Part shown: positions 1 through 64,000 of the stretch, in pieces | Layout: each line of letters begins with the position of its first letter | How positions within the stretch are numbered: position 1 is the first letter of the stretch | From: a bacterium | GTDB taxonomy: Bacteria; Sysuimicrobiota; Sysuimicrobiia; Sysuimicrobiales; Segetimicrobiaceae | Assembly (NCBI GenBank): GCA_035295165.1 | Contig: DATGJN010000093.1 | Coordinates: forward strand, 95 to 64,094 | Direction: 5' to 3' | Length of the DNA: 64,000 nt | Made by a program: the position numbers and the translations under genes | Notes under the pieces: model-generated | Told to the model about the DNA's origin: nothing | What the model saw: the letters and a program-made list of their open reading frames with translations, nothing else | The model's database searches: none

Positions 1-38
1 CATTATTGCTGAACTACTACATTTTTCGCGATCTTTCA

Positions 39-67
39 TTGACACAAACCGCCGCCGGGGCTATACT
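39..67 (+). promoter_or_regulatory. sigma-70/SigA-type promoter TTGACA-17 bp-TATACT, about 330 nt upstream of prkA
   Basis: A perfect -35 TTGACA (39-44) and a near-consensus -10 TATACT (62-67) with a 17-nt spacer, read directly from the sequence. It lies in the only AT-rich stretch at the window start. Confidence 0.4.
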
Positions 68-399
68 CGGCTCAAAGTTCGCAGCCCAACGTCGCAGTTA
101 TGCGTGCCACGTCCATTCATTGGGTCGGACCGGGACTATACGGCAGCGGACGACGGAGCGGCACCGAACCAAATATCGTGGTAGGGCGCGGCGGACCATG
201 AAGCCCGGCCGGGGAGCGTGTACGGCTCCTGTGCTGGGCTTCTGCGTTTTGTGTAACGCGGCACCGACCGCCGGAACGATGCATCGATGGCCGACGTACA
301 GTGGGGTAGATACTGAGTGGTCGGAGGTTCCGTGAACGGCAATCGCGTGGAGGTCTTGGGCCGTTCCGCGAAGCGGCGGGCGGCACCCTGCGGGATCGG

Positions 400-2073
400 G
401 TGAGCCGGATGGGCGAGATGACAACGGTCGAGACGTACCTGGCCGCGAGCCGGCGCGATCGGCGTCTGACGCGGACGACGCTCCACTACATCGCCGACAT
501 GATCGACTACTTCGGCAAGGCCCGCGTGTTCGAAGGCGTGTACGGGATGGATTCCCAGCTCGACGAGATCGTCAGCTTCTTTCGCGGGTACGCGATGAGC
601 ATGGAGCGGCGGCTGCTGCTCCTCGTCGGACCGCAGGGCTCCGGCAAGTCGATGACGGTGGACCGCCTCAAGCGCCGGCTCGAAGAGTACTCGCACAAGC
701 CGGACGGGGCGCTGTACGCGGTGGAGCGGTGCCCGTTCCACCAACACCCCTTCGACCTGATCCCGGCGGACGCGCGGGAGGCGGAAGGGCTCTGGTGGCA
801 CGAGGAAGCCGTGCCGTGTCCGGTCTGCGAGCAGACGGTCGCCGCGTGGGGCGGATGGCGGGCCGTACCGGTGCGGCAGATCTTCATCTCGGCGCGGGAC
901 AAGATCGGGGTGGCGAAGCACACGCCGACCGATCTCCGCCGTGAGGACATCACGAACTTTGTCGGCAACATCAACTTTGCGATGCTCAAGGAGCGCGGGT
1001 CCACCTACGATCCCGCGGCGTACGACTTCGAGGGCAAGGTGATCTGGGCCAACCGCGGGGTGCTCGATTGGACCGAGGTGTTCAAGAGCCGCCGCCAGCT
1101 GCTGTCGCTCCTGCTCGAGCTGATCCAGTCGAAGCGGATCGACCTGGCCAACTTTCCGACCGTCCACGTCGACTCCGTCGTGATCGGGCACACGAACTAC
1201 CCCGAGTACAACGTGTTCCTCTCCGAGGACATCATGGAGCCGCTCCGGGGGAGGATCCACAAGATCGACTTCCCCTACAACGTGGACGTGGGTGGCGAGA
1301 CGCGGATCTACCGGGGCCTGGTCGAGCGGGCGAATCGGGTTCGCGGGGAAGAGAAGCACGTTCCCTCGGACGTCTTCGACCTGGCGGCGACCTACGCGGT
1401 GAAGACCCGGCAGGAGTCGCAGGGCCTCAAAGGACTCTCTCCGCGCTTCTTTGAAGACGCGTTCTCGCTGGCCTATACTCGCGCCGGACGCTGCATCGAT
1501 CTCGAGGTGATCACCGACGCGATCGAGCAGACCTTTGCACACCAGTCGATCAAGGACCTCAACCAGAAGGACCTGTTGAAGCTGTTCGAAGAGACCAAGG
1601 TCGAGTTCATCAACAAGAAGGTCGACGTGATCGTGGAGGAGATCGTCCCGAGCCACTTCTACGACTACGCGCAGAATCTCTACCTGAACTACCTCGACGT
1701 CGCGGCCCGCAGCGTGCTCGGCGAGGCGCTGTCGGACAGTGAGAAGGAGCTGCTCGACGAACTGGAGGGCGTGCTCGTGCAGAAGCGCCAGATCAGCCGC
1801 CAGGGGCGCGTCGCGTTCGAGAACGTCTTGCTGGAACGGCGGGACGAGCTGCGCCGGATGAGCTACCGCGACAACGAGCACCTCGCGGGCGCGATCAACG
1901 AGGTCGTGTTCAACAAGATCAAGAACTGCCTGCGCCTCTACGAGAAGACCGAGGAGATGGACCAAAAGAGCCGCGACCTGCTGGACGTCCTGCAGCGCAG
2001 CGCCGTCGAGGAGCACGGGTACTGCCCGTCGTGCGCGCCGTCGCTGTTCAAGATCATCGGCCGGAGCTTCTAG
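400..2073 (+). CDS. prkA: PrkA-family serine protein kinase (AAA+ ATPase domain), YeaG/PrkA
   Basis: 557-aa ORF with a Walker-A motif GPQGSGKS and PrkA-like conserved blocks. It is followed by yhbH and spoVR homologs, matching the conserved yeaG-yeaH-ycgB / prkA-yhbH-spoVR operon. Confidence 0.88.
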   Translation: MSRMGEMTTVETYLAASRRDRRLTRTTLHYIADMIDYFGKARVFEGVYGMDSQLDEIVSFFRGYAMSMERRLLLLVGPQGSGKSMTVDRLKRRLEEYSHKPDGALYAVERCPFHQHPFDLIPADAREAEGLWWHEEAVPCPVCEQTVAAWGGWRAVPVRQIFISARDKIGVAKHTPTDLRREDITNFVGNINFAMLKERGSTYDPAAYDFEGKVIWANRGVLDWTEVFKSRRQLLSLLLELIQSKRIDLANFPTVHVDSVVIGHTNYPEYNVFLSEDIMEPLRGRIHKIDFPYNVDVGGETRIYRGLVERANRVRGEEKHVPSDVFDLAATYAVKTRQESQGLKGLSPRFFEDAFSLAYTRAGRCIDLEVITDAIEQTFAHQSIKDLNQKDLLKLFEETKVEFINKKVDVIVEEIVPSHFYDYAQNLYLNYLDVAARSVLGEALSDSEKELLDELEGVLVQKRQISRQGRVAFENVLLERRDELRRMSYRDNEHLAGAINEVVFNKIKNCLRLYEKTEEMDQKSRDLLDVLQRSAVEEHGYCPSCAPSLFKIIGRSF

Positions 2074-2092
2074 GGGACCCGGGGCGCGTGTC

Positions 2093-3235
2093 ATGAAGAT
2101 CCACCGCGGACGCATCGCCCAGTACAAGCACGATGCCCTGCTGCGGGACTATCTCAAGCAGAACCTGAACGACCTGATTCAGCAGAAAGAGCTGATCATC
2201 GACGGACGGGTGAAGACCCAGATCGCCACGCTGGATCTGCCGACCCTCAAATTCGGCGAGGACGCGCAGTTCCTGGCCCAGGGCGGGGGCGGCGGCGGCG
2301 CCGGGGCGGGCGGCGGTGCGCAGGGGGCCGGCGGCGAGCAGGTCCAGGCACTCGGCGGCTTGCTCGGCGGAGACCACCACGGCCGGGAGCTGACCGTCGA
2401 GCTGGACTTCGACGAGTTCGTCCGGTTGGCCCAGGAGGTGCTGCTCGACGAGCTCTGCCTGCCGACGTTCCACGAGCCCACCCGTTCCGGCGAGGTGGAG
2501 ACCCAGGACACGCCGGAGCTGGACGATCTGGACCGGATCGGGCTCCGGGCCGACCTGAACCTCGAGGAGACGATGGCGCAGAGCCTGCTGCGCAACGCCC
2601 GGGAGCGGGGGCAGCTGCAGTACGACGTGGATGTGCAGCAGGACGGGTGGTACTTCATTGAAGATCCCACGACGTTTCGGAACCACCGCTCCGTGGAGAT
2701 CTACGTCCTGGATATCTCCGGCTCGATGCGCGGCGAGTACCTCGCCCTCGTGCGCAAAACGATCTTCGTCCTCTGGCACTATCTCGAGCGGCGCTATCCG
2801 ACGAACCTCCGCCGGTACGTCGTCTTCCAGGACGTGGCCGAGGAGAAGGGGCGTGACGAGTTCTTCTGCGTGGAGTCGAGCGGCGGGACGCACATCAGCA
2901 CCGGGTTTCAGAAGGCGGTGGAGCTGCTGGCCGGGGTGACCGAGTACGACAAGTTCCTGTTCATCTTCACCGACGGGGAGACGAGTTCCGGCGACTTCGA
3001 CGTGGCGAAGCGCGCGTATGAGGAAGCGCTCGGCGCGTTCGATCTCGTCACCTACGGCCACGTGAACCCCGGCGGCCGGGGCGTCGGCGGCTTCAGCGAG
3101 CACGTCCAGGAGACGGTGCGGTCCCGCCAGGGCGCCATCTTCGCGAACCTCGTCGATCTCGAGACGATCCGCGCGACGATGCGGGAGTTTCTCGGCTTCT
3201 TCGATGCCCGGGCGGCCGCGGCGGCGCCGCAGTGA
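2093..3235 (+). CDS. YhbH/YeaH family protein (DUF444, vWA-like), stress/sporulation-associated
   Basis: 380 aa. The N-terminus resembles DUF444 and there is a Gly-rich linker and a vWA-like C-terminal part. It sits between prkA and spoVR and overlaps the spoVR GTG by 4 nt (GTGA). Confidence 0.8.
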   Translation: MKIHRGRIAQYKHDALLRDYLKQNLNDLIQQKELIIDGRVKTQIATLDLPTLKFGEDAQFLAQGGGGGGAGAGGGAQGAGGEQVQALGGLLGGDHHGRELTVELDFDEFVRLAQEVLLDELCLPTFHEPTRSGEVETQDTPELDDLDRIGLRADLNLEETMAQSLLRNARERGQLQYDVDVQQDGWYFIEDPTTFRNHRSVEIYVLDISGSMRGEYLALVRKTIFVLWHYLERRYPTNLRRYVVFQDVAEEKGRDEFFCVESSGGTHISTGFQKAVELLAGVTEYDKFLFIFTDGETSSGDFDVAKRAYEEALGAFDLVTYGHVNPGGRGVGGFSEHVQETVRSRQGAIFANLVDLETIRATMREFLGFFDARAAAAAPQ

Positions 3236-4410
3236 CCCGCGAGGGGACGGCGATGCTGAGCGAATACGAGCCGGTCATCCGCCGGTTGGAGGGGTTGGCC
3301 CACGACCGCGGCCTCGCGTTCGACCCCGTGATCTTCCAGATCACGGACAGCGACGCGATCGCGGAGGTCGCCAGCATGGGCCTCCCCAACCGGTTCATCC
3401 ACTGGTACTGGGGCGGGGCGTACAAGGAGCTCGTGACCCAGCAGAACAAGGAAGTGTTCACGATCCTCGAGCTGGTGCTCAACACGGCGCCGTCGCACGC
3501 GTTCTTGCGGAGCGCCAACACCTATCTGCAGAACGTGTTGGTGATCGCCCACGTCCTCGGCCACGCCGACTTCTTCGCGAACAACCACTGGTACCGCAAG
3601 TCCAACAAGAACATGCTGAACCACACCGAGCAGCACGCGCGCCTGATCCGGAGCTACGAGCTCCAGTACGGCCGCGAGCGCGTCGAGAAACTGCTCGACG
3701 CGCTGTTGACGGTGGCGACGTCGGTGAACGCGTTCGAGCGGAACCCGCAGGAGCGGCGGAAGCGCCTGATCTACTACCTGGAGGAGCGCGCGCCGCTCGA
3801 CGAGTTCGAGCGCGTGCTGCTGGACGCGATCTGCGAGGAGGCGGAGTACTTCGACCTCATCCAGCGGACACACCTGATCAACGAGGGCTGGGCGACGTTC
3901 ATCGAGGCCGAGCTGCTCACCCGGCTGCTGACCGCCCGCCAGTGGGCGAGCCTGTCCGTGCAGCTCTGCAACCGGCCGGCGCCGTACACGATCGGGTACA
4001 CGCTGTTCAAGCACGTGCGCGACCGCGAGGGGTTCGCGCGGGTGCTAGAGATCCGGCGGTTCTACGAGGACGTGAGCCTGATCGACGTCGCCCTGACGGC
4101 AGAGATGGTGCGGCGCCTCGATCTGTTTGTCTACGATCCCAAGGAGAAGCAGAAGAGCTACGACCTCCCGAAGGTCAAGGACATGCTGATCGCGCAGAAA
4201 CTGTACAAGGGAGAGCCGCGCGTGGAGGTGGACCCGGCGTCGCAGGGCCGGGACCTGCTCCTCGTGCATATGGACGAAGACCGCAAGCTCGAATCAAAGC
4301 GCGTCGGGCTGTTCCTGAAGGCCGTGTACGCGTTGTGGCGGAACCCGGTCAAGCTCCGTGCGAACGGCAAGGTGTACACGTACGACCGCCGAGGGCTCTC
4401 CTCGACGTAG
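3232..4410 (+). CDS. spoVR: SpoVR family protein (YcgB-like)
   Basis: 392 aa with SpoVR-like conserved blocks (HWYWGGAYKEL, HVLGHADFF). The start is either the GTG at 3232 (4-nt overlap with yhbH) or the ATG at 3253, which has a GAGGGGA RBS. Confidence 0.82.
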   Translation: MTREGTAMLSEYEPVIRRLEGLAHDRGLAFDPVIFQITDSDAIAEVASMGLPNRFIHWYWGGAYKELVTQQNKEVFTILELVLNTAPSHAFLRSANTYLQNVLVIAHVLGHADFFANNHWYRKSNKNMLNHTEQHARLIRSYELQYGRERVEKLLDALLTVATSVNAFERNPQERRKRLIYYLEERAPLDEFERVLLDAICEEAEYFDLIQRTHLINEGWATFIEAELLTRLLTARQWASLSVQLCNRPAPYTIGYTLFKHVRDREGFARVLEIRRFYEDVSLIDVALTAEMVRRLDLFVYDPKEKQKSYDLPKVKDMLIAQKLYKGEPRVEVDPASQGRDLLLVHMDEDRKLESKRVGLFLKAVYALWRNPVKLRANGKVYTYDRRGLSST

Positions 4411-4465
4411 GGACTCTGCTATAATTGGCGTGAATCGGACGCGGTGGGCGTTGCGGAGGCGGTCC

Positions 4466-4966
4466 ATGATCTGGATGAAGGTACGTACGGTGGCGATGGA
4501 CCAGCAGATGAACCCCGTCGTGCTGCTCGTCGATCAAGCCGAAACGCTCGCGCTGCCGATCTGGATCGGCACGCCGGAGGCGCAGTCGATCGCGCTCGAG
4601 CTGCAGGGCGTGAAGATGCCGCGGCCCATGACCCACGATCTGATCCGCGCGATGCTCACGCACCTCACCGTGAACGTGAGCCGCATCGTGGTGACCGATC
4701 TGCAGAACGGGACCTACTTCGCCGAGATCCACTTGACCCGGAACGGCGCGGACGTCGTCGTCGACTCGCGGCCGAGCGACGCGATCGCGCTCGCGCTGCG
4801 CACCGAGGCGCCGATCTACGTCGAGGAGAAGGTCGCCGCGACGGCGATCCCGCTGAAGAAGGCGTTCGACGAGCACGAGGTGGAGGAGTTCAAGAAGTTC
4901 CTGGACGGCGTCAAGCCCGCGGATTTCGAGAAGAAGCAAAAGGACCGCAAGCTGGAAGAATCGTAG
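4466..4966 (+). CDS. bifunctional nuclease family protein (DUF151/BFN)
   Basis: 166 aa from the ATG at 4466 (frame-checked). The sequence resembles the BFN/DUF151 family, with the motifs VVLLVD, PIWIG and HDL. Confidence 0.75.
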   Translation: MIWMKVRTVAMDQQMNPVVLLVDQAETLALPIWIGTPEAQSIALELQGVKMPRPMTHDLIRAMLTHLTVNVSRIVVTDLQNGTYFAEIHLTRNGADVVVDSRPSDAIALALRTEAPIYVEEKVAATAIPLKKAFDEHEVEEFKKFLDGVKPADFEKKQKDRKLEES

Positions 4967-4977
4967 CCCCGCCCCCC

Positions 4978-5724
4978 TCAGGCCATCACCACCCCGCCCG
5001 ACAGCACCAGCGTGTGCCCTGTCATGTACGCCGCGGCGTCCGACGCGAGGAACACGGCCGCGCGCGCGACCTCCTCGGGCCGGGCGAACCGGCGCAGCGG
5101 AATGCGGGATGTGATCTGCTCGCGCTCCGCGATCGTCCGGTCGGCCTGGAACGCGGTCTCGGTGTAGCCGGGCGCGATCGCGTTCACGCGCACGTGGGGC
5201 GCGAGGTCGCGCGCCAGGCACTTCGTGAGCATCAGCACGGCGGCCTTGCTGACGTTGTAGTGGAGCGGGCCGGAGCCCGGCTCGATGCCGCGCATCGACG
5301 CGATGTTGACGATCGCGCCGCCCCCGCCTTGCTTGATCATGACCTGCGCGGCGGCTCGGCCGGCGAAGAACGGCCCGGTCACGTGGACCGCCATCATCCG
5401 CGACCAGCGCGCTTCGTCGATCTGCCACAGCGTGGCCCGGTCCACGATCCCGGCGTTGTTGACGAGCACGTCCAATCGCCCGAACGCCTTCACCGACTTC
5501 GCGATCAGGCCCTGCGCCGCGGCCGGTTCGCCGACGTCGGCCTGCACGGCGACCGCCCGTCCGCCGCTCGCCACGATCGCCTCGGCCACGGCGCGCGCCT
5601 CCGCGATCGACCGGGCGGCGTTTACCACCACGGCCGAGCCCTCCCGCGCGAACGCCTGGGCGATCGCGCGTCCGATGCCGCGGCTCGCGCCGGTCACGAC
5701 GACGACGCTCTCCCGCAGCCGCAT
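4978..5724 (-). CDS. SDR family NAD(P)-dependent oxidoreductase (FabG-like 3-oxoacyl-ACP reductase)
   Basis: 248 aa with TGASRGIGRAIA (Rossmann TGxxxGxG), NNAG and YxxxK (YNVSKAA) motifs. Its start overlaps the upstream DUF402 stop by 1 nt (TGATG). Confidence 0.85.
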   Translation of the reverse strand: MRLRESVVVVTGASRGIGRAIAQAFAREGSAVVVNAARSIAEARAVAEAIVASGGRAVAVQADVGEPAAAQGLIAKSVKAFGRLDVLVNNAGIVDRATLWQIDEARWSRMMAVHVTGPFFAGRAAAQVMIKQGGGGAIVNIASMRGIEPGSGPLHYNVSKAAVLMLTKCLARDLAPHVRVNAIAPGYTETAFQADRTIAEREQITSRIPLRRFARPEEVARAAVFLASDAAAYMTGHTLVLSGGVVMA

Positions 5725-6230
5725 CAGGACGGCTTCGGCGCGGATGCCGGGGCGCCGCCGTGCGTGGTCCGCAGTGTCCTGGATGCGGCTTCGACGCTGC
5801 GGGCGACCTCACGATACTCGCGCAGCACGCGATCGCGTGCTGCGGCGATCTCGGGCAGCCGATCGGCGGCGCTCGCCGGCACGCGATCCTCGTCGAGCAC
5901 GCGGGCGCGCGCGTCCGGGGTCACGAGGACGTCCACCTCCAGATCCTCCCACTCCAGCCGCGCGTGCTCGATGCGGGGCGGGCCGCTGAGGTTGAAGTAG
6001 TAGGCGAGCGTGGTTCCGTCCGGAGCGATCCAGTGATAGACGTTGTAGGGCCGATCGGTCCAGTAGTATGCGACGGTGAGGGTGCCGGCGGGCAGCGTGA
6101 GACCGCCGACCGTCCCGGGCCGCTCGAGCGTGTACAGGAGCACCGCGCGGTCGGCCGTCATCTCCGCGGCGCGGCATGCGTACGTTTTGGTCTCCCCCGC
6201 GAGCGTGCGCTTGATCTCGAGGACCTGCAT
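5724..6230 (-). CDS. DUF402 domain protein
   Basis: ORF 5724..6422, taking the start at the internal ATG 6230 (MQVLEIK...). The fold resembles DUF402 (YYFNLSGP...EWEDLEVDVLV). The upstream part of the ORF is R/P-rich and unlikely to be coding. Confidence 0.55.
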   Translation of the reverse strand: MQVLEIKRTLAGETKTYACRAAEMTADRAVLLYTLERPGTVGGLTLPAGTLTVAYYWTDRPYNVYHWIAPDGTTLAYYFNLSGPPRIEHARLEWEDLEVDVLVTPDARARVLDEDRVPASAADRLPEIAAARDRVLREYREVARSVEAASRTLRTTHGGAPASAPKPS

Positions 6231-6447
6231 GCCCAGAGGATTCCAACCGCCGAACTCCTTCCCCTCCGTCGGCGGCGTGCCGGCGCGGTCTGACACGCGA
6301 CGCGGCGGGGCATGGTACCAAATGGACACCTGCGCCGCCCTCCGGGCGTCGGCAGGAGCACGGGTCGCCGGAACGAATAAGCAAACGAGGCAAGCCCGCA
6401 GGGTGGGTGTTCCGGCCCGCACTGAACACTACGTCGGGGGGGCGGGG

Positions 6448-7470
6448 TTGACGACGCGGCACCTGGGTCTTGTCCTGATCGCGTGTGGGTGCGCGGTGCT
6501 CGCTCCGCTGGTCCCGCGCGCGGACGCCGCGTCCACCTATACCGTCCGTCAGGGCGACAATCTCTGGACGATCGCCGCCCACCTGAAGGTGAATCTCCAG
6601 CAGCTTCTGTCCGCAAACCATCTCACGGCGACATCCATGATTCACCCGGGGGAACGGCTGCGTGTACCCGATGGTCCCGCGGCGCTTCCCGAACAGGGCG
6701 CGGCGGCCGCCACGGGGTACGAGGTCCGTCCGGGCGACACGCTGACGGGGATCGCCGCCCGTTTCGGCGTCGGCGTCCAGGCGCTCGTCGCCGCGAACCA
6801 TCTCTCGCTCGCCTCGACGATTCGACCCGGTCAACAGCTGGCCGTTCCCGGCGCGGTTGCTGCTGGCGCACCGGCGCCCGCTGTGACGAAGACCGCCGCC
6901 GTTCCGACGACGACCGCAGTCGTTCCGGCGAATGAGACGCCGCGGCAACCGGCGAACGTGGCCGCCGTCCAGGACGCTGTACCGGCACAGACCGAAGGCG
7001 CGGGATCTGAGACGGTGGCCGCGACCTCGACCTCCCGGGCCCCAGGGCGACCCGCGGTCAGAACCGCGCTCGCCCCGGTCCGCACGTCCCTGCCGTCCCG
7101 CGGCGCCGCGTTCACGTCGGGGGTGGTACGGACCGCGCTTCGCTTCCTCGGGCGCCCCTACCAGTGGGCCGGCATCGGGGACCGCGGGTTCGACTGCTCG
7201 GGGTTGGTGTTCCGCGTGTTTGCGGTGATGGGGCTCAGCCTGCCGCACTCTTCCTTCGATCTGTTCCGCGACGGGATCTCGGTGCCGCGCTGGGCGCTCT
7301 CTCCAGGCGACCTGGTCTTCTTCCATACGTACGGGTACGGTGCAAGCCACGTAGGCATCTACCTCGGCGCCGACCGGTTCGTGCACGCGTCCAGCGATCG
7401 CGGTGTGGTCGTGTCGTCGATGTCGGAGCCGTACTACTACTACCGCTACCTCGGGGCACGCCGGATCTAA
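6448..7470 (+). CDS. secreted LysM-repeat / NlpC-P60 family peptidoglycan hydrolase
   Basis: Signal peptide after a TTG start at 6448 (GGGGGG upstream). Two LysM repeats (YTVRQGDNLWTIAA, YEVRPGDTLTGIAARFG) and a C-terminal NlpC/P60 catalytic block (GFDCSGLV...HVGIYLG). Confidence 0.8.
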   Translation: MTTRHLGLVLIACGCAVLAPLVPRADAASTYTVRQGDNLWTIAAHLKVNLQQLLSANHLTATSMIHPGERLRVPDGPAALPEQGAAAATGYEVRPGDTLTGIAARFGVGVQALVAANHLSLASTIRPGQQLAVPGAVAAGAPAPAVTKTAAVPTTTAVVPANETPRQPANVAAVQDAVPAQTEGAGSETVAATSTSRAPGRPAVRTALAPVRTSLPSRGAAFTSGVVRTALRFLGRPYQWAGIGDRGFDCSGLVFRVFAVMGLSLPHSSFDLFRDGISVPRWALSPGDLVFFHTYGYGASHVGIYLGADRFVHASSDRGVVVSSMSEPYYYYRYLGARRI

Positions 7471-7539
7471 GCCGTCGTCGAGCACCCACGGTCATCCGAG
7501 CGGCGTGCGGCGCTCGGGATGGGCGGGTCTTCCCCCCGG

Positions 7540-8670
7540 TCACCCGGCGTAGGCGCAGGCGGGGTCGCTGGCCAGCGGATCGCCATAGCGCGCATACGCC
7601 CGCGCGCGGGATCCCCCGCAGCTCCCGGCGAATGCGCAGTGTCGGCATCGCCCCGAGAACTCCGACCGGCGGATTGCACGGAGCAGCGGATGGCGCCGGT
7701 AGATCTCCACCAGCGGGTCGGAGCGGACGTTGCCGAGCGACACCGGCAGGAAGCCCGACGGGTGCACGTCGCCATTGTACGCGACGAAGACGACGCCGTT
7801 CCCGTCGCGTGTGGCGACGCTCGGCGTCGCCGCCCCGCCGGCCGGCGAGCCGAGGAGATGACGCAGGCGTCGCGATAGGCGCGCGTACAGGGGCCCGAGG
7901 CGAAACGCGCCGGCGACATCATCCCCGAGGTATTCGCGCCGCTGCGCGGCCACGCGTCGGAAGAACGGGGCCTCGACGGTCCGCACCACGATCCCGAAGC
8001 AAGACGCGTCGACCAGGAAGTGGCACACGTCCTCGTGCTCGTTCGGGGAGATTTCCTCGCAGCTTGTTCCTCGGCCCACCGCGACGAGGAAGAACACTTC
8101 CCAGATCCGGACGCCCGTCGTCCGGAGGAACGCGCACACATCGGCGAGCTCCCCCACGTTGCGGCGCATCACGGTCGTGTTAATCTGCACCGCGAACCCT
8201 TGGGCGGCGAGGGTACCCGCCGCCCGGCGCGTCGCCTCGAAATGGCCGTGCACGCCCCGGATCGCCTCGTGGGTCTCGGCCCGGGCGCCGTCGAGACTGA
8301 TCGAGAGAGCGCGGACCCCGCGCGCGCGGACCTGATCGAGCAGCGCGGACGTGAGCCGCGGCGTCACCGACGGCGAGAGCGCCACCCGCACGCCGACGTC
8401 GGCGGCGTGGTCGAGAAGCGCGAGCAGGTCGCGCCGCATCAGGCAGTCCCCGCCGGTAAGAATCAGAATCGGGCTGGGCTCGCCGAACCGCGAGATCTCG
8501 TCGATGAGTGCCGTGCCCTCGGCCGTGGTCAGTTCATCCGGCAGCGGCTGGAGCATCGCCGATGCGCGACAGTGCCGGCAGGCGAGCGCGCAGGCCCGCG
8601 TCGTCTCCCAGAAGACAAGGAGCGGCCGTTGTGCGAAATCGAGGGATCCACCCGGTCCGCCTGGCTGCAT
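7540..8670 (-). CDS. radical SAM enzyme with C-terminal SPASM domain (peptide/cofactor-maturase-like), no obvious substrate gene
   Basis: CxxxCxxC radical SAM motif (TRACALACRHC) and a Cys-rich C-terminus (CRHCAFAGSC...DPAC) typical of SPASM. About 376 aa. No SD sequence is visible upstream. Confidence 0.82.
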   Translation of the reverse strand: MQPGGPGGSLDFAQRPLLVFWETTRACALACRHCRASAMLQPLPDELTTAEGTALIDEISRFGEPSPILILTGGDCLMRRDLLALLDHAADVGVRVALSPSVTPRLTSALLDQVRARGVRALSISLDGARAETHEAIRGVHGHFEATRRAAGTLAAQGFAVQINTTVMRRNVGELADVCAFLRTTGVRIWEVFFLVAVGRGTSCEEISPNEHEDVCHFLVDASCFGIVVRTVEAPFFRRVAAQRREYLGDDVAGAFRLGPLYARLSRRLRHLLGSPAGGAATPSVATRDGNGVVFVAYNGDVHPSGFLPVSLGNVRSDPLVEIYRRHPLLRAIRRSEFSGRCRHCAFAGSCGGSRARAYARYGDPLASDPACAYAG

Positions 8671-8693
8671 CACAGTTGAGCATAGGCGATCGC

Positions 8694-8725
8694 ATCCGGC
8701 GCCGGATATCGGGTTGAGACCCGAT
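8694..8725. promoter_or_regulatory. 14-bp perfect palindrome ATCCGGCGCCGGAT (8694-8707) plus an adjacent 6-bp-stem inverted repeat (8708-8725) in the divergent rSAM / CMD-gene intergenic region
   Basis: Read directly. The palindrome lies 24 bp upstream of the rSAM start codon, and the region is shared with the divergent AhpD-like gene. Confidence 0.3.
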
Positions 8726-8821
8726 TGCCGGCACCGACGAGCGCCTCGGCGCCGGACAAGGGAACCGTTGCTGCGGGAATGAAGACGACAGACGGCTCAC
8801 GCCGTCGCGGAGGCGAGACAG

Positions 8822-9352
8822 ATGGTCGTTCATCCGCTCGAGAAGGATCAAGCGCCCCCGGAGGCGCGCGCGATCTATGAGGCGATCGAACGGCAGGGCG
8901 GTCGCGCGTCCAACTTCATCAAGATCCTCGGGCATGCGCCGGCGATTCTCAAAGCGTTCCATGCGCTCAACGAGGCCGTCTTCGCGGAGGGAGCGCTGCC
9001 GGCCAAGCTCAAGGAGCTTGCGTTCCTGCGCACGTCCCTGCTCAACGGGTGCTACCGGTGCGCGCTGGCCCACAGCGCCTCCGCGAAACGGCGCGGGTAC
9101 ACGGACGAGCAGATCGCGGCGCTCAAGGAACCCCAGGGACGGCGGCGCGCCGATCTGTTCGATCCCGTGGAGATCGCCGTGCTCCGGTTCACGGATCTGC
9201 TGACGACCCGCCCCGGCAACGTGGATCCGAGCGACCTGGACGCGCTCGGTCGCCACCTCGCCGGGCCGCAGATCGTGGAGCTGGTCGCGACGATCGCCAC
9301 CGCGTCCTGGACCAATCGGATCAACGAGGGGTTGCTGACGCCTCCCGGATAG
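8822..9352 (+). CDS. carboxymuconolactone decarboxylase (CMD)/AhpD-like family protein
   Basis: 176 aa with the AhpD-like CxxC-containing core (CYRCALAH). Confidence 0.75.
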   Translation: MVVHPLEKDQAPPEARAIYEAIERQGGRASNFIKILGHAPAILKAFHALNEAVFAEGALPAKLKELAFLRTSLLNGCYRCALAHSASAKRRGYTDEQIAALKEPQGRRRADLFDPVEIAVLRFTDLLTTRPGNVDPSDLDALGRHLAGPQIVELVATIATASWTNRINEGLLTPPG

Positions 9353-9420
9353 CGCCCGGAGGCGTGCTGCGCGGGCGCCGGTCTCGAAGGGCCCGGCCTC
9401 GGGGCGCGCGGCGACTCCCC

Positions 9421-10848
9421 ATGAGGGAAGGACCGCTGACGGCCGGACAGCCACCGACCCTGCGCGTGCGTCTCTCCGTGGCCGTCGCGCTCGGGAAGGC
9501 GACGGCGATGCTCAGCCGCGCGCTGCGCCGCGGCGGCGGAACCACGATGCCGGGGCGCGTCGCCCGCGCGGTCGAACCGGCGGTTGTCGGGCTGCTGTCC
9601 GCGCGGCTTCCGCTCGGCAGCGTCGTGATCGCCGGGACGAACGGCAAGACCACCACCGCGCATCTGCTCGCGCACATCATGCGCTCGCTCGGGCACCGGC
9701 CCGTGCACAACCGCGCCGGCGCGAACCTCGCGGCCGGGATCGCCTCCGCCCTCGTGGAGAACGCGGACCTGCTCGGTCGGCTCCGCGGCGACCTGGGCAT
9801 CTTCGAGGTCGACGAAGCCACCGTGCCCCGCGTCGTCCCCGCGCTCGGCCCCCGCGTCGCGGTGTTCCTCAACCTGTTTCGAGACCAGCTCGATCGCTAC
9901 GGCGAGATCGACTACATCGCCGGGTTGTGGCGATCGGCCGGTGCCGCGCTGTCGCCCGACCTCGCGGCCGTGGCCAATGCCGACGATCCGCTGGTCTTCG
10001 AGGCGGTGCGCGAGCTGCCGGGGACGCTCGTGACGTTCGGCATCGAGGACGACCGGTACGCGCGCCCGGCGCTCGAGCACACCGCGGAGGCGCGCTACTG
10101 CTATCGATGCGGGACCGCGTACGCGTACGAGGTCACCTACTTCGGGCACATGGGCCGGTGGCGGTGCGTCACCTGCGGGGTGGCGCGGCCGTCGCCGGAT
10201 CTCGCGGCGCGCGACCTAGTGCTGTCGGGACCCGACGGCAGCGAGTTCACGATCGACGCGGGCGCCGCCGGGACGGCACGCGTGCGCACGGTCCTCCCCG
10301 GGCTGTACAATGTGTACAATGTCCTCGCCGCGGTGGCGGCGGCCGGTCGCCTCGGGGCCTCGCTCGGCGCGGCGGCGTCGGCGGTCGGCTCGGTCGCGCC
10401 CGCGTTCGGCCGGGCCGAGCGAGTGTCGGTGGACGGGCGTGAGGTGCGCCTGCTGCTCGTCAAGAACCCCGCGGGGTTCAACGAGGTGCTGCGGGTGGTG
10501 CTCGCCGCGGGGCCGCCGGCCGTCCTCCTGATCGCGATCAACGACCGGACGGCCGACGGGCGGGACGTGTCGTGGCTGTGGGACGTGGATGTCGAGATGC
10601 TGGCCGGGCGCGTCGGTCACGTGGTCGTGACGGGGATTCGCGCCGAGGACATGGCGCTCCGGCTGCAATACGCGGGTATCCCGCCCGAGGCAATCGAGGT
10701 CGAGCACGCGTACGACCGCGCGCTTCGGCGCGCCCTGGATCGCGCGGCGCCCGGGGGACTCTTCGTGCTGCCGACGTATACTGCGATGCTCGCGCTCCGC
10801 GGCGTGCTCCAACAATGGGGCGCGGTGAGGGGGTTCTGGGAGACGTGA
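9421..10848 (+). CDS. murT: lipid II isoglutaminyl synthase ligase subunit MurT (Mur-ligase domain + Cys4 zinc ribbon + DUF1727)
   Basis: GTNGKTTT P-loop, FRDQLDRYGE block, CYRCG...CVTCG zinc ribbon and a C-terminal DUF1727-like region. The ATG at 9421 is frame-checked. It is followed, with a 4-nt overlap, by gatD. Confidence 0.85.
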   Translation: MREGPLTAGQPPTLRVRLSVAVALGKATAMLSRALRRGGGTTMPGRVARAVEPAVVGLLSARLPLGSVVIAGTNGKTTTAHLLAHIMRSLGHRPVHNRAGANLAAGIASALVENADLLGRLRGDLGIFEVDEATVPRVVPALGPRVAVFLNLFRDQLDRYGEIDYIAGLWRSAGAALSPDLAAVANADDPLVFEAVRELPGTLVTFGIEDDRYARPALEHTAEARYCYRCGTAYAYEVTYFGHMGRWRCVTCGVARPSPDLAARDLVLSGPDGSEFTIDAGAAGTARVRTVLPGLYNVYNVLAAVAAAGRLGASLGAAASAVGSVAPAFGRAERVSVDGREVRLLLVKNPAGFNEVLRVVLAAGPPAVLLIAINDRTADGRDVSWLWDVDVEMLAGRVGHVVVTGIRAEDMALRLQYAGIPPEAIEVEHAYDRALRRALDRAAPGGLFVLPTYTAMLALRGVLQQWGAVRGFWET

Positions 10849-11597
10849 CGCCCACGTTGCGCATCTGTCACCTCTATCCGGATCTCTTGAATCTCTACGG
10901 CGACCGCGGCAACGTCATCGTGCTGGTCAATCGCGCGCGGTGGCGTGGCATCGAAGTCGCGGTCACGGAAGCGACACTCGGGACGCCGATCACCGCCAAC
11001 GATGCGGATCTCTACTTCATCGGCGGCGGCGAGGACCGCCAGCAACGCGTCGCGGTCGCGGACCTACTCCAGCGCAAGCGCGGGCCGCTGGCGGACGCCG
11101 CGGCGGCCGGGGCGGTGGTGCTGGCCGTGTGCGGCGGGTACCAGCTCGTGGGACGGTTCTACCGCCCCGCGGAAGGGGAAGATCTGCCGGGAATCGGGCT
11201 CCTGGATCTGTGGACGGAACACGCCGGGCCGGGCACCCCCAGGCTCATCGGGAACCTCGTCATCCAGCCCGAGGGCGGCGAGCCGCCGATGGTCGGGTTC
11301 GAGAACCACGGCGGGCGCACGTACCTCGGCCCCGGCGCGAAGCCGCTCGGTCGGGTCGTTTCAGGGTTCGGCAACAACGGCCGCGACGGGTGGGAGGGGG
11401 CCGTCGCCGGTCACGTCTACGGCACCTACCTCCACGGCCCGCTGCTTCCGAAGAACCCCGTCTTCGCGGATCGGCTGCTTCGGGAAGCACTGGGGCGGCG
11501 GTATCCGGGCCTGGAACTCGCTCCGCTCCCCGACGCGCTCGAAGCGCGTGCGCGGGAAGCGGTGCTTGCCCGCGCCGGCAGGTCGGTGCCGGCGTGA
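10845..11597 (+). CDS. gatD: lipid II isoglutaminyl synthase glutaminase subunit GatD (CobB/CobQ-type GATase)
   Basis: GTG start overlapping the murT stop (GTGA). Strong similarity to the S. aureus GatD pattern (LYGDRGN, CGGYQ, GFENHGGRTY, GTYLHGPLLPKN). Confidence 0.85.
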   Translation: MTPTLRICHLYPDLLNLYGDRGNVIVLVNRARWRGIEVAVTEATLGTPITANDADLYFIGGGEDRQQRVAVADLLQRKRGPLADAAAAGAVVLAVCGGYQLVGRFYRPAEGEDLPGIGLLDLWTEHAGPGTPRLIGNLVIQPEGGEPPMVGFENHGGRTYLGPGAKPLGRVVSGFGNNGRDGWEGAVAGHVYGTYLHGPLLPKNPVFADRLLREALGRRYPGLELAPLPDALEARAREAVLARAGRSVPA

Positions 11598-11712
11598 GGA
11601 CGCGCGTATTGGTCGTCCGTCGAGGAGAGGTGAACACGGCCTCGGGCGGGGCGGCGGGTAGGCTCGCGTATCCCGCCGGCTACGGCGGCAGTTCGAACGT
11701 TGGAGGGGACGC

Positions 11713-12042
11713 ATGAGCACGGCATCGCCGGCTCAGCACGGCAGCATCGCGGCCGCGATCGGTTGGATGTTGCTTATCTCGATCCTGCTGTTTTGGCTGC
11801 CGGTGGTCGGCCCGCTCATCGCGGGGATCGTGGGCGGACGGAAAGCCGGCGGCGTCGGTGCCGCGATCTTGGCCGTGATCCTGCCGGCGCTCTGCCTCGG
11901 GGCCGCCCTGCTCGTCTTCGGGACGACCCTGACCGGCATCCCGTTGCTGGGAATGCTCGCGGGTCTCGGCACGACCGTGCTCGTGCTGCTCCACGCGGGA
12001 CCGCTGCTGCTCGGGGCGATCATCGGCGGCCTGACCGTCTAG
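11713..12042 (+). CDS. small integral membrane protein (2-3 TM helices), unknown function
   Basis: 109-aa hydrophobic ORF, Gly/Leu/Ala-rich. Confidence 0.45.
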   Translation: MSTASPAQHGSIAAAIGWMLLISILLFWLPVVGPLIAGIVGGRKAGGVGAAILAVILPALCLGAALLVFGTTLTGIPLLGMLAGLGTTVLVLLHAGPLLLGAIIGGLTV

Positions 12043-12123
12043 CACAGCCTCTGAGGCGGTGTCTCCCCATCGGGCGCGGACGTACGCTGTTCCTGACGAG
12101 GGGGCCCTCCACGGAGCCGCTCG

Positions 12124-13023
12124 TCAACCCGGGAGCCCGAGCGGCAGCAGCGCGAGCGCCATCAGCACGCCGACCTGCTGATGCAACATCGCGGTGCCTC
12201 GGAGCGCGCCTCTCGTGAGCGTCCTCGGGTCCGTGTCCTCGCGGACGACCTTCCACGTGCGCACGGCAAGCGGCAAGGTGACGAGGGCGACGAGGGAGAG
12301 CGGCGGGAGATGCCGCAGAACCACCCCCGCCACCAAAGCCAGATACGCCCCCGCGAGGAGCGCGCCATATTCGACGCGTGTGCCGCCCGGACCGATCACC
12401 GTCGCGAGGGTGCGCTTGCCCCGAGCCCGATCCTCCCCGAGGTCGCGCAAATTGTTCACGACGAGGATCGCCGTCACGAGGGCGCTGATCGGGATGGATG
12501 CCCACAGAGCGGCCGGCGAGAGGGTGCGCACCTGGACGTAGTACGTGCCGAGCACGATCACGGGACCCATGAAGACGAATACTACGGCGTCGCCGAGCCC
12601 CATGTACCCGAGCGGCAGCGGGCCGCCGGTGTACGCGTAGCCGGCCAGGATGCTCAAGATGCCTACCGCCAGGATCGGCCACCCCGCGACGGCGACCAGC
12701 CAGAGCCCGAGGATGCTCCCTACGCCGAGTAGGATCAGCCCGCCGACGCGCACCGCGGCGGGCGACAGGAGTCCCCGCTGAATCACGCCGCTGGGCCCGA
12801 CCGACTCGGGTGTGTCCACACCGCGCACGTGGTCGTAGTAGTCGTTGATGACATTCGTGCCCGCGTGGATCGTGACGGAGGCGACGAGCGTCACCAGGAA
12901 CAGCAGCGGCGAAAACCGGCCCGCGCGCACGGCGACCGCCGAACCGACGAGGACGGGCGTGACCGACGCCGTGAACGAGTACGGGCGCATGGCCAGCCAC
13001 CACGTGCCGAGCGCGGCGTTCAT
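12124..13023 (-). CDS. UbiA-family prenyltransferase, MenA-like (1,4-dihydroxy-2-naphthoate polyprenyltransferase)
   Basis: Start taken at the internal ATG 13023 (MNAALGTWW...). It has the NDYYD...D motif and about 8 TM helices. Confidence 0.75.
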   Translation of the reverse strand: MNAALGTWWLAMRPYSFTASVTPVLVGSAVAVRAGRFSPLLFLVTLVASVTIHAGTNVINDYYDHVRGVDTPESVGPSGVIQRGLLSPAAVRVGGLILLGVGSILGLWLVAVAGWPILAVGILSILAGYAYTGGPLPLGYMGLGDAVVFVFMGPVIVLGTYYVQVRTLSPAALWASIPISALVTAILVVNNLRDLGEDRARGKRTLATVIGPGGTRVEYGALLAGAYLALVAGVVLRHLPPLSLVALVTLPLAVRTWKVVREDTDPRTLTRGALRGTAMLHQQVGVLMALALLPLGLPG

Positions 13024-13147
13024 CTTGATCCGGGAGTATCGCTGGGGCAGCGGGCCGTCGGTCTGCGGTAGGGATGCCCGGTGACGCCCGGGAACCTGCC
13101 CATCACACATCTGATCACGACCACGAGGATAGGATAGGGAGGATACG

Positions 13148-13870
13148 ATGTCAACCGCCGTCCGTCTGACATTCGTGACCGCCGAGGGCCGCTTCGCGGG
13201 AGACGTACCGGCCGCGGGCGTGTTTCACGAGGCGCTCGAGCACCTGCTCCCGGAGGCGCTGCGCGTGGGGCGGCGCGTCACCATTCGCACGCCGGCCGGC
13301 GATGCGGTCTATCCGGACATGTTCGTCGGCGAAACCGTGGCACACTTTGGGACCGGAGAGTTCGCGGTGCGCTCGGAGCCGCTGCGTGGCGGGGCGAGGC
13401 CGTGGCGGACGCTGGGCGTGGACCACTTGGCGCTGGCCGTGCACGACAGGCAGGACGCCCGACGGCTGCTCGAGGATGGCCTGGGCATGCAGGTCGTGCG
13501 GGACGATCCGCACCAGACCGTCCTGACCACGGGGTTAACGGCTGTGTTTTTGTTCGACGCGACGCCGGGCCCGCTGAATCCGGGACTCCCGTCCCGCGTA
13601 CACCATCTCGGATTCGTCGTCGACGACCTAGACGCCGCGTGGCAGCATGTGCGTGCGCGAGGGTACGCGTCCGACTACATGGTGCTCGAGCGTGACGAGC
13701 GATGGTCATTGTACTTCTTCTATGAGAACGGGGACGCCCGGTTCATGATTCAGCTCTCGGAGATCAAGGCAGAACAGCGCGGCTTCGACCATCCGACACG
13801 GTTTACGGACCGCATGTTCGACTACAGTCGGCACCGGTACGGTGTGCGATTCGACGATCGGCAGGGCTAG
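13148..13870 (+). CDS. VOC (glyoxalase/bleomycin-resistance fold) family protein with an N-terminal domain of unknown function
   Basis: 240 aa. The C-terminal half has a glyoxalase-like beta-alpha-beta-beta-beta arrangement (HLALAVHD...HHLGFVVDD). Confidence 0.55.
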   Translation: MSTAVRLTFVTAEGRFAGDVPAAGVFHEALEHLLPEALRVGRRVTIRTPAGDAVYPDMFVGETVAHFGTGEFAVRSEPLRGGARPWRTLGVDHLALAVHDRQDARRLLEDGLGMQVVRDDPHQTVLTTGLTAVFLFDATPGPLNPGLPSRVHHLGFVVDDLDAAWQHVRARGYASDYMVLERDERWSLYFFYENGDARFMIQLSEIKAEQRGFDHPTRFTDRMFDYSRHRYGVRFDDRQG

Positions 13871-14005
13871 CGCAGACGCACCCGCCCAGGCGGCCGCGTT
13901 GCGAACGGCCGGGATTGGGATAGTATACTAATGGGGGACTTTCGGCTCGCGGCCATGGTGCGGAGCATGCGTCCACCCCAAACCGGCAAGGTGTCAGGAG
14001 TCACG

Positions 14006-14746
14006 ATGATGACGCGCTACCCGATGGCCGTGCTCGTGATCGCGTGCCTGCTCGCGGCGGGCACCGGGGCGTACGGTGCTGCGGCGACGCCCGCGGGCGC
14101 AGACACGCTCCAGCCCATCTTCGGCCGGCTGCTCGGTGATCCGTCGGTCATTCGCCTGAGCGCCGTGCCCGATCCGCAGGCGGGCGACTACTCACGGATC
14201 AATATTTACGCAGAGCACGCCGCGATTCAGGGCCTGCGCATCGATCAGCTGTGGATCCGTCTACTCGATGCGAGTTTCGACGCCGGCCAGCTTCGACAGG
14301 GCGCGCTCAAGGTCCTCAACGTTCGCGACAGCGCGGTCTATGGACGGGTGGCCACGGCGAGCGTCGAAGACTTCCTGAACCACGAGAACACGGTCAAGGA
14401 CGCGAAGTTGAGCACCGACGGGGATACGACGGCCGTGGAAGGGACCGTCGTCTACCAGGGCCTCCCCACGCACGTGCAGATGCAAGGCGTGTTCCAGGTC
14501 TACGGCCAGCCCGAGATATTCTTTCACATCCAGACGCTCGTCGTTGACAGGATTCCCATGCCCCAGCAGCTCGCCGACCAGTTCGAACGTCAGATCAACC
14601 CCGTGGTGGACTTCCGCGGGTGGCCGGTGGCGTTTCCTCTCCGCGCCTTCCACCAAACAGGCACCGCGTTCGTGCTGAGCAGCCAGGCCGATCTCTCGCA
14701 GCCGTGCGATGCCTGCGGCGGCGCCCCCGTACAGTTGAAGCCCTAG
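14006..14746 (+). CDS. secreted hypothetical protein (signal peptide; DUF2993/LmeA-like?)
   Basis: ATG at 14006 preceded by AGGAG. N-terminal signal peptide MMTRYPMAVLVIACLLAAG. No catalytic motif recognised. Confidence 0.5.
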   Translation: MMTRYPMAVLVIACLLAAGTGAYGAAATPAGADTLQPIFGRLLGDPSVIRLSAVPDPQAGDYSRINIYAEHAAIQGLRIDQLWIRLLDASFDAGQLRQGALKVLNVRDSAVYGRVATASVEDFLNHENTVKDAKLSTDGDTTAVEGTVVYQGLPTHVQMQGVFQVYGQPEIFFHIQTLVVDRIPMPQQLADQFERQINPVVDFRGWPVAFPLRAFHQTGTAFVLSSQADLSQPCDACGGAPVQLKP

Positions 14747-14947
14747 CGGACCGCGTCCACCGAGACGTCGGTTTCTTCGGATCCGACCCCGTTCCCGTGA
14801 GCCGCGGTCCCGCGGCAGTATTGGCTCGTGCCGCGGCACGGTATCGCGCCGCCTAACCGTCTACGGGGAGGGGGTTTGTGGCATATTCTAGATATTCACG
14901 CTTCACAAACTCCAGTTCCTGGGTTCAGAGCAGGGCGGAGGCGGGGC

Positions 14948-17900
14948 ATGACCGGGCGTCTGATTGCCATACGGTCGGCGCGGGGCCGCGAGATCGCCCC
15001 GCTCGTGGTCGTGTTCCTAGTGTACGTTGTCGCCGCCAAGCTCGCGCTGAGGCTTGCGATCGTCAACCCGAGTGCGACGCCGGTGTGGCCGCCGACCGGG
15101 ATTGCCATCGCATCGCTCCTCCTGTTGGGCGTGCGCGTCTGGCCCGCCGTCTTCGCGGGGGCGTTTCTGGTCAATGTGACGACCGCTGGGACGGTGTGGA
15201 CGTCGCTCGGCATCGCCTCCGGCAACGCCTTGGAGGCCGCCCTCGCGGCGCGGCTCATCACGGTGTACGCCGGTGGCGTCAACGCGTTCGAGCGTCCCCG
15301 GCACATCTTCGCGTTCGCGGCGCTGGCGGCCGCCGTGAGCCCCGCGGTCAGCGCGTCCGTCGGGTCGACCAGTCTCGCGCTTGGCGGTTTCGCACCGTGG
15401 GCCGACTATCCACGCGTGTGGCTGACGTGGTATCTTGGCGACGCGACCGGGGCGTTGATCGTGGCTCCGTTGCTCATCCTGTGGGGGCTCGACCGCTCCG
15501 TGCGGTGGAGCCGCGACGAGGCGCGCGAGCGAGTTGCGTTCACCCTCCTGCTCGTGGCCGCCGGCTGGATGGTGTTCGGCGGCGTGTTCTCGCTGGAGTT
15601 CCTCACGGTGCCGTTCTTCGTCTGGGCGGCGTTCCGGTTCGGCTGTCGCGACACTGCGACCGTCATCGCCGCACTCTCGGCGATGGCGGTCTGGGGCGCG
15701 ATTCGGGGCGCGGGGCCGTTCGCTGGCGCCACGCCCAACGAATCGCTGCTGTTGGTGCAGGCGTTCATGGCCGTCATGGCGATCGTCGCGCTCCCGCTGG
15801 CCTCGGTCGTGTCGGAGCGGCAGCGGCTGTACACGCTCGTGGAGCGCGAGGCCATGCGGGCCGGCCGCCTTCGCGACGTCACGCTCGAGACGCTCAACGC
15901 CATCGTCTCCTCGGCCATGTCCTCCAGTGACCTCCCCACGCTCCTGGAGTCGACCGTCGATCTGGCGCTGAAAGCACTGGGGTGCGAACGGGGGGGGATC
16001 TGGGCCGGAGGCGTCGAGGTGTTCCGTGGCGTGCCCAGGGAGGTCGGGGAATCGATGTTGCACGCCGCCCAGTCCTCCGGGCGCGAACTGCGCGCCCCGG
16101 TGGCGGTACAGGATTGGCAAGACCGCCCAGCCCCGGGCGCCGACGACTTGGTCCCCGTCATGACCCGGTTCGACACTCGCGCGTCCCTCACGGCGCCGAT
16201 CCAGACGAACGGCCGGTGCATCGGCGGCGTGGCGGTGCTTTCCGCGAGCCCTCGGATGTGGTTGTCCGACGAAGCGATGCTGGTCGAGGCGATCGGGAAG
16301 CAAATCGGCGAAGTGGTGGAGCGGTTGCAACTGGTCCAGACCACGCAGCAGCGCACCGCCGAGCTGGAGGCGTTCTACGATTTGAGCCGGGAGTTGCGGA
16401 AGGCCCGGAGCGTGGAACAGATGTATCCGATGATCGTGGGGCACGCACTCGGGCTGTTGGCGGCCGACCACGGCGCGCTGGTGTTGGTCGGCCCGGATCG
16501 CAAGACCCTCGTCCACGCGCACACTGCGGGGATGGAGGCACAGGAGCCGGGGTCCGCGTTCCCCGCGGAGGGGACGCGGTCGGAGATGGTGTTGAAGACG
16601 GGTGTGGCGTTTGTCACAGAGGACTTCAGCACCGAGGCGCCGCCCCGATTTTTCCGGCGCGACGCCTACCGCCAGTTCGGGCCGCTCGTGATCGTCCCGG
16701 TGCGCTCGGAGGAGGAGAATATTGGGACGCTCCGGCTGGGGCGTCGGAAGCGCCCGGGCGCCCGCCCGTTTGCAGATGCCGAGGTGCGGCTGCTCGAGGG
16801 GATCGCTGAAGTCGCGGGGACGGCCATCCACCGCGCGCGCCTGCACCAGGATCTCGAACAGTCCTACATCGAGATGGTGCTGGCGCTGGCCCGAGCCGCC
16901 GATGCACGTGACAACTACACCGGCGATCACAGCGAACGGATCGCGACCCGGGCCGTGGCGCTGGCGCGGGCGCTCGGGCGCACGCAGGCCGAGGTCCAGG
17001 ACATCCACTGGGGCGCGCTCCTGCACGATATCGGCAAGCTCGGGGTGCCCGACAGCATCCTGCGGAAGCCGGGTCCGCTGAGCGAGGCGGAGTGGCAGGT
17101 CATGCGCCAGCACCCGGTCATCGGTGCGGAGATCCTCCGGCCCGTCGATCGCATGCGCAACGTGGCGATCCTCGTTCGCCACCATCAGGAACGCTGGGAC
17201 GGCACCGGGTATCCCGACGGGCTCCGCGGCGAAGGCATTCCGCTCGGCGCTCGCATCCTGGCCGCGGTCGATGCGTACAGCGCGATCACCGACGACCGCG
17301 CCTACGACCGGGGGCGGACCTCGGACGCCGCGGTGGCGGAGCTCCTGCGGTGCGCCGGCACGCAGTTCGATCCGCGGGTGGTCGAAGTGTTCTGCGGGAT
17401 GGTGTTGGGTGGAGACGATCAGGCGAACCTGCCCGCGCGACCGGCGCTCGCGCGTGGAGGGTCGGCCATCCGGCACCCCGCCATGGAGATCGCGCGCTCC
17501 CTGTCGTACGCGCAACAGGTGGGACGGGCGGTTCCCGCCATGACCGATCTCGCACGGCGTCTCCTGCGCCCGCTTGATCTCGCGGCCGTCCTCGACGAGA
17601 TCCTCGGCCAGATTCATGAGGTGTTTGGATATCCCATCTGCGCCGTGCTCTTCATCGACGAGCGGACGCAGGAACTGCACGTCAAGGCCCAGCGCGGCTA
17701 CGATCCCGGCGTGGTGAAGGACCTGCGCCTTCGCGTCGGCAAGCAGGGAATCGCCGGGTGGGTCGCCGACCACCGGCGCCCGCACTATGCGCCCGACGTC
17801 GCGAAGGATCCCCTGTATGTGGCGGGAGCGCCCGACGCCCGATCCAACGTCGCGTATCCGCTCATCGTCGACGATCGGGTCATCGGGGTGCTGGACGTGG

Positions 17901-18496
17901 AAAGCCCGGCCGTCGATGCGTTCCCGAAGGACGTCCGCGACCTGCTCGAGGCCTTTGCCGTGTTGGCCGGGCTGGCCATCCTTCGCGCGGAACGAGACGA
18001 GGAACTGAACCACCTCGCCTTGACCGACGGGCTCACCGGACTGGCCAATCGTCGGGCGCTGTGGGACGCCCTGGAGCGCGAGACCGCGCGGGCGACGCGC
18101 GCCGGCTGCGCGGTCTCCGTGGTGCACGTCGAAGTCGACAAGTTCAAGCAGATCAACGACAGCCTGGGCCATCTGCAGGGCGATGCGATCCTGCGATCGG
18201 TGGCGGACGTGCTCAAACGGAACAGTCGCGCCGCGGACCTCGTGGCGCGCGTCGGCGGGGACGAGTTCGTGCTCCTCCTGGCCGACACGCCAAAGGCCGC
18301 GGCCGCGCAGATTGCCGAGCGCGTGCGGCACCACGTGGAGAAGATTCTCGTGCTCGGAAACCCGCCGCTCACCGTCAGCGTGGGCCTGGCGAGTCTGCCT
18401 GAGGACGGCGGCAACGCGGAGGCGCTCATGGACGCGGCCGACCGGGCCATGTACCGGGCCAAGCACGCCGGGGGCAACGGCGTCCAGGTCGCCTGA
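14948..18496 (+). CDS. multidomain c-di-GMP signalling protein: MASE1 membrane sensor - GAF - GAF - HD-GYP phosphodiesterase - GAF - GGDEF diguanylate cyclase
   Basis: Hydrophobic MASE1-like N-terminus. HD motif (LLHDIGK) plus HHQERWDGTGYP (HD-GYP signature). C-terminal RVGGDEF with an intact GGDEF. 1182 aa from the ATG at 14948. Confidence 0.85.
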   Translation: MTGRLIAIRSARGREIAPLVVVFLVYVVAAKLALRLAIVNPSATPVWPPTGIAIASLLLLGVRVWPAVFAGAFLVNVTTAGTVWTSLGIASGNALEAALAARLITVYAGGVNAFERPRHIFAFAALAAAVSPAVSASVGSTSLALGGFAPWADYPRVWLTWYLGDATGALIVAPLLILWGLDRSVRWSRDEARERVAFTLLLVAAGWMVFGGVFSLEFLTVPFFVWAAFRFGCRDTATVIAALSAMAVWGAIRGAGPFAGATPNESLLLVQAFMAVMAIVALPLASVVSERQRLYTLVEREAMRAGRLRDVTLETLNAIVSSAMSSSDLPTLLESTVDLALKALGCERGGIWAGGVEVFRGVPREVGESMLHAAQSSGRELRAPVAVQDWQDRPAPGADDLVPVMTRFDTRASLTAPIQTNGRCIGGVAVLSASPRMWLSDEAMLVEAIGKQIGEVVERLQLVQTTQQRTAELEAFYDLSRELRKARSVEQMYPMIVGHALGLLAADHGALVLVGPDRKTLVHAHTAGMEAQEPGSAFPAEGTRSEMVLKTGVAFVTEDFSTEAPPRFFRRDAYRQFGPLVIVPVRSEEENIGTLRLGRRKRPGARPFADAEVRLLEGIAEVAGTAIHRARLHQDLEQSYIEMVLALARAADARDNYTGDHSERIATRAVALARALGRTQAEVQDIHWGALLHDIGKLGVPDSILRKPGPLSEAEWQVMRQHPVIGAEILRPVDRMRNVAILVRHHQERWDGTGYPDGLRGEGIPLGARILAAVDAYSAITDDRAYDRGRTSDAAVAELLRCAGTQFDPRVVEVFCGMVLGGDDQANLPARPALARGGSAIRHPAMEIARSLSYAQQVGRAVPAMTDLARRLLRPLDLAAVLDEILGQIHEVFGYPICAVLFIDERTQELHVKAQRGYDPGVVKDLRLRVGKQGIAGWVADHRRPHYAPDVAKDPLYVAGAPDARSNVAYPLIVDDRVIGVLDVESPAVDAFPKDVRDLLEAFAVLAGLAILRAERDEELNHLALTDGLTGLANRRALWDALERETARATRAGCAVSVVHVEVDKFKQINDSLGHLQGDAILRSVADVLKRNSRAADLVARVGGDEFVLLLADTPKAAAAQIAERVRHHVEKILVLGNPPLTVSVGLASLPEDGGNAEALMDAADRAMYRAKHAGGNGVQVA

Positions 18497-18531
18497 ATCC
18501 CACTTCGCCCGCGCGGGGTTGCGTCGCTACC

Positions 18532-19317
18532 TCATGCCCCGCCGAGCGTGAGGATCAGATCGGTCCCCAAGGCGATGAAGAATCCCGCCGCGAGGCCGGA
18601 CGCCGCCCACACGGGCGCCGAGAGACGCCGGCTCACCGCGAACATCTCGCCGATGATATAGATCAGCGCGCCCGCGGCGAGGCCGAGGAACAGCACGAAC
18701 GCCGGCAGCACCGTCACCTCGTACCCCACGAGTGTTCCGACGAACGTGGGCCCGCCTCCAATCAACCCGAGGAGTCCCAAGAATCGCCACGGCGCGCGCT
18801 CGGCGGATACCGACAGCGGGGCGGCCACGGCGAAGCCTTCGGTAATGTTGTGCAGCCCGAACCCGATGATGAGAATGGTCGCGAACCCGATCGCGTTCGT
18901 GGCGGCGGCCTGGCCGATCGCGAGCCCCTCCGAGAAGTTGTGCAGACCGAGGCCGGTCGCGATCATCAGCGCCATCTGCCCCGGCAGCCGGTCGTTCGGT
19001 GCGCGCCCGCGGGTGTTTCTGGCGTCGAAGACGACCAGACCCACGAGTCCCACCACCACACCGAGCACCAGCATGCCGGCGAGGATCGCGAACGTCCCCC
19101 AGTGCCCGGTCTTGGCGCCGGTCTTCATCGCGTCCACGACCGGTTCGAGCGCCTTCGACAGGATGTCCCAAATGAGAAACAGCAGAACTCCGAGCGCGAG
19201 CGCGGTGAGCAGGCACTGCAGTTGCGTCGTCTTCTGCTTGAGACGCGCAACAGGCAACCCCAGGTAGATGGTGAACCCAGCCAAGGCCCCGAGCACAACC
19301 GTTTGAGCGAAACTCAC
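18532..19317 (-). CDS. ZIP family metal (zinc) transporter, ZupT/GufA-like
   Basis: 261 aa, about 8 TM helices, with the conserved HNFSEGLAIG and HNITEGFAV metal-binding motifs. Confidence 0.85.
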   Translation of the reverse strand: MSFAQTVVLGALAGFTIYLGLPVARLKQKTTQLQCLLTALALGVLLFLIWDILSKALEPVVDAMKTGAKTGHWGTFAILAGMLVLGVVVGLVGLVVFDARNTRGRAPNDRLPGQMALMIATGLGLHNFSEGLAIGQAAATNAIGFATILIIGFGLHNITEGFAVAAPLSVSAERAPWRFLGLLGLIGGGPTFVGTLVGYEVTVLPAFVLFLGLAAGALIYIIGEMFAVSRRLSAPVWAASGLAAGFFIALGTDLILTLGGA

Positions 19318-19386
19318 CTGTGCCTCCTCACTGCTCCGCTGCGTTCCACCCCGACGCGGGCACGGTCTTGGTATTAGGATAACCGA

Positions 19387-19405
19387 ATGATTCTAGAGTA
19401 AATCA
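19387..19405. promoter_or_regulatory. imperfect inverted repeat TGATTCTAGAGTAAATCA in the AT-rich divergent promoter region; candidate metalloregulator (Zur-like) operator
   Basis: Read directly. It is located about 70 bp upstream of the ZIP transporter start in an unusually AT-rich (about 50% GC) intergenic region. Confidence 0.2.
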
Positions 19406-19589
19406 CTCAAGAATATCCTGTCAAGAACTGAACATGTGCGGCGCTCGAAAGTCGTAGGGACGCAGGGCGATTTCGGTCTACTCGGTTACGACGCACCTCC
19501 TTGATAGGCGCAAGATCCTCCACACAATAGTCCGGAATCTCTCACTTTGAACGCAGTGTGTCGCGCCGTTGCTCCTGAAGACGACGGGG

Positions 19590-19766
19590 ATGAAACGGTT
19601 GTGGCTCTTGCTGCTCTTTCTCGCGGCGCTCCTTGTCGGAAGCGCGCTACCGCCATCCGCGCTGTACCCGAAAGCGGCGCGGTATTACGGGCCGACGTGG
19701 ATCGAGAACTGCCGGTTGTGGGTAACGTCGGCCAACGGGCTTTCGCGCTGTCTCAGATCCGAATGA
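19590..19766 (+). CDS. small secreted peptide (58 aa; signal peptide + ~38-aa mature part with two Cys)
   Basis: ATG at 19590. N-terminal MKRLWLLLLFLAALLVGSA is a textbook signal peptide. The mature part is YPKAARYYGPTWIENCRLWVTSANGLSRCLRSE. RBS weak. Confidence 0.3.
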   Translation: MKRLWLLLLFLAALLVGSALPPSALYPKAARYYGPTWIENCRLWVTSANGLSRCLRSE

Positions 19767-19798
19767 TCTTGCGCTTGCCAAAAGGGGAGGAGACCAAG

Positions 19799-19951
19799 AT
19801 GCGCGGGATTCTTGCGGTGCTCTGGTTATTGACGCTCGTGGTCATCACGTATCCTGCGCCCGGGGGCCCGTTGCCGACCTATCCATCGCCGCCCGGCGTG
19901 GCGCTGCCGGCCTATCCGCCCGCACCGGGTGGGCTCGCCGCGACACTGTAA
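19799..19951 (+). CDS. small hydrophobic/Pro-rich peptide (50 aa) with three tandem ~10-aa YPxPxG repeats
   Basis: ATG at 19799 preceded by a strong RBS AAAGGGGAGGAG. It has an N-terminal TM/signal segment. Three imperfect 30-33-nt DNA repeats encode TYPAPGGPLP / TYPSPPGVALP / AYPPAPGGLA. Confidence 0.4.
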   Translation: MRGILAVLWLLTLVVITYPAPGGPLPTYPSPPGVALPAYPPAPGGLAATL

Positions 19952-20090
19952 TCCGCGTTCGACCCCCCAGACACAGGCGTTACTTGCAGGCCCCACACCC
20001 GGCCTAATACAGGCCCTCGTTTACCGCCACAAGGAACTCCCCACCGCTGCGGTCGCGCGACCTTGCTCGCGCCCGGCGCGCGCGGCCCCT

Positions 20091-20879
20091 TCACGAACCG
20101 AAGGATCGAGTACGTTCCCGCGGACCGAGGCGAGTGTCGACACGGTCCGCGTCGTCGGGAAGGATCACCTCGGTTCGCGCGCCGCCGCCCCGCAACGTTG
20201 CCAACACGGTCCGGAGCGATACGACGCAAATGGGAGGGACGGGGGCTTTCAGCGTCAGGATCAGCACCCGATCATACCCGGCCGCCAGATCCGCGTTGTC
20301 GATCGAGTAGACCCCGCCGTCCATGTCGCCGCGGCCTTCGATCGTGACGAGACGCCGAAGACCGGGGACCGCGCTACTGGCCGCGAGCGCGTCGATCAGG
20401 TCGACACCGCCGGCCCGGTCGACGGTGCGCCGCTCTCCGCGTCGACGGCGATCACCAGCACGTTCTGCTCGGGCCACGTGTGCACCGGAAGGCGCGAAGC
20501 GATCTCCTTCCACCGCTCCGACTCAGGCACGGTGGTTGTCGGCGCGGTCAGCGATCCGAGCCGCTTCAGGATGTCGCTGGTACCGACGGCTCCCTCTTTC
20601 GCGCGCATGAAGGCGGCGCGCCATTGCTTGAAATCGACCGCCGGCGGCGATTCTTGTGTTTGCAGGCGGGGGTCCACCTGTCGCGGTACAATTCGTCCAG
20701 TGACAGCCCACCGCTTGTGATCTGAACCGCGACTTGAGCGCCGGCGGAGGTACCCACAAACAGGTCGGCGTTACGAACGTCGATGCCCGCGTCGGCCAGA
20801 CCCGCAATCACCCCGATCTCCCAGGCGTTCGCGGCGTGTCCTCCCGCTCCAAGGACCAACGCGCGACGTATCAGCAACC
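20091..20879 (-). pseudogene. patatin-like phospholipase gene disrupted by two frameshifts
   Basis: The N-terminal GxGxxG/GTSAG block (ORF 20566..21093 frame), a middle segment (20396..20677 frame) and a C-terminal DGG/VDLIDALAASSAVPG block (20091..20513 frame) are collinear but in three different frames. There is a strong RBS AAGGAGGAAGG followed by a TTG at 20877. The first shift lies near the C5/G5 homopolymer at about 20668-20672 and the second near 20415-20440. Confidence 0.5.
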
Positions 20880-21016
20880 TTCCTCCTTGCGCTGAATTCC
20901 GAGGAGGCCGGCCGACTCCCGGCCTAGCCGCACCCTCCCGTGACGCCCAGGTTCCATGTCTTGCAACCGTCGCTGGGACCGCGTCATTCGCGGCCCGGAA
21001 TAGCGTTTGGCCGCTC

Positions 21017-21724
21017 CTATTCTTCGATGGCACCACCAATCCGGCGCAAGTGCTCGCGAAGGGTCGCCGCCGGATTGGACGCACGCCAGGCAAGGAAATC
21101 GGCGAACTGCAGTTGCGCGCGCAGTGACGTGCCGCCGCGCATCTTCCCCGCCTGGGCGCGCTCGGTATCTCGAATCGAGCGTGCGATCATCGCAATCTCT
21201 TCCGCTCGCGCCAGCGGCAGGAACAACACACCGTTCACGTCGCCGATCGCGACATCGTCGGCGCCAACGGTCCAGGAGCCAATGCAAGCCGAGCCGAGGG
21301 CATCGGCGTCCCGCGGATCGAGCCGGAGCGGTCCGGTCGGGCACTCGCCAAGGCTGAACATCGGGAGGCCAATCTCACGGAGCTCCTGCGTATCCCGGTG
21401 CAGCCCCCAGAGGACCATCCCCGCCAGGCCGGCGAGTTTTGTCTCCAGGGCAATGAGATCTCCGACGCATGCTTCGTCTCGACGGCCGGAGTTGTCGATC
21501 ACCAGAACGTCGCCCGGCGAAGCATGTTCCAAGGCTTCAAGAAAGATATCGACGCTACCGTAGTGCCGGACGGGCCGAACTCTGCCGGCGATCCAGTCGG
21601 ATGGGCATAGCGCCCGAACTTCACATGGCGCACAGCGGACGTCCACCCCGGCTCGTACGCAGGCATCGGCCACGTGAGGCGTTGTGAGGCCCTGAAAGAG
21701 CGTGGACACACCCGTTGCGTGCAT
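21017..21724 (-). CDS. RraA-family protein (RNase E inhibitor RraA / 4-hydroxy-4-methyl-2-oxoglutarate aldolase-like)
   Basis: 235 aa with RraA-like conserved blocks (VLVIDNSGRRDEACVGDLIA, GMVLWGLHRD). Confidence 0.78.
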   Translation of the reverse strand: MHATGVSTLFQGLTTPHVADACVRAGVDVRCAPCEVRALCPSDWIAGRVRPVRHYGSVDIFLEALEHASPGDVLVIDNSGRRDEACVGDLIALETKLAGLAGMVLWGLHRDTQELREIGLPMFSLGECPTGPLRLDPRDADALGSACIGSWTVGADDVAIGDVNGVLFLPLARAEEIAMIARSIRDTERAQAGKMRGGTSLRAQLQFADFLAWRASNPAATLREHLRRIGGAIEE

Positions 21725-21825
21725 CTTTCCTCCTTAGCTCTGCCGTGAGTCCGAAGCAGAGGTCTCAGGGAACTGCAGCGCTCTTGTTATCGCCCCGTGC
21801 GCGCATCGCATCCAAGCCCGGGAAA

Positions 21826-22227
21826 CTAGTACGCGTCCAATCCGAGAACTTCCGACAGCCTGTCATCCCGGCGTCGCAGGATGGACGTGATCGTCGCAGT
21901 GATGGTGCCGGCGTCGTCGCAATCGGCGATCGCCTCCTCGATGTCGGCAAGTGCGCCCTCACCCCACAGGGTGTCTGCGTGGCGGGTAAGTTGGATGACC
22001 GGGATGAGAATATCTGCCTCGTGCGCGGCCGCAAGTCGATGGGCCCCACAGAGCGCGATCTCGTCAAAGGCGACAATCGGACTCTCCGTCCATCCATTCG
22101 ATTGCATCGCTTGGGCAAGACCGGCGAGCTTTTCACGGTCTGTTACTGGATGGGGGACAATCAGGGCCCTGGGGTTCAGCAGGTCGCACAGATCATCAAG
22201 ATCGTCAAGGATGCGGGCCCGACTCAT
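21826..22227 (-). CDS. stand-alone ParB/Srx-like nuclease-domain protein
   Basis: 133 aa. The motif PIVAFDEIALCGAHRLAAAHEADILIPVI matches the ParB N-terminal (DGHHRLAAA-type) fold. The ATG at 22227 has an AAAGGTG RBS. Local GC is about 60%. Confidence 0.5.
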   Translation of the reverse strand: MSRARILDDLDDLCDLLNPRALIVPHPVTDREKLAGLAQAMQSNGWTESPIVAFDEIALCGAHRLAAAHEADILIPVIQLTRHADTLWGEGALADIEEAIADCDDAGTITATITSILRRRDDRLSEVLGLDAY

Positions 22228-22257
22228 CGGCGCACCTTTCGCGGCGTCGTGTCCGCG

Positions 22258-22494
22258 TCAGTCAGCCATGCCTCGATGAGTCCGATGGTTCTTCGAGGGT
22301 CCCGGCGCGACGAGGACCCGGTTGAAGCTCCGAGTCAAGGTTCGACGAGAGGCTGCGACCCGACGATCTGTCCGCTCTGCTTGGCCCATCCCGTGGTGCC
22401 GCCTGGCGCAGGCCGTTGAGCAGAAGTCATCTTCTTGCTCAACCGCGAGTACGGGCTTCTCTCGCCCGCATTCCAAGCAGCGCGTGGGTGACAT
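22258..22494 (-). CDS. small zinc-ribbon protein, YacG-like (CxxC...FCSxxC)
   Basis: Start at the ATG 22494 with a GGAGGT RBS 7 nt upstream. The motif is CLECG-x15-FCSTAC, as in the DNA gyrase inhibitor YacG/DUF329 family. An 8-bp-stem hairpin sits in the 5' UTR (22530-22552). Confidence 0.4.
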   Translation of the reverse strand: MSPTRCLECGREKPVLAVEQEDDFCSTACARRHHGMGQAERTDRRVAASRRTLTRSFNRVLVAPGPSKNHRTHRGMAD

Positions 22495-22827
22495 TGCGAT
22501 ACCTCCAGAGACGTTCGTAGAGAACAACCGGGGTGACCGAAAGCGTCACCCCGTCAGTAAGGAATACTCGGAACGGGCCTCGTTTATTCCACAATCCTCT
22601 CAGGCGACTCCGCGACGCCGCTGGCCTTCTGCGGCATCAAGCGGAGCGCGGTCTATCGGTTTCGGGCAACGTCGACTCTGGATTCGCGCGCGCCGTACCA
22701 TGCAAGCCTCGCAAAGTTGGGCGCTGTGCACGCGGTTCCAGAGCGGGATAACGAGAGAAGCGATGTGCCCGATCCCGCGACGGGGCGGAACCGGGATACG
22801 CATCGCACGAGACTCCCCGTCCACAAG

Positions 22828-22857
22828 TTGACCCTCAGGGCGGGGCGTGTCTATACT
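22828..22857 (+). promoter_or_regulatory. sigma-70-type promoter TTGACC-18 bp-TATACT upstream of the DJ-1/PfpI gene
   Basis: Read directly. The -10 ends about 45 nt before the ATG at 22904. Confidence 0.4.
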
Positions 22858-22903
22858 TGAGTTGAAAACCCCGCACGTCAGAGTACCACTACGGAGGTGC
22901 CCC

Positions 22904-23446
22904 ATGGAGCTCGCCGGCAAGAAAGTCGCAGTGCTCGCCGAGGATCACTACGAGAACCTCGAACTTTGGTATCCTGTGTTCCGGCTCCGCGAGGCGGGTG
23001 CGCATGTCGCGATTGTCGGCCCGAAGGCCGGGGAGACCTACAAGAGCAAGGAAGGGTTCCCTGCCAAAGCGGACATGTCGATGGACGATGCGCGGGCGTC
23101 CGACTTCGACGCGGTCATCGTTCCAGGCGGATACGCGCCAGACCGGATGCGGCGACATCAGCCGATGCTGCGCCTCGTACGCGAGGCGTTCGAACAGGGC
23201 AAGGTGGTCGCGTCGATCTGCCATGCCGGCTGGGTGCCGATTTCGGCGGGAATCCTCAAGGGCCGGACGATGACATGCGTGAGTGCGATCAAGGACGACG
23301 TGGTGAACGCGGGAGCGCACTACGTCGACAAGGAAGTCGTCGTTGACGGCAACCTGATTTCCTCGCGGACGCCCCCGGATCTGCCGGCGTTCTGCCGCGA
23401 GATCATCAAGGCCCTCAGCGGGGCGAAGGTCGGGGCGCGGGCGTAG
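22904..23446 (+). CDS. DJ-1/PfpI family protein (class I glutamine amidotransferase-like, intracellular protease/deglycase)
   Basis: ATG at 22904 with a GGAGGTG RBS. It has the VAVLAEDHYENLEL start, the nucleophile-elbow block SICHAGWV and IVPGGYAPD. Confidence 0.85.
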   Translation: MELAGKKVAVLAEDHYENLELWYPVFRLREAGAHVAIVGPKAGETYKSKEGFPAKADMSMDDARASDFDAVIVPGGYAPDRMRRHQPMLRLVREAFEQGKVVASICHAGWVPISAGILKGRTMTCVSAIKDDVVNAGAHYVDKEVVVDGNLISSRTPPDLPAFCREIIKALSGAKVGARA

Positions 23447-23486
23447 CCCACCCGCACGCATTCGCTGCGATGGCGCGGATCGCGGG

Positions 23487-24137
23487 ATGATTCTCGAGGG
23501 CTTCCCGGTCGGGCCGGTTCAGGCGAATTGCTATCTCTTCGGGGACGACGCCGTCGGCGAACTCTTCGTGATCGATCCAGGGGACGAGCCGGAACGGATC
23601 CTGGCCGCGGTGCGCAGGCACGGCGGACGCGTCGCGGCGATCGTCAATACCCATGGCCATTTCGACCACGTGATGGCCGTCGAGGCGGTGCGCCGGGCGA
23701 CCGGCGCACCGTTCTGGATCCACGAGGCCGAGCGCCAGGTGCTGGCGGAGGGGCCCGCGCGCGCGAAGGAGATCTTCGGCGTGGACGTGCCGCCGTCCCC
23801 GGCGGTGGACCGGTGGCTCAAGGACGGGGAGCTGCTCCGTGTGGGGAGCCTCGGCCTGACCGTTCGTCACACGCCCGGGCACAGCCCCGGGGGCGTGTGT
23901 CTCCTGGGGGAGGGGTTGGCGTTCGTCGGCGATACGTTGTTCGCCGGCAGCATCGGACGGACCGATCTTCCCGGCGCGAGCACGGAGGCTCTCTTGGAGT
24001 CGATTGCGCGCGTGCTGCTGCCGCTACCCGACGACACGATCTGTTACCCTGGGCACGGTCCGGAGACGACGATCGGGGAGGAGCGGCGATCCAACCCGTT
24101 CCTCCAAGGCCTCCAGGCCGCTCGGAAGCCCAAGTAG
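23487..24137 (+). CDS. MBL-fold metallo-hydrolase (hydroxyacylglutathione hydrolase GloB-like)
   Basis: HGHFDHV metal-binding motif (THGHFDH), with HTPGHSPG and downstream D/H residues. Confidence 0.8.
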   Translation: MILEGFPVGPVQANCYLFGDDAVGELFVIDPGDEPERILAAVRRHGGRVAAIVNTHGHFDHVMAVEAVRRATGAPFWIHEAERQVLAEGPARAKEIFGVDVPPSPAVDRWLKDGELLRVGSLGLTVRHTPGHSPGGVCLLGEGLAFVGDTLFAGSIGRTDLPGASTEALLESIARVLLPLPDDTICYPGHGPETTIGEERRSNPFLQGLQAARKPK

Positions 24138-24419
24138 ATATAAGCTTCACAGGCTCCAACCGGGCCGATCCTGGAAACCGATTGGATACGTCCTGTCGGA
24201 AGACCGGCGAACGCGGGTCGCGAGAGACGTTTGGGCAGGTCGGAGAGAGCCCGGACGATTTCCAGTTTTTTTCACGCGGTGATCCTCCGTTTCAGTCAGA
24301 CTCCGTGTGCGACCGAACGGTCAGGAATTGATACCCGCAAACCTCGTGGATAGCGGCCTCTTGGTGGAGTGAAGCGAGGATCGGCGGAATGCCCCCGCCA
24401 TGAAAGAAGGCGATGCGTT

Positions 24420-25280
24420 TCACGACATAGACCAGAGTTTCCCCATCTCGTTGTCGAACTCACGAGGTTCGAAAGCGAATGTCCCAGCTCCCGGCGTTGG
24501 CGTCAGTTCGCCGAAGTAAACTTTGTCCGCGGTATCGTACAGGTCCACCCGGACGTAGTCCAGCCCTTTTGCCAAAGCCTCAGCATACTCGATCATCGCT
24601 TCAAGGTGCCGAGGAGGAGCTGGGTCTGCGTCAAGCTGCTCCATGCCCCACTTTATGTCCAATTTGGTCCAAGGGCGTCGATGCACTGTGCAGCGAATGT
24701 CCTGAAACCGCCCGGCCATGACGGAAATGATCTCGACCCGCCCATCGAAGACATGGAGCTTGTAGTCCCTAGGCACCAACCCGGTGCCATCGTTGATGTA
24801 CTCCTCGATCATGATGCGGGGGACGATGCTCTTATAGGGCCGTTCTCGAGAGCAGTGGAAGAAGTTCTCACGGAGCCACCGCTGGCAAGTCCCGACGAGC
24901 TCCCGCTGATTAAGTCGTGTCTTATCCTGCACGAGCACGATCCACCCCGAGGCGTGGGTTGGCTTCACGACAAACTTGTCCGGTAGCGCGTCGAATGGGA
25001 TGTCGGCCGGGTCCTTCGTCACCCAGTACAAGCGCGTCAACGCCTGTTCGCCGATTCGTTCTTTGACGTACTCGCGCACCGCGTACTTGTCCTGCAACCG
25101 CGCCCAAATCGGTCGGCGGTCGAACAAGATGCGATGCACCAGCTTCTCATTGTACGTCACTGGATGAAGAAGATTCGGATAGACTCCGAATATGAGCTTG
25201 TGACGCCGCATCAAAATGAGCATCGATGCGACCTGTTCTGGCAGCACAGCCTTCACCGCACGTTCCAGCGCTCTCTGCAC
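24420..25280 (-). CDS. ATP-grasp-fold amidoligase, TupA-like (teichuronopeptide-biosynthesis-type)
   Basis: 286 aa resembling the TupA-like ATP-grasp family (KPTHASGW, LHVFDGRVEIISV, YFGELTPTPGAG). The gene is about 58% GC against about 70% for the flanks. Confidence 0.65.
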   Translation of the reverse strand: MQRALERAVKAVLPEQVASMLILMRRHKLIFGVYPNLLHPVTYNEKLVHRILFDRRPIWARLQDKYAVREYVKERIGEQALTRLYWVTKDPADIPFDALPDKFVVKPTHASGWIVLVQDKTRLNQRELVGTCQRWLRENFFHCSRERPYKSIVPRIMIEEYINDGTGLVPRDYKLHVFDGRVEIISVMAGRFQDIRCTVHRRPWTKLDIKWGMEQLDADPAPPRHLEAMIEYAEALAKGLDYVRVDLYDTADKVYFGELTPTPGAGTFAFEPREFDNEMGKLWSMS

Positions 25281-25774
25281 GGTGACCTCCCGGGCTGGCG
25301 CATACGACGTTCCGAATTCGACACCACACTACCAATATGAGAGGCTTTTCGCTATCCGTGCCCAACCCTCTCGCCCCAAGACCACCCCGCCGCCGACTGA
25401 ACCCTCTGCCGCAGCATTCAGTCGCCGACGAGGCTCAACCGTTTCCACGTGCGAAACCGCCATCCACGTGATTCGCTCGATCGCTCACGAGATGCTCGAG
25501 AGCTCTCCGCCGCCTGCTACTCTACCGCCTCTCAGCCTGCCGCCATCGTCGCGGGCGTGGCGACGATGGGAAATGGAACCATGCGGGCCGGAACGGGCCA
25601 AGGAAGGGTCGAGAGCGTTAGGGAATCGATTAGCGAATTTCCAAACTCGGGAGCGCGTAGTCGGGAGCGTCAAGGAGCGTCTGGAATGCCAGGGCCGAAC
25701 ATCCTGCCTGTCCGTCGCGGCGCTCGCCCGCGAGCTGCGTTGTTCGGTCGATACCGCGCGGCGGCCCCCGTGTC

Positions 25775-26521
25775 GTGACGCAGACCGTGAACCGCCCCGC
25801 TCGCGTGGTGTTCGTTCACGGGGCAGGTGGGATGGCACGCGCCTGGGATCTGCAGCGGCTCGCCTTCCCCGACGCGGTCGCGCTCGATCTCCCTGGACAC
25901 GCGGAACCGGGCCCGGGTTGCCGGCGAGTCGAGGACTACGGCGCGTGGCTCCACACGACCGTACAGGCGCGCGGGTGGGTTCCGGCGGTCATTGCCGGCC
26001 ACTCCATGGGCGGCGCGATCGCGCTATGGTACGCGCTCACCCACCCAGACGATCTCGCGGGCATCGTATTGATCGCGACCGGCGCGCGATTGCGTGTGCA
26101 CCCGGAGATTCTGGCCGCGCTCCGCCGCGACTATCCAGCTGCGGTCGACCGCATCGTGCAGCTCTCGCTCGGGGAAGGTGCGTCCCCCCGGCTCCGCACC
26201 CGCCTTCGCGAAACGATGCTCGGCATGTCTCCGGACGTGACGCTCGGCGACTTCGAGGCGTGCGATGCGTTCGACGTGCGCGACCGCCTGGGGGCGATCC
26301 GACTGCCGGCGCTCGTCGTGGTGGGTAGCGAGGATCGGATGACGCCGCCGCGGTTCGCGGAGTACCTGTGCGACCACCTCGCGGGTGCGCGCCTCGTCGT
26401 GGTCGCCGGCGCCGGGCACAGCGTTCCGCTGGAGCGTCCTCGCGAGGTCAATCAGGCGATCCGGGAGTTCCGCGAGACGCTCGGCGCGGCACCGCACCTC
26501 CCGCCGCCCTCAACTCCGTGA
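25775..26521 (+). CDS. alpha/beta-fold hydrolase
   Basis: HGAGG oxyanion region, GHSMGG nucleophile elbow, and a C-terminal HS...D/H. Confidence 0.75.
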   Translation: MTQTVNRPARVVFVHGAGGMARAWDLQRLAFPDAVALDLPGHAEPGPGCRRVEDYGAWLHTTVQARGWVPAVIAGHSMGGAIALWYALTHPDDLAGIVLIATGARLRVHPEILAALRRDYPAAVDRIVQLSLGEGASPRLRTRLRETMLGMSPDVTLGDFEACDAFDVRDRLGAIRLPALVVVGSEDRMTPPRFAEYLCDHLAGARLVVVAGAGHSVPLERPREVNQAIREFRETLGAAPHLPPPSTP

Positions 26522-27734
26522 GGAACAGTCCGATTCCGGCGGCCGCGAGGGCGGCCGAAAGGGTCCAGAAGAGGCTCCCGTAGCTTCCCATCCAGCTTCC
26601 CAGCAGCGCGGCTCCGATGGGGGCCAACGCCCGCGCGCCGTTCGAGCCCACGGCGATCGCCCCGCTGACGCTCGCGTAGTACCGGCGACCGAACGCGTCC
26701 GCGACCGCCGACGGCCGCGCGAGGGTGGCCATGCCGTTCGCGGCGCCGAGCAGCAGGATCGCGGGAATCAGTGCGGGCAGGCGCCCCACGAACGGCAGCA
26801 TCGCCATCGCCACCGCCTGCGCGACAAACACGGATCCCGTGACCGCGCGGCGGCCGAGCCATGCCGCGACCGGGACGAAGAGCAGTCGTCCCGGGATCTG
26901 CATCGCGCCGATCCAGCCGACGGCGGCCGCGGCGTACGCCTGCGGGTATCCACGTTGAGTCAGGAACGGAATCAGGTGTACCGTGATCGTGACGGTGGCA
27001 AACGCCCCCACCGCGAACGCCGCATTGAGCGCCCAGAACACCGACGTGCGAAGAGCGGCCTGCAGCGTCACGCCCGTGCTGGGGGGCCCGACGGTGCTGC
27101 CGGTGGCGCCGTCCCCGGCGTGCGTGAGGCTCGACGGGCGGAGCACCAGCGCGTGGATCGGGATCGTCACCACGGCGAGGAAGACGCCGAGGATTTCGAC
27201 CGCGTCGCGCCACCCGACCCGCGAGAGCAGCCACGCGCCCAGAGGCATGAAGATCGTGCTGGCGAGCCCTGCGACGAGGGTCACGGTCAGGAGCGCGCGG
27301 TCTCGGTGCCGGCCGAACCACTGCACGATCGCGGCGAACGCCGGATCGTACAAGGTCATCGCCATGGCGAATCCCATTCCGCACCACACTGCGTACAACA
27401 TGCCCAGGCTGGTGGTGCGGGCCCAGGCAATGGTGAGTGCGGCCGCAAGACACGATCCCGCCGTCATGAGGCCGCGCGGCCCGGCCCGGTCCATCCACCG
27501 TCCCACCGGCACTGCCGCGAGCGCGGTGATCGCGAGCGCCAGCGAGAACGCGCCGGCAACCGAGATCGCGGACGCGTTGAACTCGTGCTCCATCGCCTGA
27601 AGGAACACCGGGAACCCGTAGTAGATGATGCCCCACGAGACGGTCTCGGTCACACACAGCGCCGCGACGATGATCCAACCGTAGTACACATGTGCCGCGT
27701 CTGGGCCGGCTGCGGGCTGCGGCGGCGAGATCAT
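26448..27734 (-). CDS. MFS transporter
   Basis: About 12 TM helices. Start at the internal ATG 27734 (MISPPQ...), because the upstream ORF part is R/P-rich. It overlaps the convergent hydrolase gene end by 74 nt. Confidence 0.75.
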
Positions 27735-27924
27735 CTGCCGGGGCGCTCCGCGCGGCCGGACGCGCAAACGCCTGCGGAATGTTCGGAGCGTCGGTGGTGT
27801 GGACGTCGAGTGCGCATCACGTCGCCGTTTCGTTCGAGAGCGCGCGATCGGCCCCTGCCCGGCCCGGGGCACCCGTGGGCCGGCGCGGGGAGGACGGGCG
27901 CGGCGATCCGGGGAATATCACGCC

Positions 27925-28734
27925 ATGTCTTCGACGACCGACGTCGACGCGTCCCGCGGGGCGTCCCCGCGCGATCTCCGGATGCGGATCCGCCGCGGCG
28001 AGTGGGACCGGCCCACGGCCGGCCTCGCCCCCGGGTTTGCGCAGGCCAACCTCGTCGCGCTGCCGCGCGAGCTTGCGTACGACTTCCTGGTGTTCTGCCA
28101 GCGGAACCCGAAACCGTGTCCGTTGATCGACGTCACCGATCCGGGCTCTCCCGAGCCGACCCTGGCGGCCCCCGGGGCCGATCTCCGGACCGACATCCCG
28201 CGCTACCGGATCTATCGGCGCGGTCGGCTCGACGCGGAGGAGACCGAGATCACCCGGTACTGGCGGGACGATCTCGTCGGGTTCCTGCTCGGGTGCTCGT
28301 TCACGTTCGAGGCGGCGATGGAGCGCGCCGGGTTGCCGGTGCGCCACATCGAGGACGGTCGGAACGTGGCCATGTACGTCACGTCCATCCAGTGCCGGCC
28401 TGCGGGCGCGCTCCGCGGACCGATGGTGGTCAGCATGCGGCCGCTGCCGCCGGCGGCGGTCCCGCGCGCGGTGCTCGTGACCGGGCGGTATCCGCGGGCG
28501 CACGGGGCGCCGGTGCACGCCGGCGACCCGGCGGCGATCGGCGTTCGAGACCTCGCGCGTCCGGAGTTCGGCGATCCGCCGCGGATCGAGCCGGGCGAAG
28601 TGCCGGTGTTCTGGGGCTGCGGCGTGACCCCGCAGGCGGTCGCCATGGCGGCGAAGGTGGAGTTGATGATCACCCACGCGCCGGGCCACATGTTTCTCAC
28701 CGACCTGCTGGACGAGGATCTGGCGACCGGGTGA
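27925..28734 (+). CDS. DUF1445/UPF0317 family putative hydro-lyase (D-glutamate cyclase-like)
   Basis: ATG at 27925. Family resemblance throughout (e.g. [20 protein letters not shown]). Confidence 0.65.
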
Positions 28735-28749
28735 ACGGACGGGCGCGTG

Positions 28750-29649
28750 CTACGGCGTTTGCTTGACCTCCACCCCGGCGATTCGCTCCCACACCTTCAC
28801 CACCGCGACCGTGTCCTCGGCGTCGAGACCCAAGCTTCGGGCGACCGTGAACGTGAACAGCGCCCCGGTCGCGGCCGGCACCGGCAGATTGTGCTCCTGC
28901 GCGAGTTCCTGAGCCAGCCGCAGGTCCTTGTGCGCGAGCGCCACCTGAAACGACGGCTCGAACTCGCGCTTGAGAATCCGCGTGCCGCGTGCCTGAATCA
29001 TCGGCGTCGCGGCGCTGCCCGCGCTCAATGCGCCGACGAGTTGGGCCGGGTCGAGGCCGGCGCGCACGCCGAGAGACAACGCCTCCGCGAGGATGGCCAT
29101 CGAGGAGAGCGAGATCATGTTGTTGAGCAGCTTCGTCACGTGCCCCGCCGCGATGTCGCCCATGTGCAGGATCGTGCGTCCCATCGCGTCGAGCGCCGGC
29201 CGGATGCGGGCGATGTCCTTCGTGGACCCGCCGGCGTAGATCGTGAGCGTGCCCTCGGCGGCGCCGTGCACGCCGCCGGTGATCGGGGCGTCGACCATCG
29301 CGATGCCGCGCTCGCGAAGCCGGGCGGCCAGCGTCCGCGTCGACGCCGGCCGGCTCGTTCCCATGTCGACGAAGATGGCGCCGGCACCCGCGGTTTCCAA
29401 CATTCCGCCGGGCCCGAGGACGGCGGCCTCGACCTCCGCCGAGGTGGGCAGGCACGCGATCACGATCGGGCAGTCCTTGATGAGCGCGGCGAGCGACCCC
29501 GCCACGTGCGCGCCCAGGGCTTCGAGCGTGCGCGCCGGCTCGGGCCGGTGGTGAATGAGGACCGTGACGTCGAACCCCTTGCGCACCAAGTTCGCGGCCA
29601 TGGGCTGGCCCATGGCTCCGATGCCGAGAAACCCGATACGTTCCGCCAT
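28750..29649 (-). CDS. NAD(P)-dependent 3-hydroxyacid dehydrogenase, 3-hydroxyisobutyrate/tartronate-semialdehyde reductase family
   Basis: Start at the ATG 29649 (MAERIGFLGIGAMGQPMA = GxGxxG Rossmann). Catalytic-Lys region GHVTKLLNN and the C-terminal family helix bundle. Confidence 0.85.
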   Translation of the reverse strand: MAERIGFLGIGAMGQPMAANLVRKGFDVTVLIHHRPEPARTLEALGAHVAGSLAALIKDCPIVIACLPTSAEVEAAVLGPGGMLETAGAGAIFVDMGTSRPASTRTLAARLRERGIAMVDAPITGGVHGAAEGTLTIYAGGSTKDIARIRPALDAMGRTILHMGDIAAGHVTKLLNNMISLSSMAILAEALSLGVRAGLDPAQLVGALSAGSAATPMIQARGTRILKREFEPSFQVALAHKDLRLAQELAQEHNLPVPAATGALFTFTVARSLGLDAEDTVAVVKVWERIAGVEVKQTP

Positions 29650-29789
29650 GTTGATGCGCCGCGCCCGGATCAGAGCGGCGGCGTGCCTCCTTGGGAATGG
29701 GATGATGATAGAAACGTTCGGATCGTCTGAGAGGGCTTCCTCCGGGCGAACACGTATCTGGGTGGAGAGGGGCAACCGAGGAGGGGTCC

Positions 29790-30563
29790 GTGACGCGGAC
29801 GGTAGACTTTAACAGCGACCTGGGCGAGAGCTTCGGCGCCTACACGATCGGCGCCGACGCCGAGATGATGCCAGCGATCACGTCGGCGAACGTGGCGTGC
29901 GGGTTCCACGGCGGCGATCCGCTCGTCATGGAGCGAACGGTCCGGTTGGCGCGGCAACACGGGGTCGGCATCGGCGCCCACCCCGGGTTTCCCGACCTCG
30001 TGGGATTCGGACGCCGCGAGATGCGGTTGTCGCTGGACGAACTGCGCACGACGTTCATCTACCAGATCGGCGCGTTGGAGGCGTTCGCGCGCGCGCGGGG
30101 TGCGGCCCTGCAGCACGTGAAAGGCCACGGGGCGTTGCAGAACATGGCGGCCTACGACGAGGCGCAGTCGCGGGCGATCGTCGACGCGATCGCGAGCGTG
30201 GACCGCCGTCTGATCGTGGTGGCGTTCTGTGGGTCGGTCCTGGAACGCGTCGCGCGCGAGGCCGGACTTCGGGTCGCACGGGAGGCGTACGCCGACCGCG
30301 GCTATACGCGCAGCGGGGCGCTCGTGAGCCGGAGCCATCCGCGGGCGCTCCTGACGGATCCGGACGCGGTGGGCAGCCGGGTCGTGCGCATCGTCACCGA
30401 GGGCGTGGTCGACGTGGTTGACGGCGGCGAGTTTCGGCTGGAGCCCGACACGTTCTGCTTCCACGGCGACACGCCGGGCGCGCCCGCGCTGGCGCGGGCG
30501 GCGCGCAATGCGCTCACGCGGGCGGGCGTGCAGATTGCGCCGCTCGGGCAATGGCTGTCCTAG
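29790..30563 (+). CDS. pxpA: 5-oxoprolinase subunit A / LamB-YcsF family lactam hydrolase
   Basis: GTG start with a GAGGAGGGG RBS. VDFNSDLGESFG and CGFHGGDP hallmark motifs of LamB/YcsF. Confidence 0.85.
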   Translation: MTRTVDFNSDLGESFGAYTIGADAEMMPAITSANVACGFHGGDPLVMERTVRLARQHGVGIGAHPGFPDLVGFGRREMRLSLDELRTTFIYQIGALEAFARARGAALQHVKGHGALQNMAAYDEAQSRAIVDAIASVDRRLIVVAFCGSVLERVAREAGLRVAREAYADRGYTRSGALVSRSHPRALLTDPDAVGSRVVRIVTEGVVDVVDGGEFRLEPDTFCFHGDTPGAPALARAARNALTRAGVQIAPLGQWLS

Positions 30564-31456
30564 CCGCGCCGCGCGTGCCGTGGATCGACTGGGGGCGCAC
30601 GATCGCCTATATCGATCACAACGGGAGCGAGATGGAGCGGGCGCGGCTGCGCGGCATACTCGGCCGGCCGCGCCCCGACGCGAAGGTTGTGCGGGCGCTC
30701 GAGGCCCGTCAAAACGAGGACGGCGGGTTCCCGTACGAGTTCGTGCAGGGCCGCGTGTCCACGATTGACGCGACGGCCACCGCGCTGAACTGGCTCGAGG
30801 ATCTGCGGCTCTTCGACGGGCCGCACGTCGAACGCGCGTTGGTGTTTCTGCTCGCGGACCAACGCCCGGACGGGTCGTGGGACGAGCCGCCCGGAATCCT
30901 CCGGTATGCGCCGCCGCCGCGCCTGCTTCCCAGCGACCTCCGAGTCCGCACGGCGTCGACGGCGCTCGTCGGATACTGGTTGGCGCGCGCGGGCGGGCGT
31001 GACGACGCCATCGGGCGGGCCGCCGCATACCTGCGTGGACATCAGGCGCCAGGCGGCCGGTTTGTGGGCTTCCTGCGGACGACGTGGCTGGCCACGGCGT
31101 TTCTCCACCTCGTCGAGGGCCCGGGGTCGGACGCCGCGGTCCGCGGCCTCCAGGCGCTCGGGGCAGTGGACGGCAGCCGCTGGCGGCCCGGGGCTCTCGC
31201 CGACATGCTCGTACGTCTCGGCGGCGGCGGCGTGGAGGACGACACGCCGGTCGTCGTGCGCACCCTCGAGCGCCTCTGCGTGCTGTCCCAGCCCGACGGG
31301 TCGTGGGTGTCCGAGGACGGGGACGCCTATCACGTTGAGGCCACCTTGCAGGCACTGCGAGCGCTACTCCACTATGGCGGCGACACGGACGCGCCGGAGG
31401 GAGCAGGCGACGCCCTTCCCGAGGCGAACTTTGCAGACGAGGAAATCAGGGGATGA
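30551..31456 (+). CDS. prenyltransferase/squalene-oxidase-repeat (alpha-alpha toroid) protein
   Basis: Repeated QxxDGGF/W-type motifs (QNEDGGF, QRPDGSW, QPDGSW). It overlaps the pxpA end by 13 nt. Confidence 0.5.
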   Translation: MAVLAAPRVPWIDWGRTIAYIDHNGSEMERARLRGILGRPRPDAKVVRALEARQNEDGGFPYEFVQGRVSTIDATATALNWLEDLRLFDGPHVERALVFLLADQRPDGSWDEPPGILRYAPPPRLLPSDLRVRTASTALVGYWLARAGGRDDAIGRAAAYLRGHQAPGGRFVGFLRTTWLATAFLHLVEGPGSDAAVRGLQALGAVDGSRWRPGALADMLVRLGGGGVEDDTPVVVRTLERLCVLSQPDGSWVSEDGDAYHVEATLQALRALLHYGGDTDAPEGAGDALPEANFADEEIRG

Positions 31457-31791
31457 CCGAACAGGTGCTGAAGGAACTGCAGGGCGTGGTGGGCGCGGCG
31501 CTCGAAGAGCGACGCGGGTTGGTCGTGTACTCCCGGCTCGAGCCCGTCGAGATCGACCGACTGGCGCGCAAGGTCGAGCGGGAGGCGCTCGAGAAAGTGC
31601 AGGGCCTGCTGCCGGAGGAGACCATCGATCAGCGGGTGCTCGGGTTGCGGAACCGGCTGCAGCGGATGCGGGACGAGCTCGAACAGTTGGGCGAACTGGG
31701 CAATATCCGGGAGCACAGCCGAAGCCTGCAAACCGATGAGATCGTGTGGCAGACGTTCGAGGACGTGGCCTGGATGCTGGGGGTGCAGTAG
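31453..31791 (+). CDS. hypothetical coiled-coil protein
   Basis: 112 aa, E/R/L-rich. ATGA overlap with the upstream gene. Confidence 0.4.
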   Translation: MTEQVLKELQGVVGAALEERRGLVVYSRLEPVEIDRLARKVEREALEKVQGLLPEETIDQRVLGLRNRLQRMRDELEQLGELGNIREHSRSLQTDEIVWQTFEDVAWMLGVQ

Positions 31792-31803
31792 CCTCCGGCG
31801 GAC

Positions 31804-32175
31804 TCAGCGCCGCCGCCCGCCGCGCTTCGCCTCCGTGTTTCGCTTGAGATCGAGCAGCCGCTCCTCGCTCTCCTTCATGAACCTGGTGAGCTTCTCTTCG
31901 AACGTCGCCTTCGACCGCGCGCGCGCCTGCCGCTCGGCGGGATCCAGCGCCTGCTTGACGGAGAGATCCAGCTTGCCCTTGTCGTTGTAGCCGAGCACCT
32001 TGACCTTGACGCGCTCCTGTTCCTTCAGGTAGTCGCGTACGTCTTTGACGTAGGTGTCGGCGATTTCGGAGATGTGGACGAGACCGCTCTTGCCGTCCTG
32101 GAGTTCTACGAACGCGCCGTAGTGGGTGATTTTGACGACCACGCCTTCAAGGACCGTTCCAGCCTCAAGGCTCAT
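31804..32175 (-). CDS. S1 RNA-binding domain protein (YabR/GSP13-like)
   Basis: Start at the ATG 32175. S1 fold motif GTVLEGVVVKITHYGAFVELQDGKSGLVHISEIAD with a basic C-terminal tail. Confidence 0.75.
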   Translation of the reverse strand: MSLEAGTVLEGVVVKITHYGAFVELQDGKSGLVHISEIADTYVKDVRDYLKEQERVKVKVLGYNDKGKLDLSVKQALDPAERQARARSKATFEEKLTRFMKESEERLLDLKRNTEAKRGGRRR

Positions 32176-32240
32176 ACCGGTGAAACCGAACCTCCCAGTG
32201 AGAGATGCAGAGCGTATTATAGCCCACCCCCCCAAAGGTG

Positions 32241-32272
32241 TCAACAAACTGCAACGAAACGTGCAACAAACG
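32241..32272. promoter_or_regulatory. three tandem CAAC/AAAC repeats with about 11-bp periodicity (CAACAAAC-tg-CAACGAAAC-gtg-CAACAAAC); candidate OmpR/GlnR-type operator upstream of amtB
   Basis: Read directly. AAC triplets recur every 10-12 bp. The 8-mer CAACAAAC also occurs upstream of the glnA promoter (51085-51092, minus strand). Confidence 0.3.
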
Positions 32273-32370
32273 TAAAGGCACGTCGCGCCGGAGATCAAAA
32301 GGGGGAGGCGCCGCCCCCCGGCGACCGCCGGATGAAGCGGGAGGGCGCCCCTTTCGCGGCCCGGCGGCCC

Positions 32371-32401
32371 TTGACACCACGCCTGCGGTGTGGTGTTCTA
32401 T
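32371..32401 (+). promoter_or_regulatory. candidate promoter of the amtB-glnK leader (-35 TTGACA; -10 region GTTCTAT)
   Basis: A perfect -35 hexamer at 32371-32376. The -10 is weak (TTCTAT/GTTCTA, spacer 18-19). Confidence 0.3.
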
Positions 32402-32450
32402 CAAACAAGCCGCGAGTCCGCGCCGACCGCGTGGCCTTGGGTGCCGTGAC

Positions 32451-32485
32451 GCCAGCCCAACGAACCGTTGGGGTGGCGTTTTTTT
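32451..32485 (+). terminator. intrinsic terminator/attenuator inside the amtB 5' leader: 12-bp stem (one G.G mismatch), AAC loop, then GTTTTTTTG
   Basis: 5' arm GCCAGCCCAACG (32451-32462), 3' arm CGTTGGGGTGGC (32466-32477), T7 tract 32479-32485. It lies about 95 nt upstream of the amtB ATG and downstream of the TTGACA element. Confidence 0.5.
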
Positions 32486-32580
32486 GTGCCCCGGGCGGCT
32501 TGAGGCCGGGACGCCTCCGATTGCGAGACCTGGACGCGCGTGGCGGCAGACCACCGCGCCTGTGACGAGGAGGAGGCACG

Positions 32581-33882
32581 ATGACAACGACACCGACGCT
32601 CAACGGGGCGGATCTTGCTTGGATGATGACCGCGACCGCACTGGTGCTCCTCATGACGCCCGCGCTCGGCTTCTTCTACGGGGGCATGACCGGCAACAAG
32701 AACGTCCTGAACACGATCCTGATGAGCTTCACCACGCTTGGGTTCTCCCTGGTCGCGTGGGCCCTGGTCGGGTACTCGCTCGCGTTCAGCCCCGGCAGCG
32801 CCCTGCTGGGCGACCTCCGCTGGATGCTGCTCAACCATGTCAACCTGGCGCCCGGCCAGTCGTTGAGCCCCACGATCGCCCCTGTCATCTACATGGCGTT
32901 CCAGGCGACGTTCGCGATCATCACGACGGCGCTCGTCTCGGGCGGCATCATCGGGCGGATGCGGTTTCAAGCGTACCTGGTGTTCATCACGCTGTGGATC
33001 GTGTGCGTGTACGCACCGATTGCCCACTGGGTGTGGGGCGGAGGCTGGCTCGGGAGTCTCGGCGCGCTCGACTTCGCGGGCGGGACCGTTGTGCACGTGA
33101 ACGCAGGAGTCGCCGCGCTTGTCGCCGCGCTCGTCGTGGGCAACCGCACGGACTACGGACGGCAGGCGTTCGTGCCGGGGAATGTCCCGTTCGTGCTGCT
33201 CGGCGCCGCACTGCTCTGGTTCGGGTGGTTCGGCTTCAACGGCGGCAGCGCCGTGGCGTCGAACGGGCTCGCCGCCCTGGCGTTCGTGAACACGTTCCTG
33301 GCCCCTGCGGGAACGATGGTGGTGTGGGCACTGCTCGACATGCGGCGTCTCGGGAAGGTGACCGCGATCGGGATCGCGAGCGCGATCGTCGTCGGACTGG
33401 TCGTGATCACGCCCGCGTCCGGCTTTGTGCCGCCGATCTGGGCCCTCGTCATGGGCGGGCTCGGCGCCGTCCCAAGCTACTATGCGATGCAGTGGCGGGC
33501 CAAGACTCCGGTCGACGAGTCCCTGGACGTCTTCGCCGGGCACGCGGTCGGAGGGGCGACCGGCGCGATCCTGACCGGCGTATTCGCGGTCAAGGCGTGG
33601 AACACCGTGCAGAACGGGTTGATCGCCGGCAATCCGCAGCAGATCCTCATCCAGGCGCTGGCGGTTGCCGGGGCGGCGGCCTACAGTGCGCTCGGTACGT
33701 TCGTACTCCTCAAGGTGATCGGCGCCGTGATGCCGCTGCGCGCCGCCCGTCAAGATCAGGCGCTGGGGATGGATCCCACCCAGCACGGCGAGGAAGCGTA
33801 CACGGGCGGCGAGGGTACCGTGTTGGTGCTGCCGGAGATCTCGCCGCAACCGAAGCTGGAATCAGCGAGGGCGAAGGCATGA
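32581..33882 (+). CDS. amtB: ammonium transporter AmtB
   Basis: 433 aa, about 11 TM helices, with Amt signature blocks (DFAGGTVVH, GFNGGS). It overlaps the glnK ATG (ATGA). Confidence 0.9.
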   Translation: MTTTPTLNGADLAWMMTATALVLLMTPALGFFYGGMTGNKNVLNTILMSFTTLGFSLVAWALVGYSLAFSPGSALLGDLRWMLLNHVNLAPGQSLSPTIAPVIYMAFQATFAIITTALVSGGIIGRMRFQAYLVFITLWIVCVYAPIAHWVWGGGWLGSLGALDFAGGTVVHVNAGVAALVAALVVGNRTDYGRQAFVPGNVPFVLLGAALLWFGWFGFNGGSAVASNGLAALAFVNTFLAPAGTMVVWALLDMRRLGKVTAIGIASAIVVGLVVITPASGFVPPIWALVMGGLGAVPSYYAMQWRAKTPVDESLDVFAGHAVGGATGAILTGVFAVKAWNTVQNGLIAGNPQQILIQALAVAGAAAYSALGTFVLLKVIGAVMPLRAARQDQALGMDPTQHGEEAYTGGEGTVLVLPEISPQPKLESARAKA

Positions 33883-34229
33883 AGATCATCGTGGCGATCG
33901 TGCGTCCCGAGAGGGCCAACGACGTCTTGGAGGCGCTGTACAGGGCCGAGGTGCGCGGACTGTCGCTTAGCCGCGTGCAAGGGCACGGCGGCGAGCTTGA
34001 GCGCATGGAGACGTATCGCGGGATGACCGTCAAGGTTGAGCTCACCGAGAAAGTGCGCTTCGAGATCGGCGTGTCGGACCACTTCGTCGAGCCGACCGTG
34101 CGGGCGATCATGCTCGCGGCGCGCACCGGCGAGGTCGGCGACGGGAAGATCTTCGTGCTGCCGGTGGACAAGGTGTACCGAATTCGGACCGGCGAAGAGG
34201 ACACGGCGGCGGTGACCCCGGTCGGCTGA
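33879..34229 (+). CDS. glnK: nitrogen regulatory protein P-II (GlnK/GlnB)
   Basis: 116 aa, MKIIVAIVRPERANDVLEAL... It has a T-loop region with RYRG-like RGMTVKVE and the C-terminal GDGKIFV motif. This is the classic amtB-glnK operon. Confidence 0.9.
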   Translation: MKIIVAIVRPERANDVLEALYRAEVRGLSLSRVQGHGGELERMETYRGMTVKVELTEKVRFEIGVSDHFVEPTVRAIMLAARTGEVGDGKIFVLPVDKVYRIRTGEEDTAAVTPVG

Positions 34230-34410
34230 CGCGGCGGAGAACCGGTCGTCGTCGTAGAAGCAGCAGACGGACGGAACGGCGAATCTCGGAGCGGGCCAGC
34301 CGTCGGGCGAGCCCCGAGCGCGGGAGGCTGCTACGTACCGCATCGAACGCCTCGCCACCGCAGAGGTCGATGGGTATCTGGATCGGCTTGCTGACCTGCT
34401 GCGGGACGCG

Positions 34411-34848
34411 GTGGAGGACGGGGCGTCCGTAGGTTTCCTCCCGCCCCTGGCCGCCGCGGACGCGCTGGAGTACTGGCGCACCGTGCTTCGGGCGGTCTCT
34501 CAAGGGTCCCGCGTGCTCCTGGTCGCGCTCGACGGCCGCGACGTGCTGGGATCCGTGCAGCTCGATCTGGCGGCGATGCCGAACGCGCGGCATCGGGCGG
34601 AAGTGATGAAGTTGCTGGTGCACCGGCGTGCCCGCCGCAAGGGGATCGGCCGCGCGCTGATGCTGGCGATCGAAAATGCGGCCCGAGCGGCCGGGTGCAC
34701 GCTGCTGGTGCTTGACACGCGGCGGGGTGATGCGGCCGAGCGGCTGTATGCGCACCTCGGGTACACGCGCGTCGGCGTGATCCCTCGGTATGCGCGCAGC
34801 GCGGCGGGGACGCTCGACGACACGGTGTACTTCTACCGGGAGTTGTAG
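34411..34848 (+). CDS. GNAT family N-acetyltransferase (N-terminus probably longer)
   Basis: Acetyl-CoA motif RRARRKGIGRALM. Conserved GNAT-like sequence continues about 45 codons upstream of the first GTG, back to 34258, without an ATG/GTG/TTG. Confidence 0.55.
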   Translation: MEDGASVGFLPPLAAADALEYWRTVLRAVSQGSRVLLVALDGRDVLGSVQLDLAAMPNARHRAEVMKLLVHRRARRKGIGRALMLAIENAARAAGCTLLVLDTRRGDAAERLYAHLGYTRVGVIPRYARSAAGTLDDTVYFYREL

Positions 34849-34916
34849 GACCAGCGCGAGGGGGCCCGGGACCGCGCGGCGAATCGCTACGGGCGGGGTC
34901 GTGGGGGAGGACGGCT

Positions 34917-35672
34917 ATGGATGAGGTGCGCCTCGACCGGCTCACCGCGGGGGCCGTCGGCGACGGCCACTACGACAAAGCCATCCTCCCGCTCGGTGCC
35001 ACCGAGTTTCATGGACCGCACTTGCCGTACGGGACCGACACGATCGCGGCGGATGTCCTTGCTGGCGCTTTCGCGAAGGCGCTCGGACGTACGCTCGTAC
35101 TGCCACCTCTGCAGTTCGGGGTCAGCTATCACCACCTCGCGTTCGCGTGGACCATTTCCGTCCGGCCGGAGACCCTCTCGTTGGTCATTCGGGACGTCGG
35201 CGACTCCCTGGTGCGCCACGGCATCCGTAAGTTCTTGCTGGTCTCGGCACACGACGGGAACGCGCCGGTCGCCAACGCGGCCGCGCGCCAGTTGTCACAG
35301 GACCACGGCCTGAGCGTCGCCGTCTTCGCGGGATGGCAGCGCAAGGCGAGGGCGGCGCTCGCGGGACGAACCGCTATCGATCTGGATCACGCGGGGCAGT
35401 CTGAAACGTCCCTCGTCCTGTACGCGGCGCCCCAGTTGGTACGATTCAACCTCGCGTCGACCCAGCGAAATGAACGATCCGACCATCCGGTTGATCTCGT
35501 GGGGAGCTACGCGGACATCGCGCCACTGGGCTATTCAGGCGACGCGGCTGGGGCGACCCGCGCCCAGGGAGAGGCCATCGTCGCGTCGCTGGTTGGGCTC
35601 GTTGTCCCGTACCTCAGGCTGCTCGACTCGCACGGATGGAAGGGCGGGTCGTGGCTGAGCGAGATCGAGTGA
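34917..35672 (+). CDS. creatininase (creatinine amidohydrolase) family protein
   Basis: 251 aa with family blocks (LPLGATEFHGPHLPYGTD, VSAHDGN). Confidence 0.72.
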   Translation: MDEVRLDRLTAGAVGDGHYDKAILPLGATEFHGPHLPYGTDTIAADVLAGAFAKALGRTLVLPPLQFGVSYHHLAFAWTISVRPETLSLVIRDVGDSLVRHGIRKFLLVSAHDGNAPVANAAARQLSQDHGLSVAVFAGWQRKARAALAGRTAIDLDHAGQSETSLVLYAAPQLVRFNLASTQRNERSDHPVDLVGSYADIAPLGYSGDAAGATRAQGEAIVASLVGLVVPYLRLLDSHGWKGGSWLSEIE

Positions 35673-35757
35673 TCCCTGCGGTTCACCGACGACCGAATCG
35701 ATCCAATCCGCGCGCGCGGCTGGTCGCGCCTCCCCGGCGTCTCCGACGCGCCCGCGC

Positions 35758-36249
35758 CTAGAGGTGCAGCGTCGATATCAGGGAGGAGAGGCGCGTCCAC
35801 AGGCGGCCGATCCATGCCCGCGCACCCGTCGGCGGCTGCGCCGCGCCTGGGTCCGGCGCCGGCGCGGTCACGGCGCCCGGGTCGCGCGCGGCGCGATCGA
35901 GGCGATCGGACGGCGGGCCTTGGGTAGGATCAGGATGCCCGGTCGCACTTCGTCCGCTTCCGGCCCCGTTCGGCCCCGCGGGCACGATCAGAAACTCGAC
36001 CTCGCCCGGGCGCACCATGCCAAGCTCTTTGCGGGCCAGCCACTCCAGGTAGCCGTCGTCCGTCCTGAGGCGTTGGATCTCGTCGCGCAACTCCTGATTC
36101 GCGGCGATGAGGTCCCGCCGGTGCTGGTCGAGCTGGGAGGCCTGCCTCGCGAGGGCGTACGTGCGCGCGTACTCGGCTGCGAGTGCGGCGGTGGACCAGG
36201 CAAGCACCAGACTGACGGCGACCACCACCACGCGACGCCACGGGGACAT
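35758..36249 (-). CDS. septum formation initiator family protein (FtsB/DivIC-like) with a Pro-rich C-terminal tail
   Basis: Start at the ATG 36249 (frame-checked). N-terminal TM, coiled coil (LIAANQELRDEIQRLR) and the FtsB motif YLEWLARKELGMVRPGE. Confidence 0.55.
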   Translation of the reverse strand: MSPWRRVVVVAVSLVLAWSTAALAAEYARTYALARQASQLDQHRRDLIAANQELRDEIQRLRTDDGYLEWLARKELGMVRPGEVEFLIVPAGPNGAGSGRSATGHPDPTQGPPSDRLDRAARDPGAVTAPAPDPGAAQPPTGARAWIGRLWTRLSSLISTLHL

Positions 36250-36317
36250 GGAGGCCCGGCGCACGGCCTGAGCCTGGTTGGTCCCCTTTGGGGCCGCTTG
36301 ATCGGGGCGGCGGGGGG

Positions 36318-37067
36318 TCACCACCTGATCGCCCCCGCACGCCGCGGGCTCGCCCAGAGAAGTGGCAGCGCCAGCGTGGAGACGCCGCCCGCCAGCGCCG
36401 CGCGCGCACGCTGCCACACGTCGAACGAGCGCAGCACCCCTCGCCAGAACGGCGTGAGCGTGCCGTCCCGCTGCAGCTGGAACCACGCGAGCGCCACCTG
36501 TCGCAGGTAGCGGGCGGTCTCCGGGTAGGGCGGGACCCCGCCGTGCTGCTCCACCGTTTCCGCGCCGGCGTTGTACGCGGCGAGCGCCAGCAGCAGATTG
36601 CCGTTGAATCGGCGGATGAGACGGCGCAGGTAGGCGGCGCCTACGTCGAGATTGGCCGCGGGGTCTTCCATGCACGGGGGCGCGGTCAGCGAGGCGGTCT
36701 CGGGCGCGCACGAGGGTGCGACGCCGACTTCGCGCCACGTTGTGGGCAGGACCTGCATCAGCCCGAACGCGCCGCGGCGCGAGTGGGCGCGGGCGTTGAA
36801 CCCGCTCTCGGCAGCGACGACCGCCGCCACGAGCGCCGGGTTGACGTCGTGGGCGGAGGCGGCCCCGTTGATGAGATCGGCGTATGGGATGCCGTGCACG
36901 GGTCGAGGCGGAGCATCGCCCCGGCCAAAGCGCGAGAGCGCCGACCGCACGTGATCCGTCGTCAGCAGGTAGATGAACGTGAGTGCGAGTAGGAGGGCCG
37001 CCGCGACGCTTCCCGCGCAGATCTGGAACCATCGCGGCGCCCCTCCCGTGCGGCGACCGATGGCCAT
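36318..37067 (-). CDS. lytic transglycosylase (SLT domain) with an N-terminal membrane anchor
   Basis: ESGFN...AFGLMQV...AYNAG catalytic motifs of SLT family 1. Confidence 0.7.
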   Translation of the reverse strand: MAIGRRTGGAPRWFQICAGSVAAALLLALTFIYLLTTDHVRSALSRFGRGDAPPRPVHGIPYADLINGAASAHDVNPALVAAVVAAESGFNARAHSRRGAFGLMQVLPTTWREVGVAPSCAPETASLTAPPCMEDPAANLDVGAAYLRRLIRRFNGNLLLALAAYNAGAETVEQHGGVPPYPETARYLRQVALAWFQLQRDGTLTPFWRGVLRSFDVWQRARAALAGGVSTLALPLLWASPRRAGAIRW

Positions 37068-37165
37068 AGCTTTGGTCAGATTCTTGGCGCCGACACGGAT
37101 TCCTTCCGCGGTCGGCCGACGATCGTCGCGACGTCTCCCGGCCGTCGCCCGGGGGGCGCGCCGCG

Positions 37166-38737
<1,572 letters not shown>

Positions 38738-38751
<14 letters not shown>

Positions 38752-39546
38752 GCCACAGCGCCGCCAGTTCCTCGGGCGTGCAGTCGTGAAGCGACCGGCC
38801 GCCCGCGCGCACCGTCTGTTCCAGACGCGCAAAACGCTCGCGAAACTTCGTGCATGCCGCCCGCAGCGCTTGCTCTCCATCGAGGCCCAGGTATCGCGGC
38901 AGGGTGGCGACGGTGAAGAGCAGGTCCCCAAGCTCCTCGGCGACGCGGTCCGGCGGCTCGCCGGCGTGCGCGCGCTCGAGCTCCGTCAGTTCCTCGCGCA
39001 CCTTGGCCGTCGCCTGAGCGAGGGCGGGCCACTCGAACCCGGCGCGCGCCGCGCGGGCCTGCATCCCCTGCGCGAGCGCTAGCGCCGGCAGCGTGCGCGG
39101 GAGGCCTCCAAGCGCGCCGTCCTGGGACTCGCCGTCGGAGGGAGCGCGGCCGAGCTCCTCTGTCGTTCCCGCGCGCTCCTCAGCCTTGATCACCTCCCAG
39201 CGCTTGAGGACGTCGTCCGCGGTCGCGGCGTCCGCCTGCCCAAACACGTGGGGGTGGCGGCGCACCAGTTTTTCCGAGAGGCCGGCGATCACGTCCTCGA
39301 TCGTGAACGACCCCGCCTCCCTGGCCATCTGGGCGTGAAAGACGACCTGAAGGAGCAGGTCGCCCAGTTCCTCGCGCAGTTTCTCGGCGGCGCCGGCGTC
39401 GATTGCCTCGAGCGTCTCGTACGTCTCCTCGAGCAGGTACGGCCGCAACGATGCGTGGGTCTGCTCACGGTCCCACGGGCACCCCCCCGGCGCGCGAAGG
39501 CGCGCCATGATCGCGACCAGGTGCTCGAACCCCTGCCGACCGATGC

Positions 39547-39550
<4 letters not shown>
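38738..39550 (-). CDS. mazG: nucleoside triphosphate pyrophosphohydrolase MazG
   Basis: Tandem EExGD/EELGDLL MazG motifs. The GTG start overlaps the mfd stop (GTGA). Confidence 0.85.
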
Positions 39551-42870
<3,320 letters not shown>

Positions 42871-43134
42871 GCTGAATCCTCCGTAGCTATTGTACGGGAG
42901 GGTCGGAAAACGCGTCAACATGAGGCCTGCGGCCGGTGCCCCGTGCGGTGCGCCGCCTGCGGATCCACGCTGGCCCGTGTCTCAGCGTCTTTGGGGCGAA
43001 GGGACGAGCCCGTGGAGGCCGGGTTCGCACGGAGGGGCGAACGATGCAGAACAGGGCGCGTTGGCAGGACGGTCTCGGAACGTTGTGTCAGGTCGGCGGA
43101 TCTGGTTCACATCACGCGTTCGGGAGAGTGGATG

Positions 43135-43683
43135 TCACGCTGAGCCGGTGTGAGCCGGCTCGAACGCGAGAAACACGTGCTCTCCTTGTTCTCCAATCTT
43201 GACGAATCCCGCATTCTCGAACGCGGCGATCGCGCGGTGGTTACGAGCGACCGGGTCCACGGTGATCTGGCGCCATCCGGCTGCACGCAGATGCACTGAG
43301 AGGGCGCGCACGGCATCGACGCCGAACCCGCGCCCCTGCGCCTCGGGCACGAGCACGATGTCCACTCCTCCGTCAGGCGGTTGGTCCGACCACGCTTGAA
43401 TGTACCCGATTGGCATGCCCACCGCTTCGACGATGAAGGCCTGTCGTGCCGGGTCGCGCCTCAGGTATCGTTCGGCAACCTCTTCTCGGTTCTTCGGCGT
43501 GCCGCCCCACCACACAACGAACGCTGGATCGCCGAACCAACGCGCCAGAGTATCGAGGTCCGCGTCTGACGCTGGTCGCAGCGTCGTCGTCCTTCCGGCG
43601 ATCAGCACGGCGCCGTGCGCATTCCCTTGTCCCGTGTCCTCGCGTGGCGTCACGGCTGCGGAGTTAGCCAACGGTGGTCGCAT
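43135..43683 (-). CDS. GNAT family N-acetyltransferase
   Basis: 182 aa. Acetyl-CoA binding region QGRGFGVDAVRAL. Confidence 0.65.
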   Translation of the reverse strand: MRPPLANSAAVTPREDTGQGNAHGAVLIAGRTTTLRPASDADLDTLARWFGDPAFVVWWGGTPKNREEVAERYLRRDPARQAFIVEAVGMPIGYIQAWSDQPPDGGVDIVLVPEAQGRGFGVDAVRALSVHLRAAGWRQITVDPVARNHRAIAAFENAGFVKIGEQGEHVFLAFEPAHTGSA

Positions 43684-43743
43684 GTCCAGCGGAGGCGCCG
43701 CGCGGGGATTCGGCGTCGAATCGTTGGCGTCGGTGGATCCTGC

Positions 43744-44178
43744 TCAGAGGTGCGTCACCGAGAGGATGCCGTGCCATTTCTCGTTGAGGTATTCGCACAC
43801 CAGCCGCCGATGACAATGTTCGGGTGTCGCCTCGGAGCAAAGGAGGCACGCACCCTCTAACATCTCGGGACGGATCTGGTCTTCGACTCTGCGTGCTCTC
43901 ATCAGGGCGAAGAATCGGGCTCGGTATGCGCTCCAGTCGCCTTTTTGTTGTTTGTAGGTCTTCATGATCTCGTCCGTGGGAGCGAGCAGCGGCTCATGGG
44001 TGTAGCGAACGTTGCCAATCTTTCTGAGGAAATACTCGAGATCCCCGGCCTTGGCAAAGCCGGCGAGCTGTGACGTGTTATGGAGGCGCACGTCCATGAC
44101 TTTCTGGACACCGGCGTTGAGCAAGCGCTCGAAGAAGTGCTCGGCTGTAGTCCTCGTGAACCCGATGGTGCATACCAT
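43744..44178 (-). CDS. DUF488 family protein
   Basis: Start at the internal ATG 44178 (MVCTIGFT...). The pattern is typical of DUF488. Confidence 0.65.
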   Translation of the reverse strand: MVCTIGFTRTTAEHFFERLLNAGVQKVMDVRLHNTSQLAGFAKAGDLEYFLRKIGNVRYTHEPLLAPTDEIMKTYKQQKGDWSAYRARFFALMRARRVEDQIRPEMLEGACLLCSEATPEHCHRRLVCEYLNEKWHGILSVTHL

Positions 44179-44376
44179 GGTGCGCCGTTGAGGTGTCATT
44201 TCCCTAGGGACACGCTATCCGGCGATCCCATGCGTGAGCACCAGGGTGAGCCAGAGCGCGCTGCCGAGCAATGTCAACGCCGTCGTGACCGCACGAGGCC
44301 GACGTAGACTACGGCGAGACGCCTCCGCCAACATGGTGACATCGGGCCGCTCCGGCGGGGGTCCCTCGCGCCTTCG

Positions 44377-46146
44377 TCACACCGTGGAGGGTGTTGTGCT
44401 CGGGAGGCGCCGGCGGCCCCGGTACTGATTGGTGATCGGCAGGCGGCGGTCCTTCCCGAACGCCTTGGGCGTGATCTTCACGCCCGGCGGGGCCTGGCGC
44501 CGCTTGTATTCGCTGTGGTCCACCATGGCGATGACCCGCGCGACGACGTCCGGGTCGAAGCCGTCGGATGCGATCTCATCGGCCGAACGGTCGTTCTCCA
44601 CGTACGCTTCGAGGATCGCGTCGAGCGTCTCGTACGGCGGGAGCGTGTCCTGGTCGGTCTGGCGCTCGCGCAACTCGGCCGTCGGGACACGGTCGATCAC
44701 GCCCTGGGGGACGAGCTCGCGTCCCGCGTGGGCATTTCGCCAGCGCACCAGGCGGTACACGAGCGTTTTCGGCACATCCTTGATCACCGCGAACCCGCCG
44801 GCCATGTCGCCGTACAGCGTGGCGTAGCCGACGCTCATCTCGCTCTTGTTGCCGGTCGTGAGGACGAGCCAGCCGAATTTGTTCGAGAGCGCCATCAAGA
44901 GATTCCCGCGTGTGCGGGCCTGCAGGTTCTCCTCCGTAATATCGCGTGCCCGTCCGCGAAAGGCCCCGGTGAGCGTCGTCTCGTACCCGCCGACGATCGT
45001 GTCGATCGGCAGGTCGAGGGCCTGGATGCCGAGCGCGTCCGTCAGCACCGCTGCGTATCGCCGGCTCTCATCGGCGGTGAACCGGGAGGACATTGTGACG
45101 CCGTGCACGTCGGCTGCGCCGAGCGCGTCGACCGCGATGCACGCGACGAGCGAGGAGTCCACGCCGCCGCTCAACCCGATCGCCACGCCCTGAAACCCGT
45201 TCTTGCGCACGTAGTCCCGCGTGCCCAAGACGAGCGCGCGGTACACTTCCTCGAGTTCGTCCTGGGGGGCGGCCAGCAGCGCGCGGGAGATCGGCGGGCG
45301 TGGCGCGGACGGCGGCGCGGTCGAGAGCGTGTAGACCGGCGCCCGGGTCCCTTCTTCGCGCAGCGCGTCCGGCGTGCGGATCGGATTGTACCGGCGGATA
45401 CCCCGGATCGCTTCAACGTCCAGGTCGCTGACGATCAGCGCCTCGTCAAACGCCGGCCCGCGGGCGACCACGACCCCTGCCGGCCCGACGACCAGGCCCA
45501 TCCCATCGAACACCAACTCGTCCTGACCGCCCACGAGGTTGTTGTACGCGATCGCCAGGGCGTAGTCGCGCGCGCGCGTCTTCAGCATCTCCTCGCGCAC
45601 GCGCCACTTTCCCGCGGAGTACGGTGAGCCGTTGATGTTGACGGCCACGAGCGCGCCGGCGAGCGCCTGGGCGAGGAGAGGCCCGCCCGGCGCCCAGACA
45701 TCCTCGCAGATCGTCACGCCGACCGGGACACCGTGGATCACAAACACCGGGCTCTCGATCCCCGGCTGGAAGTACCGCTTCTCGTCGAACACCCCGTAGT
45801 TCGGGAGCCGCATCTTGCGGTACACGCCCGCGATCCGGCCGTCGTGCAGCACCGCGGCCGCGTTGTACAGGTGATCGCCGGAGTCGGCGAACCCGACGAC
45901 GGCGGCTGTCGTGGTCGCGTGTTTCGCGATCTCTTCCAGGCAGGAGAGGTTCTCCTGGATAAAGTCGGCCTTGAGGAGCAGGTCCTCCGGTGGGTAGCCG
46001 GGCACCGCAAGTTCGGGGAACGACACGATGTCCGCGCCCAGGGTTTGTGCTTCCTCCAGGCGCTCGATGATCTTGCGCGTGTTGCCGTCGAAATCGCCGA
46101 CCGTGGTGTTGATCTGGGCCATCGCGACCCGGAATCGCGGCGCCAT
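44377..46146 (-). CDS. nadE: glutamine-dependent NAD+ synthetase NadE (nitrilase-like glutaminase + NAD synthetase domains)
   Basis: 589 aa. N-terminal CN-hydrolase domain (VAMAQIN, catalytic ICED) and C-terminal PP-loop SGGVDSS. Confidence 0.9.
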   Translation of the reverse strand: MAPRFRVAMAQINTTVGDFDGNTRKIIERLEEAQTLGADIVSFPELAVPGYPPEDLLLKADFIQENLSCLEEIAKHATTTAAVVGFADSGDHLYNAAAVLHDGRIAGVYRKMRLPNYGVFDEKRYFQPGIESPVFVIHGVPVGVTICEDVWAPGGPLLAQALAGALVAVNINGSPYSAGKWRVREEMLKTRARDYALAIAYNNLVGGQDELVFDGMGLVVGPAGVVVARGPAFDEALIVSDLDVEAIRGIRRYNPIRTPDALREEGTRAPVYTLSTAPPSAPRPPISRALLAAPQDELEEVYRALVLGTRDYVRKNGFQGVAIGLSGGVDSSLVACIAVDALGAADVHGVTMSSRFTADESRRYAAVLTDALGIQALDLPIDTIVGGYETTLTGAFRGRARDITEENLQARTRGNLLMALSNKFGWLVLTTGNKSEMSVGYATLYGDMAGGFAVIKDVPKTLVYRLVRWRNAHAGRELVPQGVIDRVPTAELRERQTDQDTLPPYETLDAILEAYVENDRSADEIASDGFDPDVVARVIAMVDHSEYKRRQAPPGVKITPKAFGKDRRLPITNQYRGRRRLPSTTPSTV

Positions 46147-46314
46147 GCGCGTCCTCCCGCTGCGGCGTTCGCACCACGCCTCATCCGGCGTTCATTATAG
46201 CACCTCCGCGGCAGTCGTCCGGTTCCCGCGCCGGCTGTGTGGGAGGTTGCGGCCGCGCGCGGCAGGGGTCGGGCCATGCCGCTGCCAACACATAGCGAGA
46301 TTCGGGAGGGGACG

Positions 46315-47553
46315 ATGCGCACGCCGTTGGTGATGAGCCGGGAAGGGGTAGCACGGTTTCTGCTGCACGCCCAGCACCTGAGCCGTGCGGCGGCGCCAGG
46401 ACGAGCCGGTCGGGTGTCCCCCGTCGTGACCCTCCGGAAGATCCGGCGGCTGGAGTGCGTGCAGATCGACCCCGTTGCGGTCGTCGAGCGCAATCAGCAC
46501 CTCGTGCTGGCCGCACGCCTGCCGGGCTACGATCCGGGAAGCCTCGAGGCGCTCCTGCGGCGAGGTCGTGTGTTCGAATATTGGGCCAACGCGGCGTGCA
46601 TCATTCCGATTGAAGCGTTTCCGGTGTTCGAAGGCACGCGGCGTCGGTTCCGCAGCCGCCTCGGCTCGGAGCTCCGGACGCTGCGCCCGATCGTGCGCCG
46701 GATGATGGCGGCGCTCGAGTCCCGCGGTCCGCTGCCCGCCCGCGAGTTTGCGTCCCCGGAGCGTCTCCGAGGCGCCTGGGACCTGTCGGAGGCGCGCACC
46801 AAGGCGACCTCGCACGCGCTCACGTTGCTCTTTCGAACCGGGGCCCTCGTCGTCGCGAAACGCGACCGCGCGGAGCGGTATTTTGATCTGCCGGAGCGCG
46901 CGATCCCGGCAGGTCTGCTCCGGGACGCCGCGGCGATGAAGACCGCGGATGCCGACGACGCCCTGTTGGAGATGTATCTGCACGCGTATCGAGTGTTCGA
47001 CGCCGGTGACCCGCGGTTCGGTTGGCGCGCCATGACCATCGCGGGACGCCGCGACGCCGTCCAACGGCGGATCCGCGACGGGGCGATCGTGCCGCTGACG
47101 ATCAGCGGCGTGGCGCGGCAGTACTTCGTGCTGGCGCGCGACGTGCCCGCGCTCCAGCGCCATGAGCGCACCGCGGCGGCGGGCGACGATGACGCTGGCT
47201 TCCCCGCGCGCTTTCTGCCGCCGCTCGACAACCTGCTCTGGCGGCGCGAGCGGATCGCGGACGTGTTCGGCTTTCGGTACCTGTGGGAAGGGTATCTGCC
47301 GGTAGCCCGGCGACGATACGGACACTACGCGATGCCGATCCTGGTCGGATCGAGGTTGGTCGGACGCATCGACCCTCGCCTGGACCGGGCGCGTGGGCGT
47401 CTCGTCGTGCGGCTGCTTCATCTCGAACCCCACGTCGCGATCACGCGCGGTCTCCGCGAGAGCTTGGCGACCGGCCTCGAGGCGTTTGCGAAGTTCCACG
47501 AGGCCGGCGACGTCGAGGTGGAGCGAACGTATCCCGCGCGGCTGCGGGTGTGA
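46315..47553 (+). CDS. winged-helix DNA-binding protein of the YcaQ (DUF1006) family (interstrand-crosslink DNA glycosylase-like)
   Basis: ATG at 46315 with a GGGAGGGG RBS. Family resemblance over the whole length. Confidence 0.65.
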   Translation: MRTPLVMSREGVARFLLHAQHLSRAAAPGRAGRVSPVVTLRKIRRLECVQIDPVAVVERNQHLVLAARLPGYDPGSLEALLRRGRVFEYWANAACIIPIEAFPVFEGTRRRFRSRLGSELRTLRPIVRRMMAALESRGPLPAREFASPERLRGAWDLSEARTKATSHALTLLFRTGALVVAKRDRAERYFDLPERAIPAGLLRDAAAMKTADADDALLEMYLHAYRVFDAGDPRFGWRAMTIAGRRDAVQRRIRDGAIVPLTISGVARQYFVLARDVPALQRHERTAAAGDDDAGFPARFLPPLDNLLWRRERIADVFGFRYLWEGYLPVARRRYGHYAMPILVGSRLVGRIDPRLDRARGRLVVRLLHLEPHVAITRGLRESLATGLEAFAKFHEAGDVEVERTYPARLRV

Positions 47554-47723
47554 CGGCGCGACGCGTGCGCCCGGCCGATTCACGGGCCACCGGTGTCGGC
47601 GACCGGCCAAGCGATGCTTGAGCCCCAGACCCGCTGTCAGCTTTCCTGACCGGTGGCGCAACTCATCACGCGCCAGCGCCGGCTATTTCGTCGCGAGCCG
47701 GAGAGGGACCTGACCCCACGCGT

Positions 47724-47987
47724 TTAGGGGGCGGTCGCGTTCAGCGGGATCGGACAACGGCGCGCCTGCAAGCGCCGGGGCTCGTGCATGCGGTAGTCCA
47801 TCGAGTGTGAACGTCGCCGCGCCGCCGTAGGACCGACGAATGCCTTACCGCCGCCGGATCGCCTGGGCGCCCCGGACTCTTCCCGACGACGGTTGCGCTC
47901 GATCTCCGTGAGACCCGGGACGACTGCATAAGCGCGCTCCTGGGCGCCTCTAGATGCGGTGAGGTTGGGCATTTCAGGCGTGGCCAT
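47724..47987 (-). CDS. hypothetical small basic protein (87 aa)
   Basis: ATG at 47987 with a GGAGGG RBS 7 nt upstream. No similarity recognised. Embedded in an otherwise non-coding 800-bp gap. Confidence 0.2.
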   Translation of the reverse strand: MATPEMPNLTASRGAQERAYAVVPGLTEIERNRRREESGAPRRSGGGKAFVGPTAARRRSHSMDYRMHEPRRLQARRCPIPLNATAP

Positions 47988-48354
47988 CGTGCGTCCCTCC
48001 TGCGACCGCAGCGCGAGCCCGCTCTGCTCTGGTTGACTCACCGACTTCAACCGGTCGGGCCGCAGTTGGCCGATGACGTACCGTGCGGGCCGCGCACGTC
48101 CTGGCCGCGGTCGAGCGGGCGCTTCCCATGGAGGCCGCTCATTTGTCGGGATCTTCTGTCGGCCGATTCGGACCGCGAACAGCCGTTCCGGCGGGCGCAC
48201 TCGAAAGATTCGTTTGGCCGGCCCGAAGGTCGGGGACCTCGTAATCAGAAATCGCCACCGGATCAACGGGCAATCCGGTATCGGTCGACCGCGGCGTGGC
48301 CGCGGGTTGCGCAGGACAGGCAGGCGGTGGGTGAGATCAACCCGGGGGTGATCC

Positions 48355-49233
48355 ATGAGACCTGCACGGCAGATGGTTGCGGTGATCGTCGGCGTCGTCC
48401 TGGTGGCCGGGCCGTGGTCCCTCGCCCGGGCGGTCGCCCAGCAAAGCACGGGGGTGATCATTCGCGGCACGGTGGTGGCGGTGAATCCCGGAGCCTCGTC
48501 CTTCGTGATCTCGCCGACCGGCGATCGTTCGCACCCAGTCACGGTGTTCGTCCAACGATTTACCAAACTGTCCGCGCAGCGAAACGGGACACTTGCGGTC
48601 GCGACGTTCAAGGACCTCGTCCCCGGCGACTATGTGGTGGTGGAGACGCTGACGCTCGACAGTGGACAGGTCGTCGCGCTTGACGCACAGATCACCCTGC
48701 CAGGGACAGGAAGGACGGCGAGTGCGGGTGGCGGGAACATCGCAACAGGGGCGAGCCGCGGATCGTCGACGCAGGGCGCGTCCGTCGGCTCCGCGGCGGA
48801 CGGAACGACCTCTGCGGGGCCAGGCACCGGCGGCGCTGTCGGCTCGACGTCCGGCGGTAGTCCGAACGTGAACGGCAGCGTGGCGGGCGGATCGGGCGGC
48901 GTCGACGTAGGCGGCAACGGATCGTCCGGCACCGGCACAAGCGTGGACGCCAGTGGATCGGCCAGCACAAGTGGGGCAACCACCGGCGTCGGCGGCAACA
49001 GCAACGGTGCGGGCGTGAGCGGGAACGCCTCCGGTGGCGCCGGTGGCGCGAACGCGGGTGCCGCGGGCGCAGCGGGCAACGGTGGTCCAAGCGCGAACGC
49101 GAGTGGGAGTGGGGCGACAAGCGGCGGCGCCAATGCAAGCGGCGGCGTGTCGTCCGGCACTGGCGGTTCGGGGGCCAGCGCCGGGGCGTCTGTCGGCGGT
49201 GGCGGGGTGAACGTCGGCGTCAACGGTCATTAG
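48355..49233 (+). CDS. secreted protein: signal peptide + ~100-aa beta-rich domain + ~180-aa Gly/Ser/Ala/Asn/Thr-rich low-complexity tail
   Basis: MRPARQMVAVIVGVVLVAGPWSLARAVAQQ signal peptide. The tail is composed almost only of G, S, A, N, T and V. RBS GGGGGTG. Confidence 0.6.
   Translation: MRPARQMVAVIVGVVLVAGPWSLARAVAQQSTGVIIRGTVVAVNPGASSFVISPTGDRSHPVTVFVQRFTKLSAQRNGTLAVATFKDLVPGDYVVVETLTLDSGQVVALDAQITLPGTGRTASAGGGNIATGASRGSSTQGASVGSAADGTTSAGPGTGGAVGSTSGGSPNVNGSVAGGSGGVDVGGNGSSGTGTSVDASGSASTSGATTGVGGNSNGAGVSGNASGGAGGANAGAAGAAGNGGPSANASGSGATSGGANASGGVSSGTGGSGASAGASVGGGGVNVGVNGH
48720..49230 (+). repeat. low-complexity GGC/GGN-rich coding repeat encoding the Gly/Ser-rich tail
   Basis: Reiterated ggcggc/agcggc/aacggc units, read directly. 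Confidence 0.6.
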
Positions 49234-49457
49234 CGCGGGTGGAGGCCGGGAGTCGATCGGCCTCCACGCCCGCTGTGCCGGGCCAGAACGCGGTTGGCAC
49301 TCAGCGTGCAGCGACGTGAGGCCTCGGCGGCCACGGGCATCAAACTCGTCGACGCCCGACCGTGGGCGGAGGGAGGGGCGGGCGAAGAGAAATCGGCGAG
49401 GCCCCACCGAACTTCCGGCGGGGCCTCGCCTCCGGCCCGGGAGGGGCGTCCCGGAAC

Positions 49458-50900
49458 CTACACGTCGTAGTAGAGGAAGAACTCGTACGGAACCGGTCGG
49501 ATGTCCACCTCATAGAGCTCTTTCGTGCGCTTGTAGTCGACCCAGGTGTCCAGCAGGTCCCGCGTAAAGACGTCTCCCTCCATCAGAAACTCGTGGTCTG
49601 ACTCGAGCGCCGCGAGCGCGGCGCCGAGGGAACCCGGCACGCTCTTGATCTTGGCCGCGTCCTCGGGCGAGAGGTGGTACGTGTTCGTGTCCAGCGGACC
49701 GAACCCCGCCTTCGTCGGGTCGATCTTCCGCTTGATCCCGTCCAACCCGGCCATCAGCATCGCGGCGAACGCGAGATACGGGTTGCACGTCGCGTCTGGA
49801 CACCGGAACTCGAGACGCTTGCTCGCCGCGGCCGCGGGCCCGGCGAAGTACATCGGGATGCGCACCGCCGCGCTCCGGTTGCGCTTGCTGAACGCGACGT
49901 TCACCGGGGCTTCGTAATGCGGCACGAGCCGGCGGTACGAGTTGGTCGTGCACGCGCACAGCGCGAGGAGCGCGTCGACGTGCGTCAACAGTCCGCCGAC
50001 GTAGTAGAGGGCGTCCTGGCTCAACTCCGCGTAGCCGCCCTCACTGTAGAATAGGTTCGCGCCGCCTTTCCAGAGGCTCTGGTGTGTGTGCATCCCGGTA
50101 CCGTTGTCGCCAAACAACGGCTTCGGCATGAACGTCGCCGTCATGCCGTGGCGTCGCGCGATGTTCTTCACGATGTACTTGTAGCTCAGCAGGCTGTCGG
50201 CCATCCTGGTGAGCGTGTTGTACTTCATGTCGATCTCGCACTGCCCCGCCGAGGCGACCTCGTGGTGCTGCATCTCCACCTCGATGCCCCACGCTTCCAT
50301 CTGGAGCGACATCTCACTGCGCAGGTCCAGCAGCGTGTCGGCCGGCGGAACAGGGAAGTAGCCCTCCTTGGTGCGGATCCGGTTGCCCATTCCGGGCTGC
50401 CCGGTGTTCCAGACGGCCTCGGGGGAGTCGATGCTGTAGCCCATCCGGTGCGGAAGCACTTCGTACTGCACGTTGCTGAAGACGAAGAACTCCGCCTCCG
50501 GCCCCCAGTAGCTCACGTCCGCGACTCCCGACTGCTTGAGGTAGTCCTCCGCCTTCTGCGCGACGTACCGGGGATCGCGGGAATATGGCTTGCCCGTGGT
50601 GGGATCGTTGACGTTGCAGACGATCGACAGCGTCGGGATCTCCGTAAACGGGTCGGGATGAGCCGTCGCCGGATCGGGCATGAGGAGCATGTCGCTCTCT
50701 TCGATCGCCTGGAAGCCGCGGATGCTGCTCCCGTCGAACCCGATGCCGCGCTTGAACGTTTTGTCGTCGATCTGGCTCGCCGGAATCGTCGCGTGCTGCC
50801 ACGTGCCGGGCACGTCCACGAACTTGAGATCCACCATCTTGATGCCGCGGTCCTTGATATACGCGACGACATCCTGTGCGGTCATCTCCTTGCCAGGCAT
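49458..50900 (-). CDS. glnA: glutamine synthetase type I (GlnA)
   Basis: 480 aa, close to actinobacterial GlnA1 blocks (DGSSIRGFQ, KPLFGDNGSGMH, NRSAAVRIP, and the adenylylation-region tail). RBS GGAGGTGGAG. Confidence 0.92.
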   Translation of the reverse strand: MPGKEMTAQDVVAYIKDRGIKMVDLKFVDVPGTWQHATIPASQIDDKTFKRGIGFDGSSIRGFQAIEESDMLLMPDPATAHPDPFTEIPTLSIVCNVNDPTTGKPYSRDPRYVAQKAEDYLKQSGVADVSYWGPEAEFFVFSNVQYEVLPHRMGYSIDSPEAVWNTGQPGMGNRIRTKEGYFPVPPADTLLDLRSEMSLQMEAWGIEVEMQHHEVASAGQCEIDMKYNTLTRMADSLLSYKYIVKNIARRHGMTATFMPKPLFGDNGTGMHTHQSLWKGGANLFYSEGGYAELSQDALYYVGGLLTHVDALLALCACTTNSYRRLVPHYEAPVNVAFSKRNRSAAVRIPMYFAGPAAAASKRLEFRCPDATCNPYLAFAAMLMAGLDGIKRKIDPTKAGFGPLDTNTYHLSPEDAAKIKSVPGSLGAALAALESDHEFLMEGDVFTRDLLDTWVDYKRTKELYEVDIRPVPYEFFLYYDV

Positions 50901-50950
50901 TTCTCCACCTCCGCATCCCCCGCCCCGGGATTATGTCTGGATTGTCGGGC

Positions 50951-50988
50951 CAAACAAAAACGCCCTCCGAGCCGATGCTCGGAAGGCG
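50951..50988 (-). terminator. intrinsic terminator/attenuator in the glnA 5' UTR: 11-bp stem (one mismatch), hexaloop, then UUUUUGUUU
   Basis: Minus strand: CGCCUUCCGAG-caucgg-CUCGGAGGGCG then UUUUUGUUU (plus coordinates 50961-50988 stem, 50951-50960 A-run). It lies between the predicted glnA promoter (about 51024-51052) and the glnA RBS (about 50910). Confidence 0.55.
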
Positions 50989-51023
50989 TCCAGGCCCCCG
51001 GTACCTCTGAGTACCTAGTGAGT

Positions 51024-51052
51024 TTTATACCACGTCAGGCGGATGAAGTCAA
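51024..51052 (-). promoter_or_regulatory. near-consensus sigma-70-type promoter TTGACT-17 bp-TATAAA driving the glnA leader
   Basis: Minus-strand -35 at 51047-51052 and -10 at 51024-51029, read directly. The predicted TSS is about 20 nt upstream of the terminator hairpin. Confidence 0.5.
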
Positions 51053-51075
51053 CCGGACGTCCCTCATGTGTCACG

Positions 51076-51092
51076 GTTCAGGCGGTTTGTTG
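51076..51092 (-). promoter_or_regulatory. CAACAAAC-n5-GAAC element immediately upstream of the glnA -35; shares the 8-mer CAACAAAC with the amtB upstream repeats
   Basis: Read directly (minus strand GGGGCAACAAACCGCCTGAACCGTG). Confidence 0.2.
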
Positions 51093-51247
51093 CCCCGTAG
51101 CTGCTCAGCGATTCTGTCACTTGGGCATGAAGGATCCGGGAGCCGATTGCGTCGACGCGGAGCAACCACCGGGCGCAGGTCCTGACACAGGTGCAGCGGG
51201 GGCGCTCACGGTGGAAGAGGCGGCCTGCTGTTGGGCCGCTTATGACC

Positions 51248-51289
51248 GGGACGGCCGCCGACGGCACGGCACCGCTCGGCGGCCGTCCC
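51248..51289 (-). terminator. perfect 14-bp-stem hairpin just after the VOC gene stop (no U-tract)
   Basis: GGGACGGCCGCCGA-n14-TCGGCGGCCGTCCC, 20-60 nt downstream of the stop at 51309. Likely a factor-independent terminator/RNA stabiliser of the high-GC type. Confidence 0.35.
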
Positions 51290-51308
51290 GGATGCGCGGA
51301 GTGGTGCC

Positions 51309-51656
51309 TTAGCTCTTGACCAACCCGACGCGATTGCCGTCCGGATCGGCGAAGAGCGCGAACGTCACCATACCCGGGATCTCAGTGGGCGGAACCACGG
51401 TCTTGCCGCCCAGCTGCTGGACTTTGTTCAAGTACGCTTGGAGGTCGTTCACGCGCACGTAGAACGTGACCTGCTGCTGCCCGTCCGGCGACGTGCCGAT
51501 GCCCCCGCCGACGCCGCCGGCGTCTTTGCCGTCGACGAGCCCGTACCCCATCGGGTTGTCGGCGTTGACCTTCCATCCGAAGAGCTGGCCGTAGAACCGC
51601 TGGAGCTTTGGGCCGTCCTTTCCCATGATCTCCCAGTGCACGACCGGATCGCCCAT
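51309..51656 (-). CDS. VOC family (glyoxalase/bleomycin-resistance) protein
   Basis: Start at the third of three ATGs (51656) with an AAGGAGG RBS. 115 aa, HWEIMGKDG...GNRVGL glyoxalase fold. Confidence 0.7.
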   Translation of the reverse strand: MGDPVVHWEIMGKDGPKLQRFYGQLFGWKVNADNPMGYGLVDGKDAGGVGGGIGTSPDGQQQVTFYVRVNDLQAYLNKVQQLGGKTVVPPTEIPGMVTFALFADPDGNRVGLVKS

Positions 51657-51847
51657 CATCATCCTCCTTGATCGATCAGGGTGCCCGAACTGGCGTGCGC
51701 CCGTGGACCTGCTCCAGGCTCGAACTCGGCGAGGCAGAGGAGCGCGAAGCGGCGCGTTTAATGCGGCGTCCTCCAGTCTGCCAGCGTGGAGTAACGTTCG
51801 TGTAGCGCAGCGCGGTCGGGCCGGATGCCGCCCGGACGGTTGCGGCG

Positions 51848-52312
51848 CTAGCGTCCGGCAGCCTCGGGAGCGACCCACGGATCCGGCCCGGGTTCCTTCC
51901 CCGCTGCGGCGAGCGCCAGCCGGTCAAGATAGTGTGTCCATCCCTCGCCGTGACTGTCGCGACGATCGGCGCGCAGTCCCCGGTGTGTCAAGCGGACGAT
52001 CGTTTCGTCGCCGTCCGGCGTCAGCGTGATCTCAACGGTCGTCGATCCCGGAGGCACGACGTCCGGTTCTTGCTCCCATCCCCACGTGAAGACGATCCGG
52101 CGGTAGGGCACGAGCTCCACGTACCGGCCGCGCGATCGGTGGCCTCCGGTGACGTTGACATAGTACACACCGCCGGGGCGAGGATCCAGGTCCGCCTCAA
52201 TGCCGTGCCACTTGACCATCTTGGCCGGGTCGGTGAAGAACGCGTAGATCGTCTCCGGACGGGCGGCGATTCTGATCGAGCGGGTGAGGCTATCGGGGGC
52301 GTCGGGCGCCAC
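51848..52312 (-). CDS. SRPBCC (AHSA1/Aha1-like) domain protein
   Basis: GTG at 52312 with an AAGGAGG RBS. It forms the typical ArsR-SRPBCC gene pair with the upstream ArsR gene. Confidence 0.6.
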   Translation of the reverse strand: MAPDAPDSLTRSIRIAARPETIYAFFTDPAKMVKWHGIEADLDPRPGGVYYVNVTGGHRSRGRYVELVPYRRIVFTWGWEQEPDVVPPGSTTVEITLTPDGDETIVRLTHRGLRADRRDSHGEGWTHYLDRLALAAAGKEPGPDPWVAPEAAGR

Positions 52313-52637
52313 GGCGGATCGGCCTCCTTTGTTCGGTCTCCGCGGCCTGCTTGAGCCGCGCGAGGTTCTCGTCCCAGAACGTCTCCAGGAAGGCCCGCAA
52401 CTCGGCCAACCCCTCGGGGCGCGCCCGGTACAGCCGGCGCGCGCCGTCGCGGCGCTCCGCGAGCAGGCCCGCGTCGACGAGGACGCGCAGGTGCTGCGAG
52501 ACCGCGGGACGCGTGACCTCAAACTGTGAGGCGATCTCGCCCGCGGAACGTTCGGCGTCCCAGACCAATTCGAGGATCCGGCGCCGCCGGGGCTCGGCGA
52601 TCGCGCGAAGAGCAGTGTCGAGCGCGGGAGTCCCCAT
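52290..52637 (-). CDS. ArsR/SmtB family transcriptional regulator
   Basis: wHTH RRRILELVWDAERSAGEIASQFEVTRPAVSQHLRVL. Confidence 0.8.
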   Translation of the reverse strand: MGTPALDTALRAIAEPRRRRILELVWDAERSAGEIASQFEVTRPAVSQHLRVLVDAGLLAERRDGARRLYRARPEGLAELRAFLETFWDENLARLKQAAETEQRRPIRRGARRPR

Positions 52638-52795
52638 GTCGGAAGGTTAGCATATACTTACGTTAGTGTCAACTAACTTACGTGTGTGGCCGATGACGTC
52701 GATTCAGACGGCGCCGGGTGGGGGGTACGCGCGCGGCTTGACACGGCTCCCCCGCGGTGCGGGCGATGACGCGTCCGGCCGTTCGGGCCCGGGGG

Positions 52796-54586
52796 TCAGC
52801 GGTGCTTTCGCCGGGCACCCGACGCCGCCGGGCGCGAGCCGGCAGGCCGACGGGCCGGGTGCTTGGCGCGGGCCTTGGGCCCGGCCCGCTTCGCGGCCGC
52901 GCGCGCGGGCTTCGGGGCCTTCTTTGCTCCTGGCTTCGCCCTGGTTCGGGGCTTCGACGTCTTTGCGGCCGCGCGCCGGGGCGCGGCCGGGGCGGCCTCC
53001 ACGCCGCCGACCGGGACGAGCTCGAACATGGTGGTCGGCGCCGGCACCCCGGCACCCTTGACGGCGCCCGGAAGGATGCGAAACACGGGGCACAAGAACA
53101 CCTCGATCCTCCCCCCCCCGGGGGCGAACAGCGCGGGGAGGTGCAGTGTCCGGAGCCCCACGATCGTCAGCGGTCCGCTCGGCGGCGTGGTAAGCCATCT
53201 ACGCACGGTGTCATAGGCCGGCGTGCTGGGGGCCGCGACGGCAGTGATGCGCGTCCGGCCGGCAGCGTCCCCGAACGCGAAGAGAAACGGCCGGCCGTCC
53301 ACGAATTGGCTCCGTCCGCCATAGAACTGGCCGGTCATATAGACGTACGCGGTTTCGGTGACCGGGGCGTGCCTGAACGTCATCGTGCCGCCGGTAAACG
53401 CCACGCGGGTCGATGGCTGGAAATCTGGGAATGGCATCGGGTGGACGCTCTCGACCTGTGTCCACTCCGCTCCACCGGGGGCATCGACGGGGATCGGCGG
53501 AAACGTGAGCCCCCGTTCCGTCGTGACGCTCCGCACAGGATGGATCTCCAGCAGTCGGGGTACGGCGGGGTGCGTGCCCGAGGCGTGGTCAGGCAGCAGG
53601 CGCAGCAGCCCCGTCACGGTGACCCGCTGCTGCGTGGCGATCACCTCGTCCAGGAGTTGCGCGTACTGGCTGTGGGCGGTTCCTCCGGCGTCGAGCGCGC
53701 CCGGCCGGATTGTGTTTTGGATCACGCACGCGATGATGCCGCCGTCGGACTCCCCGGTAGAGGGCGCCAGGCCGAACGCCACACCGAGCCCGTACTCGCC
53801 TTCGGGGCCGCGGGCGGTGACGTGTCCCTCCACGCTCACGTCAACCCCCGGTGTGAAGCGAAGGTAGGCGAGGGGTTCGGCTCCCGACACGACGAGATCC
53901 GGTTGGTCCGTCGATCCCGGCATCATCCGGACGGCGCTGAGCACGCGCAGGAGATCCGCCGGCGTCCTCACGTCGATCCGTCCGGCGGGGCGGGCCGGCG
54001 TGTGCTGCCGCATCTCGTCCGAGACGAGGATCGCGCGGGCGATTTCGCGCATCGGCGTGCGCGAATTCCGGCTCTGCCGTTGGATCCGCAGGAACGCCTC
54101 CTGCTCGTCGATGCCCTCGCGCTGCATCAAGATGCCCTTCGCTCGGTCCACCAGCTTGCGGGTCTCGAGGGTCTCCTTGAGATTGCCCACTTCCTGCTGG
54201 AGCGCGCGCAGCTCAGCGAAGCGCGCCATCGCGACTTCGATCACGGGAACCAGCTCGGCCTCGCGCACCGGCTTCACGAGGTAGGCGAGCACGCCGGCCT
54301 CCTGGGCGCGCTGCACGAGGTCGCGCTCGCTCCACGCCGTGAGGAGGATGATCGGCCGCGGCTGGCGCGTCATGATCGTGGACGCCGCCGAGATGCCGTC
54401 GAGGCCAGGCATCTTGATGTCCATGAAGATCAGATCGGGGGCGAGTTTGCCGGCGAGCGTCACCGCCTCCTCGCCGTCCCCGGCTTCCCCGACCACCTTG
54501 TAATCGTGTTCCTCGAGCATCGTCCGCAGGCCCATACGGATGACCGGCTCGTCGTCGGCGATCAGGATGCGCATCGCGTCGATCAT
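52796..54586 (-). CDS. response regulator with REC + ANTAR RNA-binding domains (PdtaR/AmiR/NasR-type) fused to a ~390-aa uncharacterised C-terminal region and a Lys/Ala/Pro-rich basic tail
   Basis: REC domain (ILIADDEPVIRMGL...MPGLDG with a phospho-acceptor D). ANTAR helices (KLVDRAKGILMQREGIDEQEAFLRIQRQSRNSRTPMREIARAIL). The rest is protein-like but unrecognised. The last 60 aa are an AKP-rich histone-H1-like tail. Confidence 0.8.
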   Translation of the reverse strand: MIDAMRILIADDEPVIRMGLRTMLEEHDYKVVGEAGDGEEAVTLAGKLAPDLIFMDIKMPGLDGISAASTIMTRQPRPIILLTAWSERDLVQRAQEAGVLAYLVKPVREAELVPVIEVAMARFAELRALQQEVGNLKETLETRKLVDRAKGILMQREGIDEQEAFLRIQRQSRNSRTPMREIARAILVSDEMRQHTPARPAGRIDVRTPADLLRVLSAVRMMPGSTDQPDLVVSGAEPLAYLRFTPGVDVSVEGHVTARGPEGEYGLGVAFGLAPSTGESDGGIIACVIQNTIRPGALDAGGTAHSQYAQLLDEVIATQQRVTVTGLLRLLPDHASGTHPAVPRLLEIHPVRSVTTERGLTFPPIPVDAPGGAEWTQVESVHPMPFPDFQPSTRVAFTGGTMTFRHAPVTETAYVYMTGQFYGGRSQFVDGRPFLFAFGDAAGRTRITAVAAPSTPAYDTVRRWLTTPPSGPLTIVGLRTLHLPALFAPGGGRIEVFLCPVFRILPGAVKGAGVPAPTTMFELVPVGGVEAAPAAPRRAAAKTSKPRTRAKPGAKKAPKPARAAAKRAGPKARAKHPARRPAGSRPAASGARRKHR

Positions 54587-54587
54587 G

Positions 54588-56255
54588 CTACACTCCCGCC
54601 GGCCGTGGCATCGTGATCACCGCGCGCGTGCCGCCCGCGTTCGTGAAGTCGATCCGGCCCTTGAGGTCATCCCGAACGAGCGTGTGCACAATCTCGAGCC
54701 CCAGGTCGCCGGACCGATCGGGGGAGAACCCCGGCGGCAGTCCGATCCCGTCGTCCTGGACCTCGACCCGCAGCGTGTCGCGTCCGGCCGCGAGCGTGAT
54801 GAGCACCGTGCCGTTGGTCCGCCCGTTGAACGCATGCTCCATCGCATTCTGCAGCAGTTCGTTGACGACGAGCGCGAGCGAGGTCGCCTGCCGGCTGGGC
54901 AGACTGACGTCGTCGCCGGTGACCTTGACGGCGAGCGCGAACCCGGGCGGGGCCATCGTCTGTGAGACGGTCTGAGCCACGTGCTCGAGCATCTCGCGGG
55001 CGACGACCTGGCGTACGCCCTCCGCGGCGAGAATCTCGTGCACCGCGGCGATGCTGAGGATCCGGTTGATCGTCTCCGTCAGCACCTCGCGGCCGGAGAC
55101 CTCCCGGCCGTCGCGCAGTTGCAGGCGGAGGAGCATCGCGATCATCTGCAGGTTGTTCTTGACGCGGTGGTGCATCTCGCGGACCATCGCCGACTTCACG
55201 ACCAGACTGGCGTTCTCGATCGCAAGCGCGGTCTGGTTGGCGAGGGTCTGCAGCATGTTGATCTCCGACTGGGTGAACTGGTGCCGCCGCGCCGTGTAGC
55301 AGTTGATCACGCCGAGCGTGCGGTCTCGTACCCGAAGCGGCACCGAGAGCAGTGACCGCACGTGGGGCGGCTCGACCAGCTCGTGCGCGAGGAAGCGGGG
55401 GTCGCTGGCGAGGTCCAGGCTCGCCGCCGGCTGGCCGCTGGCCGCGGCCTCTCCGGGAATACCCTCCCCGGCGCGAAGGGTGCGGCGGGGGCGGCTCCCC
55501 GATGGTTCGGGGTGGGCCGCGGCGAGCACGAGCTCATCGCCGTCGAGCAGCATCAACGTGCACATCGGCGCGTCGAATACCCGCGCGGCCATCTCCACCA
55601 CCAGCCGGAGGATCTGCTCGAGGTAGAGCGGCGAGGTCAGCGTCTCGCTGACCTCGGCGAGCGTACGGAGCTCCATGATCTGGCGCCGCATGCTGTCGTA
55701 CAGGCGCGCCTTCTCGAGGGTGCCGCTGGCGAGGTCGGCGATAATGCTGAGCAGCTCGACCTCGTCCTCGCCCCACTCGTGCGCGCCGGTCGTTTGGACG
55801 TTGATCGCGCCGAGCACTTTGCCGGCCACGGTCAGCGGCACGGCGAGCAGCGACTGGAACAGCACCTCGTGCGTCTCCGGGAGGAGCTTGAAGCGCGGAT
55901 CCGCCGCCGCGTCGGTGGAGGCGACGGGTTGCCCCGTGTCGGCCGCCCAGCCGGTCAGGCCCTCGCCCAGCCGAAGGCGGGCGCGGCCGATCGCGTCCGC
56001 AGCGAGGCCGGTCGTGGCGTTGAGGACGAGGTACTCGCGTGAGGCGTCCAGGAGGTAGATCGAGCAGCTGTCCACCCGCATGACCTCCGCGGTCGTGCGG
56101 GTGATCAGGGTGAGCGTGGTGTCGAGGTCCAGCGCGGCGCTGATCGCCCGGCTGATGGCGCGGAGCGCGGAGATTTCCGCCGTCTTCCGGGCGAGCTGTT
56201 GGGTCGGACCGTGTTCTCGGGTACGCTCGTGCGTCATCGCCCCTCCGTGCGACAC
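54588..56255 (-). CDS. sensor histidine kinase with two GAF domains and a HisKA_2/HATPase core (PdtaS-like)
   Basis: Two GAF blocks. H-box MVREMHHRVKNNLQMIAMLL is typical of HisKA_2. C-terminal ATPase G-boxes. It sits immediately upstream of, and on the same strand as, the ANTAR regulator. Confidence 0.8.
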   Translation of the reverse strand: MSHGGAMTHERTREHGPTQQLARKTAEISALRAISRAISAALDLDTTLTLITRTTAEVMRVDSCSIYLLDASREYLVLNATTGLAADAIGRARLRLGEGLTGWAADTGQPVASTDAAADPRFKLLPETHEVLFQSLLAVPLTVAGKVLGAINVQTTGAHEWGEDEVELLSIIADLASGTLEKARLYDSMRRQIMELRTLAEVSETLTSPLYLEQILRLVVEMAARVFDAPMCTLMLLDGDELVLAAAHPEPSGSRPRRTLRAGEGIPGEAAASGQPAASLDLASDPRFLAHELVEPPHVRSLLSVPLRVRDRTLGVINCYTARRHQFTQSEINMLQTLANQTALAIENASLVVKSAMVREMHHRVKNNLQMIAMLLRLQLRDGREVSGREVLTETINRILSIAAVHEILAAEGVRQVVAREMLEHVAQTVSQTMAPPGFALAVKVTGDDVSLPSRQATSLALVVNELLQNAMEHAFNGRTNGTVLITLAAGRDTLRVEVQDDGIGLPPGFSPDRSGDLGLEIVHTLVRDDLKGRIDFTNAGGTRAVITMPRPAGV

Positions 56256-56370
56256 CGCACCCTCCCGCGGCGGGCCCGTTCGTGTTCGACGGGCCGCGGG
56301 GCCCCGGCGCGGGCGTCTGAAGCCGGGTGGTCCTCCGCGCTGCTCGCGCGGCGTCCGCCGGATCGGTGTG

Positions 56371-58767
56371 TCACGGGTGCTTGCCCGACGGGGCCAACGG
56401 TGTCGCGGCGTGCGCGGCGGGCATCATCCGCGCGGCGGCCTCGATGTCCTGCGGCTTGAACGCGCTGCGGCGGTTCACCGCGACCGCCCACGCCATCAGG
56501 CCGAGCGTGATCACGACGACGGCGACGCGCACCCCCACGTTGATCGGGGCGATCGTCACGGGGGCGATGAGAATGCTCACGAGGTTCATGACCTTGATCA
56601 GCGGGTTGAGCGCGGGGCCCGCCGTGTCTTTCATCGGGTCGCCGACGGTGTCGCCGATCACGCCGGCCTTGTGGTATTCCGTGCCCTTGCCGCCGAGGAA
56701 CCCGTCCTCGATCTTCTTCTTCGCGTTGTCCCAGGCGCCCCCGGTGTTGGCCATGAACACCGCCATGAGCTGCCCCGTCAGGATCGCGCCGGCCAGGAAC
56801 GCGCCGAGCGGGGCCGCACCCAGTGCCATCGCCACCATGATCGGGGCGCAGATCGCGACCACCGCGGGGGAGGCGAGCTCCCGTTGCGCGGCCAGCGTGG
56901 CGATGTCCACGCACCGATCGTATTGGGGCTTGCCGGTTCCCTCCATGATCCCAGGGATTTCGCGGAATTGGCGGCGGACTTCTTCGACGATTTGGAACGC
57001 CGATCGGCCGACCGCGCGGATCAGGAACGCTGACACCAGGAACGGGACCGCGCCCCCGATCAACAGACCGATGAAGATGAGCGGCAGGTTGACTTGGATG
57101 CCGATCCGCTCGAGCGCCGCCGCCGCCGTGGCGCCGCCCTGGGCGAGCGTCGCCTGGAGCCCTTCGGCCGAGGCCAGGAGGTTCGCCTGACCCACGAACG
57201 ACCGGAACAGCGCCGTGGCCGCGAGCACCGCGCTCGCGATCGCAAACCCCTTCGTCAGCGCCTTGGTCGTATTGCCGGCCTGATCGAGCTGCGCGACGAT
57301 GTACCCCGCGTCCACGCCCGTGCCCGCGCCGCGGTCGTGGGCGATGCCGGACATCTCGTAGATGCCGTTGGCATTGTCGACGATCGGCCCGAACGTGTCC
57401 ATCGCCAGAATGTACCCGGTCATCGTCAGGAGGCCGAGGCCCGACAGCGCGATCCCGTAGCCCGCCAGGGCGAGGTCCCCCTGGAAGATCGTGAACGAGG
57501 CCAGGATCGTCGTCCCGATCGCCAGGATCGCCCAGACGGACGACTCGAGGCCGTACCCCAGGCCGGAGAGGAGGAACGTCGCGGGTCCGGTCTTCGTCGA
57601 GTAGGCCATCTCGGTGACCGCGCCCTTGTCCGAATGCGTGAACTGATCGGTCAGCCACTTGATGAACAGCGCCAGCACCAGGCCCGTGAGGAGCGCGAAG
57701 AAGAACCGCCAGTCGGTTGTCCGCGTCCGGGGATCCGTCAGGTAGAATGCGTTGACCAGCCCGAACCCCACGATCGCGGCCCCCGCGGAGATCCACAGCC
57801 CGCGCGTGATCGGGCTCATCGGGTTGCGCGTCTCGCTGCCGGCGCGCACGGCCCAGGTGCCGATGATCGACGCGAACACGCCGACCGCCTGGACGAGGAG
57901 CGGGAACAGGATGAGCTTCAGCGCGAACGCGGACGCCCCGGCCCCGTAGAGCGCGCGGAAGTGCGGGTCGAGCAGCGCGCCCGCGCCGAGAATGATTGCC
58001 GCGACGAGCGTGACCTCGTACGATTCGAAGACGTCTGCGGCCATCCCCGCGCAGTCGCCGACGTTGTCGCCCACGTTGTCGGCGATCGTCGCCGCGTTCC
58101 GCGGATCGTCCTCGGGGATGCCCACCTCGACCTTGCCGACCAGGTCCGCGCCGACGTCCGCGACCTTGGTGTAGATCCCGCCGCCGATCCGCATGAACGA
58201 CGCCACCAGGGATCCGCCGAATCCAAATCCGATCAGCACCCGGGTCGCGTCTCCGCGGAACAGCACGAAGATGATCGTCGCGCCGAGGAGGCCCAGGCCG
58301 ACGGTGAACATGCCAGACACCGTGCCCGCCTGGAACGCGGTCTCGAGCGCCTCCTTAAAACTGCGCGTGGCGGCGTAGGCCGTGCGCACGTTGCCGTGTA
58401 CGGCCAGGTTCATGCCGACGTACCCGGCGCCGTAGCTGGCTAGGCAGCCCATCAGGAACGCTGCGGCGATGCCGACCGCGAGTGTGGGCGTGGCGTAGAT
58501 GGGCAGGTAGAGCACGAACAGCGCGATCGTGATCGCGATGATGAACACGGACATCGTCCGGAACTGACGCCGGAGGTACGCCCGCGCTCCCTCCTGGATG
58601 GCCGCCGCCACATCCTGCATCGACGCGGGGCCCGCGCTCCGCCGCAGCACCCGCGCCCTCAGCCACCATCCGTAGGCGAGGGCAACCGCCGCCGCGGCCC
58701 CTACGAGCCACAAGAGAAGGGACTCGAGGCCTCCGAACGGCGGCAGTGTAACGCTGGATTCACTCAT
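56371..58767 (-). CDS. hppA: membrane-bound proton-translocating pyrophosphatase (H+-PPase, HppA)
   Basis: ATG at 58767 with an AAGGAGG RBS. About 798 aa, 15-16 TM helices, GGG...DNVGDNVGD signature and EYYT/GDTxGDP motifs. Confidence 0.88.
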   Translation of the reverse strand: MSESSVTLPPFGGLESLLLWLVGAAAAVALAYGWWLRARVLRRSAGPASMQDVAAAIQEGARAYLRRQFRTMSVFIIAITIALFVLYLPIYATPTLAVGIAAAFLMGCLASYGAGYVGMNLAVHGNVRTAYAATRSFKEALETAFQAGTVSGMFTVGLGLLGATIIFVLFRGDATRVLIGFGFGGSLVASFMRIGGGIYTKVADVGADLVGKVEVGIPEDDPRNAATIADNVGDNVGDCAGMAADVFESYEVTLVAAIILGAGALLDPHFRALYGAGASAFALKLILFPLLVQAVGVFASIIGTWAVRAGSETRNPMSPITRGLWISAGAAIVGFGLVNAFYLTDPRTRTTDWRFFFALLTGLVLALFIKWLTDQFTHSDKGAVTEMAYSTKTGPATFLLSGLGYGLESSVWAILAIGTTILASFTIFQGDLALAGYGIALSGLGLLTMTGYILAMDTFGPIVDNANGIYEMSGIAHDRGAGTGVDAGYIVAQLDQAGNTTKALTKGFAIASAVLAATALFRSFVGQANLLASAEGLQATLAQGGATAAAALERIGIQVNLPLIFIGLLIGGAVPFLVSAFLIRAVGRSAFQIVEEVRRQFREIPGIMEGTGKPQYDRCVDIATLAAQRELASPAVVAICAPIMVAMALGAAPLGAFLAGAILTGQLMAVFMANTGGAWDNAKKKIEDGFLGGKGTEYHKAGVIGDTVGDPMKDTAGPALNPLIKVMNLVSILIAPVTIAPINVGVRVAVVVITLGLMAWAVAVNRRSAFKPQDIEAAARMMPAAHAATPLAPSGKHP

Positions 58768-58812
58768 CAGAAAGCCTCCTTGCCCTGATCTGCGTGGAGC
58801 GCGGCGCCCTCT

Positions 58813-58842
58813 ATGATACCAGGGCAAGGCAGGGCCATTCAA
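58813..58842 (-). promoter_or_regulatory. sigma-70-type promoter TTGAAT-18 bp-TATCAT upstream of hppA
   Basis: Read directly on the minus strand. It ends about 40 nt before the hppA ATG at 58767. Confidence 0.35.
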
Positions 58843-59208
58843 GAAAAATTGCCGTCCGAACGAGGAAAACGGGCATTTTTCGCCTGTTTTGAAGCGCAGA
58901 GCCGGATTTCGGCGGTGCGGCCCTCTGGTGTGGGCCCGGCGCGCGAAGCGCTCGTTTAGAGCATTGATCCTTGCTTATCCTTTCAGGGGTCCGGGGGCCA
59001 AAAACAAAATTTCAATCGGTAAATTACGCGAGGACCCGCGCCGCCGGGTGGTCCGATGGGGTGCGAGTGGGTCAGAGAACGGACGCCGTGACCGCCATTC
59101 AGGGCACTGGCCCTCTGCATAACCAACAGCCGCGGGGCGACGCCTTCGGACGTAATTGTGCGTTCGACGTCGAGTCACTCAGGGATCGGCTTCGCCGCGC
59201 AGGAACAC

Positions 59209-59712
59209 TTAGTGCCCGGAGGGCGACGGCACGATGTCGACCTTGGCCCTGGTGTCGATCCCATGTTGCATAAAAAACCCCTGATTGACCTCCAGGGCGT
59301 ACCGGTACTTCGCCTTCGGGCCGTATGTCGGGATTTCGTCGCTCGACGGATCGGAGGCAACCGGCATGTCGAACAGGCCGACGATGCGCAGCTTGCTGTC
59401 CATGAAGGCGATCGACAGCGGAATCAGAGTGTTCTTCATCCAAAACGGCACGTTCGTGTCGTCTCCGAAGACGAACAGCATCCCCGCGTCGCCCGCGAGG
59501 GAGGTGCGGCACATCAACCCGGTCTCCCTCGAGGCTTCGGAGTCTGCGATCTCGACCTGGACGCGCGTGGTTTGCCCGCGCTCGGCAAACGTGACGACGG
59601 CGTGGTTGTAGGTGAACGTCGGGACGGTGCAGTCCGCATCGGCACGCGGGCTGGTTGAACCGAACACTGCCAGCACGCAGGCGGCGGTCAACACCACGGT
59701 CAGTCTTCGCAT
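59209..59712 (-). CDS. secreted DUF192 domain protein
   Basis: Signal peptide MRRLTVVLTAACVLAVFG. The DUF192/COG1430 pattern includes FWMKNTLIPLSIAF. Confidence 0.7.
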   Translation of the reverse strand: MRRLTVVLTAACVLAVFGSTSPRADADCTVPTFTYNHAVVTFAERGQTTRVQVEIADSEASRETGLMCRTSLAGDAGMLFVFGDDTNVPFWMKNTLIPLSIAFMDSKLRIVGLFDMPVASDPSSDEIPTYGPKAKYRYALEVNQGFFMQHGIDTRAKVDIVPSPSGH

Positions 59713-59762
59713 CCGGTCCTCCTACGCGTGGTGGCCGACGCCGGCCGTGCGATGCCGCCGCA

Positions 59763-61310
59763 TCAGTGTAGCATGCCGTCGAGCCACGCGAGGATCCGGG
59801 GCACGGCCGGATTGTCCGCGGCGTCCTCGATGTCGAGATGCGTGAATCCGGGAAAGATCTCGACCTGCACCTCGGCGGGAGGCGTCGCAATGTGGGCCCG
59901 ATAGAACGCGGTTGTTTGCGGCCGCCGGAGAAGCCCGTTCCCGGCCCCGAGGATCAGCACAGGCAGCTTCGTATAGCGAATCTGCGTCAGGCTCGCGAAC
60001 CGGCGCGCGAACTCGTCGCTGGTGTCGAGCCCGGCGGCGAGCCCCAGGTCAAGCACGAGCCGCCACGGGACGTACCACTGGGTGAAGTCGGCACCGGGCC
60101 GCAGCATGGCGGTGACCAACGTGCGCAGATCGACCCGCCCGCGCGGCTGGCTGCGATCGTAGGGAATCCACTGGATCAGCGCGTGGCCCGGCGCCGGCCG
60201 GCCACTGGCCAGGTCGAGCAGGCCGTCCCGGTTGATGTTCGCGGGGTCGGCGATGCGCTTGAAGACGCCGAGCGGCACACCGATCGACGCGCGCACAAAC
60301 AGGTCGGGCTGCGTCTGATCTGACAGGATGCCCCCCAACAGGGCCTCGTTGGTGATCTCGAGTCCGTTCCTGGGGGCGAATGGAAGATGGCTCGCCTCGC
60401 TCGGGCGCAGGTACGCGTACGTCGCAACCACGTCGAGCAGGACGCTGTCCTGCGGGCGTGCGACCTCTTCCAGATCCGAGAACGGCGACGCGAGGCGGCG
60501 GATGAGCGCGCGGACGCCGGGGATGCGGGGGAGCAGCGGTATGCTCACGCCGTCCAGGTACTGGCCGCCGGTGAGACGCGGGATCAGCGACAGCGGGATT
60601 CCGTCAATGAGCAGGAGGCCACTGATGTCGCGCGCGCCGGCTCCCGGGGACGGCGCGGGGACGCCGTTGGCCAGCGGGACGGGGTCGGGTCCGGGGAGTC
60701 GATCGAAGTCGTACCCGGCGTACAGCGCCGAGAGGATGCCGCCCAGCGAGTGACCGCCGAGGACGATGCGCGCGCCGGGGTCCCGGCGGTGCGCCGCTTC
60801 CACGAGCGCGTGTACATCCCGCAGATGGACGTCGAGCCCCCAATACGCCGCGTAGGTCGCGGCATCGGCGGCGAGCGGATGGTACGTGTTCCCGTCGATC
60901 GGCATGCCGCCATAGTAGTAGCTCAGGGAGAAGTCCGGGTTCTCGTACGCGAGCGCCGCGACGACGCCGCGGCGATCCTGCAGCAGCGTGGCGCGAGGCG
61001 CCTCGACCCACACCTCGAGGTGGGCGTCGCGCGCAACGAGCTGCCGGGCTAGAATGTCCAGGGTGTTGGGTCCCGAGTTGAGGCCCGGGATCAGCAGCAG
61101 AATGACCGTGGGCGGGGGCGCGCCAGGCGCGAAATACCGGAAGGCCACCGCGTGGTTGTAGGGCTCGGGGGTGTGCGTCTCCTGTGCGCCCTGGACGTCC
61201 ACGATCGCACGCACGACCGCGTCCGGGGACGGCTGTGCCTGGCCGGTGCCGCCGAGCGCGGCGCTGAGCAGAAGAACGAGCAGCAGCCCGATGCCGAGCC
61301 GAACGCCCAT
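59763..61310 (-). CDS. secreted alpha/beta-hydrolase (lipase/esterase-like)
   Basis: Start at the ATG 61310 (MGVRLGIGLLLVLLL signal peptide). GHSLGG nucleophile elbow. About 515 aa. Confidence 0.7.
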   Translation of the reverse strand: MGVRLGIGLLLVLLLSAALGGTGQAQPSPDAVVRAIVDVQGAQETHTPEPYNHAVAFRYFAPGAPPPTVILLLIPGLNSGPNTLDILARQLVARDAHLEVWVEAPRATLLQDRRGVVAALAYENPDFSLSYYYGGMPIDGNTYHPLAADAATYAAYWGLDVHLRDVHALVEAAHRRDPGARIVLGGHSLGGILSALYAGYDFDRLPGPDPVPLANGVPAPSPGAGARDISGLLLIDGIPLSLIPRLTGGQYLDGVSIPLLPRIPGVRALIRRLASPFSDLEEVARPQDSVLLDVVATYAYLRPSEASHLPFAPRNGLEITNEALLGGILSDQTQPDLFVRASIGVPLGVFKRIADPANINRDGLLDLASGRPAPGHALIQWIPYDRSQPRGRVDLRTLVTAMLRPGADFTQWYVPWRLVLDLGLAAGLDTSDEFARRFASLTQIRYTKLPVLILGAGNGLLRRPQTTAFYRAHIATPPAEVQVEIFPGFTHLDIEDAADNPAVPRILAWLDGMLH

Positions 61311-61341
61311 GTGTGGGAATACGTTTGGGGACGGGGAGGAA

Positions 61342-62607
61342 ATGCCCTGCAACGCCGCGAACCCAGTGAGCCCCGTGGCTGACTATGACGTGATCGTGAT
61401 AGGCGCCGGGCCCGGCGGTGCGGAGTCCGCGCGGACGGCCGTTCGCGCCGGGCTGCGCACGCTGCTCCTCGAGGAACACCCGACGGTGGGCGTCCCCAGC
61501 CACTGCACCGGCAAGCTGTCGTTCCACGCGTTCGACGAACTGGAAATCCCCCGCACGCTCGCGCACACGGCGGTCAGCGCGGCTGTGCTCTATTCGCCGA
61601 GCGGGGTCGCGGTGCGGGTCCGGCGGTCCACCGTGGACTCATATGCGGTGGATCGGATCGTGTTCGACCGGTGGGTTGCGCAACGGGCGCAAGAGGCCGG
61701 CGCGGAGCTGGTGACCGGGGTCCGGGTGACCGAGGCGGCGCGGGTCAACGGCAGCGTCGCCGTCCGGGGCGCGCGCGCCGGCCGCACGTTCGAGGCGCGC
61801 GCGCCTCTCGTGATCGACGCGGAGGGATCGGCCCCGCGCCTGCTCGAGATGTTGGGCGTCGCGATTCCCCGGCGGCACGCGTTCGGCCTGCAGTACCAAA
61901 TCCGCGGCATCGGCGGCGTGGAACAGGACACGCCCGAGATGTTCTTTGGCGACGACGTCGCGCCGGGCTTTTTCGCGTGGCTGATGCCGGTGGGAAACGA
62001 CACGAGCCGCGTTGGGCTCGCCGTGGATCCTCAACGGACGCCGCGCCGGCCGGTGTGGTACCTTGAGCGGCTCCTCGCGTCTCATCCGGCTATGCGCGGC
62101 CGCATGGCGGGCGTCGTGATCGAGCGGAAGGTGGCCGGTCGGATTCCGCTGCTGACCGGGACGGCGACGACCAGCGCCGATCGCGTGATCGTCGTCGGTG
62201 ATGCGGCGGGGATGGTGAAGGCAACGTCTGGCGGCGGCATCTACTACGCGATGACCGCCGGCCGGATCGCCGGTCAGATGGCCGCACGGTACGTCGGCGG
62301 GGACGGCACAGCGCTCAGCGCGTACGAGCGCGGATGGCGGCGTCGCATCGGACGCGAAGTCAGGTTCACGGCGTTCAGCCGGCGCGCGATCAACCGACTG
62401 TCCGACGCGGAGCTCGACACCGTCATGCGCGTCATCGCTGAGAGCCCGCGGATCCTCGCGAGCATCGCGGACGCCGGTGATACCCAGTTTCAGTCCAAGT
62501 TGTTCGGCCCGTTGCTGCGCGGCCTGAGCGCGGCGATGGTCCGTCGCCCGGTCGTCGCCCCGCTCGTCGTCAAGGCGTTGGTGCAGGGTATGTTCGCGCA
62601 GATGTAG
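61342..62607 (+). CDS. FAD-dependent oxidoreductase of the geranylgeranyl reductase family
   Basis: YDVIVIGAGPGG dinucleotide-binding motif and GDAAG motif. ATG at 61342 (GGGGAGGA upstream, short spacer). Confidence 0.75.
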   Translation: MPCNAANPVSPVADYDVIVIGAGPGGAESARTAVRAGLRTLLLEEHPTVGVPSHCTGKLSFHAFDELEIPRTLAHTAVSAAVLYSPSGVAVRVRRSTVDSYAVDRIVFDRWVAQRAQEAGAELVTGVRVTEAARVNGSVAVRGARAGRTFEARAPLVIDAEGSAPRLLEMLGVAIPRRHAFGLQYQIRGIGGVEQDTPEMFFGDDVAPGFFAWLMPVGNDTSRVGLAVDPQRTPRRPVWYLERLLASHPAMRGRMAGVVIERKVAGRIPLLTGTATTSADRVIVVGDAAGMVKATSGGGIYYAMTAGRIAGQMAARYVGGDGTALSAYERGWRRRIGREVRFTAFSRRAINRLSDAELDTVMRVIAESPRILASIADAGDTQFQSKLFGPLLRGLSAAMVRRPVVAPLVVKALVQGMFAQM

Positions 62608-62959
62608 GGGTTCGCTCGGTCCAGCGACTCGGCGCTGCGTTGCGCCGGGAGCGTCGTCGCGCTCGCGCAGTCGGCCAGGGTGCACGAGCCGGTCCCGATC
62701 GCTTTGGCCTTGCGAGTCTCGCGCTTCGCCCATCTCGTCGGCGTGACCCCGGATGCCCGGAGCGATGCGGAGATTCCAGACCCGGTGTGCGCGCTTCTGT
62801 TCGGGTGCGGACCTTGGAACCCGTGTGCATGCGTAAGGAGAGAGGGCCCCCGGACGATCACCGGATGCCCTCTCGTCTCACTCTTTGGATGCGACGCGGG
62901 TCGATCGTCGCCGTATCGCGTGCGCGCCGCTGCCCCGGCGCGCTTCCTGAAGTGGAACC

Positions 62960-63154
62960 CTAATGCTTGGGTCTCAGGTCCGCGCCAAACGACCGCCGCA
63001 ATGTTCTGCCGGACGGCTTTTTGACCTCTCCGAGGGACCGATCCCACGGAAACGGCCCCGCCTGGGCTCCGGGGGCCACCATCTGGCTCACCAGATCGAT
63101 CTTGCGCGGTTTGGCGTTTCGTGTGCTGCCCGTCTGTCGTTGGTCTCTGCGCAT
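62960..63154 (-). CDS. hypothetical small basic protein (64 aa)
   Basis: ATG at 63154 with a perfect GAGGAGGA RBS 6 nt upstream. R/K-rich. It contains three AGA codons, which are rare for this GC content. No similarity recognised. Confidence 0.25.
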   Translation of the reverse strand: MRRDQRQTGSTRNAKPRKIDLVSQMVAPGAQAGPFPWDRSLGEVKKPSGRTLRRSFGADLRPKH

Positions 63155-63276
63155 CCCCATCCTCCTCGTCAACCGTGAAAGGACACTACAACCAGTTTAG
63201 CATGGCGACGCGCCCACGCGGTCCACGGCGCCGGCCGGCGGCGGCGTCTGCCCGGCGAAACGCACGGGACCGAGAT

Positions 63277-63411
63277 CTAGGGATGTTCTGTGACTGGGGT
63301 GCGCGCGAGGAGCGCGTCGTGAATCGCCTTGATGCGGCGCGCCTTCGCCTGCTTGCTCCGCCGCGTCTTGCCTGAGGAAGGACGCTTCTTGATCCGGCGA
63401 ACGCGTCTCAT
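63277..63411 (-). CDS. hypothetical very basic small protein (44 aa)
   Basis: ATG at 63411 with an AGGGAGA RBS. Sequence MRRVRRIKKRPSSGKTRRSKQAKARRIKAIHDALLARTPVTEHP. Confidence 0.25.
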   Translation of the reverse strand: MRRVRRIKKRPSSGKTRRSKQAKARRIKAIHDALLARTPVTEHP

Positions 63412-63680
63412 TAGCTTCTCCCTTCGCCGCGGGACGTGGGCGACGGTGGCGAGACACACCAACCCAACGCGACTCCCCAAGCATACCACAGTCCCGCCGG
63501 GTGCGCGATCAGAGGGGGCCGGCGAGTACCGGGTGCGGGCGCCCGGCGCCGCGGGATCCCACACGACTGTATCGCTTGCGTTTGTCCGAAAATCTGTCAT
63601 ACTAGAACGGCATCAGCAGACTGTGTGGTTAGGTGCAGCAGAGTCGGTTGGTAGCTTGGTACACCAGGTGGGTGAAAATC

Positions 63681-63887
63681 ATGGCGGTCGGCACGGTCAA
63701 GTGGTTCAACGCAGAGAAGGGATATGGCTTCATCACTCCGGATGACGGGAGCAAGGATCTGTTCGTGCACTTCAGCGGCATCGTCGGCGAGGGCTACAAG
63801 TCTCTGAACGAAGGCCAGAAGGTCGAGTACGAAGCGACGCAGGGACAAAAGGGACCCCAGGCCAGCAACGTGCGGGTTACCGGCTAG
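63681..63887 (+). CDS. cspA: cold-shock protein (CspA family)
   Basis: 68 aa, [18 protein letters not shown]...VHFS (RNP1/RNP2 motifs). Confidence 0.92.
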
Positions 63888-64000
63888 CACACCAACATAC
63901 TCACTCACGAACGCACCCGTGTAGTGCGAAGGGGAGGCGGCTCAATGCGGAGCCGCCTCCCTGCTCGTTTTTCGGACGCGACGTCGCGAGAAAGGCGGTC

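Follow-up and report, generated by a model that had tools for sequence, protein, structure and literature searches.

A predicted intrinsic terminator lies between amtB-glnK and its putative promoter in the 64-kb window (the whole stretch of DNA analysed here), and the question raised by this locus is whether transcription of the operon is gated at that point and, if so, by what. The findings described below make it probable that attenuation of the ANTAR type operates in the amtB-glnK leader, where termination would be overcome by a REC-ANTAR regulator under nitrogen limitation. Coordinates of the features concerned are collected in Table 1.

The -35 hexamer TTGACA reported in the initial annotation was present and was found without change at the equivalent place in L001, L166, L167, L168, L081, L082 and L005. 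The accompanying -10 box was poor for either candidate hexamer, and the window, L001 and L166 carried approximately 5 extra nt between the -35 and -10 regions compared with other relatives, those outside this closest trio mostly having TGG-TATAAN/TATGAN 16–18 nt after TTGACA. A promoter scanner made no call at 32371–32404; this scanner missed TATAAA and TATGAG promoters because it demanded T at position 6 of the -10 box, and the promoter calls therefore rest on reading of the sequence, from which an amtB promoter at 32371–32404 with a putative start site is plausible. Downstream, the start codon of glnK overlaps the stop codon of amtB (ATGA). In L002, L083 and L172, amtB was located directly downstream of a gltB-like gene.

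Terminator 1 was much as first described, with a 12-bp stem, one G.G mismatch, an AAC loop and a U-run, but begins at 32450 rather than 32451. Its 5' arm (CGCCAGCCCAACG, 32450–62), loop (32463–65) and 3' arm (CGUUGGGGUGGCG, 32466–78) form a stem of 13 positions minus one G55.G73 mismatch, which is followed directly by seven T (32479–85) and then G. The predicted folding energy of this hairpin was -22.5 kcal/mol, and the fold of the 84-nt leader had a z-score of -3.76, with none of 200 shuffled sequences folding as well. The region 32450–85, in which a GC-rich stem-loop with an adjoining U-tract follows the putative promoter on the transcribed strand, is thus a predicted intrinsic terminator beyond chance. 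It was not called by a simple terminator scanner because, with the internal mismatch, the uninterrupted pairing lies over 2 nt away from the T run. Attenuation through a leader peptide was ruled out, there being no start codon preceded by a Shine-Dalgarno sequence in the approximately 45 nt before the terminator.

A terminator in this position need not be a switch; it could be a constitutive attenuator that lowers amtB expression, or the end of a small RNA followed by a separate amtB promoter downstream of 32485. The poor -10 of the upstream promoter favors such a reading, and a terminated leader transcript of approximately 75–80 nt would arise in any case. Arguing against a downstream amtB promoter, the region 32486–32567 is GC-rich and has no A/T-rich hexamer resembling a -10 box, and in every relative the sole TTGACA-N16-18-TATNNN promoter was upstream of the terminator or terminators. 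Together with the points raised below, these observations render a terminator without a switch quite improbable.

Table 1. Features of the amtB-glnK and glnA leaders and of the candidate regulatory genes in the window
Feature	Coordinates	Strand	Description and basis
-35 hexamer TTGACA, putative amtB-glnK promoter	32371–32376	+	Direct reading of sequence
Candidate -10 region	32394–32404	+	TGTTCT (17-nt spacing from TTGACA) or TATCAA (22 nt); comparison with relatives
P1 hairpin	32409–32435	+	Interrupted stem GCCGCG.GUC[CGCGCC]GAC..CGUGGC; MFE of nascent leader 32406–32465
P2 hairpin (candidate antiterminator)	32437–32460	+	UUGGGUGC[CGUGAC]GC(CA)GCCCAA; MFE of nascent leader
Predicted intrinsic terminator 1	32450–32485	+	12-bp stem, one G.G mismatch, AAC loop, U7
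Module 2 hairpin P2'	32502–32517	+	GAGGC[CGGGAC]GCCUC; conserved in relatives
GCCUCC, 3' arm of P2' and candidate anti-Shine-Dalgarno	32513–32518	+	Pairs with 32572–77 in predicted folds
Shine-Dalgarno region GAGGAGGAGG	32568–32577	+	GGAGGC at 32572–77 able to pair with 32513–18
amtB, ammonium transporter	32581–33882	+	Pfam PF00909 Ammonium_transp, 1.9e-105
glnK (PII)	33879–34229	+	Pfam P-II, 9.9e-24; NCBIfam P-II, 1.4e-26
glnA leader element	50953–51052	-	R1 match; TTGACT-17-TATAAA promoter
Candidate trans-acting regulator	52796–54586	-	REC (7–116), ANTAR (135–187), approximately 320 aa of tandem OB folds, Arg/Lys-rich tail
Candidate cognate histidine kinase	54588–56255	-	GAF-GAF-HisKA_2-HATPase (Pfam)

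Between the putative promoter and terminator 1, two hairpins with hexanucleotide loops were predicted, P1 (loop CGCGCC, 32419–24) and P2 (loop CGUGAC, 32445–50; core GCCGUGACGCC, 32443–53), which were counted as the two tandem hexaloops on stems of at least 3 bp described for ANTAR-target RNAs (Ramesh 2012). The G at loop position 4 (G4) that marks such RNAs was present in each loop (G32422 and G32448), whereas the A at position 1 was absent, both amtB leader loops having C instead. The register of P2 was ambiguous, either GC[CGUGAC]GC or GGUG[CCGUGA]CGCC at 32440–53, and its inner stem of 2 bp is followed by a U.C mismatch at the third pair, for which an outer 6-bp helix compensates. Measured from inner stem to inner stem (32427 to 32443), the hairpins are 15 nt apart, and measured from one extended helix to the next (32435 to 32437) they are 1 nt apart, compared with 0–3 nt in glnA leaders; this spacing was accepted as agreeing with published linker lengths (5–12 nt for eut; 2–25 nt, Mehta 2021). 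As in known ANTAR targets, the second hairpin and the terminator overlap, the former through its 3' arm. The 5' arm of terminator 1 runs through the end of the P2 loop and the P2 3' arm; positions 32450–60 are common to both structures, which makes the two folds mutually exclusive. An overlap of this type was present in at least 10 related modules, and its recurrence in both glnA and amtB leaders is left unexplained by a plain terminator. The element is a variant rather than an ordinary ANTAR target, mainly because C1 replaces A1.

The less regular of the two hairpins was P1. In L001 and L166, it was nearly invariant, with 96% of cells paired and the loops CAUGCC and CUCGCC, and in L082 its place was taken by CAGUC[CGCGAC]GACUG. 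A hexaloop was not seen at this place in every relative, as P1 had a pentaloop in L167 and a 12-nt loop in L005. Two other foldings of P1, CGCG-AGUC-CGCG (32411–22) and the MFE pentaloop hairpin CCGCGC[CGACC]GCGUGG, were dropped, neither being retained in L001 or L166.

In L001 and L166, which are syntenic relatives, the equivalent position is occupied by a terminator hairpin and U-tract; 89.5% of cells were paired there, and compensating changes comprised one double and three single ones. The P2 core fits an element, GC[CNNGAY]GCC, that was recognized in 19 hairpins of amtB and glnA leaders; G4 was present in all 19 and C1 and A5 in 18 each, and the window amtB hairpin, with its U.C third pair, was one of two degenerate copies. 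Hairpins of the form GC[CNNGAC]GCC overlapping a compact terminator were noted in the glnA leaders of the window, L161, L163 and L165 and in the amtB leaders of L167 (twice), L168 (twice), L081, L082 and L005; the relatives that bear these modules are probably Ca. Sysuimicrobiota. In 2.15 Mb, the core alone occurred 573 times, whereas the core with a compact overlapping terminator was restricted to these amtB and glnA leaders. Similarly, single CNNGAC hexaloop hairpins were common in the window, which is 68% GC (60 hairpins), and the 11-mer GCCNNGAYGCC was not enriched overall (11 observed, 6.6 expected). As judged from these sequence counts, specificity belongs only to the composite with the overlapping terminator and not to the single hairpin or the 11-mer. 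An additional 11-mer match at 43646 on the minus strand was attributed to chance; it falls at the start of a GNAT ORF and is not accompanied by a terminator.

Covariation of P2 was modest over the 19 hairpins, only the fourth pair switching between A-U and G-C, and the double-change count was reached by 17 of 500 shuffles. Pairs of P1, of P2' and between the candidate anti-Shine-Dalgarno and Shine-Dalgarno sequences were nearly invariant in the three alignable leaders; with helices that do not vary, covariation there carries almost no information, and conservation of these pairs may reflect sequence rather than structure.

The relationship between the amtB and glnA leaders was evident from searches with R1, a covariance model of the hexaloop hairpin and overlapping terminator that was trained on relatives only, with the window sequence excluded. 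R1 gave exactly two significant matches in the window, one in the glnA leader (51.9 bits, E = 1.2e-10), which is the best copy of the motif, and the other in the amtB leader at 32439–32486 (32.0 bits, E = 7.3e-6); the next match scored 15.6 bits. Thus, the organization of the amtB leader is like that of glnA, as the initial annotation had held, in that the same hexaloop-plus-terminator module occurs in both. The glnA leader has P1 as GGUAC[UCAGAG]GUACC, P2 as GGGGGC[CUGGAC]GCCUUC and an overlapping terminator, CGCCUUCCGAGC-AUCG-GCUCGGAGGGCG-U5. The further remark that the two terminator hairpins are not similar holds for the middle of the stems but not for their CGCC...GGCG-U5-7 base or for the preceding GCC-NN-GAC-GCC element, which are common to both. 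Upstream of amtB in approximately 150 loci from other phyla, R1 gave no matches, and the motif was absent from these loci and from L171–L174, which served as negative controls. The best R1 match elsewhere, outside the training set, was in L148, from a low-GC organism, where a canonical ANTAR hairpin, GGC[AAUGAU]GCC, and a terminator were located upstream of amtB; recovery of this hairpin by R1 therefore ties the C1 variant to the classical ANTAR motif.

Glutamine riboswitches occur upstream of cyanobacterial nitrogen genes, and a riboswitch for glutamine or another nitrogen metabolite might operate the terminator without a protein, a reading with which the structured leader (see the z-score above) is also consistent. 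The search of Rfam that had been proposed as a check of the leader was run on the whole window at gathering thresholds and returned no matches, including to the glutamine riboswitch, while a scan of 32150–32650 by E-value gave only noise (HepC_CRE, Spot_42 and frameshift sites). The weak likeness to Spot 42, which would suit the end of a small RNA, scored 16.9 bits against a gathering score of 80 and is at noise level. These null results are to be expected if Rfam has no model for a short two-hairpin motif, and they argue against a riboswitch, as does the structure itself. Thus, the approximately 45 nt upstream of the terminator form two simple hairpins and no multi-helix junction, the conserved 11-nt hairpin belongs to the same type as protein-binding ANTAR sites, and the sequences that flank this element differ between amtB and glnA leaders. 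Control by a metabolite-sensing riboswitch is accordingly regarded as highly improbable.

A candidate for the protein expected to act on an ANTAR-type leader was found in the same genome. The gene at 52796–54586, beside glnA and 20 kb from amtB, encodes a protein of 596 aa with REC and ANTAR domains (1.7e-21, Pfam), and the N-terminal 190 aa of this protein matched the structures of Rv1626/PdtaR (2.7e-56, best) and EutV (1.4e-39). It belongs to a conserved family of 575–625 aa. R143, K144, K150, E161 and F165 (for Tyr164), which occupy RNA-contact positions of EutV, were invariant in 30 family members, and Arg173 was found in the place of the essential EutV Met172 'plug'. Matches of the C-terminal extension to OB folds come from an AF2 model built with distant stand-alone homologues, as a shallow alignment of the whole protein yielded no usable AF2 model of the C-terminal part. 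The adjoining gene encodes a candidate cognate kinase, the first GAF domain of which (aa 27–192) resembles the GAF domains of PtsP/EI-Ntr (5.7e-32) and NifA (7.9e-26). The kinase gene abuts the regulator gene, the pair is kept upstream of glnA in L161, L163 and L165, and L166, which includes an amtB leader, is on one contig with L161, which includes the regulator and glnA.

Antitermination might instead depend on some other factor, such as another ANTAR protein, the S1-domain protein encoded divergently at 31804–32175 or a PII-dependent factor. The view of this genome covers 64 kb only, the gene for the S1 RNA-binding protein keeps its synteny with amtB across the window, L001 and L166, and departure of the regulator from EutV at the Met 'plug' leaves room for such a factor. 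Nevertheless, in each of the 4 genomes examined the kinase-regulator pair was tightly linked to glnA, the leader of which carries the best copy of the motif, the S1 gene does not adjoin amtB in L167, L168, L081 or L082 despite the same modules, and ANTAR recognition has a hexaloop with invariant G4 as its hallmark (PMC8934654). Action of another factor is thus considered improbable. The proposal in the initial annotation that conditional termination gates both operons is supported by the conserved terminator, the sharing of its 5' arm with an ANTAR-type hairpin, the recurrence of this composite in the glnA leader and the kinase and REC-ANTAR genes beside glnA.

The interval between the U-tract of terminator 1 and amtB (82 nt to the ribosome-binding site and 95 nt to the ATG at 32581) is of the length first reported but is not an empty spacer, as it holds the conserved hexaloop hairpin P2'. 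The stem of P2' was invariant in L001 (loop CGGGAU) and L166 (loop CGCGAU), and L005 had the counterpart GGGGC[CGGGAC]GCCUC. L167, L168 and L082 carry a second terminator, CGCCUCC...GGAGGCG-UUUU, with which their equivalent hairpin overlaps, and two modules stacked in one leader suit regulated attenuation rather than the end of a small RNA. Pairing of the 3' arm of P2' with the Shine-Dalgarno sequence appeared in the MFE and centroid predictions for both the full leader and 32486–32600; it was predicted for the window and L001 and not for L166, with z-scores that were not significant, and the pairs showed no covariation, GCCUCC being invariant in the window, L001 and L166. On this basis, P2' probably adds a second, translational tier of control, in that its binding may free the Shine-Dalgarno sequence.

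An ANTAR-type mechanism for the amtB-glnK leader would operate as follows. Transcription would begin a few bases after the promoter at 32371–32404 and would stop by default at 32450–85 because the terminator hairpin is far more stable than the alternative fold. The nascent RNA would form P1 and P2 before the 3' arm of the terminator exists, and under nitrogen scarcity the GAF-GAF kinase (54588–56255) would phosphorylate the REC-ANTAR regulator (52796–54586), a dimer of which, once activated, would grip the hexaloops via flipped-out G4 and keep P2 closed. The terminator would then be blocked and RNA polymerase would continue into amtB-glnK; like action of the regulator on the glnA leader would co-regulate both operons. 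At the second tier, GCCUCC in the 3' arm of unbound P2' would pair with the Shine-Dalgarno GGAGGC, while binding of P2' would retain it in the hairpin and leave the ribosome-binding site accessible. A more elaborate proposal, that a distinct ANTAR subclass controls nitrogen assimilation in this uncultivated lineage (probably Ca. Sysuimicrobiota/CSP1-3), seems rather unlikely. According to this proposal, a REC-ANTAR protein with tandem RPA/SSB-like OB folds and a basic tail would read C1-N-N-G4-A5-C6 via Arg173 while its OB folds grip single-stranded leader RNA, and amtB would be controlled at two levels, by antitermination at 32450–85 and by release of the Shine-Dalgarno sequence from the anti-Shine-Dalgarno at 32513–18, the second level being derived from the second terminator that relatives still carry.

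The host organism is known from metagenomes only, and the literature on CSP1-3/Sysuimicrobiota makes no mention of ANTAR, amtB or glnA. If control of the ANTAR type is true, glnA and amtB-glnK would be switched on jointly after transcription start in a widespread uncultivated soil phylum, one kinase-regulator pair would replace the DNA-binding NtrC, GlnR, TnrA and NtcA of well-studied bacteria, and the link between ANTAR and nitrogen metabolism would reach a new lineage. These leaders, in which G4 is retained and A1 has become C, also offer a natural test of the essential parts of the ANTAR RNA code, and fusion of ANTAR to OB folds is a rare regulator architecture with an extra domain that has no described function. 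The composite model (hexaloop hairpin and overlapping CGCC...GGCG-U terminator) is specific enough for annotation of this regulon in metagenomes.

Comparison with known systems places these findings in context. Genes for PII, ammonium transporters and glutamine synthetase are known to be preceded by ANTAR sites, and such sites overlap terminators (PMC3369931). In the recognized hexaloop, G4 alone is contacted base-specifically, A1 makes no contact with the protein and one hexaloop suffices as a minimal site (PMC8934654). The window leaders resemble the dual hexaloops of EutV/eut (Enterococcus faecalis), NasR/nasF and AmiR/ami (PMC3369931, PMC8934654) in having two hexaloop stem-loops with G4 and a second hairpin whose 3' arm doubles as the terminator 5' arm, an ANTAR regulator and kinase encoded nearby, and targets in nitrogen metabolism. 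They differ in having C1 instead of A1, conserved A-C/U at loop positions 5 and 6 and a less regular P1 (pentaloop or long loop in some relatives), and the regulator differs from EutV in having Arg for Met172 and approximately 400 additional C-terminal residues (tandem OB folds and basic tail).

Another parallel is GnfK/GnfR of Geobacter sulfurreducens, a kinase and REC-ANTAR pair that antiterminates nifH and for which sequence-based predictions place similar leader terminators at nitrogen genes, glnK and amtB among them (PMC2995071). GnfR binds nifH leader RNA with CAGGCAAGGGCGCC, the consensus being CAGGCAANGGCGCC (PMC2995071), which we read as GGC[AANGGC]GCC. This site and the window GGC[CNNGAC]GCC share the GGC/GCC stem, a hexaloop with G4 and overlap with a terminator, whereas loop positions 1 and 5 differ (AANGGC compared with CNNGAC). 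In addition, the Geobacter targets have RpoN-type -24/-12 promoters and a GnfL/GnfM cascade as opposed to sigma-70-like TTGACA with TATNNN, GnfK lacks a sensor domain while the window kinase has two GAF domains, and GnfR is without the OB-fold extension. The combination of a CAGGCAANGGCGCC site and RpoN-dependent promoters that characterizes the GnfK/GnfR type was thus not found in the window leaders.

PdtaS/PdtaR (Rv3220c/Rv1626; PMC8164766) includes the closest solved relative of the REC-ANTAR part of the regulator and, like the window pair, a HisKA_2 kinase with an N-terminal GAF domain, although the arrangement is GAF-PAS rather than GAF-GAF and PdtaR is a REC-ANTAR protein of approximately 205 aa as opposed to 596 aa with the OB-fold extension. 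Among actinobacterial ANTAR RNAs, conservation of A1 and G4 is only approximately 50% or higher, and many sites control translation via the ribosome-binding site (PMC8164766), as proposed for module 2. Mycobacterial sites, however, mostly sequester the ribosome-binding site and repress translation, and few overlap terminators, whereas in the window leader the first module is a predicted terminator switch and the second would activate translation; moreover, the mycobacterial targets are lipid and redox genes rather than amtB or glnA. Glutamine riboswitches (the glnA RNA and Downstream-peptide motifs) are likewise cis-acting RNAs upstream of nitrogen-assimilation genes, but they bind glutamine directly and have another architecture, with no sequence or structure match to the leader in Rfam.

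ANTAR control of amtB, PII and glutamine synthetase leaders is therefore already known, and the advance is incremental because the mechanism and its use at these genes have been known since 2010–2012. The proposed amtB leader switch would be a lineage-specific form of an established nitrogen switch rather than an element of a new kind, its variant features being C1, Arg in the regulator in place of the Met plug, the tandem OB-fold extension and the hairpin at 32502–17, which may release the ribosome-binding site.

The GC content of the window is 68%. Each element that the initial annotation had described ahead of amtB was found in the sequence. The -35 box TTGACA was present at 32371-76, the hairpin arms at 32450-62 and 32466-78 (12 bp with one G.G mismatch around an AAC loop) and the T run as U7 at 32479-85, with GAGGAGGAGG 82 nt and the amtB ATG 95 nt further on. 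The terminator hairpin had an energy of -22.5 kcal/mol, and the 84-nt leader fold (z = -3.76) was better than 200 of 200 shuffles. Since the gene upstream of amtB is divergent, there is no plus-strand need for a terminator at 32450-85. The weak point of the putative promoter was the -10 box, for which TGTTCT (17-nt spacing) and TATCAA (22-nt spacing) are the two candidates. Spacing from TTGACA to a TAT-type -10 box was 22-23 nt in the window and in L001 and L166 (L-numbers denote comparison loci fetched from other genomes or metagenomes), as opposed to 16-18 nt in the glnA promoters and the remaining relatives; judged from sequence, the longer spacer looks like a 5-nt insertion after a conserved TGG. 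The window spacer (32377-32404) can form a hairpin, CACCACGCC-UGC-GGUGUGGUG, and this promoter may be weak or dependent on an activator. The divergent gene for an S1-domain protein, also paired with amtB in L001 and L166, has a perfect sigma-70 consensus (TTGACA-17-TATAAT, 32244..32216, minus strand). In the interval separating this promoter from that of amtB, a minus-strand terminator-like hairpin, GGGGGGCGGCGCCTCCC followed by CCTTTT (32303-32319), might stop antisense transcription leaving the amtB region; it showed no obvious conservation in L001 or L166.

Positions of genes, protein regions and leader hairpins in the window
Feature	Position	Strand	Remarks
S1-domain protein gene	31804-32175	-	Divergent, upstream of amtB
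P1, GCCGCG.GUC[CGCGCC]GAC..CGUGGC	32409-35	+	Nascent-leader MFE
P2, UUGGGUGC[CGUGAC]GC(CA)GCCCAA	32437-60	+	Nascent-leader MFE
amtB	32581-33882	+	
glnK/PII	33879-34229	+	ATGA overlap with amtB
glnA	49458-50900	-	Pfam
Response regulator, REC + ANTAR	52796-54586	-	Pfam; just upstream of glnA
Regulator C-terminal 407 aa	52796-54019	-	Extension of ~320 aa plus Arg/Lys-rich tail
Regulator Arg173 codon	54068-54070	-	EutV Met172 equivalent
Kinase, GAF-GAF-HisKA_2-HATPase	54588-56255	-	Pfam; two-gene operon with regulator

When nascent RNA was folded up to the terminator loop (32406-32465), the MFE structure (-20.1 kcal/mol) comprised two hairpins, P1 and the putative antiterminator hairpin P2, both with 6-nt loops and G at position 4. 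Nucleotides 32450-60 were common to P2 and the terminator 5' arm. In the complete leader, energies of P1+P2 conformers were -5.6 to -9.4 kcal/mol versus -22.5 to -23.8 for the terminator. Thus, termination is the expected default, and a factor would be needed to keep P2 closed. Conditional termination, as first proposed, was supported by this overlap and by the occurrence of the same module at glnA and in relatives, and ANTAR antitermination is the most likely mechanism, a reading that we consider probable though short of secure. A metabolite riboswitch is unlikely, as no Rfam match was found and only two simple hairpins precede the terminator. Similarly, a plain attenuator or small RNA end, with amtB served by its own downstream promoter, is unlikely given that 32486-32567 lacks a -10-like element and that the sole promoter in relatives lies upstream of the terminator; moreover, the overlap between P2 and the terminator would be left unexplained.

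The glnA leader, to which the initial annotation had attributed the same organisation, fitted the ANTAR pattern exactly, with a promoter (TTGACT-17-TATAAA), P1 (GGUAC[UCAGAG]GUACC), P2 (GGGGGC[CUGGAC]GCCUUC) and an overlapping terminator, CGCCUUCCGAGC-AUCG-GCUCGGAGGGCG-U5, that starts within the P2 3' arm. L161, L163 and L165 retain the arrangement H+-PPase, kinase, regulator, 0-4 genes, glnA, NAD synthase, and all three glnA leaders contained P1, P2 and the overlapping terminator. L166 (amtB) and L161 (regulator and glnA) belong to one contig. Possibly, a different protein acts as antiterminator in place of this regulator, the view here being that of a 64-kb window; however, the kinase and regulator genes are linked to glnA, which favours this regulator. 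Between NAD synthase and mfd, a segment of ~1.4 kb (42922-44376) holds two minus-strand ORFs (43135-43683 and 43744-44199), one of which looks from its sequence like a GNAT acetyltransferase; since NAD synthase and mfd are adjacent in L161 and L163, this stretch looks like a recent insertion.

Among AmtB homologues fetched from genomes and metagenomes, those of L001, L166, L167, L168-170, L081 and L082 were 77-91% identical to that of the window. In the amtB leaders of close relatives, and of an Armatimonadota-labelled MAG (L005), a sigma-70-like promoter was followed by the same module, GGC[CNNGAC]GCC, with a 3' arm that extends into a terminator, CGCC...GGCG-U4-7. Two or three complete modules in series were noted in L167 (2303-2503), L168 (820-1042) and L082 (1207-1509), resembling the multi-terminator eut operon, and this suggests a steeper, multi-checkpoint response. 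The amtB leader of L173 (AmtB identity 75%) contained a terminator-like hairpin, GGCCCGCUCC...GGAGCGGGCC-UUUCUU (1370-1410), without the GCCNNGAC element and may represent a different mode of leader control.

The specificity of the module was evident from searches of 2.15 Mb of sequence, in which the core GCCNNGANGC occurred 573 times while its combination with a compact overlapping terminator was confined to the amtB and glnA leaders described here; the few remaining composite matches were long, weak "stems" within coding regions. A covariance model of the module (R1), for which ten modules from relatives and no window sequence were used, gave two significant matches in the 64-kb window when searched with filters off, one in the glnA leader (51.9 bits, E = 1.2e-10) and the other in the amtB leader (32439-86, 32.0 bits, E = 7.3e-6). 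The next-best match (15.6 bits) was to the glnA terminator read on its reverse strand. Across a further 975 kb (for the most part amtB regions, from Acidobacteriota, Gemmatimonadota and others), the only R1 match upstream of amtB was in L148, an unrelated low-GC organism in which the amtB leader has canonical ANTAR hairpins, GGC[AAUGAU]GCC with a terminator. This long leader (L148 1000-1420) carries several ANTAR-type modules with A1/G4 loops, including GGGC[AUUGAU]GUCC. Detection of these canonical hairpins by a model of the high-GC lineage ties the variant to the classical ANTAR motif, and the L165 glnA P2, GGC[CAUGAU]GCC, differs from the L148 hairpin solely in loop position 1.

In an alignment of 19 P2-type hairpins, G4 of the loop was invariant and C1 and A5 were each present in 18. 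The three closing pairs were nearly invariant (the window amtB P2 and one other copy are mismatched at the third), while the fourth varied between A-U (6), G-C (4) and G-U (2). Covariation was modest, the observed count of double changes being reached by 17 of 500 shuffles. When the window was aligned with L001 and L166, the terminator showed one double and three single compensations and the pairs of P1, of a downstream hairpin (P2') and of the anti-SD/SD helix were invariant, which fits these structures without proving them. Thus, classical covariation contributes little, and the main support is that one composite architecture recurs at terminators whose sequences are otherwise unrelated.

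P2', GAGGC[CGGGAC]GCCUC (32502-17), is a hairpin of the same type within the 95 nt after the terminator and was conserved in L001 (loop CGGGAU), L166 (loop CGCGAU) and L005. In L167, L168 and L082 its equivalent overlaps a second terminator, CGCCUCC...GGAGGCG-UUUU, while the window, L001 and L166 leaders have no second U-tract. Instead, the GCCUCC at 32513-18 can base-pair with the SD GGAGGC (32572-77); this helix was predicted for the window leader (both MFE and centroid) and for L001 but not for L166, and the z-scores of the folds fell short of significance. The modelled folds hint at a translational second tier, with the SD freed when the protein holds P2', but we regard this as less likely than not. 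If a second terminator has indeed been converted into a helix that sequesters the SD, this would be a new point.

The regulator belongs to a conserved family (575-625 aa), in which Candidatus Segetimicrobium genomatis (Ca. Sysuimicrobiota/CSP1-3) is represented by one protein. In the partner kinase, the first GAF domain was most similar to the N-terminal GAFs of PtsP/EI-Ntr (5.7e-32) and NifA (7.9e-26). GAF domains of PtsP/EI-Ntr and NifA bind glutamine and 2-oxoglutarate. By analogy with these nitrogen-status sensors, the kinase input is plausibly 2-oxoglutarate or glutamine, i.e., nitrogen status (for the ligands, see also PMC4848567). The first 190 residues of the regulator matched Rv1626/PdtaR (2.7e-56) and EutV (1.4e-39). 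In the EutV-RNA structure the minimal site is a single hexaloop, G4 is flipped onto Tyr164, where Arg142, Lys149 and Glu160 recognise it, A1 makes no contact with the protein, and Met172 is a hydrophobic plug essential for RNA binding (PMC8934654). Aligned contact residues were kept in the regulator (R143, K144, K150 and E161), with F165 in place of the EutV Tyr and R173 in place of Met172; all six were invariant in 30 family members. An invariant G4 and a free loop position 1 thus agree with the bases recognised in the EutV complex; a link between the Met-to-Arg change and conserved C1/A5/C6 is speculation. The C-terminal extension is conserved in the family, had no Pfam match and is rare (19 matching representatives among 1.84 billion, some of them stand-alone proteins of ~300 aa). 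Its AF2 model (pLDDT 77) matched nucleic-acid binders with tandem OB folds (Teb1, RPA and SSB, together with the anticodon-binding domains of Asp-, Asn- and Lys-tRNA synthetases), and the Arg/Lys-rich tail that follows is disordered.

As a whole, the observation was confirmed in the sequence and its interpretation supported. ANTAR proteins are RNA-binding antiterminators that act at two short hexaloop hairpins, the second overlapping an intrinsic terminator, and sites of this kind have been described ahead of genes for PII, ammonium transporters and glutamine synthetase (PMC3369931). The amtB leader has every structural feature of these targets except A at loop position 1. In Geobacter, GnfK/GnfR control the nifH leader by antitermination, while for glnK and amtB comparable leader terminators were predicted (PMC2995071). 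Thus, ANTAR control of nitrogen-assimilation leaders has experimental backing for Geobacter nifH (PMC2995071) and has been predicted from sequence for genes of glutamine synthetase, amtB and glnK/PII (PMC3369931, PMC2995071), and the kind of element is known. Its occurrence in an uncultivated phylum (CSP1-3) is new; the CSP1-3 genome papers examined make no mention of ANTAR, amtB or glnA. Compared with the known systems, the C1/G4/A5/C6 loop variant, the putative Arg "plug" and the C-terminal extension of the regulator are also new.

Follow-up and report, generated by a model that had tools for sequence, protein, structure and literature searches.

In the 64,000-nucleotide stretch of DNA analysed here (the window), the leader of glnA is most probably a transcription attenuator that depends on an ANTAR-type protein. 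This reading draws on the anatomy of the leader, its conservation among relatives, covariation in its terminator, the energetics of its competing folds, synteny with an ANTAR gene, the recurrence of similar elements at amtB and glnA, and their enrichment at glnA-leader terminators. The kind of nitrogen control that it most likely represents is a known one; the bacterium is Armatimonadota-like, and the RNA loops depart slightly from the usual form. The initial annotation had taken the host for a high-GC Gram-positive, but its closest named relatives are Armatimonadota MAGs.

A terminator separates the glnA promoter from the ribosome-binding site

The gene occupies, together with its SD, positions 49458–50912 on the minus strand (SD GGAGGTGGAG at 50912–50903, ATG at 50900) and encodes a type I glutamine synthetase of 480 aa (Pfam Gln-synt_N and Gln-synt_C); a terminator scan placed its own 3′ terminator at 49430–49395. 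Upstream on the same strand lies a promoter (51024–51052) with a −35 TTGACT (51052–51047), a 17-nt spacer ending in TGg (extended −10) and a −10 TATAAA (51029–51024), which a strict promoter scan omits because the last −10 base is A, not T. To judge from the sequence, transcription would start near this −10. The 5′ end of the transcript is predicted to fold into a first hairpin, P1 (51000–51015, minus strand; GGUAC[UCAGAG]GUACC), with 5 bp and a 6-nt loop that carries G at position 4 (G4) and A at position 5 (A5) (−4.6 kcal/mol). P1 begins 8 nt past the −10 hexamer, that is, at ~+2 to +5 of the transcript and not ~20 nt after the start site, as annotated initially. The antiterminator hairpin P2 (50982–50999, minus strand; GGGGGC[CUGGAC]GCCUUC) has 4–6 bp, with a 4-bp core GGGC/GCCU (50997–50994 paired with 50987–50984), and likewise a 6-nt loop (−6.5 kcal/mol). 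This second hexaloop hairpin, which overlaps the terminator, had been overlooked in the first reading.

The terminator (50952–50990, minus strand) combines the stem GACGCCUUCCGAGC/GCUCGGAGGGCGUU with a loop AUCG and the tail UUUUUGUUU. Its stem (50990–50959) has 14 pairs (15 by tool count), of which nine are G-C, and a stability of −27.3 kcal/mol alone; the initial annotation had counted 11 bp. As the U tract (50960–50952) directly follows the GC-rich stem, the hairpin and UUUUUGUUU are by sequence an intrinsic (Rho-independent) terminator. The P2 loop and 3′ strand, GACGCCUUC (50990–50982), are at the same time the first nine bases of the terminator 5′ strand (50990–50977). As long as the nascent RNA extends no further than the terminator loop, P1 and P2 together are its minimum-energy fold; of the competing folds, the terminator is by far the more stable (−33.3 versus −13.6 kcal/mol). 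For the 125-nt leader as a whole, the folding energy is −56.9 kcal/mol (z = −3.6), and none of 200 shuffles was as stable.

Because the terminator stands between the sole conserved promoter and the ribosome-binding site, expression of glnA requires read-through, which supports the attenuator proposed in the initial annotation. A third small hairpin (AUCCCG...CGGGGGAU; 50915–50931, minus strand) sits immediately 5′ of the SD. It is kept as GUCCCG-GGC-GGGAC in most relatives and is missing from one (L090), and it may not be part of the switch. Past the glnA stop codon, GTTCCGGGACGCCC (49444–49457) was considered as a further element and rejected as a chance match with neither a hairpin nor terminator overlap.

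By analogy with EutV/EutW, GnfR/GnfK and NasR, we propose the following course of events. RNA polymerase would start at the conserved promoter and transcribe the hexaloop hairpins P1 and P2 first. With no protein bound, the P2 3′ strand GACGCCUUC would be captured by the downstream strand to form the more stable terminator, and transcription would end at the U tract, ~70 nt into the RNA. Nitrogen limitation would be the signal under which a GAF-GAF histidine kinase phosphorylates a REC-ANTAR regulator; a dimer of the regulator could then bind the hexaloops, stack on the flipped-out G4 and keep P2 closed, so that no terminator forms and polymerase reads through into glnA.

The leader layout is conserved and its terminator covaries

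The arrangement of promoter, hairpins and terminator is kept in 20 distinct orthologous leaders besides that of the window. The full set of 21 comprised 18 distinct orthologous leaders matching a pattern and three (L104–L106) fetched via GlnA alone; 15 of the 21 were retrieved with a DNA pattern that fixes P1 and P2-core bases, and in those 15 the G4 of P2 was preset by the query. A promoter of the form TTGAC(T/G/C)-17/18-TGGTATA(A/T)(A/G/C) was found in 18/18 leaders and also in L104–L106. The P1-type hairpin and the terminator stem were kept in all 18 and the T-rich tail in 17, the U tract being missing in L002; hairpin, terminator stem and T-rich tail were all present in L104–L106. The terminator helix was 98.6% paired over the 21 sequences, with compensatory changes at six pairs, and each of five covariation measures was reached by at most 1 in 500 shuffles. 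Alignment of regions upstream of glnA orthologues, a check suggested with the initial annotation, thus bears out its consensus promoter followed by an intrinsic terminator in the glnA 5′ UTR.

P1 and the P2 core are near-invariant within the clade and so offer almost no covariation support. The P1 stem was identical in 20 of 21 leaders, and the 4 bp of the P2 core were paired in all 21, the fourth pair being G-C, G-U or A-U. In the P1 loop, G4 was found in 21/21 and A5 in 19/21 leaders, and the remaining positions vary; position 1 was U in 16, A in one and C in one of the 18 pattern-matching leaders. The P2 loop starts with C in all 21. G4 was present in both loops of every leader, an observation that for the P2 loop is independent of the query pattern in six of them. 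The same P1 stem recurs in a distant locus (L099) with a P1–P2 linker of 15–17 nt, and P1 keeps a distance of 6–9 nt from the −10 although the gap to P2 shifts from 2 to 15–17 nt.

Such constancy might be expected if P1 acted mainly as a DNA operator of the NtcA/CRP type, to which a dimeric transcription factor would bind immediately 3′ of the −10, with the terminator serving as a constitutive attenuator or insulator. Read as DNA, GGTAC-N6-GTACC contains GTA-N8-TAC, which looks NtcA/CRP-like by eye, and both the palindrome (in 20/21 leaders and L099) and its spacing from the −10 are fixed. However, conservation in the spacer is confined to G4 and A5 and is thus strand-asymmetric, unlike that of a symmetric DNA site, which points to conservation of RNA rather than of a DNA palindrome. 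The site would lie at ~+2 to +17 instead of the activating position −41.5, no −10 follows at the proper distance downstream, and the palindrome occurs a single time in the 64 kb. As an operator would also leave the P2–terminator overlap, the recurrence 5′ of amtB and the linked ANTAR genes unexplained, we regard it as very unlikely.

Promoter and terminator could also delimit a free-standing small RNA of ~70 nt, either an ANTAR sponge like EutX/Rli55 or a trans-acting RNA, with glnA transcribed from elsewhere. The strength of both promoter and terminator and the short, structured RNA that they delimit suit this idea, and between terminator and SD, TTGTTT-16-CATAAT (50957–50930) might act as a weak promoter. 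This candidate was rejected as the main glnA promoter, since it is present in the window only and its CATAAT is not kept in relatives. In 16 of 17 measurable leaders, just 37–59 nt lie between the terminator and the start codon of glnA, and the leader unit follows glnA whether the upstream gene encodes VOC, the regulator, amtB, GntR or DinB. A small RNA independent of glnA is therefore very unlikely, although the terminated ~70-nt product could have a side role besides attenuation, so that this idea and the ANTAR reading are not fully exclusive. The hairpin might finally be nothing but the terminator of the upstream VOC/glyoxalase gene, given that the two share a strand and the hairpin comes after the gene. 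The initial annotation had named such a 3′ end of the VOC transcript as a possible refutation. Yet the VOC stop codon lies ~320 nt farther upstream, with a GC-rich hairpin of its own (51300–51243), the conserved promoter separates gene and leader hairpin, and relatives with a different upstream gene, or with none, retain the leader, which makes this origin exceedingly improbable.

A REC-ANTAR regulator and a histidine kinase are encoded near the leader

We propose, by analogy with known antiterminators, that the protein acting on the glnA leader is a REC-ANTAR response regulator of 596 aa (52796–54586, minus strand; REC at residues 7–116, Pfam Response_reg, 98.6 bits; ANTAR at 135–187, 76.1 bits). 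Its presumed partner is a cytoplasmic histidine kinase with the Pfam architecture GAF-GAF-HisKA_2-HATPase_c (54588–56255, minus strand). Kinase and regulator genes lie ~3.1 kb upstream of the leader on the same strand. The first reading had overlooked this ANTAR two-component system 3 kb upstream. Linkage of the regulator gene and leader recurs in seven relatives: orthologues of 579–605 aa are encoded upstream of the glnA leader in L083, L084, L088, L092, L104 and L105, and in L093 the ANTAR end of a gene cut off at the locus edge is seen. In L104 and L105, the kinase and regulator genes directly abut the leader, with the gene order PPase-HK-RR as in the window.

The closest solved structures to the regulator are Rv1626/PdtaR (E 1e-57, 51–52% identity) and EutV (E 1e-40, 41% identity). 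Asp56 aligns with the phospho-acceptor Asp of EutV (MDI motif), and a gap-free alignment to 6wsh equates the G4-contact residues of EutV (Arg142, Lys149, Glu160 and aromatic 164) with R143, K150, E161 and F165. The position of EutV Met172, a 'hydrophobic plug' essential for RNA binding (PMC8934654), is occupied by Arg173, which is invariant in 31 homologues. Arg is likewise found at this position in the regulators of L098, L052 and L027, and Met in the L004 regulator, EutV and Rv1626.

Past the ANTAR domain, the regulator continues into a conserved extension of ~400 aa with a basic tail. No Pfam family matched the extension and its homologues were clade-specific only, and a search with the full-length regulator returned REC/ANTAR matches only. 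Two AlphaFold runs gave low-confidence models of its fold (mean pLDDT 61 and 52), and the domain model was left out of the fold search. Conceivably, the extension serves a new input, or it touches RNA or RNA polymerase.

Hallmarks of ANTAR targets in the glnA leader

Like described ANTAR targets, the leader contains two tandem hexaloop stem-loops of at least 3 bp (P1 and P2), G4 in both loops and a P2 3′ strand that is also the terminator 5′ strand, and an ANTAR protein is encoded in the same genome. G4 is the sole base-specific contact in the EutV–RNA crystal structure (PMC8934654). The A at loop position 1 (A1) expected in both loops is replaced in the window by U in P1 and C in P2; as A1 makes no protein contact in the EutV–RNA structure (PMC8934654), we consider its absence a variant and not counter-evidence in itself. 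The linker between P1 and P2 measures 2 nt with a 4-bp P2 and 0 nt with a 6-bp P2, compared to working linkers of 5–12 nt in E. faecalis and 2–25 nt in an actinobacterial survey, and a 3-nt linker impaired EutV. Together, the short linker, the absent A1 and the Arg plug count against the ANTAR reading.

The architecture of terminator and antiterminator is generic and would also suit a riboswitch that senses a nitrogen metabolite, glutamine or another, or an RNA bound by a different protein, independent of ANTAR. Like the present leader, glutamine riboswitches (Rfam families glnA RNA and Downstream-peptide) are cis-acting RNAs at nitrogen-metabolism genes; their direct ligand is glutamine, and they are found in cyanobacteria and marine metagenomes. 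The initial annotation could not fit the glutamine riboswitch here, and the Rfam/Infernal check it recommended agrees: the region 50500–51700 yielded no match to glnA, Downstream-peptide or any Rfam family at E ≤ 10. At the gathering score nothing was found in the whole window, and only generic hairpin matches below threshold were returned for the leader (ctRNA_pGA1, 21 bits versus a gathering score of 45). This silence is neutral, as Rfam returned nothing for the canonical ANTAR leaders L004, L032 and L045 either, indicating that it holds no usable model for this leader class. What speaks against a metabolite sensor is the RNA itself: in sequence and structure it does not match the glutamine riboswitches, and only ~45 nt precede the terminator 3′ strand, a stretch made up of two minimal hairpins that has neither a junction nor a conserved core able to form a pocket. 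Conservation is focused on the loops (G4, A5) and closing pairs, as for a protein site, and the linkage to an ANTAR gene would be left unexplained. A riboswitch or an ANTAR-independent protein target is thus highly improbable.

Similar elements at amtB and in other lineages

The window and its near relatives have elements like those of the glnA leader 5′ of amtB; in L098, such elements precede both glnA and amtB. The amtB-glnK leader of the window (32371–32580, plus strand) has a TTGACA promoter element (32371–32376), a terminator with U7 (32448–32489) and GACGCC at its 5′ base, and also a hairpin, AGGC[CGGGAC]GCCU (32503–32516), with a flank, GCCUCC, that is able to pair with the SD. The hairpin, as AGGC[CG(G/C)GA(C/U)]GCCU, and GCCUCC are kept in L100 and L101, and L102 carries GGU[CGUGAC]GCC overlapping a terminator. 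The REC-ANTAR regulator has a probable second target in amtB-glnK. At this leader it may also free a sequestered ribosome-binding site, in which case it would activate translation instead of preventing termination.

Leaders of glnA related to that of the window are also present in further Armatimonadota, in Anaerolineae and in Moorella. A hairpin GGGC[CNNGA(C/A/U)]GCCC with a terminator was found in the glnA leaders of L097, L098, L099, L033, L011, L028 and L052, so that G4 of P2 is present in these distant leaders too. The L098 cluster comprises gltB, REC-ANTAR, GNAT, amtB and glnA with three modules of P2 and terminator. To quantify the association, we defined a strict P2 by a closing C-G pair, a hexaloop with G4 plus A5 or A1, and terminator overlap. 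Under this rule, which was framed after the data had been seen, 14 of 34 glnA-leader terminators had a P2, compared with 21 of the 495 remaining terminators of these loci (Fisher p = 1e-9). A fold-based scan supplied the terminators, since a perfect-stem scan missed several leader terminators. A looser descriptor (G4 hexaloop, at least 3 bp, terminator overlap) was unspecific: of 30 terminators predicted for the window it matched 7, and of the 495 across the loci, 104. In lineages beyond the clade, P2 was preceded by a hexaloop hairpin resembling P1 in 6 of 14 cases, which is not above the 4.1 expected by chance.

Relation to known ANTAR systems

Among the closest known systems is GnfK/GnfR of Geobacter sulfurreducens, in which a REC-ANTAR regulator and a histidine kinase likewise relieve premature termination in nitrogen-assimilation leaders, with antitermination shown experimentally for glnK, amtB and nif genes (PMC2995071). 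The GnfR site CAGGCAANGGCGCC, GGC[AANGGC]GCC, shares with P2 the GGC/GCC stem, the G4 hexaloop and the terminator overlap. The loops differ in that Geobacter has A1 and G5, whereas the glnA leader has C/U1 and A5. Furthermore, GnfK is devoid of a sensor domain and unlinked to gnfR, whereas the kinase of the window has two GAF domains and adjoins the regulator. The promoter is of the sigma-70 type here and RpoN-dependent in Geobacter, and the target (glnA) and the phylum differ as well.

With EutV/EutW of E. faecalis (PMC3369931, PMC8934654), the system shares two hexaloop hairpins with P2 within the terminator, a regulator of the REC-ANTAR type acting as a dimer, the central role of G4 and the conserved G4-binding residues. 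In contrast to those leaders, that of the window lacks A1 and has a linker of 0–2 nt instead of 5–12 nt; its regulator has Arg for Met172 and an extra 400 aa, and the genes under control belong to nitrogen assimilation instead of the use of ethanolamine. PdtaS/PdtaR (Rv1626) of Mycobacterium tuberculosis includes the closest solved relative of the regulator, and its kinase is also of the HisKA_2 type with an N-terminal GAF domain. However, PdtaR lacks the C-terminal extension and carries Met as its plug residue. In mycobacteria, most ANTAR RNAs coincide with ribosome-binding sites and act by repressing translation (PMC8164766), whereas the main element of the window overlaps a terminator.

The initial annotation knew of no described leader of this kind for glnA. 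With the ANTAR anatomy recognized, that statement no longer holds, as ANTAR leaders of glutamine synthetase genes were predicted in 2012 in Firmicutes, including Moorella thermoacetica and Alkaliphilus metalliredigens (PMC3369931, Table S2). The glnA leader of Moorella thermoacetica (L045), GGGC[AAAGAC]GCCC overlapping the terminator, has the same architecture at the same gene as the window. Unlike the window, the Firmicutes leaders have canonical A1 loops, and they are likewise computational predictions; in the literature searched, we found no experimentally tested ANTAR case for glnA.

Implications for nitrogen control and ANTAR specificity

These data point to post-initiation antitermination by an ANTAR two-component system in the control of glnA and ammonium uptake in Armatimonadota-like soil bacteria and in Anaerolineae, where it would stand in place of NtrC, GlnR, TnrA or NtcA. 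The 2012 survey reported ANTAR leaders in four phyla, and its tables name neither Armatimonadota nor Chloroflexota (PMC3369931); nitrogen-linked ANTAR leaders would thus extend beyond the phyla covered there. The core mechanism is one that specialists would expect, and the surprise is moderate. Search models that require A1 would miss the pyrimidine-loop variant described here.

Residue and loop varied together in the few lineages compared: Arg at the plug position accompanies C/U loops (the clade of the window, L098 and L052), and Met accompanies A loops (L004, EutV and Rv1626). It is conceivable, if rather doubtful, that an Arg plug, a pyrimidine at loop position 1 and an invariant G4-A5 mark a distinct ANTAR specificity subclass. 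The pairing of the Arg plug with a pyrimidine-first loop represents a natural experiment on ANTAR–RNA specificity; if it holds, targets could be predicted better and orthogonal antiterminator switches designed more easily.

A terminator overlapping a small hairpin precedes glnA

The leader of the type I glutamine synthetase gene glnA (minus strand, ATG at 50900) was read directly in the sequence. It opens with a promoter, −35 TTGACT (51052-51047) and −10 TATAAA (51029-51024), whose 17-nt spacer ends in TGg. This promoter was absent from the promoter-scan list because the scan rule demands T as the final −10 base. Eight bases past the −10 begins a hairpin with a six-base loop, P1 (GGUAC[UCAGAG]GUACC, 51015-51000), followed by a second one, P2 (GGGGGC[CUGGAC]GCCUUC, 50999-50982). 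The hexaloop and 3′ strand of P2 are at the same time the first nine bases of the 5′ strand of an intrinsic terminator, found both by reading and by terminator scan (50990-50959, loop AUCG), with the tail UUUUUGUUU directly 3′ of the stem (50960-50952). The initial annotation had given this stem 11 pairs and placed the first hairpin ∼20 nt after the transcription start; instead, the scan shows 15 pairs (14–15 overall), and P1 starts a few bases from the likely start. A third small hairpin (50931-50915) lies immediately 5′ of the Shine–Dalgarno (SD) sequence GGAGGTGGAG (50912-50903) and might influence how stable the mRNA is or how readily ribosomes reach it. It is kept as GUCCCG-GGC-GGGAC in most relatives and is missing in one metagenomic locus (L090).

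The 125-nt leader folded at −56.9 kcal/mol (z = −3.6). Computed energies were −13.6 kcal/mol for P1 with P2 and −33.3 kcal/mol for P1 with the terminator, and for nascent RNA ending at the terminator loop the minimum-energy fold (−14.7 kcal/mol) consisted of P1 and P2.

The leader is conserved and its terminator helix covaries

Orthologous leaders were gathered in three ways: by GlnA search, by a DNA-pattern scan of metagenomes and through GlnA homologues alone. The GlnA search, with one genome per species, returned only three close relatives (L001, L002 and L031; 85–86% amino acid identity), all sharing VOC–glnA synteny, the promoter, both hairpins and the terminator. Among named relatives, Armatimonadota MAGs are the closest; the host is not the high-GC Gram-positive assumed at first. 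Fifteen of the 16 metagenome matches were the same leader preceding glnA; the other, within a coding region, is a chance match. Three loci fetched via GlnA homologues only (L104–L106; 83–84% identity), and therefore without pattern bias, had the same layout with greater variation.

Across 18 distinct leaders the promoter reads TTGAC(T/G/C), a spacer of 17–18 nt and TGGTATA(A/T)(A/G/C), and P1 is located 6–9 nt from the −10. TGG always precedes the −10, whose last position is T in none of the 18, which may reflect a lineage promoter preference or dependence on an extended −10. In 17 of the 18 leaders the tail has 6–8 T among 11 nt. Terminator and ATG are 37–59 nt apart in 16 of 17 measurable cases (123 nt in the metagenomic L087). 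The Armatimonadota MAG L002 (1205-1240) retains both hairpins and the terminator stem and carries GCCUAUGCCC in place of the U tract; termination there may be weak or work differently.

In an alignment of 21 sequences the terminator helix was 98.6% paired with compensatory changes at six pairs, and each of five covariation measures was reached by at most 1 of 500 shuffles; control structures slid by 1–3 columns were 43–51% paired. P1 and the P2 core varied little within the clade, and covariation was barely informative there. The glnA leader is a real element, linked to glnA and functional-looking, and the promoter and terminator noted initially are borne out by direct reading, by their retention in relatives and by this covariation. 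As a promoter intervenes and the upstream genes change, the terminator is not that of the VOC gene. Nor is a free-standing small RNA likely to be the sole role, since we found no conserved promoter between terminator and glnA, although the terminated RNA could act as a by-product.

All 21 leaders have G as the fourth base (G4) of both loops. The P1 palindrome (GTA-N8-TAC) could also be read as a DNA operator; this reading is weakened because conservation of G4 and A5 is strand-asymmetric, the site lies just past the start of transcription and P2 would be left unexplained.

An ANTAR regulator is encoded upstream of glnA

ANTAR antiterminator targets have been defined as two small hexaloop hairpins, the second within a terminator (PMC3369931). 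As P1 and the terminator-embedded P2 fit this definition, we searched the window for ANTAR proteins. A Pfam scan identified a kinase with GAF-GAF-HisKA_2-HATPase architecture (54588-56255) directly followed by a REC-ANTAR response regulator (52796-54586), both on the glnA strand and 3.1 kb upstream. Because Pfam found no kinase domain besides the two GAF and the HisKA_2-HATPase, the kinase may sense an intracellular nitrogen-status metabolite.

Residues 1–190 of the regulator match Rv1626/PdtaR (E 1e-57) and EutV (E 1e-40), and its predicted structure matches both, including RNA-bound EutV. In the EutV–RNA structure the flipped-out G4 is the sole base-specific contact, stacking on Tyr164 and held by Arg142, Lys149 and Glu160, whereas A1 is without contact (PMC8934654). 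The G4-contact residues are retained here (R143, K150, E161 and F165). In contrast, the essential Met172 ‘plug’ of EutV is replaced by Arg173 (codon ∼54068-54070, minus strand), invariant in 31 homologues. Arg also occupies this position in the regulators of L098 (a distant Armatimonadota locus), L052 (Anaerolineae) and the fetched locus L027, and Met in L004 (Anaerolineae), EutV and Rv1626. Arg goes with loops starting in C or U (window clade, L098, L052) and Met with A loops (L004, EutV, Rv1626), so the plug residue might track the first loop base, although three versus three paired lineages are suggestive only.

A further difference from the canonical family is a conserved extension of ∼400 aa (residues 200–596; 52796-53989, minus strand) ending in a Lys/Arg/Ala/Pro-rich tail. 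It had no Pfam match and no confident AlphaFold model, confidence being low past residue 368. The extension is clade-specific: its 45 homologues show 62% identity or more, and those of full length are always fused to REC-ANTAR.

Two features depart from canonical targets: the P1 loop begins with U and the P2 loop with C rather than A, and the linker between the hairpins is 0–2 nt. A ligand riboswitch is unlikely, as the leader comprises only two minimal hairpins with conservation centred on the loops; Rfam gave no match, although it likewise misses canonical ANTAR leaders.

Overall, we regard a protein-dependent ANTAR attenuator as the probable identity of the glnA leader. The requirement for read-through proposed initially is thus retained, whereas an undescribed type of riboregulator is not. 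In this model the terminator would form by default and stop transcription after ∼70 nt; once phosphorylated by the kinase, a regulator dimer would bind the hexaloops and hold P2 closed, letting polymerase continue into glnA. The mechanism would resemble that of EutV/EutW, NasR, AmiR and, most of all, GnfK/GnfR, whose experimentally verified Geobacter site, CAGGCAANGGCGCC, is readable as GGC[AANGGC]GCC (PMC2995071). A 2012 survey predicted ANTAR leaders before glutamine synthetase genes of Firmicutes and others, with matches in M. thermoacetica (Ramesh Table S2; PMC3369931). New here are the phyla (Armatimonadota-related, and Anaerolineae too), loops that lack A1, the replacement of Met by Arg and the long regulator extension.

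Regulator and leader are linked in relatives and distant lineages

Wherever the flank of a relative was long enough (L083, L084, L088, L092 and L093), a regulator orthologue was found upstream of the leader, and L104 and L105 have PPase, kinase, regulator, leader and glnA in a row without intervening genes. In the window, ArsR-like, AHSA1 and VOC genes are inserted between regulator and glnA. The ArsR/SmtB-like and AHSA1 insertion occurs in this genome only, and before the small ArsR/SmtB-like HTH gene and the AHSA1-domain gene an inverted repeat, GTTAGTTGACACTAAC (52650-52700, minus strand), overlaps a TTGACA promoter-like site and looks like a classic autoregulated operator.

The distant L098 (GlnA 70% identical) carries gltB, REC-ANTAR, GNAT, amtB and glnA together, with GGGC[CGCGAC]GCCC and a terminator before glnA and two such modules before amtB. 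Another fetched locus, L099, keeps P1 as GGUAC[CGUGCC]GUACC, a 15–17-nt linker, P2 and the terminator. In L004 and L052 an ANTAR gene is immediately upstream of glnA; the L004 loops are canonical (UUCGC[AACGGC]GCGAA, then AGAC[AACGAG]GUCU with terminator), and L052 has GGGUGC[CAUGAA]GCACCC, then GGC[CGAGAU]GCC with terminator. Moorella glnA leaders contain GGGC[AAAGAC]GCCC and GAGC[AAAGAC]GCUC, with terminators. P1-like hairpins outside the clade were not more frequent than chance. The distant glnA leaders of L097, L098 and L033 are without a clear P1 hexaloop hairpin and share a GAAUCA / GAAAUCAAAU motif between promoter and P2, which may be an alternative upstream element.

Terminators were also predicted by folding in 83 loci fetched through GlnA and screened for an overlap of their 5′ strand with a hexaloop hairpin closed by a C-G pair and carrying G4 together with A5 or A1. 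Under this rule, drawn up after examples had been seen, 14 of 34 terminators in the 260 nt preceding glnA matched, versus 21 of 495 at other positions (odds ratio 15.8, p = 1e-9). Some background matches are probably real sites that precede a different nitrogen gene, for instance amtB in L098. Hexaloop-plus-terminator modules just downstream of glnA in loci of other phyla (L056 ∼4546, plus strand, GGGAC[AAAGGC]GUCCC; L048 ∼4568, plus strand, AAGGC[CAUGAU]GCCUU) probably serve as leaders for the nitrogen gene that follows.

Other candidate targets in the window

The ammonium transporter gene amtB (32581-33882, plus strand), followed by the P-II gene glnK (∼33879-34229), has a leader (32371-32580) with a TTGACA promoter, a seven-U terminator (32448-32489, −24.4 kcal/mol) with the 5′ base GACGCC as in the glnA leader, and a hairpin, AGGC[CGGGAC]GCCU (32503-32516), conserved in relatives. 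L100 and L101 keep the terminator by structure and the hairpin as AGGC[CGGGAU]GCCU and AGGC[CGCGAU]GCCU, respectively, and L102 has GGU[CGUGAC]GCC overlapping a terminator. As GCCUCC, which flanks this hairpin, complements the SD GGAGGC and pairs with it in the computed fold, we speculate that an ANTAR-controlled anti-SD switch may add translational control to antitermination.

On the plus strand, a TTGACA-17-TATACT promoter (39-67) is followed by a leader of ∼130 nt and then by GGAC[CAUGAA]GCCC (193-206), which has an A.C mismatch in its stem and overlaps a strong terminator (191-255, −33.5 kcal/mol) preceding a prkA, DUF444 (yeaH-like) and spoVR operon (genes at 400-4410). Nitrogen starvation induces yeaG-yeaH, the homologues in E. 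coli, so this leader may be a third ANTAR target.

Follow-up and report, generated by a model that had tools for sequence, protein, structure and literature searches.

ANTAR response regulators such as PdtaR (Rv1626), EutV and AmiR consist of a REC domain, a coiled-coil linker and an ANTAR domain, and they end at ANTAR, giving proteins of ~190–205 aa. The sensor module of PdtaS, from Mycobacterium tuberculosis, is GAF-PAS, and AmiR and NasT are sequestered by AmiC and NasS, respectively. The RNA targets of these regulators are two hexaloop hairpins, the second of which overlaps a terminator, and the loops take the form A-N-N-G-N-N. G4 is the sole base read specifically by ANTAR (PMC8934654). 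That ANTAR motifs recur in front of PII, amt and glutamine synthetase genes has been documented (PMC3369931), and in the nitrogen regulons of Desulfotomaculum and Pelobacter terminator-overlapping hexaloop hairpins precede genes for glutamine synthetase, the ammonium transporter and PII (Ramesh et al. 2012).

Here we describe a kinase-regulator pair encoded by a 64-kb stretch of DNA (the window, analysed as a whole) from an uncultured soil-bacterial lineage. The regulator resembles PdtaR, EutV and AmiR in its intact phospho-acceptor, coiled-coil linker and G4-contacting ANTAR residues, in the adjacent cognate kinase, and in its probable targets, which are hexaloop-hairpin/terminator switches in nitrogen-metabolism leaders. 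It differs from them in having a further ~400 aa, made up of predicted OB-folds followed by a short conserved segment and a tail.

The regulator and its kinase

The regulator was encoded by one ORF of 596 aa (52796..54586, minus strand), which held the peptides and the tail quoted in an earlier sequence-only reading of the window. The order of its parts was REC, ANTAR, a module of ~300 aa, a conserved segment of 27 aa and a polybasic tail of 64 aa (Table 1). Pfam analysis identified Response_reg (PF00072, residues 7–116, E = 3.2e-28) and ANTAR (PF03861, residues 135–187, E = 1.7e-21) and returned no domain past ~residue 190; the ORF ran for 409 residues beyond ANTAR, and this extension was kept across the lineage. 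The best solved-structure match was M. tuberculosis Rv1626/PdtaR (1s8n, E = 1e-57, residues 5–187), and the PDB search also returned EutV (6wsh, E = 1e-40). The coiled-coil linker and ANTAR aligned with both structures without gaps. The REC phospho-acceptor D56, together with T83 and K105, was invariant across 22 sequences, and pN/pS over residues 1–190 was 0.05–0.18. The EutV residues that contact G4 (R142, K149, E160 and Y164) corresponded to R143, K150, E161 and F165 of the regulator, whereas the EutV plug residue Met172 was replaced by Arg173, and R168 and R177 of EutV were also changed. No other ANTAR gene was found in the 64-kb window.

The kinase stop codon and the regulator start codon were separated by a single nucleotide (TAG-C-ATG), and the kinase gene lay upstream of the regulator in 11/15 loci, these being every locus with sequence reaching that far. 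Pfam matched HisKA_2 (PF07568, E = 3e-17), HATPase_c (PF02518, E = 5e-13) and two GAF stretches, with no PAS match, and no transmembrane-like segment was found. Both the Pfam result and the spacer agree with the earlier statement that a GAF-GAF-HisKA_2 kinase is encoded immediately upstream on the same strand. Its description there as PdtaS-like holds for the core class and solubility: like PdtaS-type kinases it is soluble, with an N-terminal GAF, a HisKA_2/HWE-type DHp, HATPase_c and an ANTAR-regulator partner. It does not extend to the sensor module, as the second sensor domain is GAF and not the PAS of PdtaS. Also in contrast to PdtaS, the N-terminal GAF was closest to the GAF domains of PtsP (EI-Ntr) and NifA, and the gene is directly upstream of that of the regulator.

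Table 1. Features of the regulator locus and of the two candidate target leaders, in window coordinates
Feature	Coordinates	Strand	Basis or remark
Soluble histidine kinase GAF-GAF-HisKA_2-HATPase_c, 555 aa	54588..56255	-	Pfam
REC (7–116), coiled-coil linker, ANTAR (135–187); residues 1–190	54017..54586	-	Pfam, PDB 1s8n/6wsh
Variable Pro/Ala/Arg-rich linker, residues 191–207	53966..54016	-	weak conservation in alignment A1; pN/pS <=0.77
N-terminal cap helices + predicted OB-fold 1, ~residues 208–354	53525..53965	-	motifs C-x-I-Q-N, R, H, E-x-H-P
Inter-domain linker (D-x-P) + predicted OB-fold 2, ~residues 355–505	53072..53524	-	AF2, alignments A3/A4, fold searches
Conserved 27-aa segment PAPTxxFELVPVGG, residues 506–532	52991..53071	-	alignment A1
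Polybasic low-complexity tail, residues 533–596, + stop codon	52796..52990	-	composition, orthologues
glnA leader switch: P1 GGUAC-[UCAGAG]-GUACC, P2 GGGGGC-[CUGGAC]-GCCUUC, terminator + U-run	50950..51018	-	probable RNA target
glnA, type I glutamine synthetase, downstream of the switch	49458..50900	-	TIGR00653, E = 4e-185
amtB-glnK leader hairpin GC-[CGUGAC]-GC overlapping terminator with U7	32422..32489	+	second candidate target

As characterised ANTAR regulators stop near residue 200 (205 aa for 1s8n and 192 aa for 6wsh), and as other lineages encode the module in a gene of its own, the 596-aa ORF might be taken for a frameshift, an assembly fusion or a missed stop that joins a ~200-aa ANTAR regulator to a separate gene. 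REC-ANTAR and the extension were contiguous in 14/14 orthologous loci that span the junction, and the same fused form was carried by ~45 protein clusters of 575–606 aa, all with REC and ANTAR. Across these 14 independent assemblies and ~45 clusters the identity over the extension was 65–88%. Alignment A1 showed no stop or restart at the ANTAR/module junction in any orthologue, and P0029 and P0049 clearly derived from the fused form by frameshift. Within the regulator frame, GC content peaked at the third codon position through all 596 codons, which gives no hint of a frame switch, and pN/pS of the module (0.12–0.36, below 0.4 throughout) indicated purifying selection. The contiguous loci, the GC3 periodicity and this selection lead us to reject a fusion artefact, which is extremely improbable and effectively already refuted. 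The earlier call of a single ORF running from REC-ANTAR into an extra module and a basic tail is thus borne out by ORF calls, Pfam and orthologues. Orthologues with REC-ANTAR and the module as separate ORFs, which would have spoken against that call, were looked for and none was found, the stand-alone homologues of the module being distant; the extension was kept in an uninterrupted frame across the whole lineage.

The C-terminal extension

The module of the window protein gave nothing in Pfam even at E<=10. Searches of NCBIfam, PHROGs, PADLOC and PDB sequences and profiles gave nothing usable for it, and the PDB profile search nothing significant. A PADLOC match to SduA was confined to residues 4–98, within REC, and was therefore read as a receiver-domain cross-match. 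Among 12 stand-alone members of the module family, one matched PF01336 (E = 0.0015), which was taken as well short of the Pfam cut-off. An AF2 model from 21 close relatives alone had a pLDDT of 41, and a confident model (pLDDT 87.2, pTM 0.89) was obtained once the distant stand-alone homologues were added. This model comprised two beta1-3/alpha/beta4-5 units, each with the five-stranded closed barrel and the helix between beta3 and beta4 that define an OB-fold, and the two barrels were predicted to form a single rigid body capped by helices at its N terminus. The extra module is therefore, as modelled, a tandem OB-fold (~residues 208–505). In fold searches its top structural neighbours were overwhelmingly nucleic-acid binders, the closest being the ssDNA binders RPA, Teb1, Stn1, PriB and MCM. 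The ~330 aa that had been called unrecognisable are thus recognisable by fold, and the description stands for sequence profiles, to which there was no usable match.

The module had no significant sequence relationship with RPA70 DBD-A/B, Teb1-AB, archaeal RPA or the AspRS/LysRS anticodon-binding OB (PF01336). It differs from these binders in being fused to a signalling protein as a predicted capped rigid pair with putative binding activity. An internal duplication was rejected, as hhalign showed no similarity between the two OB-folds. OB-folds of the RPA and tRNA-anticodon type bind single-stranded nucleic acid on the beta2-beta3/L12/L45 face. Conserved residues of the module lay on beta3, beta4, L45 and beta5 of OB1, and at aromatic and Arg strand positions of OB2 (motifs NYVY/TAYVY, P-x-TPAY, LR and FR). 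Conservation in OB1 centred on the polar residues C, Q, N, R, H, E and H and not on an aromatic/basic run, and the net charge of the module was neutral to acidic. We considered whether conserved Cys, His and Glu residues form a metal-binding or catalytic site in OB1 and then gave this less weight, since H143 is Arg in the window protein and the corresponding E, Q, H and H are missing from P0093. As P0093 kept the fold-family sequence and synteny after losing most of these polar residues, it argues against a single fixed ligand or metal site.

The module family was rare, with ~60 clusters in a set of 5.8 billion proteins and 21 representatives in one of 1.84 billion, and a literature search on ANTAR plus OB-fold returned coincidental matches only. 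Stand-alone homologues were distant (25–34% identity), and those on contigs long enough to show their context, a minority, were not beside ANTAR genes; they adjoined a DNA-binding LytTR regulator or had no regulator nearby, so the module is not tied to RNA-binding partners. The 27-aa segment that follows the OB-folds, near-invariant from P515 to G528 in A1, was confined to the fused family and absent from the stand-alone homologues.

The tail of the window protein contained 15.6% K, 20.3% R and 47% A+P with no acidic residue (net charge +23), compared with 1.5% K elsewhere in the 596-aa protein. No peptide or DNA repeat unit was found in it. Orthologue tails were 42–64 aa long, with net charges of +14 to +23, and were mostly Arg-rich (e.g. 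K3 and R19). Their pN/pS of 0.44–1.05 indicated near-neutral drift of the sequence, with charge alone conserved. The tail is comparable to those of HupB/HU, Lsr2-type proteins and histone H1 in being of low complexity, strongly cationic and free of acidic residues, and in the window copy Lys/Ala/Pro-rich; it differs from these tails in lacking a PAKK/AKKA repeat, in the Arg-rich orthologues of varying length and sequence, and in its attachment to an RNA-binding regulator instead of a nucleoid protein. Of the H1-like Lys/Ala/Pro tail proposed in the sequence-only reading, the strong basicity holds in every orthologue, while the Lys/Ala/Pro composition is specific to the window copy.

The glnA and amtB-glnK leaders

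The gene 3′ of the regulator was glnA in 11/15 loci, these being the loci that extend far enough, and it was directly adjacent in L002, L012 and L014. A second leader, ~20 kb away in the same window, precedes amtB-glnK, of which AmtB and PII were identified. Neither leader had been noted in the sequence-only reading. Judged from sequence, each of the two is a probable ANTAR-type switch, in which a G4 hexaloop hairpin competes with an intrinsic terminator. The glnA leader switch was conserved in 11 loci. Its terminator, also called by a terminator scan, was 95% paired with 5 compensatory pairs, and its covariation score was reached by 0/500 shuffles; P2 was 94% paired, and column 58 covaried with both alternative partners. 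RNAfold predicted P1 and P2 for the nascent leader and the terminator for the full leader. The alternation between P2 and the terminator, with this three-way covariation, clearly operates at the level of RNA, and G4 of the P2 loop was invariant.

Covariance model R1, built from the glnA leaders, scored 86 bits on the glnA leader and 27.5 bits (E ~1e-4) on the amtB leader; it also found the leaders of the amtB relatives L025 and L026 and, in an unrelated organism, an ANTAR target of the textbook A1/G4 form. A strict scan of the 64-kb window for the canonical ANTAR motif (A1/G4, both loops) gave 2 matches, the number expected by chance, one of them inside a long ORF. Rfam gave nothing at the gathering threshold over the 64 kb, with only far sub-threshold chance matches to the two leaders.

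Compared with the A-N-N-G-N-N targets of PdtaR, EutV and AmiR, position 1 of the candidate loops was U or C instead of A, so that they read Y-N-N-G-A-Y, and P1 abutted P2 (0-nt linker) instead of being 5–12 nt from it. The Desulfotomaculum and Pelobacter regulons, which share the arrangement of hairpin, terminator and downstream genes, differ in the same loop consensus and spacing and in a regulator without the extra module. P1 showed no covariation and was lost in L011 and L012. As DNA it is a conserved palindrome (GGTAC-N6-GTACC) just 3′ of the glnA -10 box, and it could instead be a DNA operator.

Proposed function and alternative readings

We tentatively favour, at slightly less than even confidence, a cytoplasmic two-component regulator of nitrogen-regulon antitermination at the glnA and amtB leaders, with the OB-folds and the tail adding RNA contacts. 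The system most likely reports nitrogen status, to which the PtsP- and NifA-like first GAF of the kinase would be a link. The kinase would phosphorylate REC, and the phosphorylated regulator would dimerise through its coiled coil, by analogy with EutV. ANTAR would then bind the G4 hexaloop hairpin or hairpins, the first structures to appear as the glnA and amtB-glnK leaders are transcribed. With P2 held closed, its 3′ arm would be unavailable as the 5′ arm of the terminator, which would give read-through. The OB-fold pair, the 27-aa segment and the disordered tail, on a flexible linker, would most likely make added contacts with single-stranded RNA, for example the 3′ arm and U-tract of the terminator, which are unpaired in the antiterminated state, with the tail supplying non-specific electrostatic affinity.

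We infer that the regulator is the factor acting on both leaders from the retained G4 contacts, the invariant G4 of P2 and its position as the sole ANTAR gene in the window. The loops without A1, the abutting hairpins, the behaviour of P1 and the Arg at the EutV plug position argue against it, and because the visible part of the genome is 64 kb, the role could belong to another ANTAR protein or to some other protein that binds RNA. RNA binding by the OB-folds and tail is suggested by the nucleic-acid-binding fold neighbours and by a tail charge that is kept while the sequence drifts; the LytTR neighbours of the stand-alone homologues, or their lack of any regulator, point the other way.

The same genomic neighbours, together with the neutral to acidic charge of the module and the polar conservation of OB1, would suit a regulatory or interaction domain, in which ANTAR alone acts on RNA and the OB module binds a partner protein, perhaps of the PII type, or a small ligand, or else auto-inhibits ANTAR. 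AmiR, which is controlled through the binding of AmiC (review PMC12591593), offers a precedent. We consider this possible but somewhat unlikely, as nucleic-acid binders dominate the structural neighbours, a ligand sensor would not readily account for the tail of +14 to +23 found in every orthologue, and P0093 retains the family sequence and synteny without most of the polar residues. It is improbable that the target of the OB-folds and tail is DNA, whether single-stranded or duplex, giving a dual output with ANTAR on RNA and a DNA-anchored or nucleoid role. The ssDNA-binding closest folds, the DNA-binding LytTR regulator beside stand-alone homologues and the P1 palindrome, conserved without covariation and serving as an example site, fit such a role, but Pfam showed no helix-turn-helix or other duplex-reading element, a tandem OB would require single-stranded DNA, and the alternation of P2 and terminator belongs to RNA.

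Within the favoured antitermination reading, a more specific and rather unlikely form is a new assisted or processive antitermination, in which the phosphorylation-activated ANTAR dimer takes the hexaloop and the tethered RPA-like OB pair and the tail then sequester the single-stranded side of the terminator, its 3′ arm and U-tract. The module would then belong to an unrecognised free-standing RNA/ssDNA-binding family that has repeatedly been coupled to two-component systems in bacteria, and possibly also in ammonia-oxidising archaea. If true, this would overcome, in cis, a difficulty that the EutV structure exposed: one ANTAR dimer cannot hold both hairpins at a time.

ANTAR regulators are regarded as having two domains, the three-helix RNA-binding one being the last part of the output, whereas here a selected extension is found throughout a lineage. 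Since its OB-folds and tail are invisible to sequence-profile libraries, databases label the protein merely as a response regulator. The module represents a new and very rare OB-fold sequence family, and the variant hexaloop consensus would widen motif searches for ANTAR targets. For the uncultured soil lineage, the locus represents a compact nitrogen circuit that runs from a GAF kinase through the regulator to the glnA and amtB-glnK leaders. For the family it is a natural experiment in how ANTAR antitermination may be reinforced or re-specified, and it bears on the question of the dimer and the two hairpins.

The kinase-regulator pair and its reading frame

The sequence-only reading had described a 596-aa regulator continuing well beyond its ANTAR domain, preceded on the same strand by a GAF-GAF-HisKA_2 kinase. 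Both ORFs were recovered with the expected Pfam domains, separated by a single base (TAG-C-ATG), and the peptides and tail quoted in that reading were found in the 596-aa ORF. No transmembrane-like segment was found in the kinase, and its first GAF domain was closest in sequence to those of PtsP(EI-Ntr) and NifA, which is consistent with nitrogen sensing but only a lead. Among solved structures, the closest to regulator residues 1-190 was Mycobacterium tuberculosis Rv1626/PdtaR (1s8n, E 1e-57), followed by Enterococcus faecalis EutV (6wsh, E 1e-40); past residue 190 there were no Pfam matches. An identical protein is present at NCBI (HLJ61311.1), labelled 'response regulator', and this was the sole ANTAR gene within the 64 kb.

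From codon 1 to 596 of the regulator frame, GC content peaked at the third codon position (GC3), and no other frame took over. A search with the C-terminal 339 residues alone returned 34 proteins, and the full-length ones among them (575-593 aa) all carried REC and ANTAR and showed 66-88% identity across the extension; a later profile search yielded about 45 clusters (575-606 aa, 65-88% identical). A reference-genome scan gave 15 loci, every one from uncultured soil MAGs with taxon labels of Bacillota, Bacillati ANGP1, Armatimonadota or 'bacterium'. REC-ANTAR and the extension were contiguous and in a single frame in all 14 of the loci that span the junction. When pN/pS was computed for the window regulator against ten orthologues, it came to 0.05-0.18 in REC-ANTAR and 0.12-0.36 in the module; residues 506-532 gave 0.20-0.72 and the tail 0.44-1.05. 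A frameshift as the origin of the long ORF was rejected on the continuous GC3 frame, the contiguous orthologous loci and the pN/pS values; these, together with the clusters, therefore make the fusion a selected feature of a lineage. The extension claimed in the earlier reading is genuine and conserved. That the fusion is real is close to certain. A 619-aa ORF antisense to the whole regulator gene (52,757-54,616, plus strand) was dismissed as a high-GC artefact because GC3 periodicity favours the minus-strand frame.

Gene order was kept wherever a locus reached far enough, with an H+/Na+-pyrophosphatase (10 of 15 loci) and the kinase (11 of 15) upstream of the regulator and glnA downstream (11 of 15). 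glnA followed the regulator directly in L002, L012 and L014, where the ArsR/SRPBCC/glyoxalase-like insertion seen in the window and in some relatives (L007, L010, L013) was absent. A promoter-like TTGACA...TATATG was present near this insertion in the window, at about 52,650-52,680.

Features under study (window positions unless a contig is named)
Feature	Coordinates	Strand	Remarks
Sensor kinase ORF, 555 aa	54588-56255	minus	GAF x2, HisKA_2, HATPase_c (Pfam)
Regulator ORF, 596 aa	52796-54586	minus	Response_reg 7-116, ANTAR 135-187 (Pfam)
Plug-position residue 173	54068-54070	minus	Arg, aligned to EutV Met172
Conserved 27-aa segment PAPTxxFELVPVGG	52991-53071, residues 506-532	minus	between OB2 and tail
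ArsR-family regulator overlapping SRPBCC gene, plus glyoxalase-like gene	51309-52637	minus	inserted between regulator and glnA
glnA leader hexaloop-hairpin/terminator switch	50950-51018, promoter about 51065-51030	minus	candidate regulator target
P1 as DNA, GGTAC-N6-GTACC	51002-51018; columns 18-42 of alignment A5	minus	just downstream of -10 box, palindromic
amtB-glnK leader, second R1 site in window	32422-32489	plus	R1 27.5 bits
amtB	32581-33882		downstream of 32422-32489 (+) site; TIGR00836 E 4e-119
PII gene (glnK)	about 33880-34229		downstream of 32422-32489 (+) site; PII E 1e-26
Stand-alone module loci of clusters P0036, P0093	L016:5665-8906, L105:4723-7909		directly downstream of GAF-His_kinase + REC-LytTR pair

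The C-terminal module and the basic tail

The extension of about 330 aa had been called unrecognisable. This was borne out by sequence, as searches of Pfam (to E 10), NCBIfam, PHROGs, PADLOC and PDB profiles all failed to identify the module, but not by predicted structure. AlphaFold2 gave a pLDDT of 41 with close relatives alone, and a diverse alignment was needed for a confident model (pLDDT 87.2, pTM 0.89). In this model a helical cap at the N-terminus precedes two units, each running beta1-beta2-beta3-helix-beta4-beta5. Foldseek hits pointed the same way (editosome OB protein 4dni, AspRS, Teb1-AB), and one stand-alone member matched PF01336 weakly (E 0.0015); no sequence similarity was detectable between the two barrels. 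The module is thus very probably a tandem OB-fold and, as modelled, a new sequence family of that fold.

When 1.84 billion representatives were searched exhaustively by HMM, just 21 proteins matched. About a dozen of these stood alone, at roughly 300 aa (E 1e-36 to 1e-14), and aligned over their whole length to residues 208-505 or so of the regulator. Motifs common to the fused and stand-alone proteins were C-E-I-Q-N-A, R-x-F-L-E-H, P-H-I-F-E-x-H-P-V, D-x-P, N-Y-V-Y, P-x-T-P-A-Y, V-A-L-R-S-L and C-P-V-F-R. Two bacterial clusters, P0036 and P0093 (64% identical, from 65-68% GC genomes), had syntenic neighbourhoods, and their position after a kinase/LytTR pair is a second and independent link between the module and two-component systems. 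Between the pair and the module gene lay a hairpin and a promoter-like, AT-rich stretch with TATAAT boxes, at L016:7880-8000 and L105:6910-7000; the module gene is possibly a regulated target of the REC-LytTR regulator. Other stand-alone members were on low-GC (0.34-0.44), gene-sparse contigs (L017-L020, L108, L109) or on short contigs. Genes near them on the low-GC contigs encoded a multicopper oxidase, ParB, an M14 peptidase and a REC-only protein, and these contigs may point to ammonia-oxidising archaea. No ANTAR gene was found beside any stand-alone homologue among the contexts examined. One stand-alone cluster, P0039, also has a short basic sequence at its C-terminus, KSKERRRRKRK.

The 27-aa segment occurred in every fused protein but in none of the stand-alone homologues. 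Every orthologue ended in a tail of 42-64 residues with a net charge of +14 to +23 and 0-2 acidic residues, conserved in neither sequence nor length and with no repeat unit found; it behaves like a disordered polycation whose composition is constrained. The earlier description 'histone-H1-like' suits the window copy, which has the highest Lys content (10 K, 13 R, A+P 47%), but not the family, in which most other tails were Arg-dominated.

The OB-folds and the tail may bind RNA, a reading we hold tentatively. The main rival, which would make the OB module a protein- or ligand-binding control domain, is somewhat unlikely. With a pI of 5.3-7.0, the module ranges from neutral to acidic, and most of the stand-alone members fall at pI 5-6. 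Conservation was densest on beta3, beta4, L45 and beta5 of OB1, where it falls on polar positions (C, Q, N, R, H, E, H); in OB2, aromatic and Arg positions on the strands were conserved. Conserved residues of the module are C287, Q290, N291, R329, H334, E347, H349 and D368, and further on Y414, F421, F436, R479 and R503. A fixed metal or catalytic site in OB1 was judged unlikely because Arg replaces one of the His residues in the window copy and most of these residues are missing from P0093.

Candidate targets in the glnA and amtB-glnK leaders

The glnA leader was conserved in 11 loci. Its promoter (TTGAC-N17-TGGTATAA) is followed by hairpin P1 (GGUAC-hexaloop-GUACC) and a directly abutting P2, (G/A)NGGGC-[C-N-N-G-A-C]-GCCYYC, the 3' arm of which is reused as the 5' arm of an intrinsic terminator; a U-run, a small hairpin and a Shine-Dalgarno sequence come after the terminator arms. 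The terminator, also called by a terminator scan tool, was 95% paired; it showed five compensatory pairs, and none of 500 shuffles reached its covariation score. P2 was 94% paired with two compensatory pairs. Alignment column 58 covaried with both alternative partners, which is a signature of mutually exclusive structures. RNAfold placed the nascent 43-nt leader in P1+P2 (71% of the ensemble) and the complete leader in the terminator (-37.2 kcal/mol, z -4.1). The covariance model built from these leaders (R1) found all of them, at 45-88 bits, and no Rfam family accounted for this or the amtB-glnK leader. P1 was conserved as sequence, with no compensatory change or covariation, and was lost in L011 and L012; it might therefore be a DNA operator instead. 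Its palindrome beside the -10 box likewise means that it could be an operator rather than, or besides, an RNA hairpin.

The amtB-glnK leader is a weaker copy of the P2/terminator design, in which a U7-bearing terminator overlaps GC-[CGUGAC]-GC and P1 is ambiguous (a pentaloop or an alternative hairpin). Matching elements were present in two of the four closest relatives among metagenomic amtB loci: L025 carried GCAC-[CCCGAC]-GUGC, then GGC-[CUUGAC]-GCC and a terminator, and the element in L026 was weaker. The L026 leader (2270-2500) showed two tandem terminator-like hairpins, with a GGU-[CGUGAC]-GCC hairpin in the second only. R1 also matched L092 (32.9 bits), a textbook ANTAR target upstream of amtB with A1/G4 loops and a 7-nt linker. 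The long amtB leader on this unrelated low-GC (0.34) metagenome contig (2040-2500) held several A1/G4 hexaloop hairpins with terminators.

In the definition of Ramesh et al. (2012), an ANTAR target consists of a pair of hexaloop hairpins separated by 5-12 nt, each with A1 and G4 in its loop, and the second of the pair overlaps a terminator. Most of the motifs they found preceded nitrogen genes, among them those for PII, ammonium transporters and glutamine synthetase (PMC3369931). G4 was likewise invariant in the candidate loops, and A5 was conserved too. However, these loops read Y-N-N-G-A-Y (position 1 U or C) instead of the canonical A-N-N-G-N-N, and the glnA-leader hairpins abut. According to Walshe et al. 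(2022), base-specific contact is made only with the flipped G4 of a single hexaloop, through stacking on Tyr164 and hydrogen bonds to Arg142, Lys149 and Glu160, and the two loops of one RNA cannot be bound by a dimer at the same time (PMC8934654). The G4-contacting residues were kept in the regulator as R143, K150, E161 and F165, whereas EutV R168 and R177 were not. The 'hydrophobic plug' of EutV is Met172, which is reported to be essential for RNA binding and possibly to determine loop size. PdtaR keeps this Met, but in the regulator family an invariant Arg173 takes its place, a change that may be related to the altered loop consensus.

Proposed mechanism and novelty

The regulator probably acts on the glnA and amtB leaders. 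In the mechanism we propose, the kinase would sense nitrogen status and the phosphorylated regulator would dimerise, its ANTAR domain stabilising the G4 hexaloop hairpin P2 so that terminator formation is blocked. The OB pair and tail would add single-stranded RNA contacts, for example to the liberated terminator 3' arm and U-tract, and these could raise affinity or make antitermination robust.

An ANTAR two-component regulator of nitrogen genes is already known as a kind of system. A 2025 review counted 149 ANTAR architectures in Pfam, the named ones combining sensor or receiver domains with ANTAR (PMC12591593), and a literature search found no paper joining ANTAR with OB-folds. As the module is without a Pfam model, the regulator would presumably be filed there as plain REC+ANTAR. 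What is new is the predicted tandem OB-fold and polybasic tail fused C-terminal to ANTAR, the rare OB sequence family itself and the variant consensus in the loops of the candidate targets.
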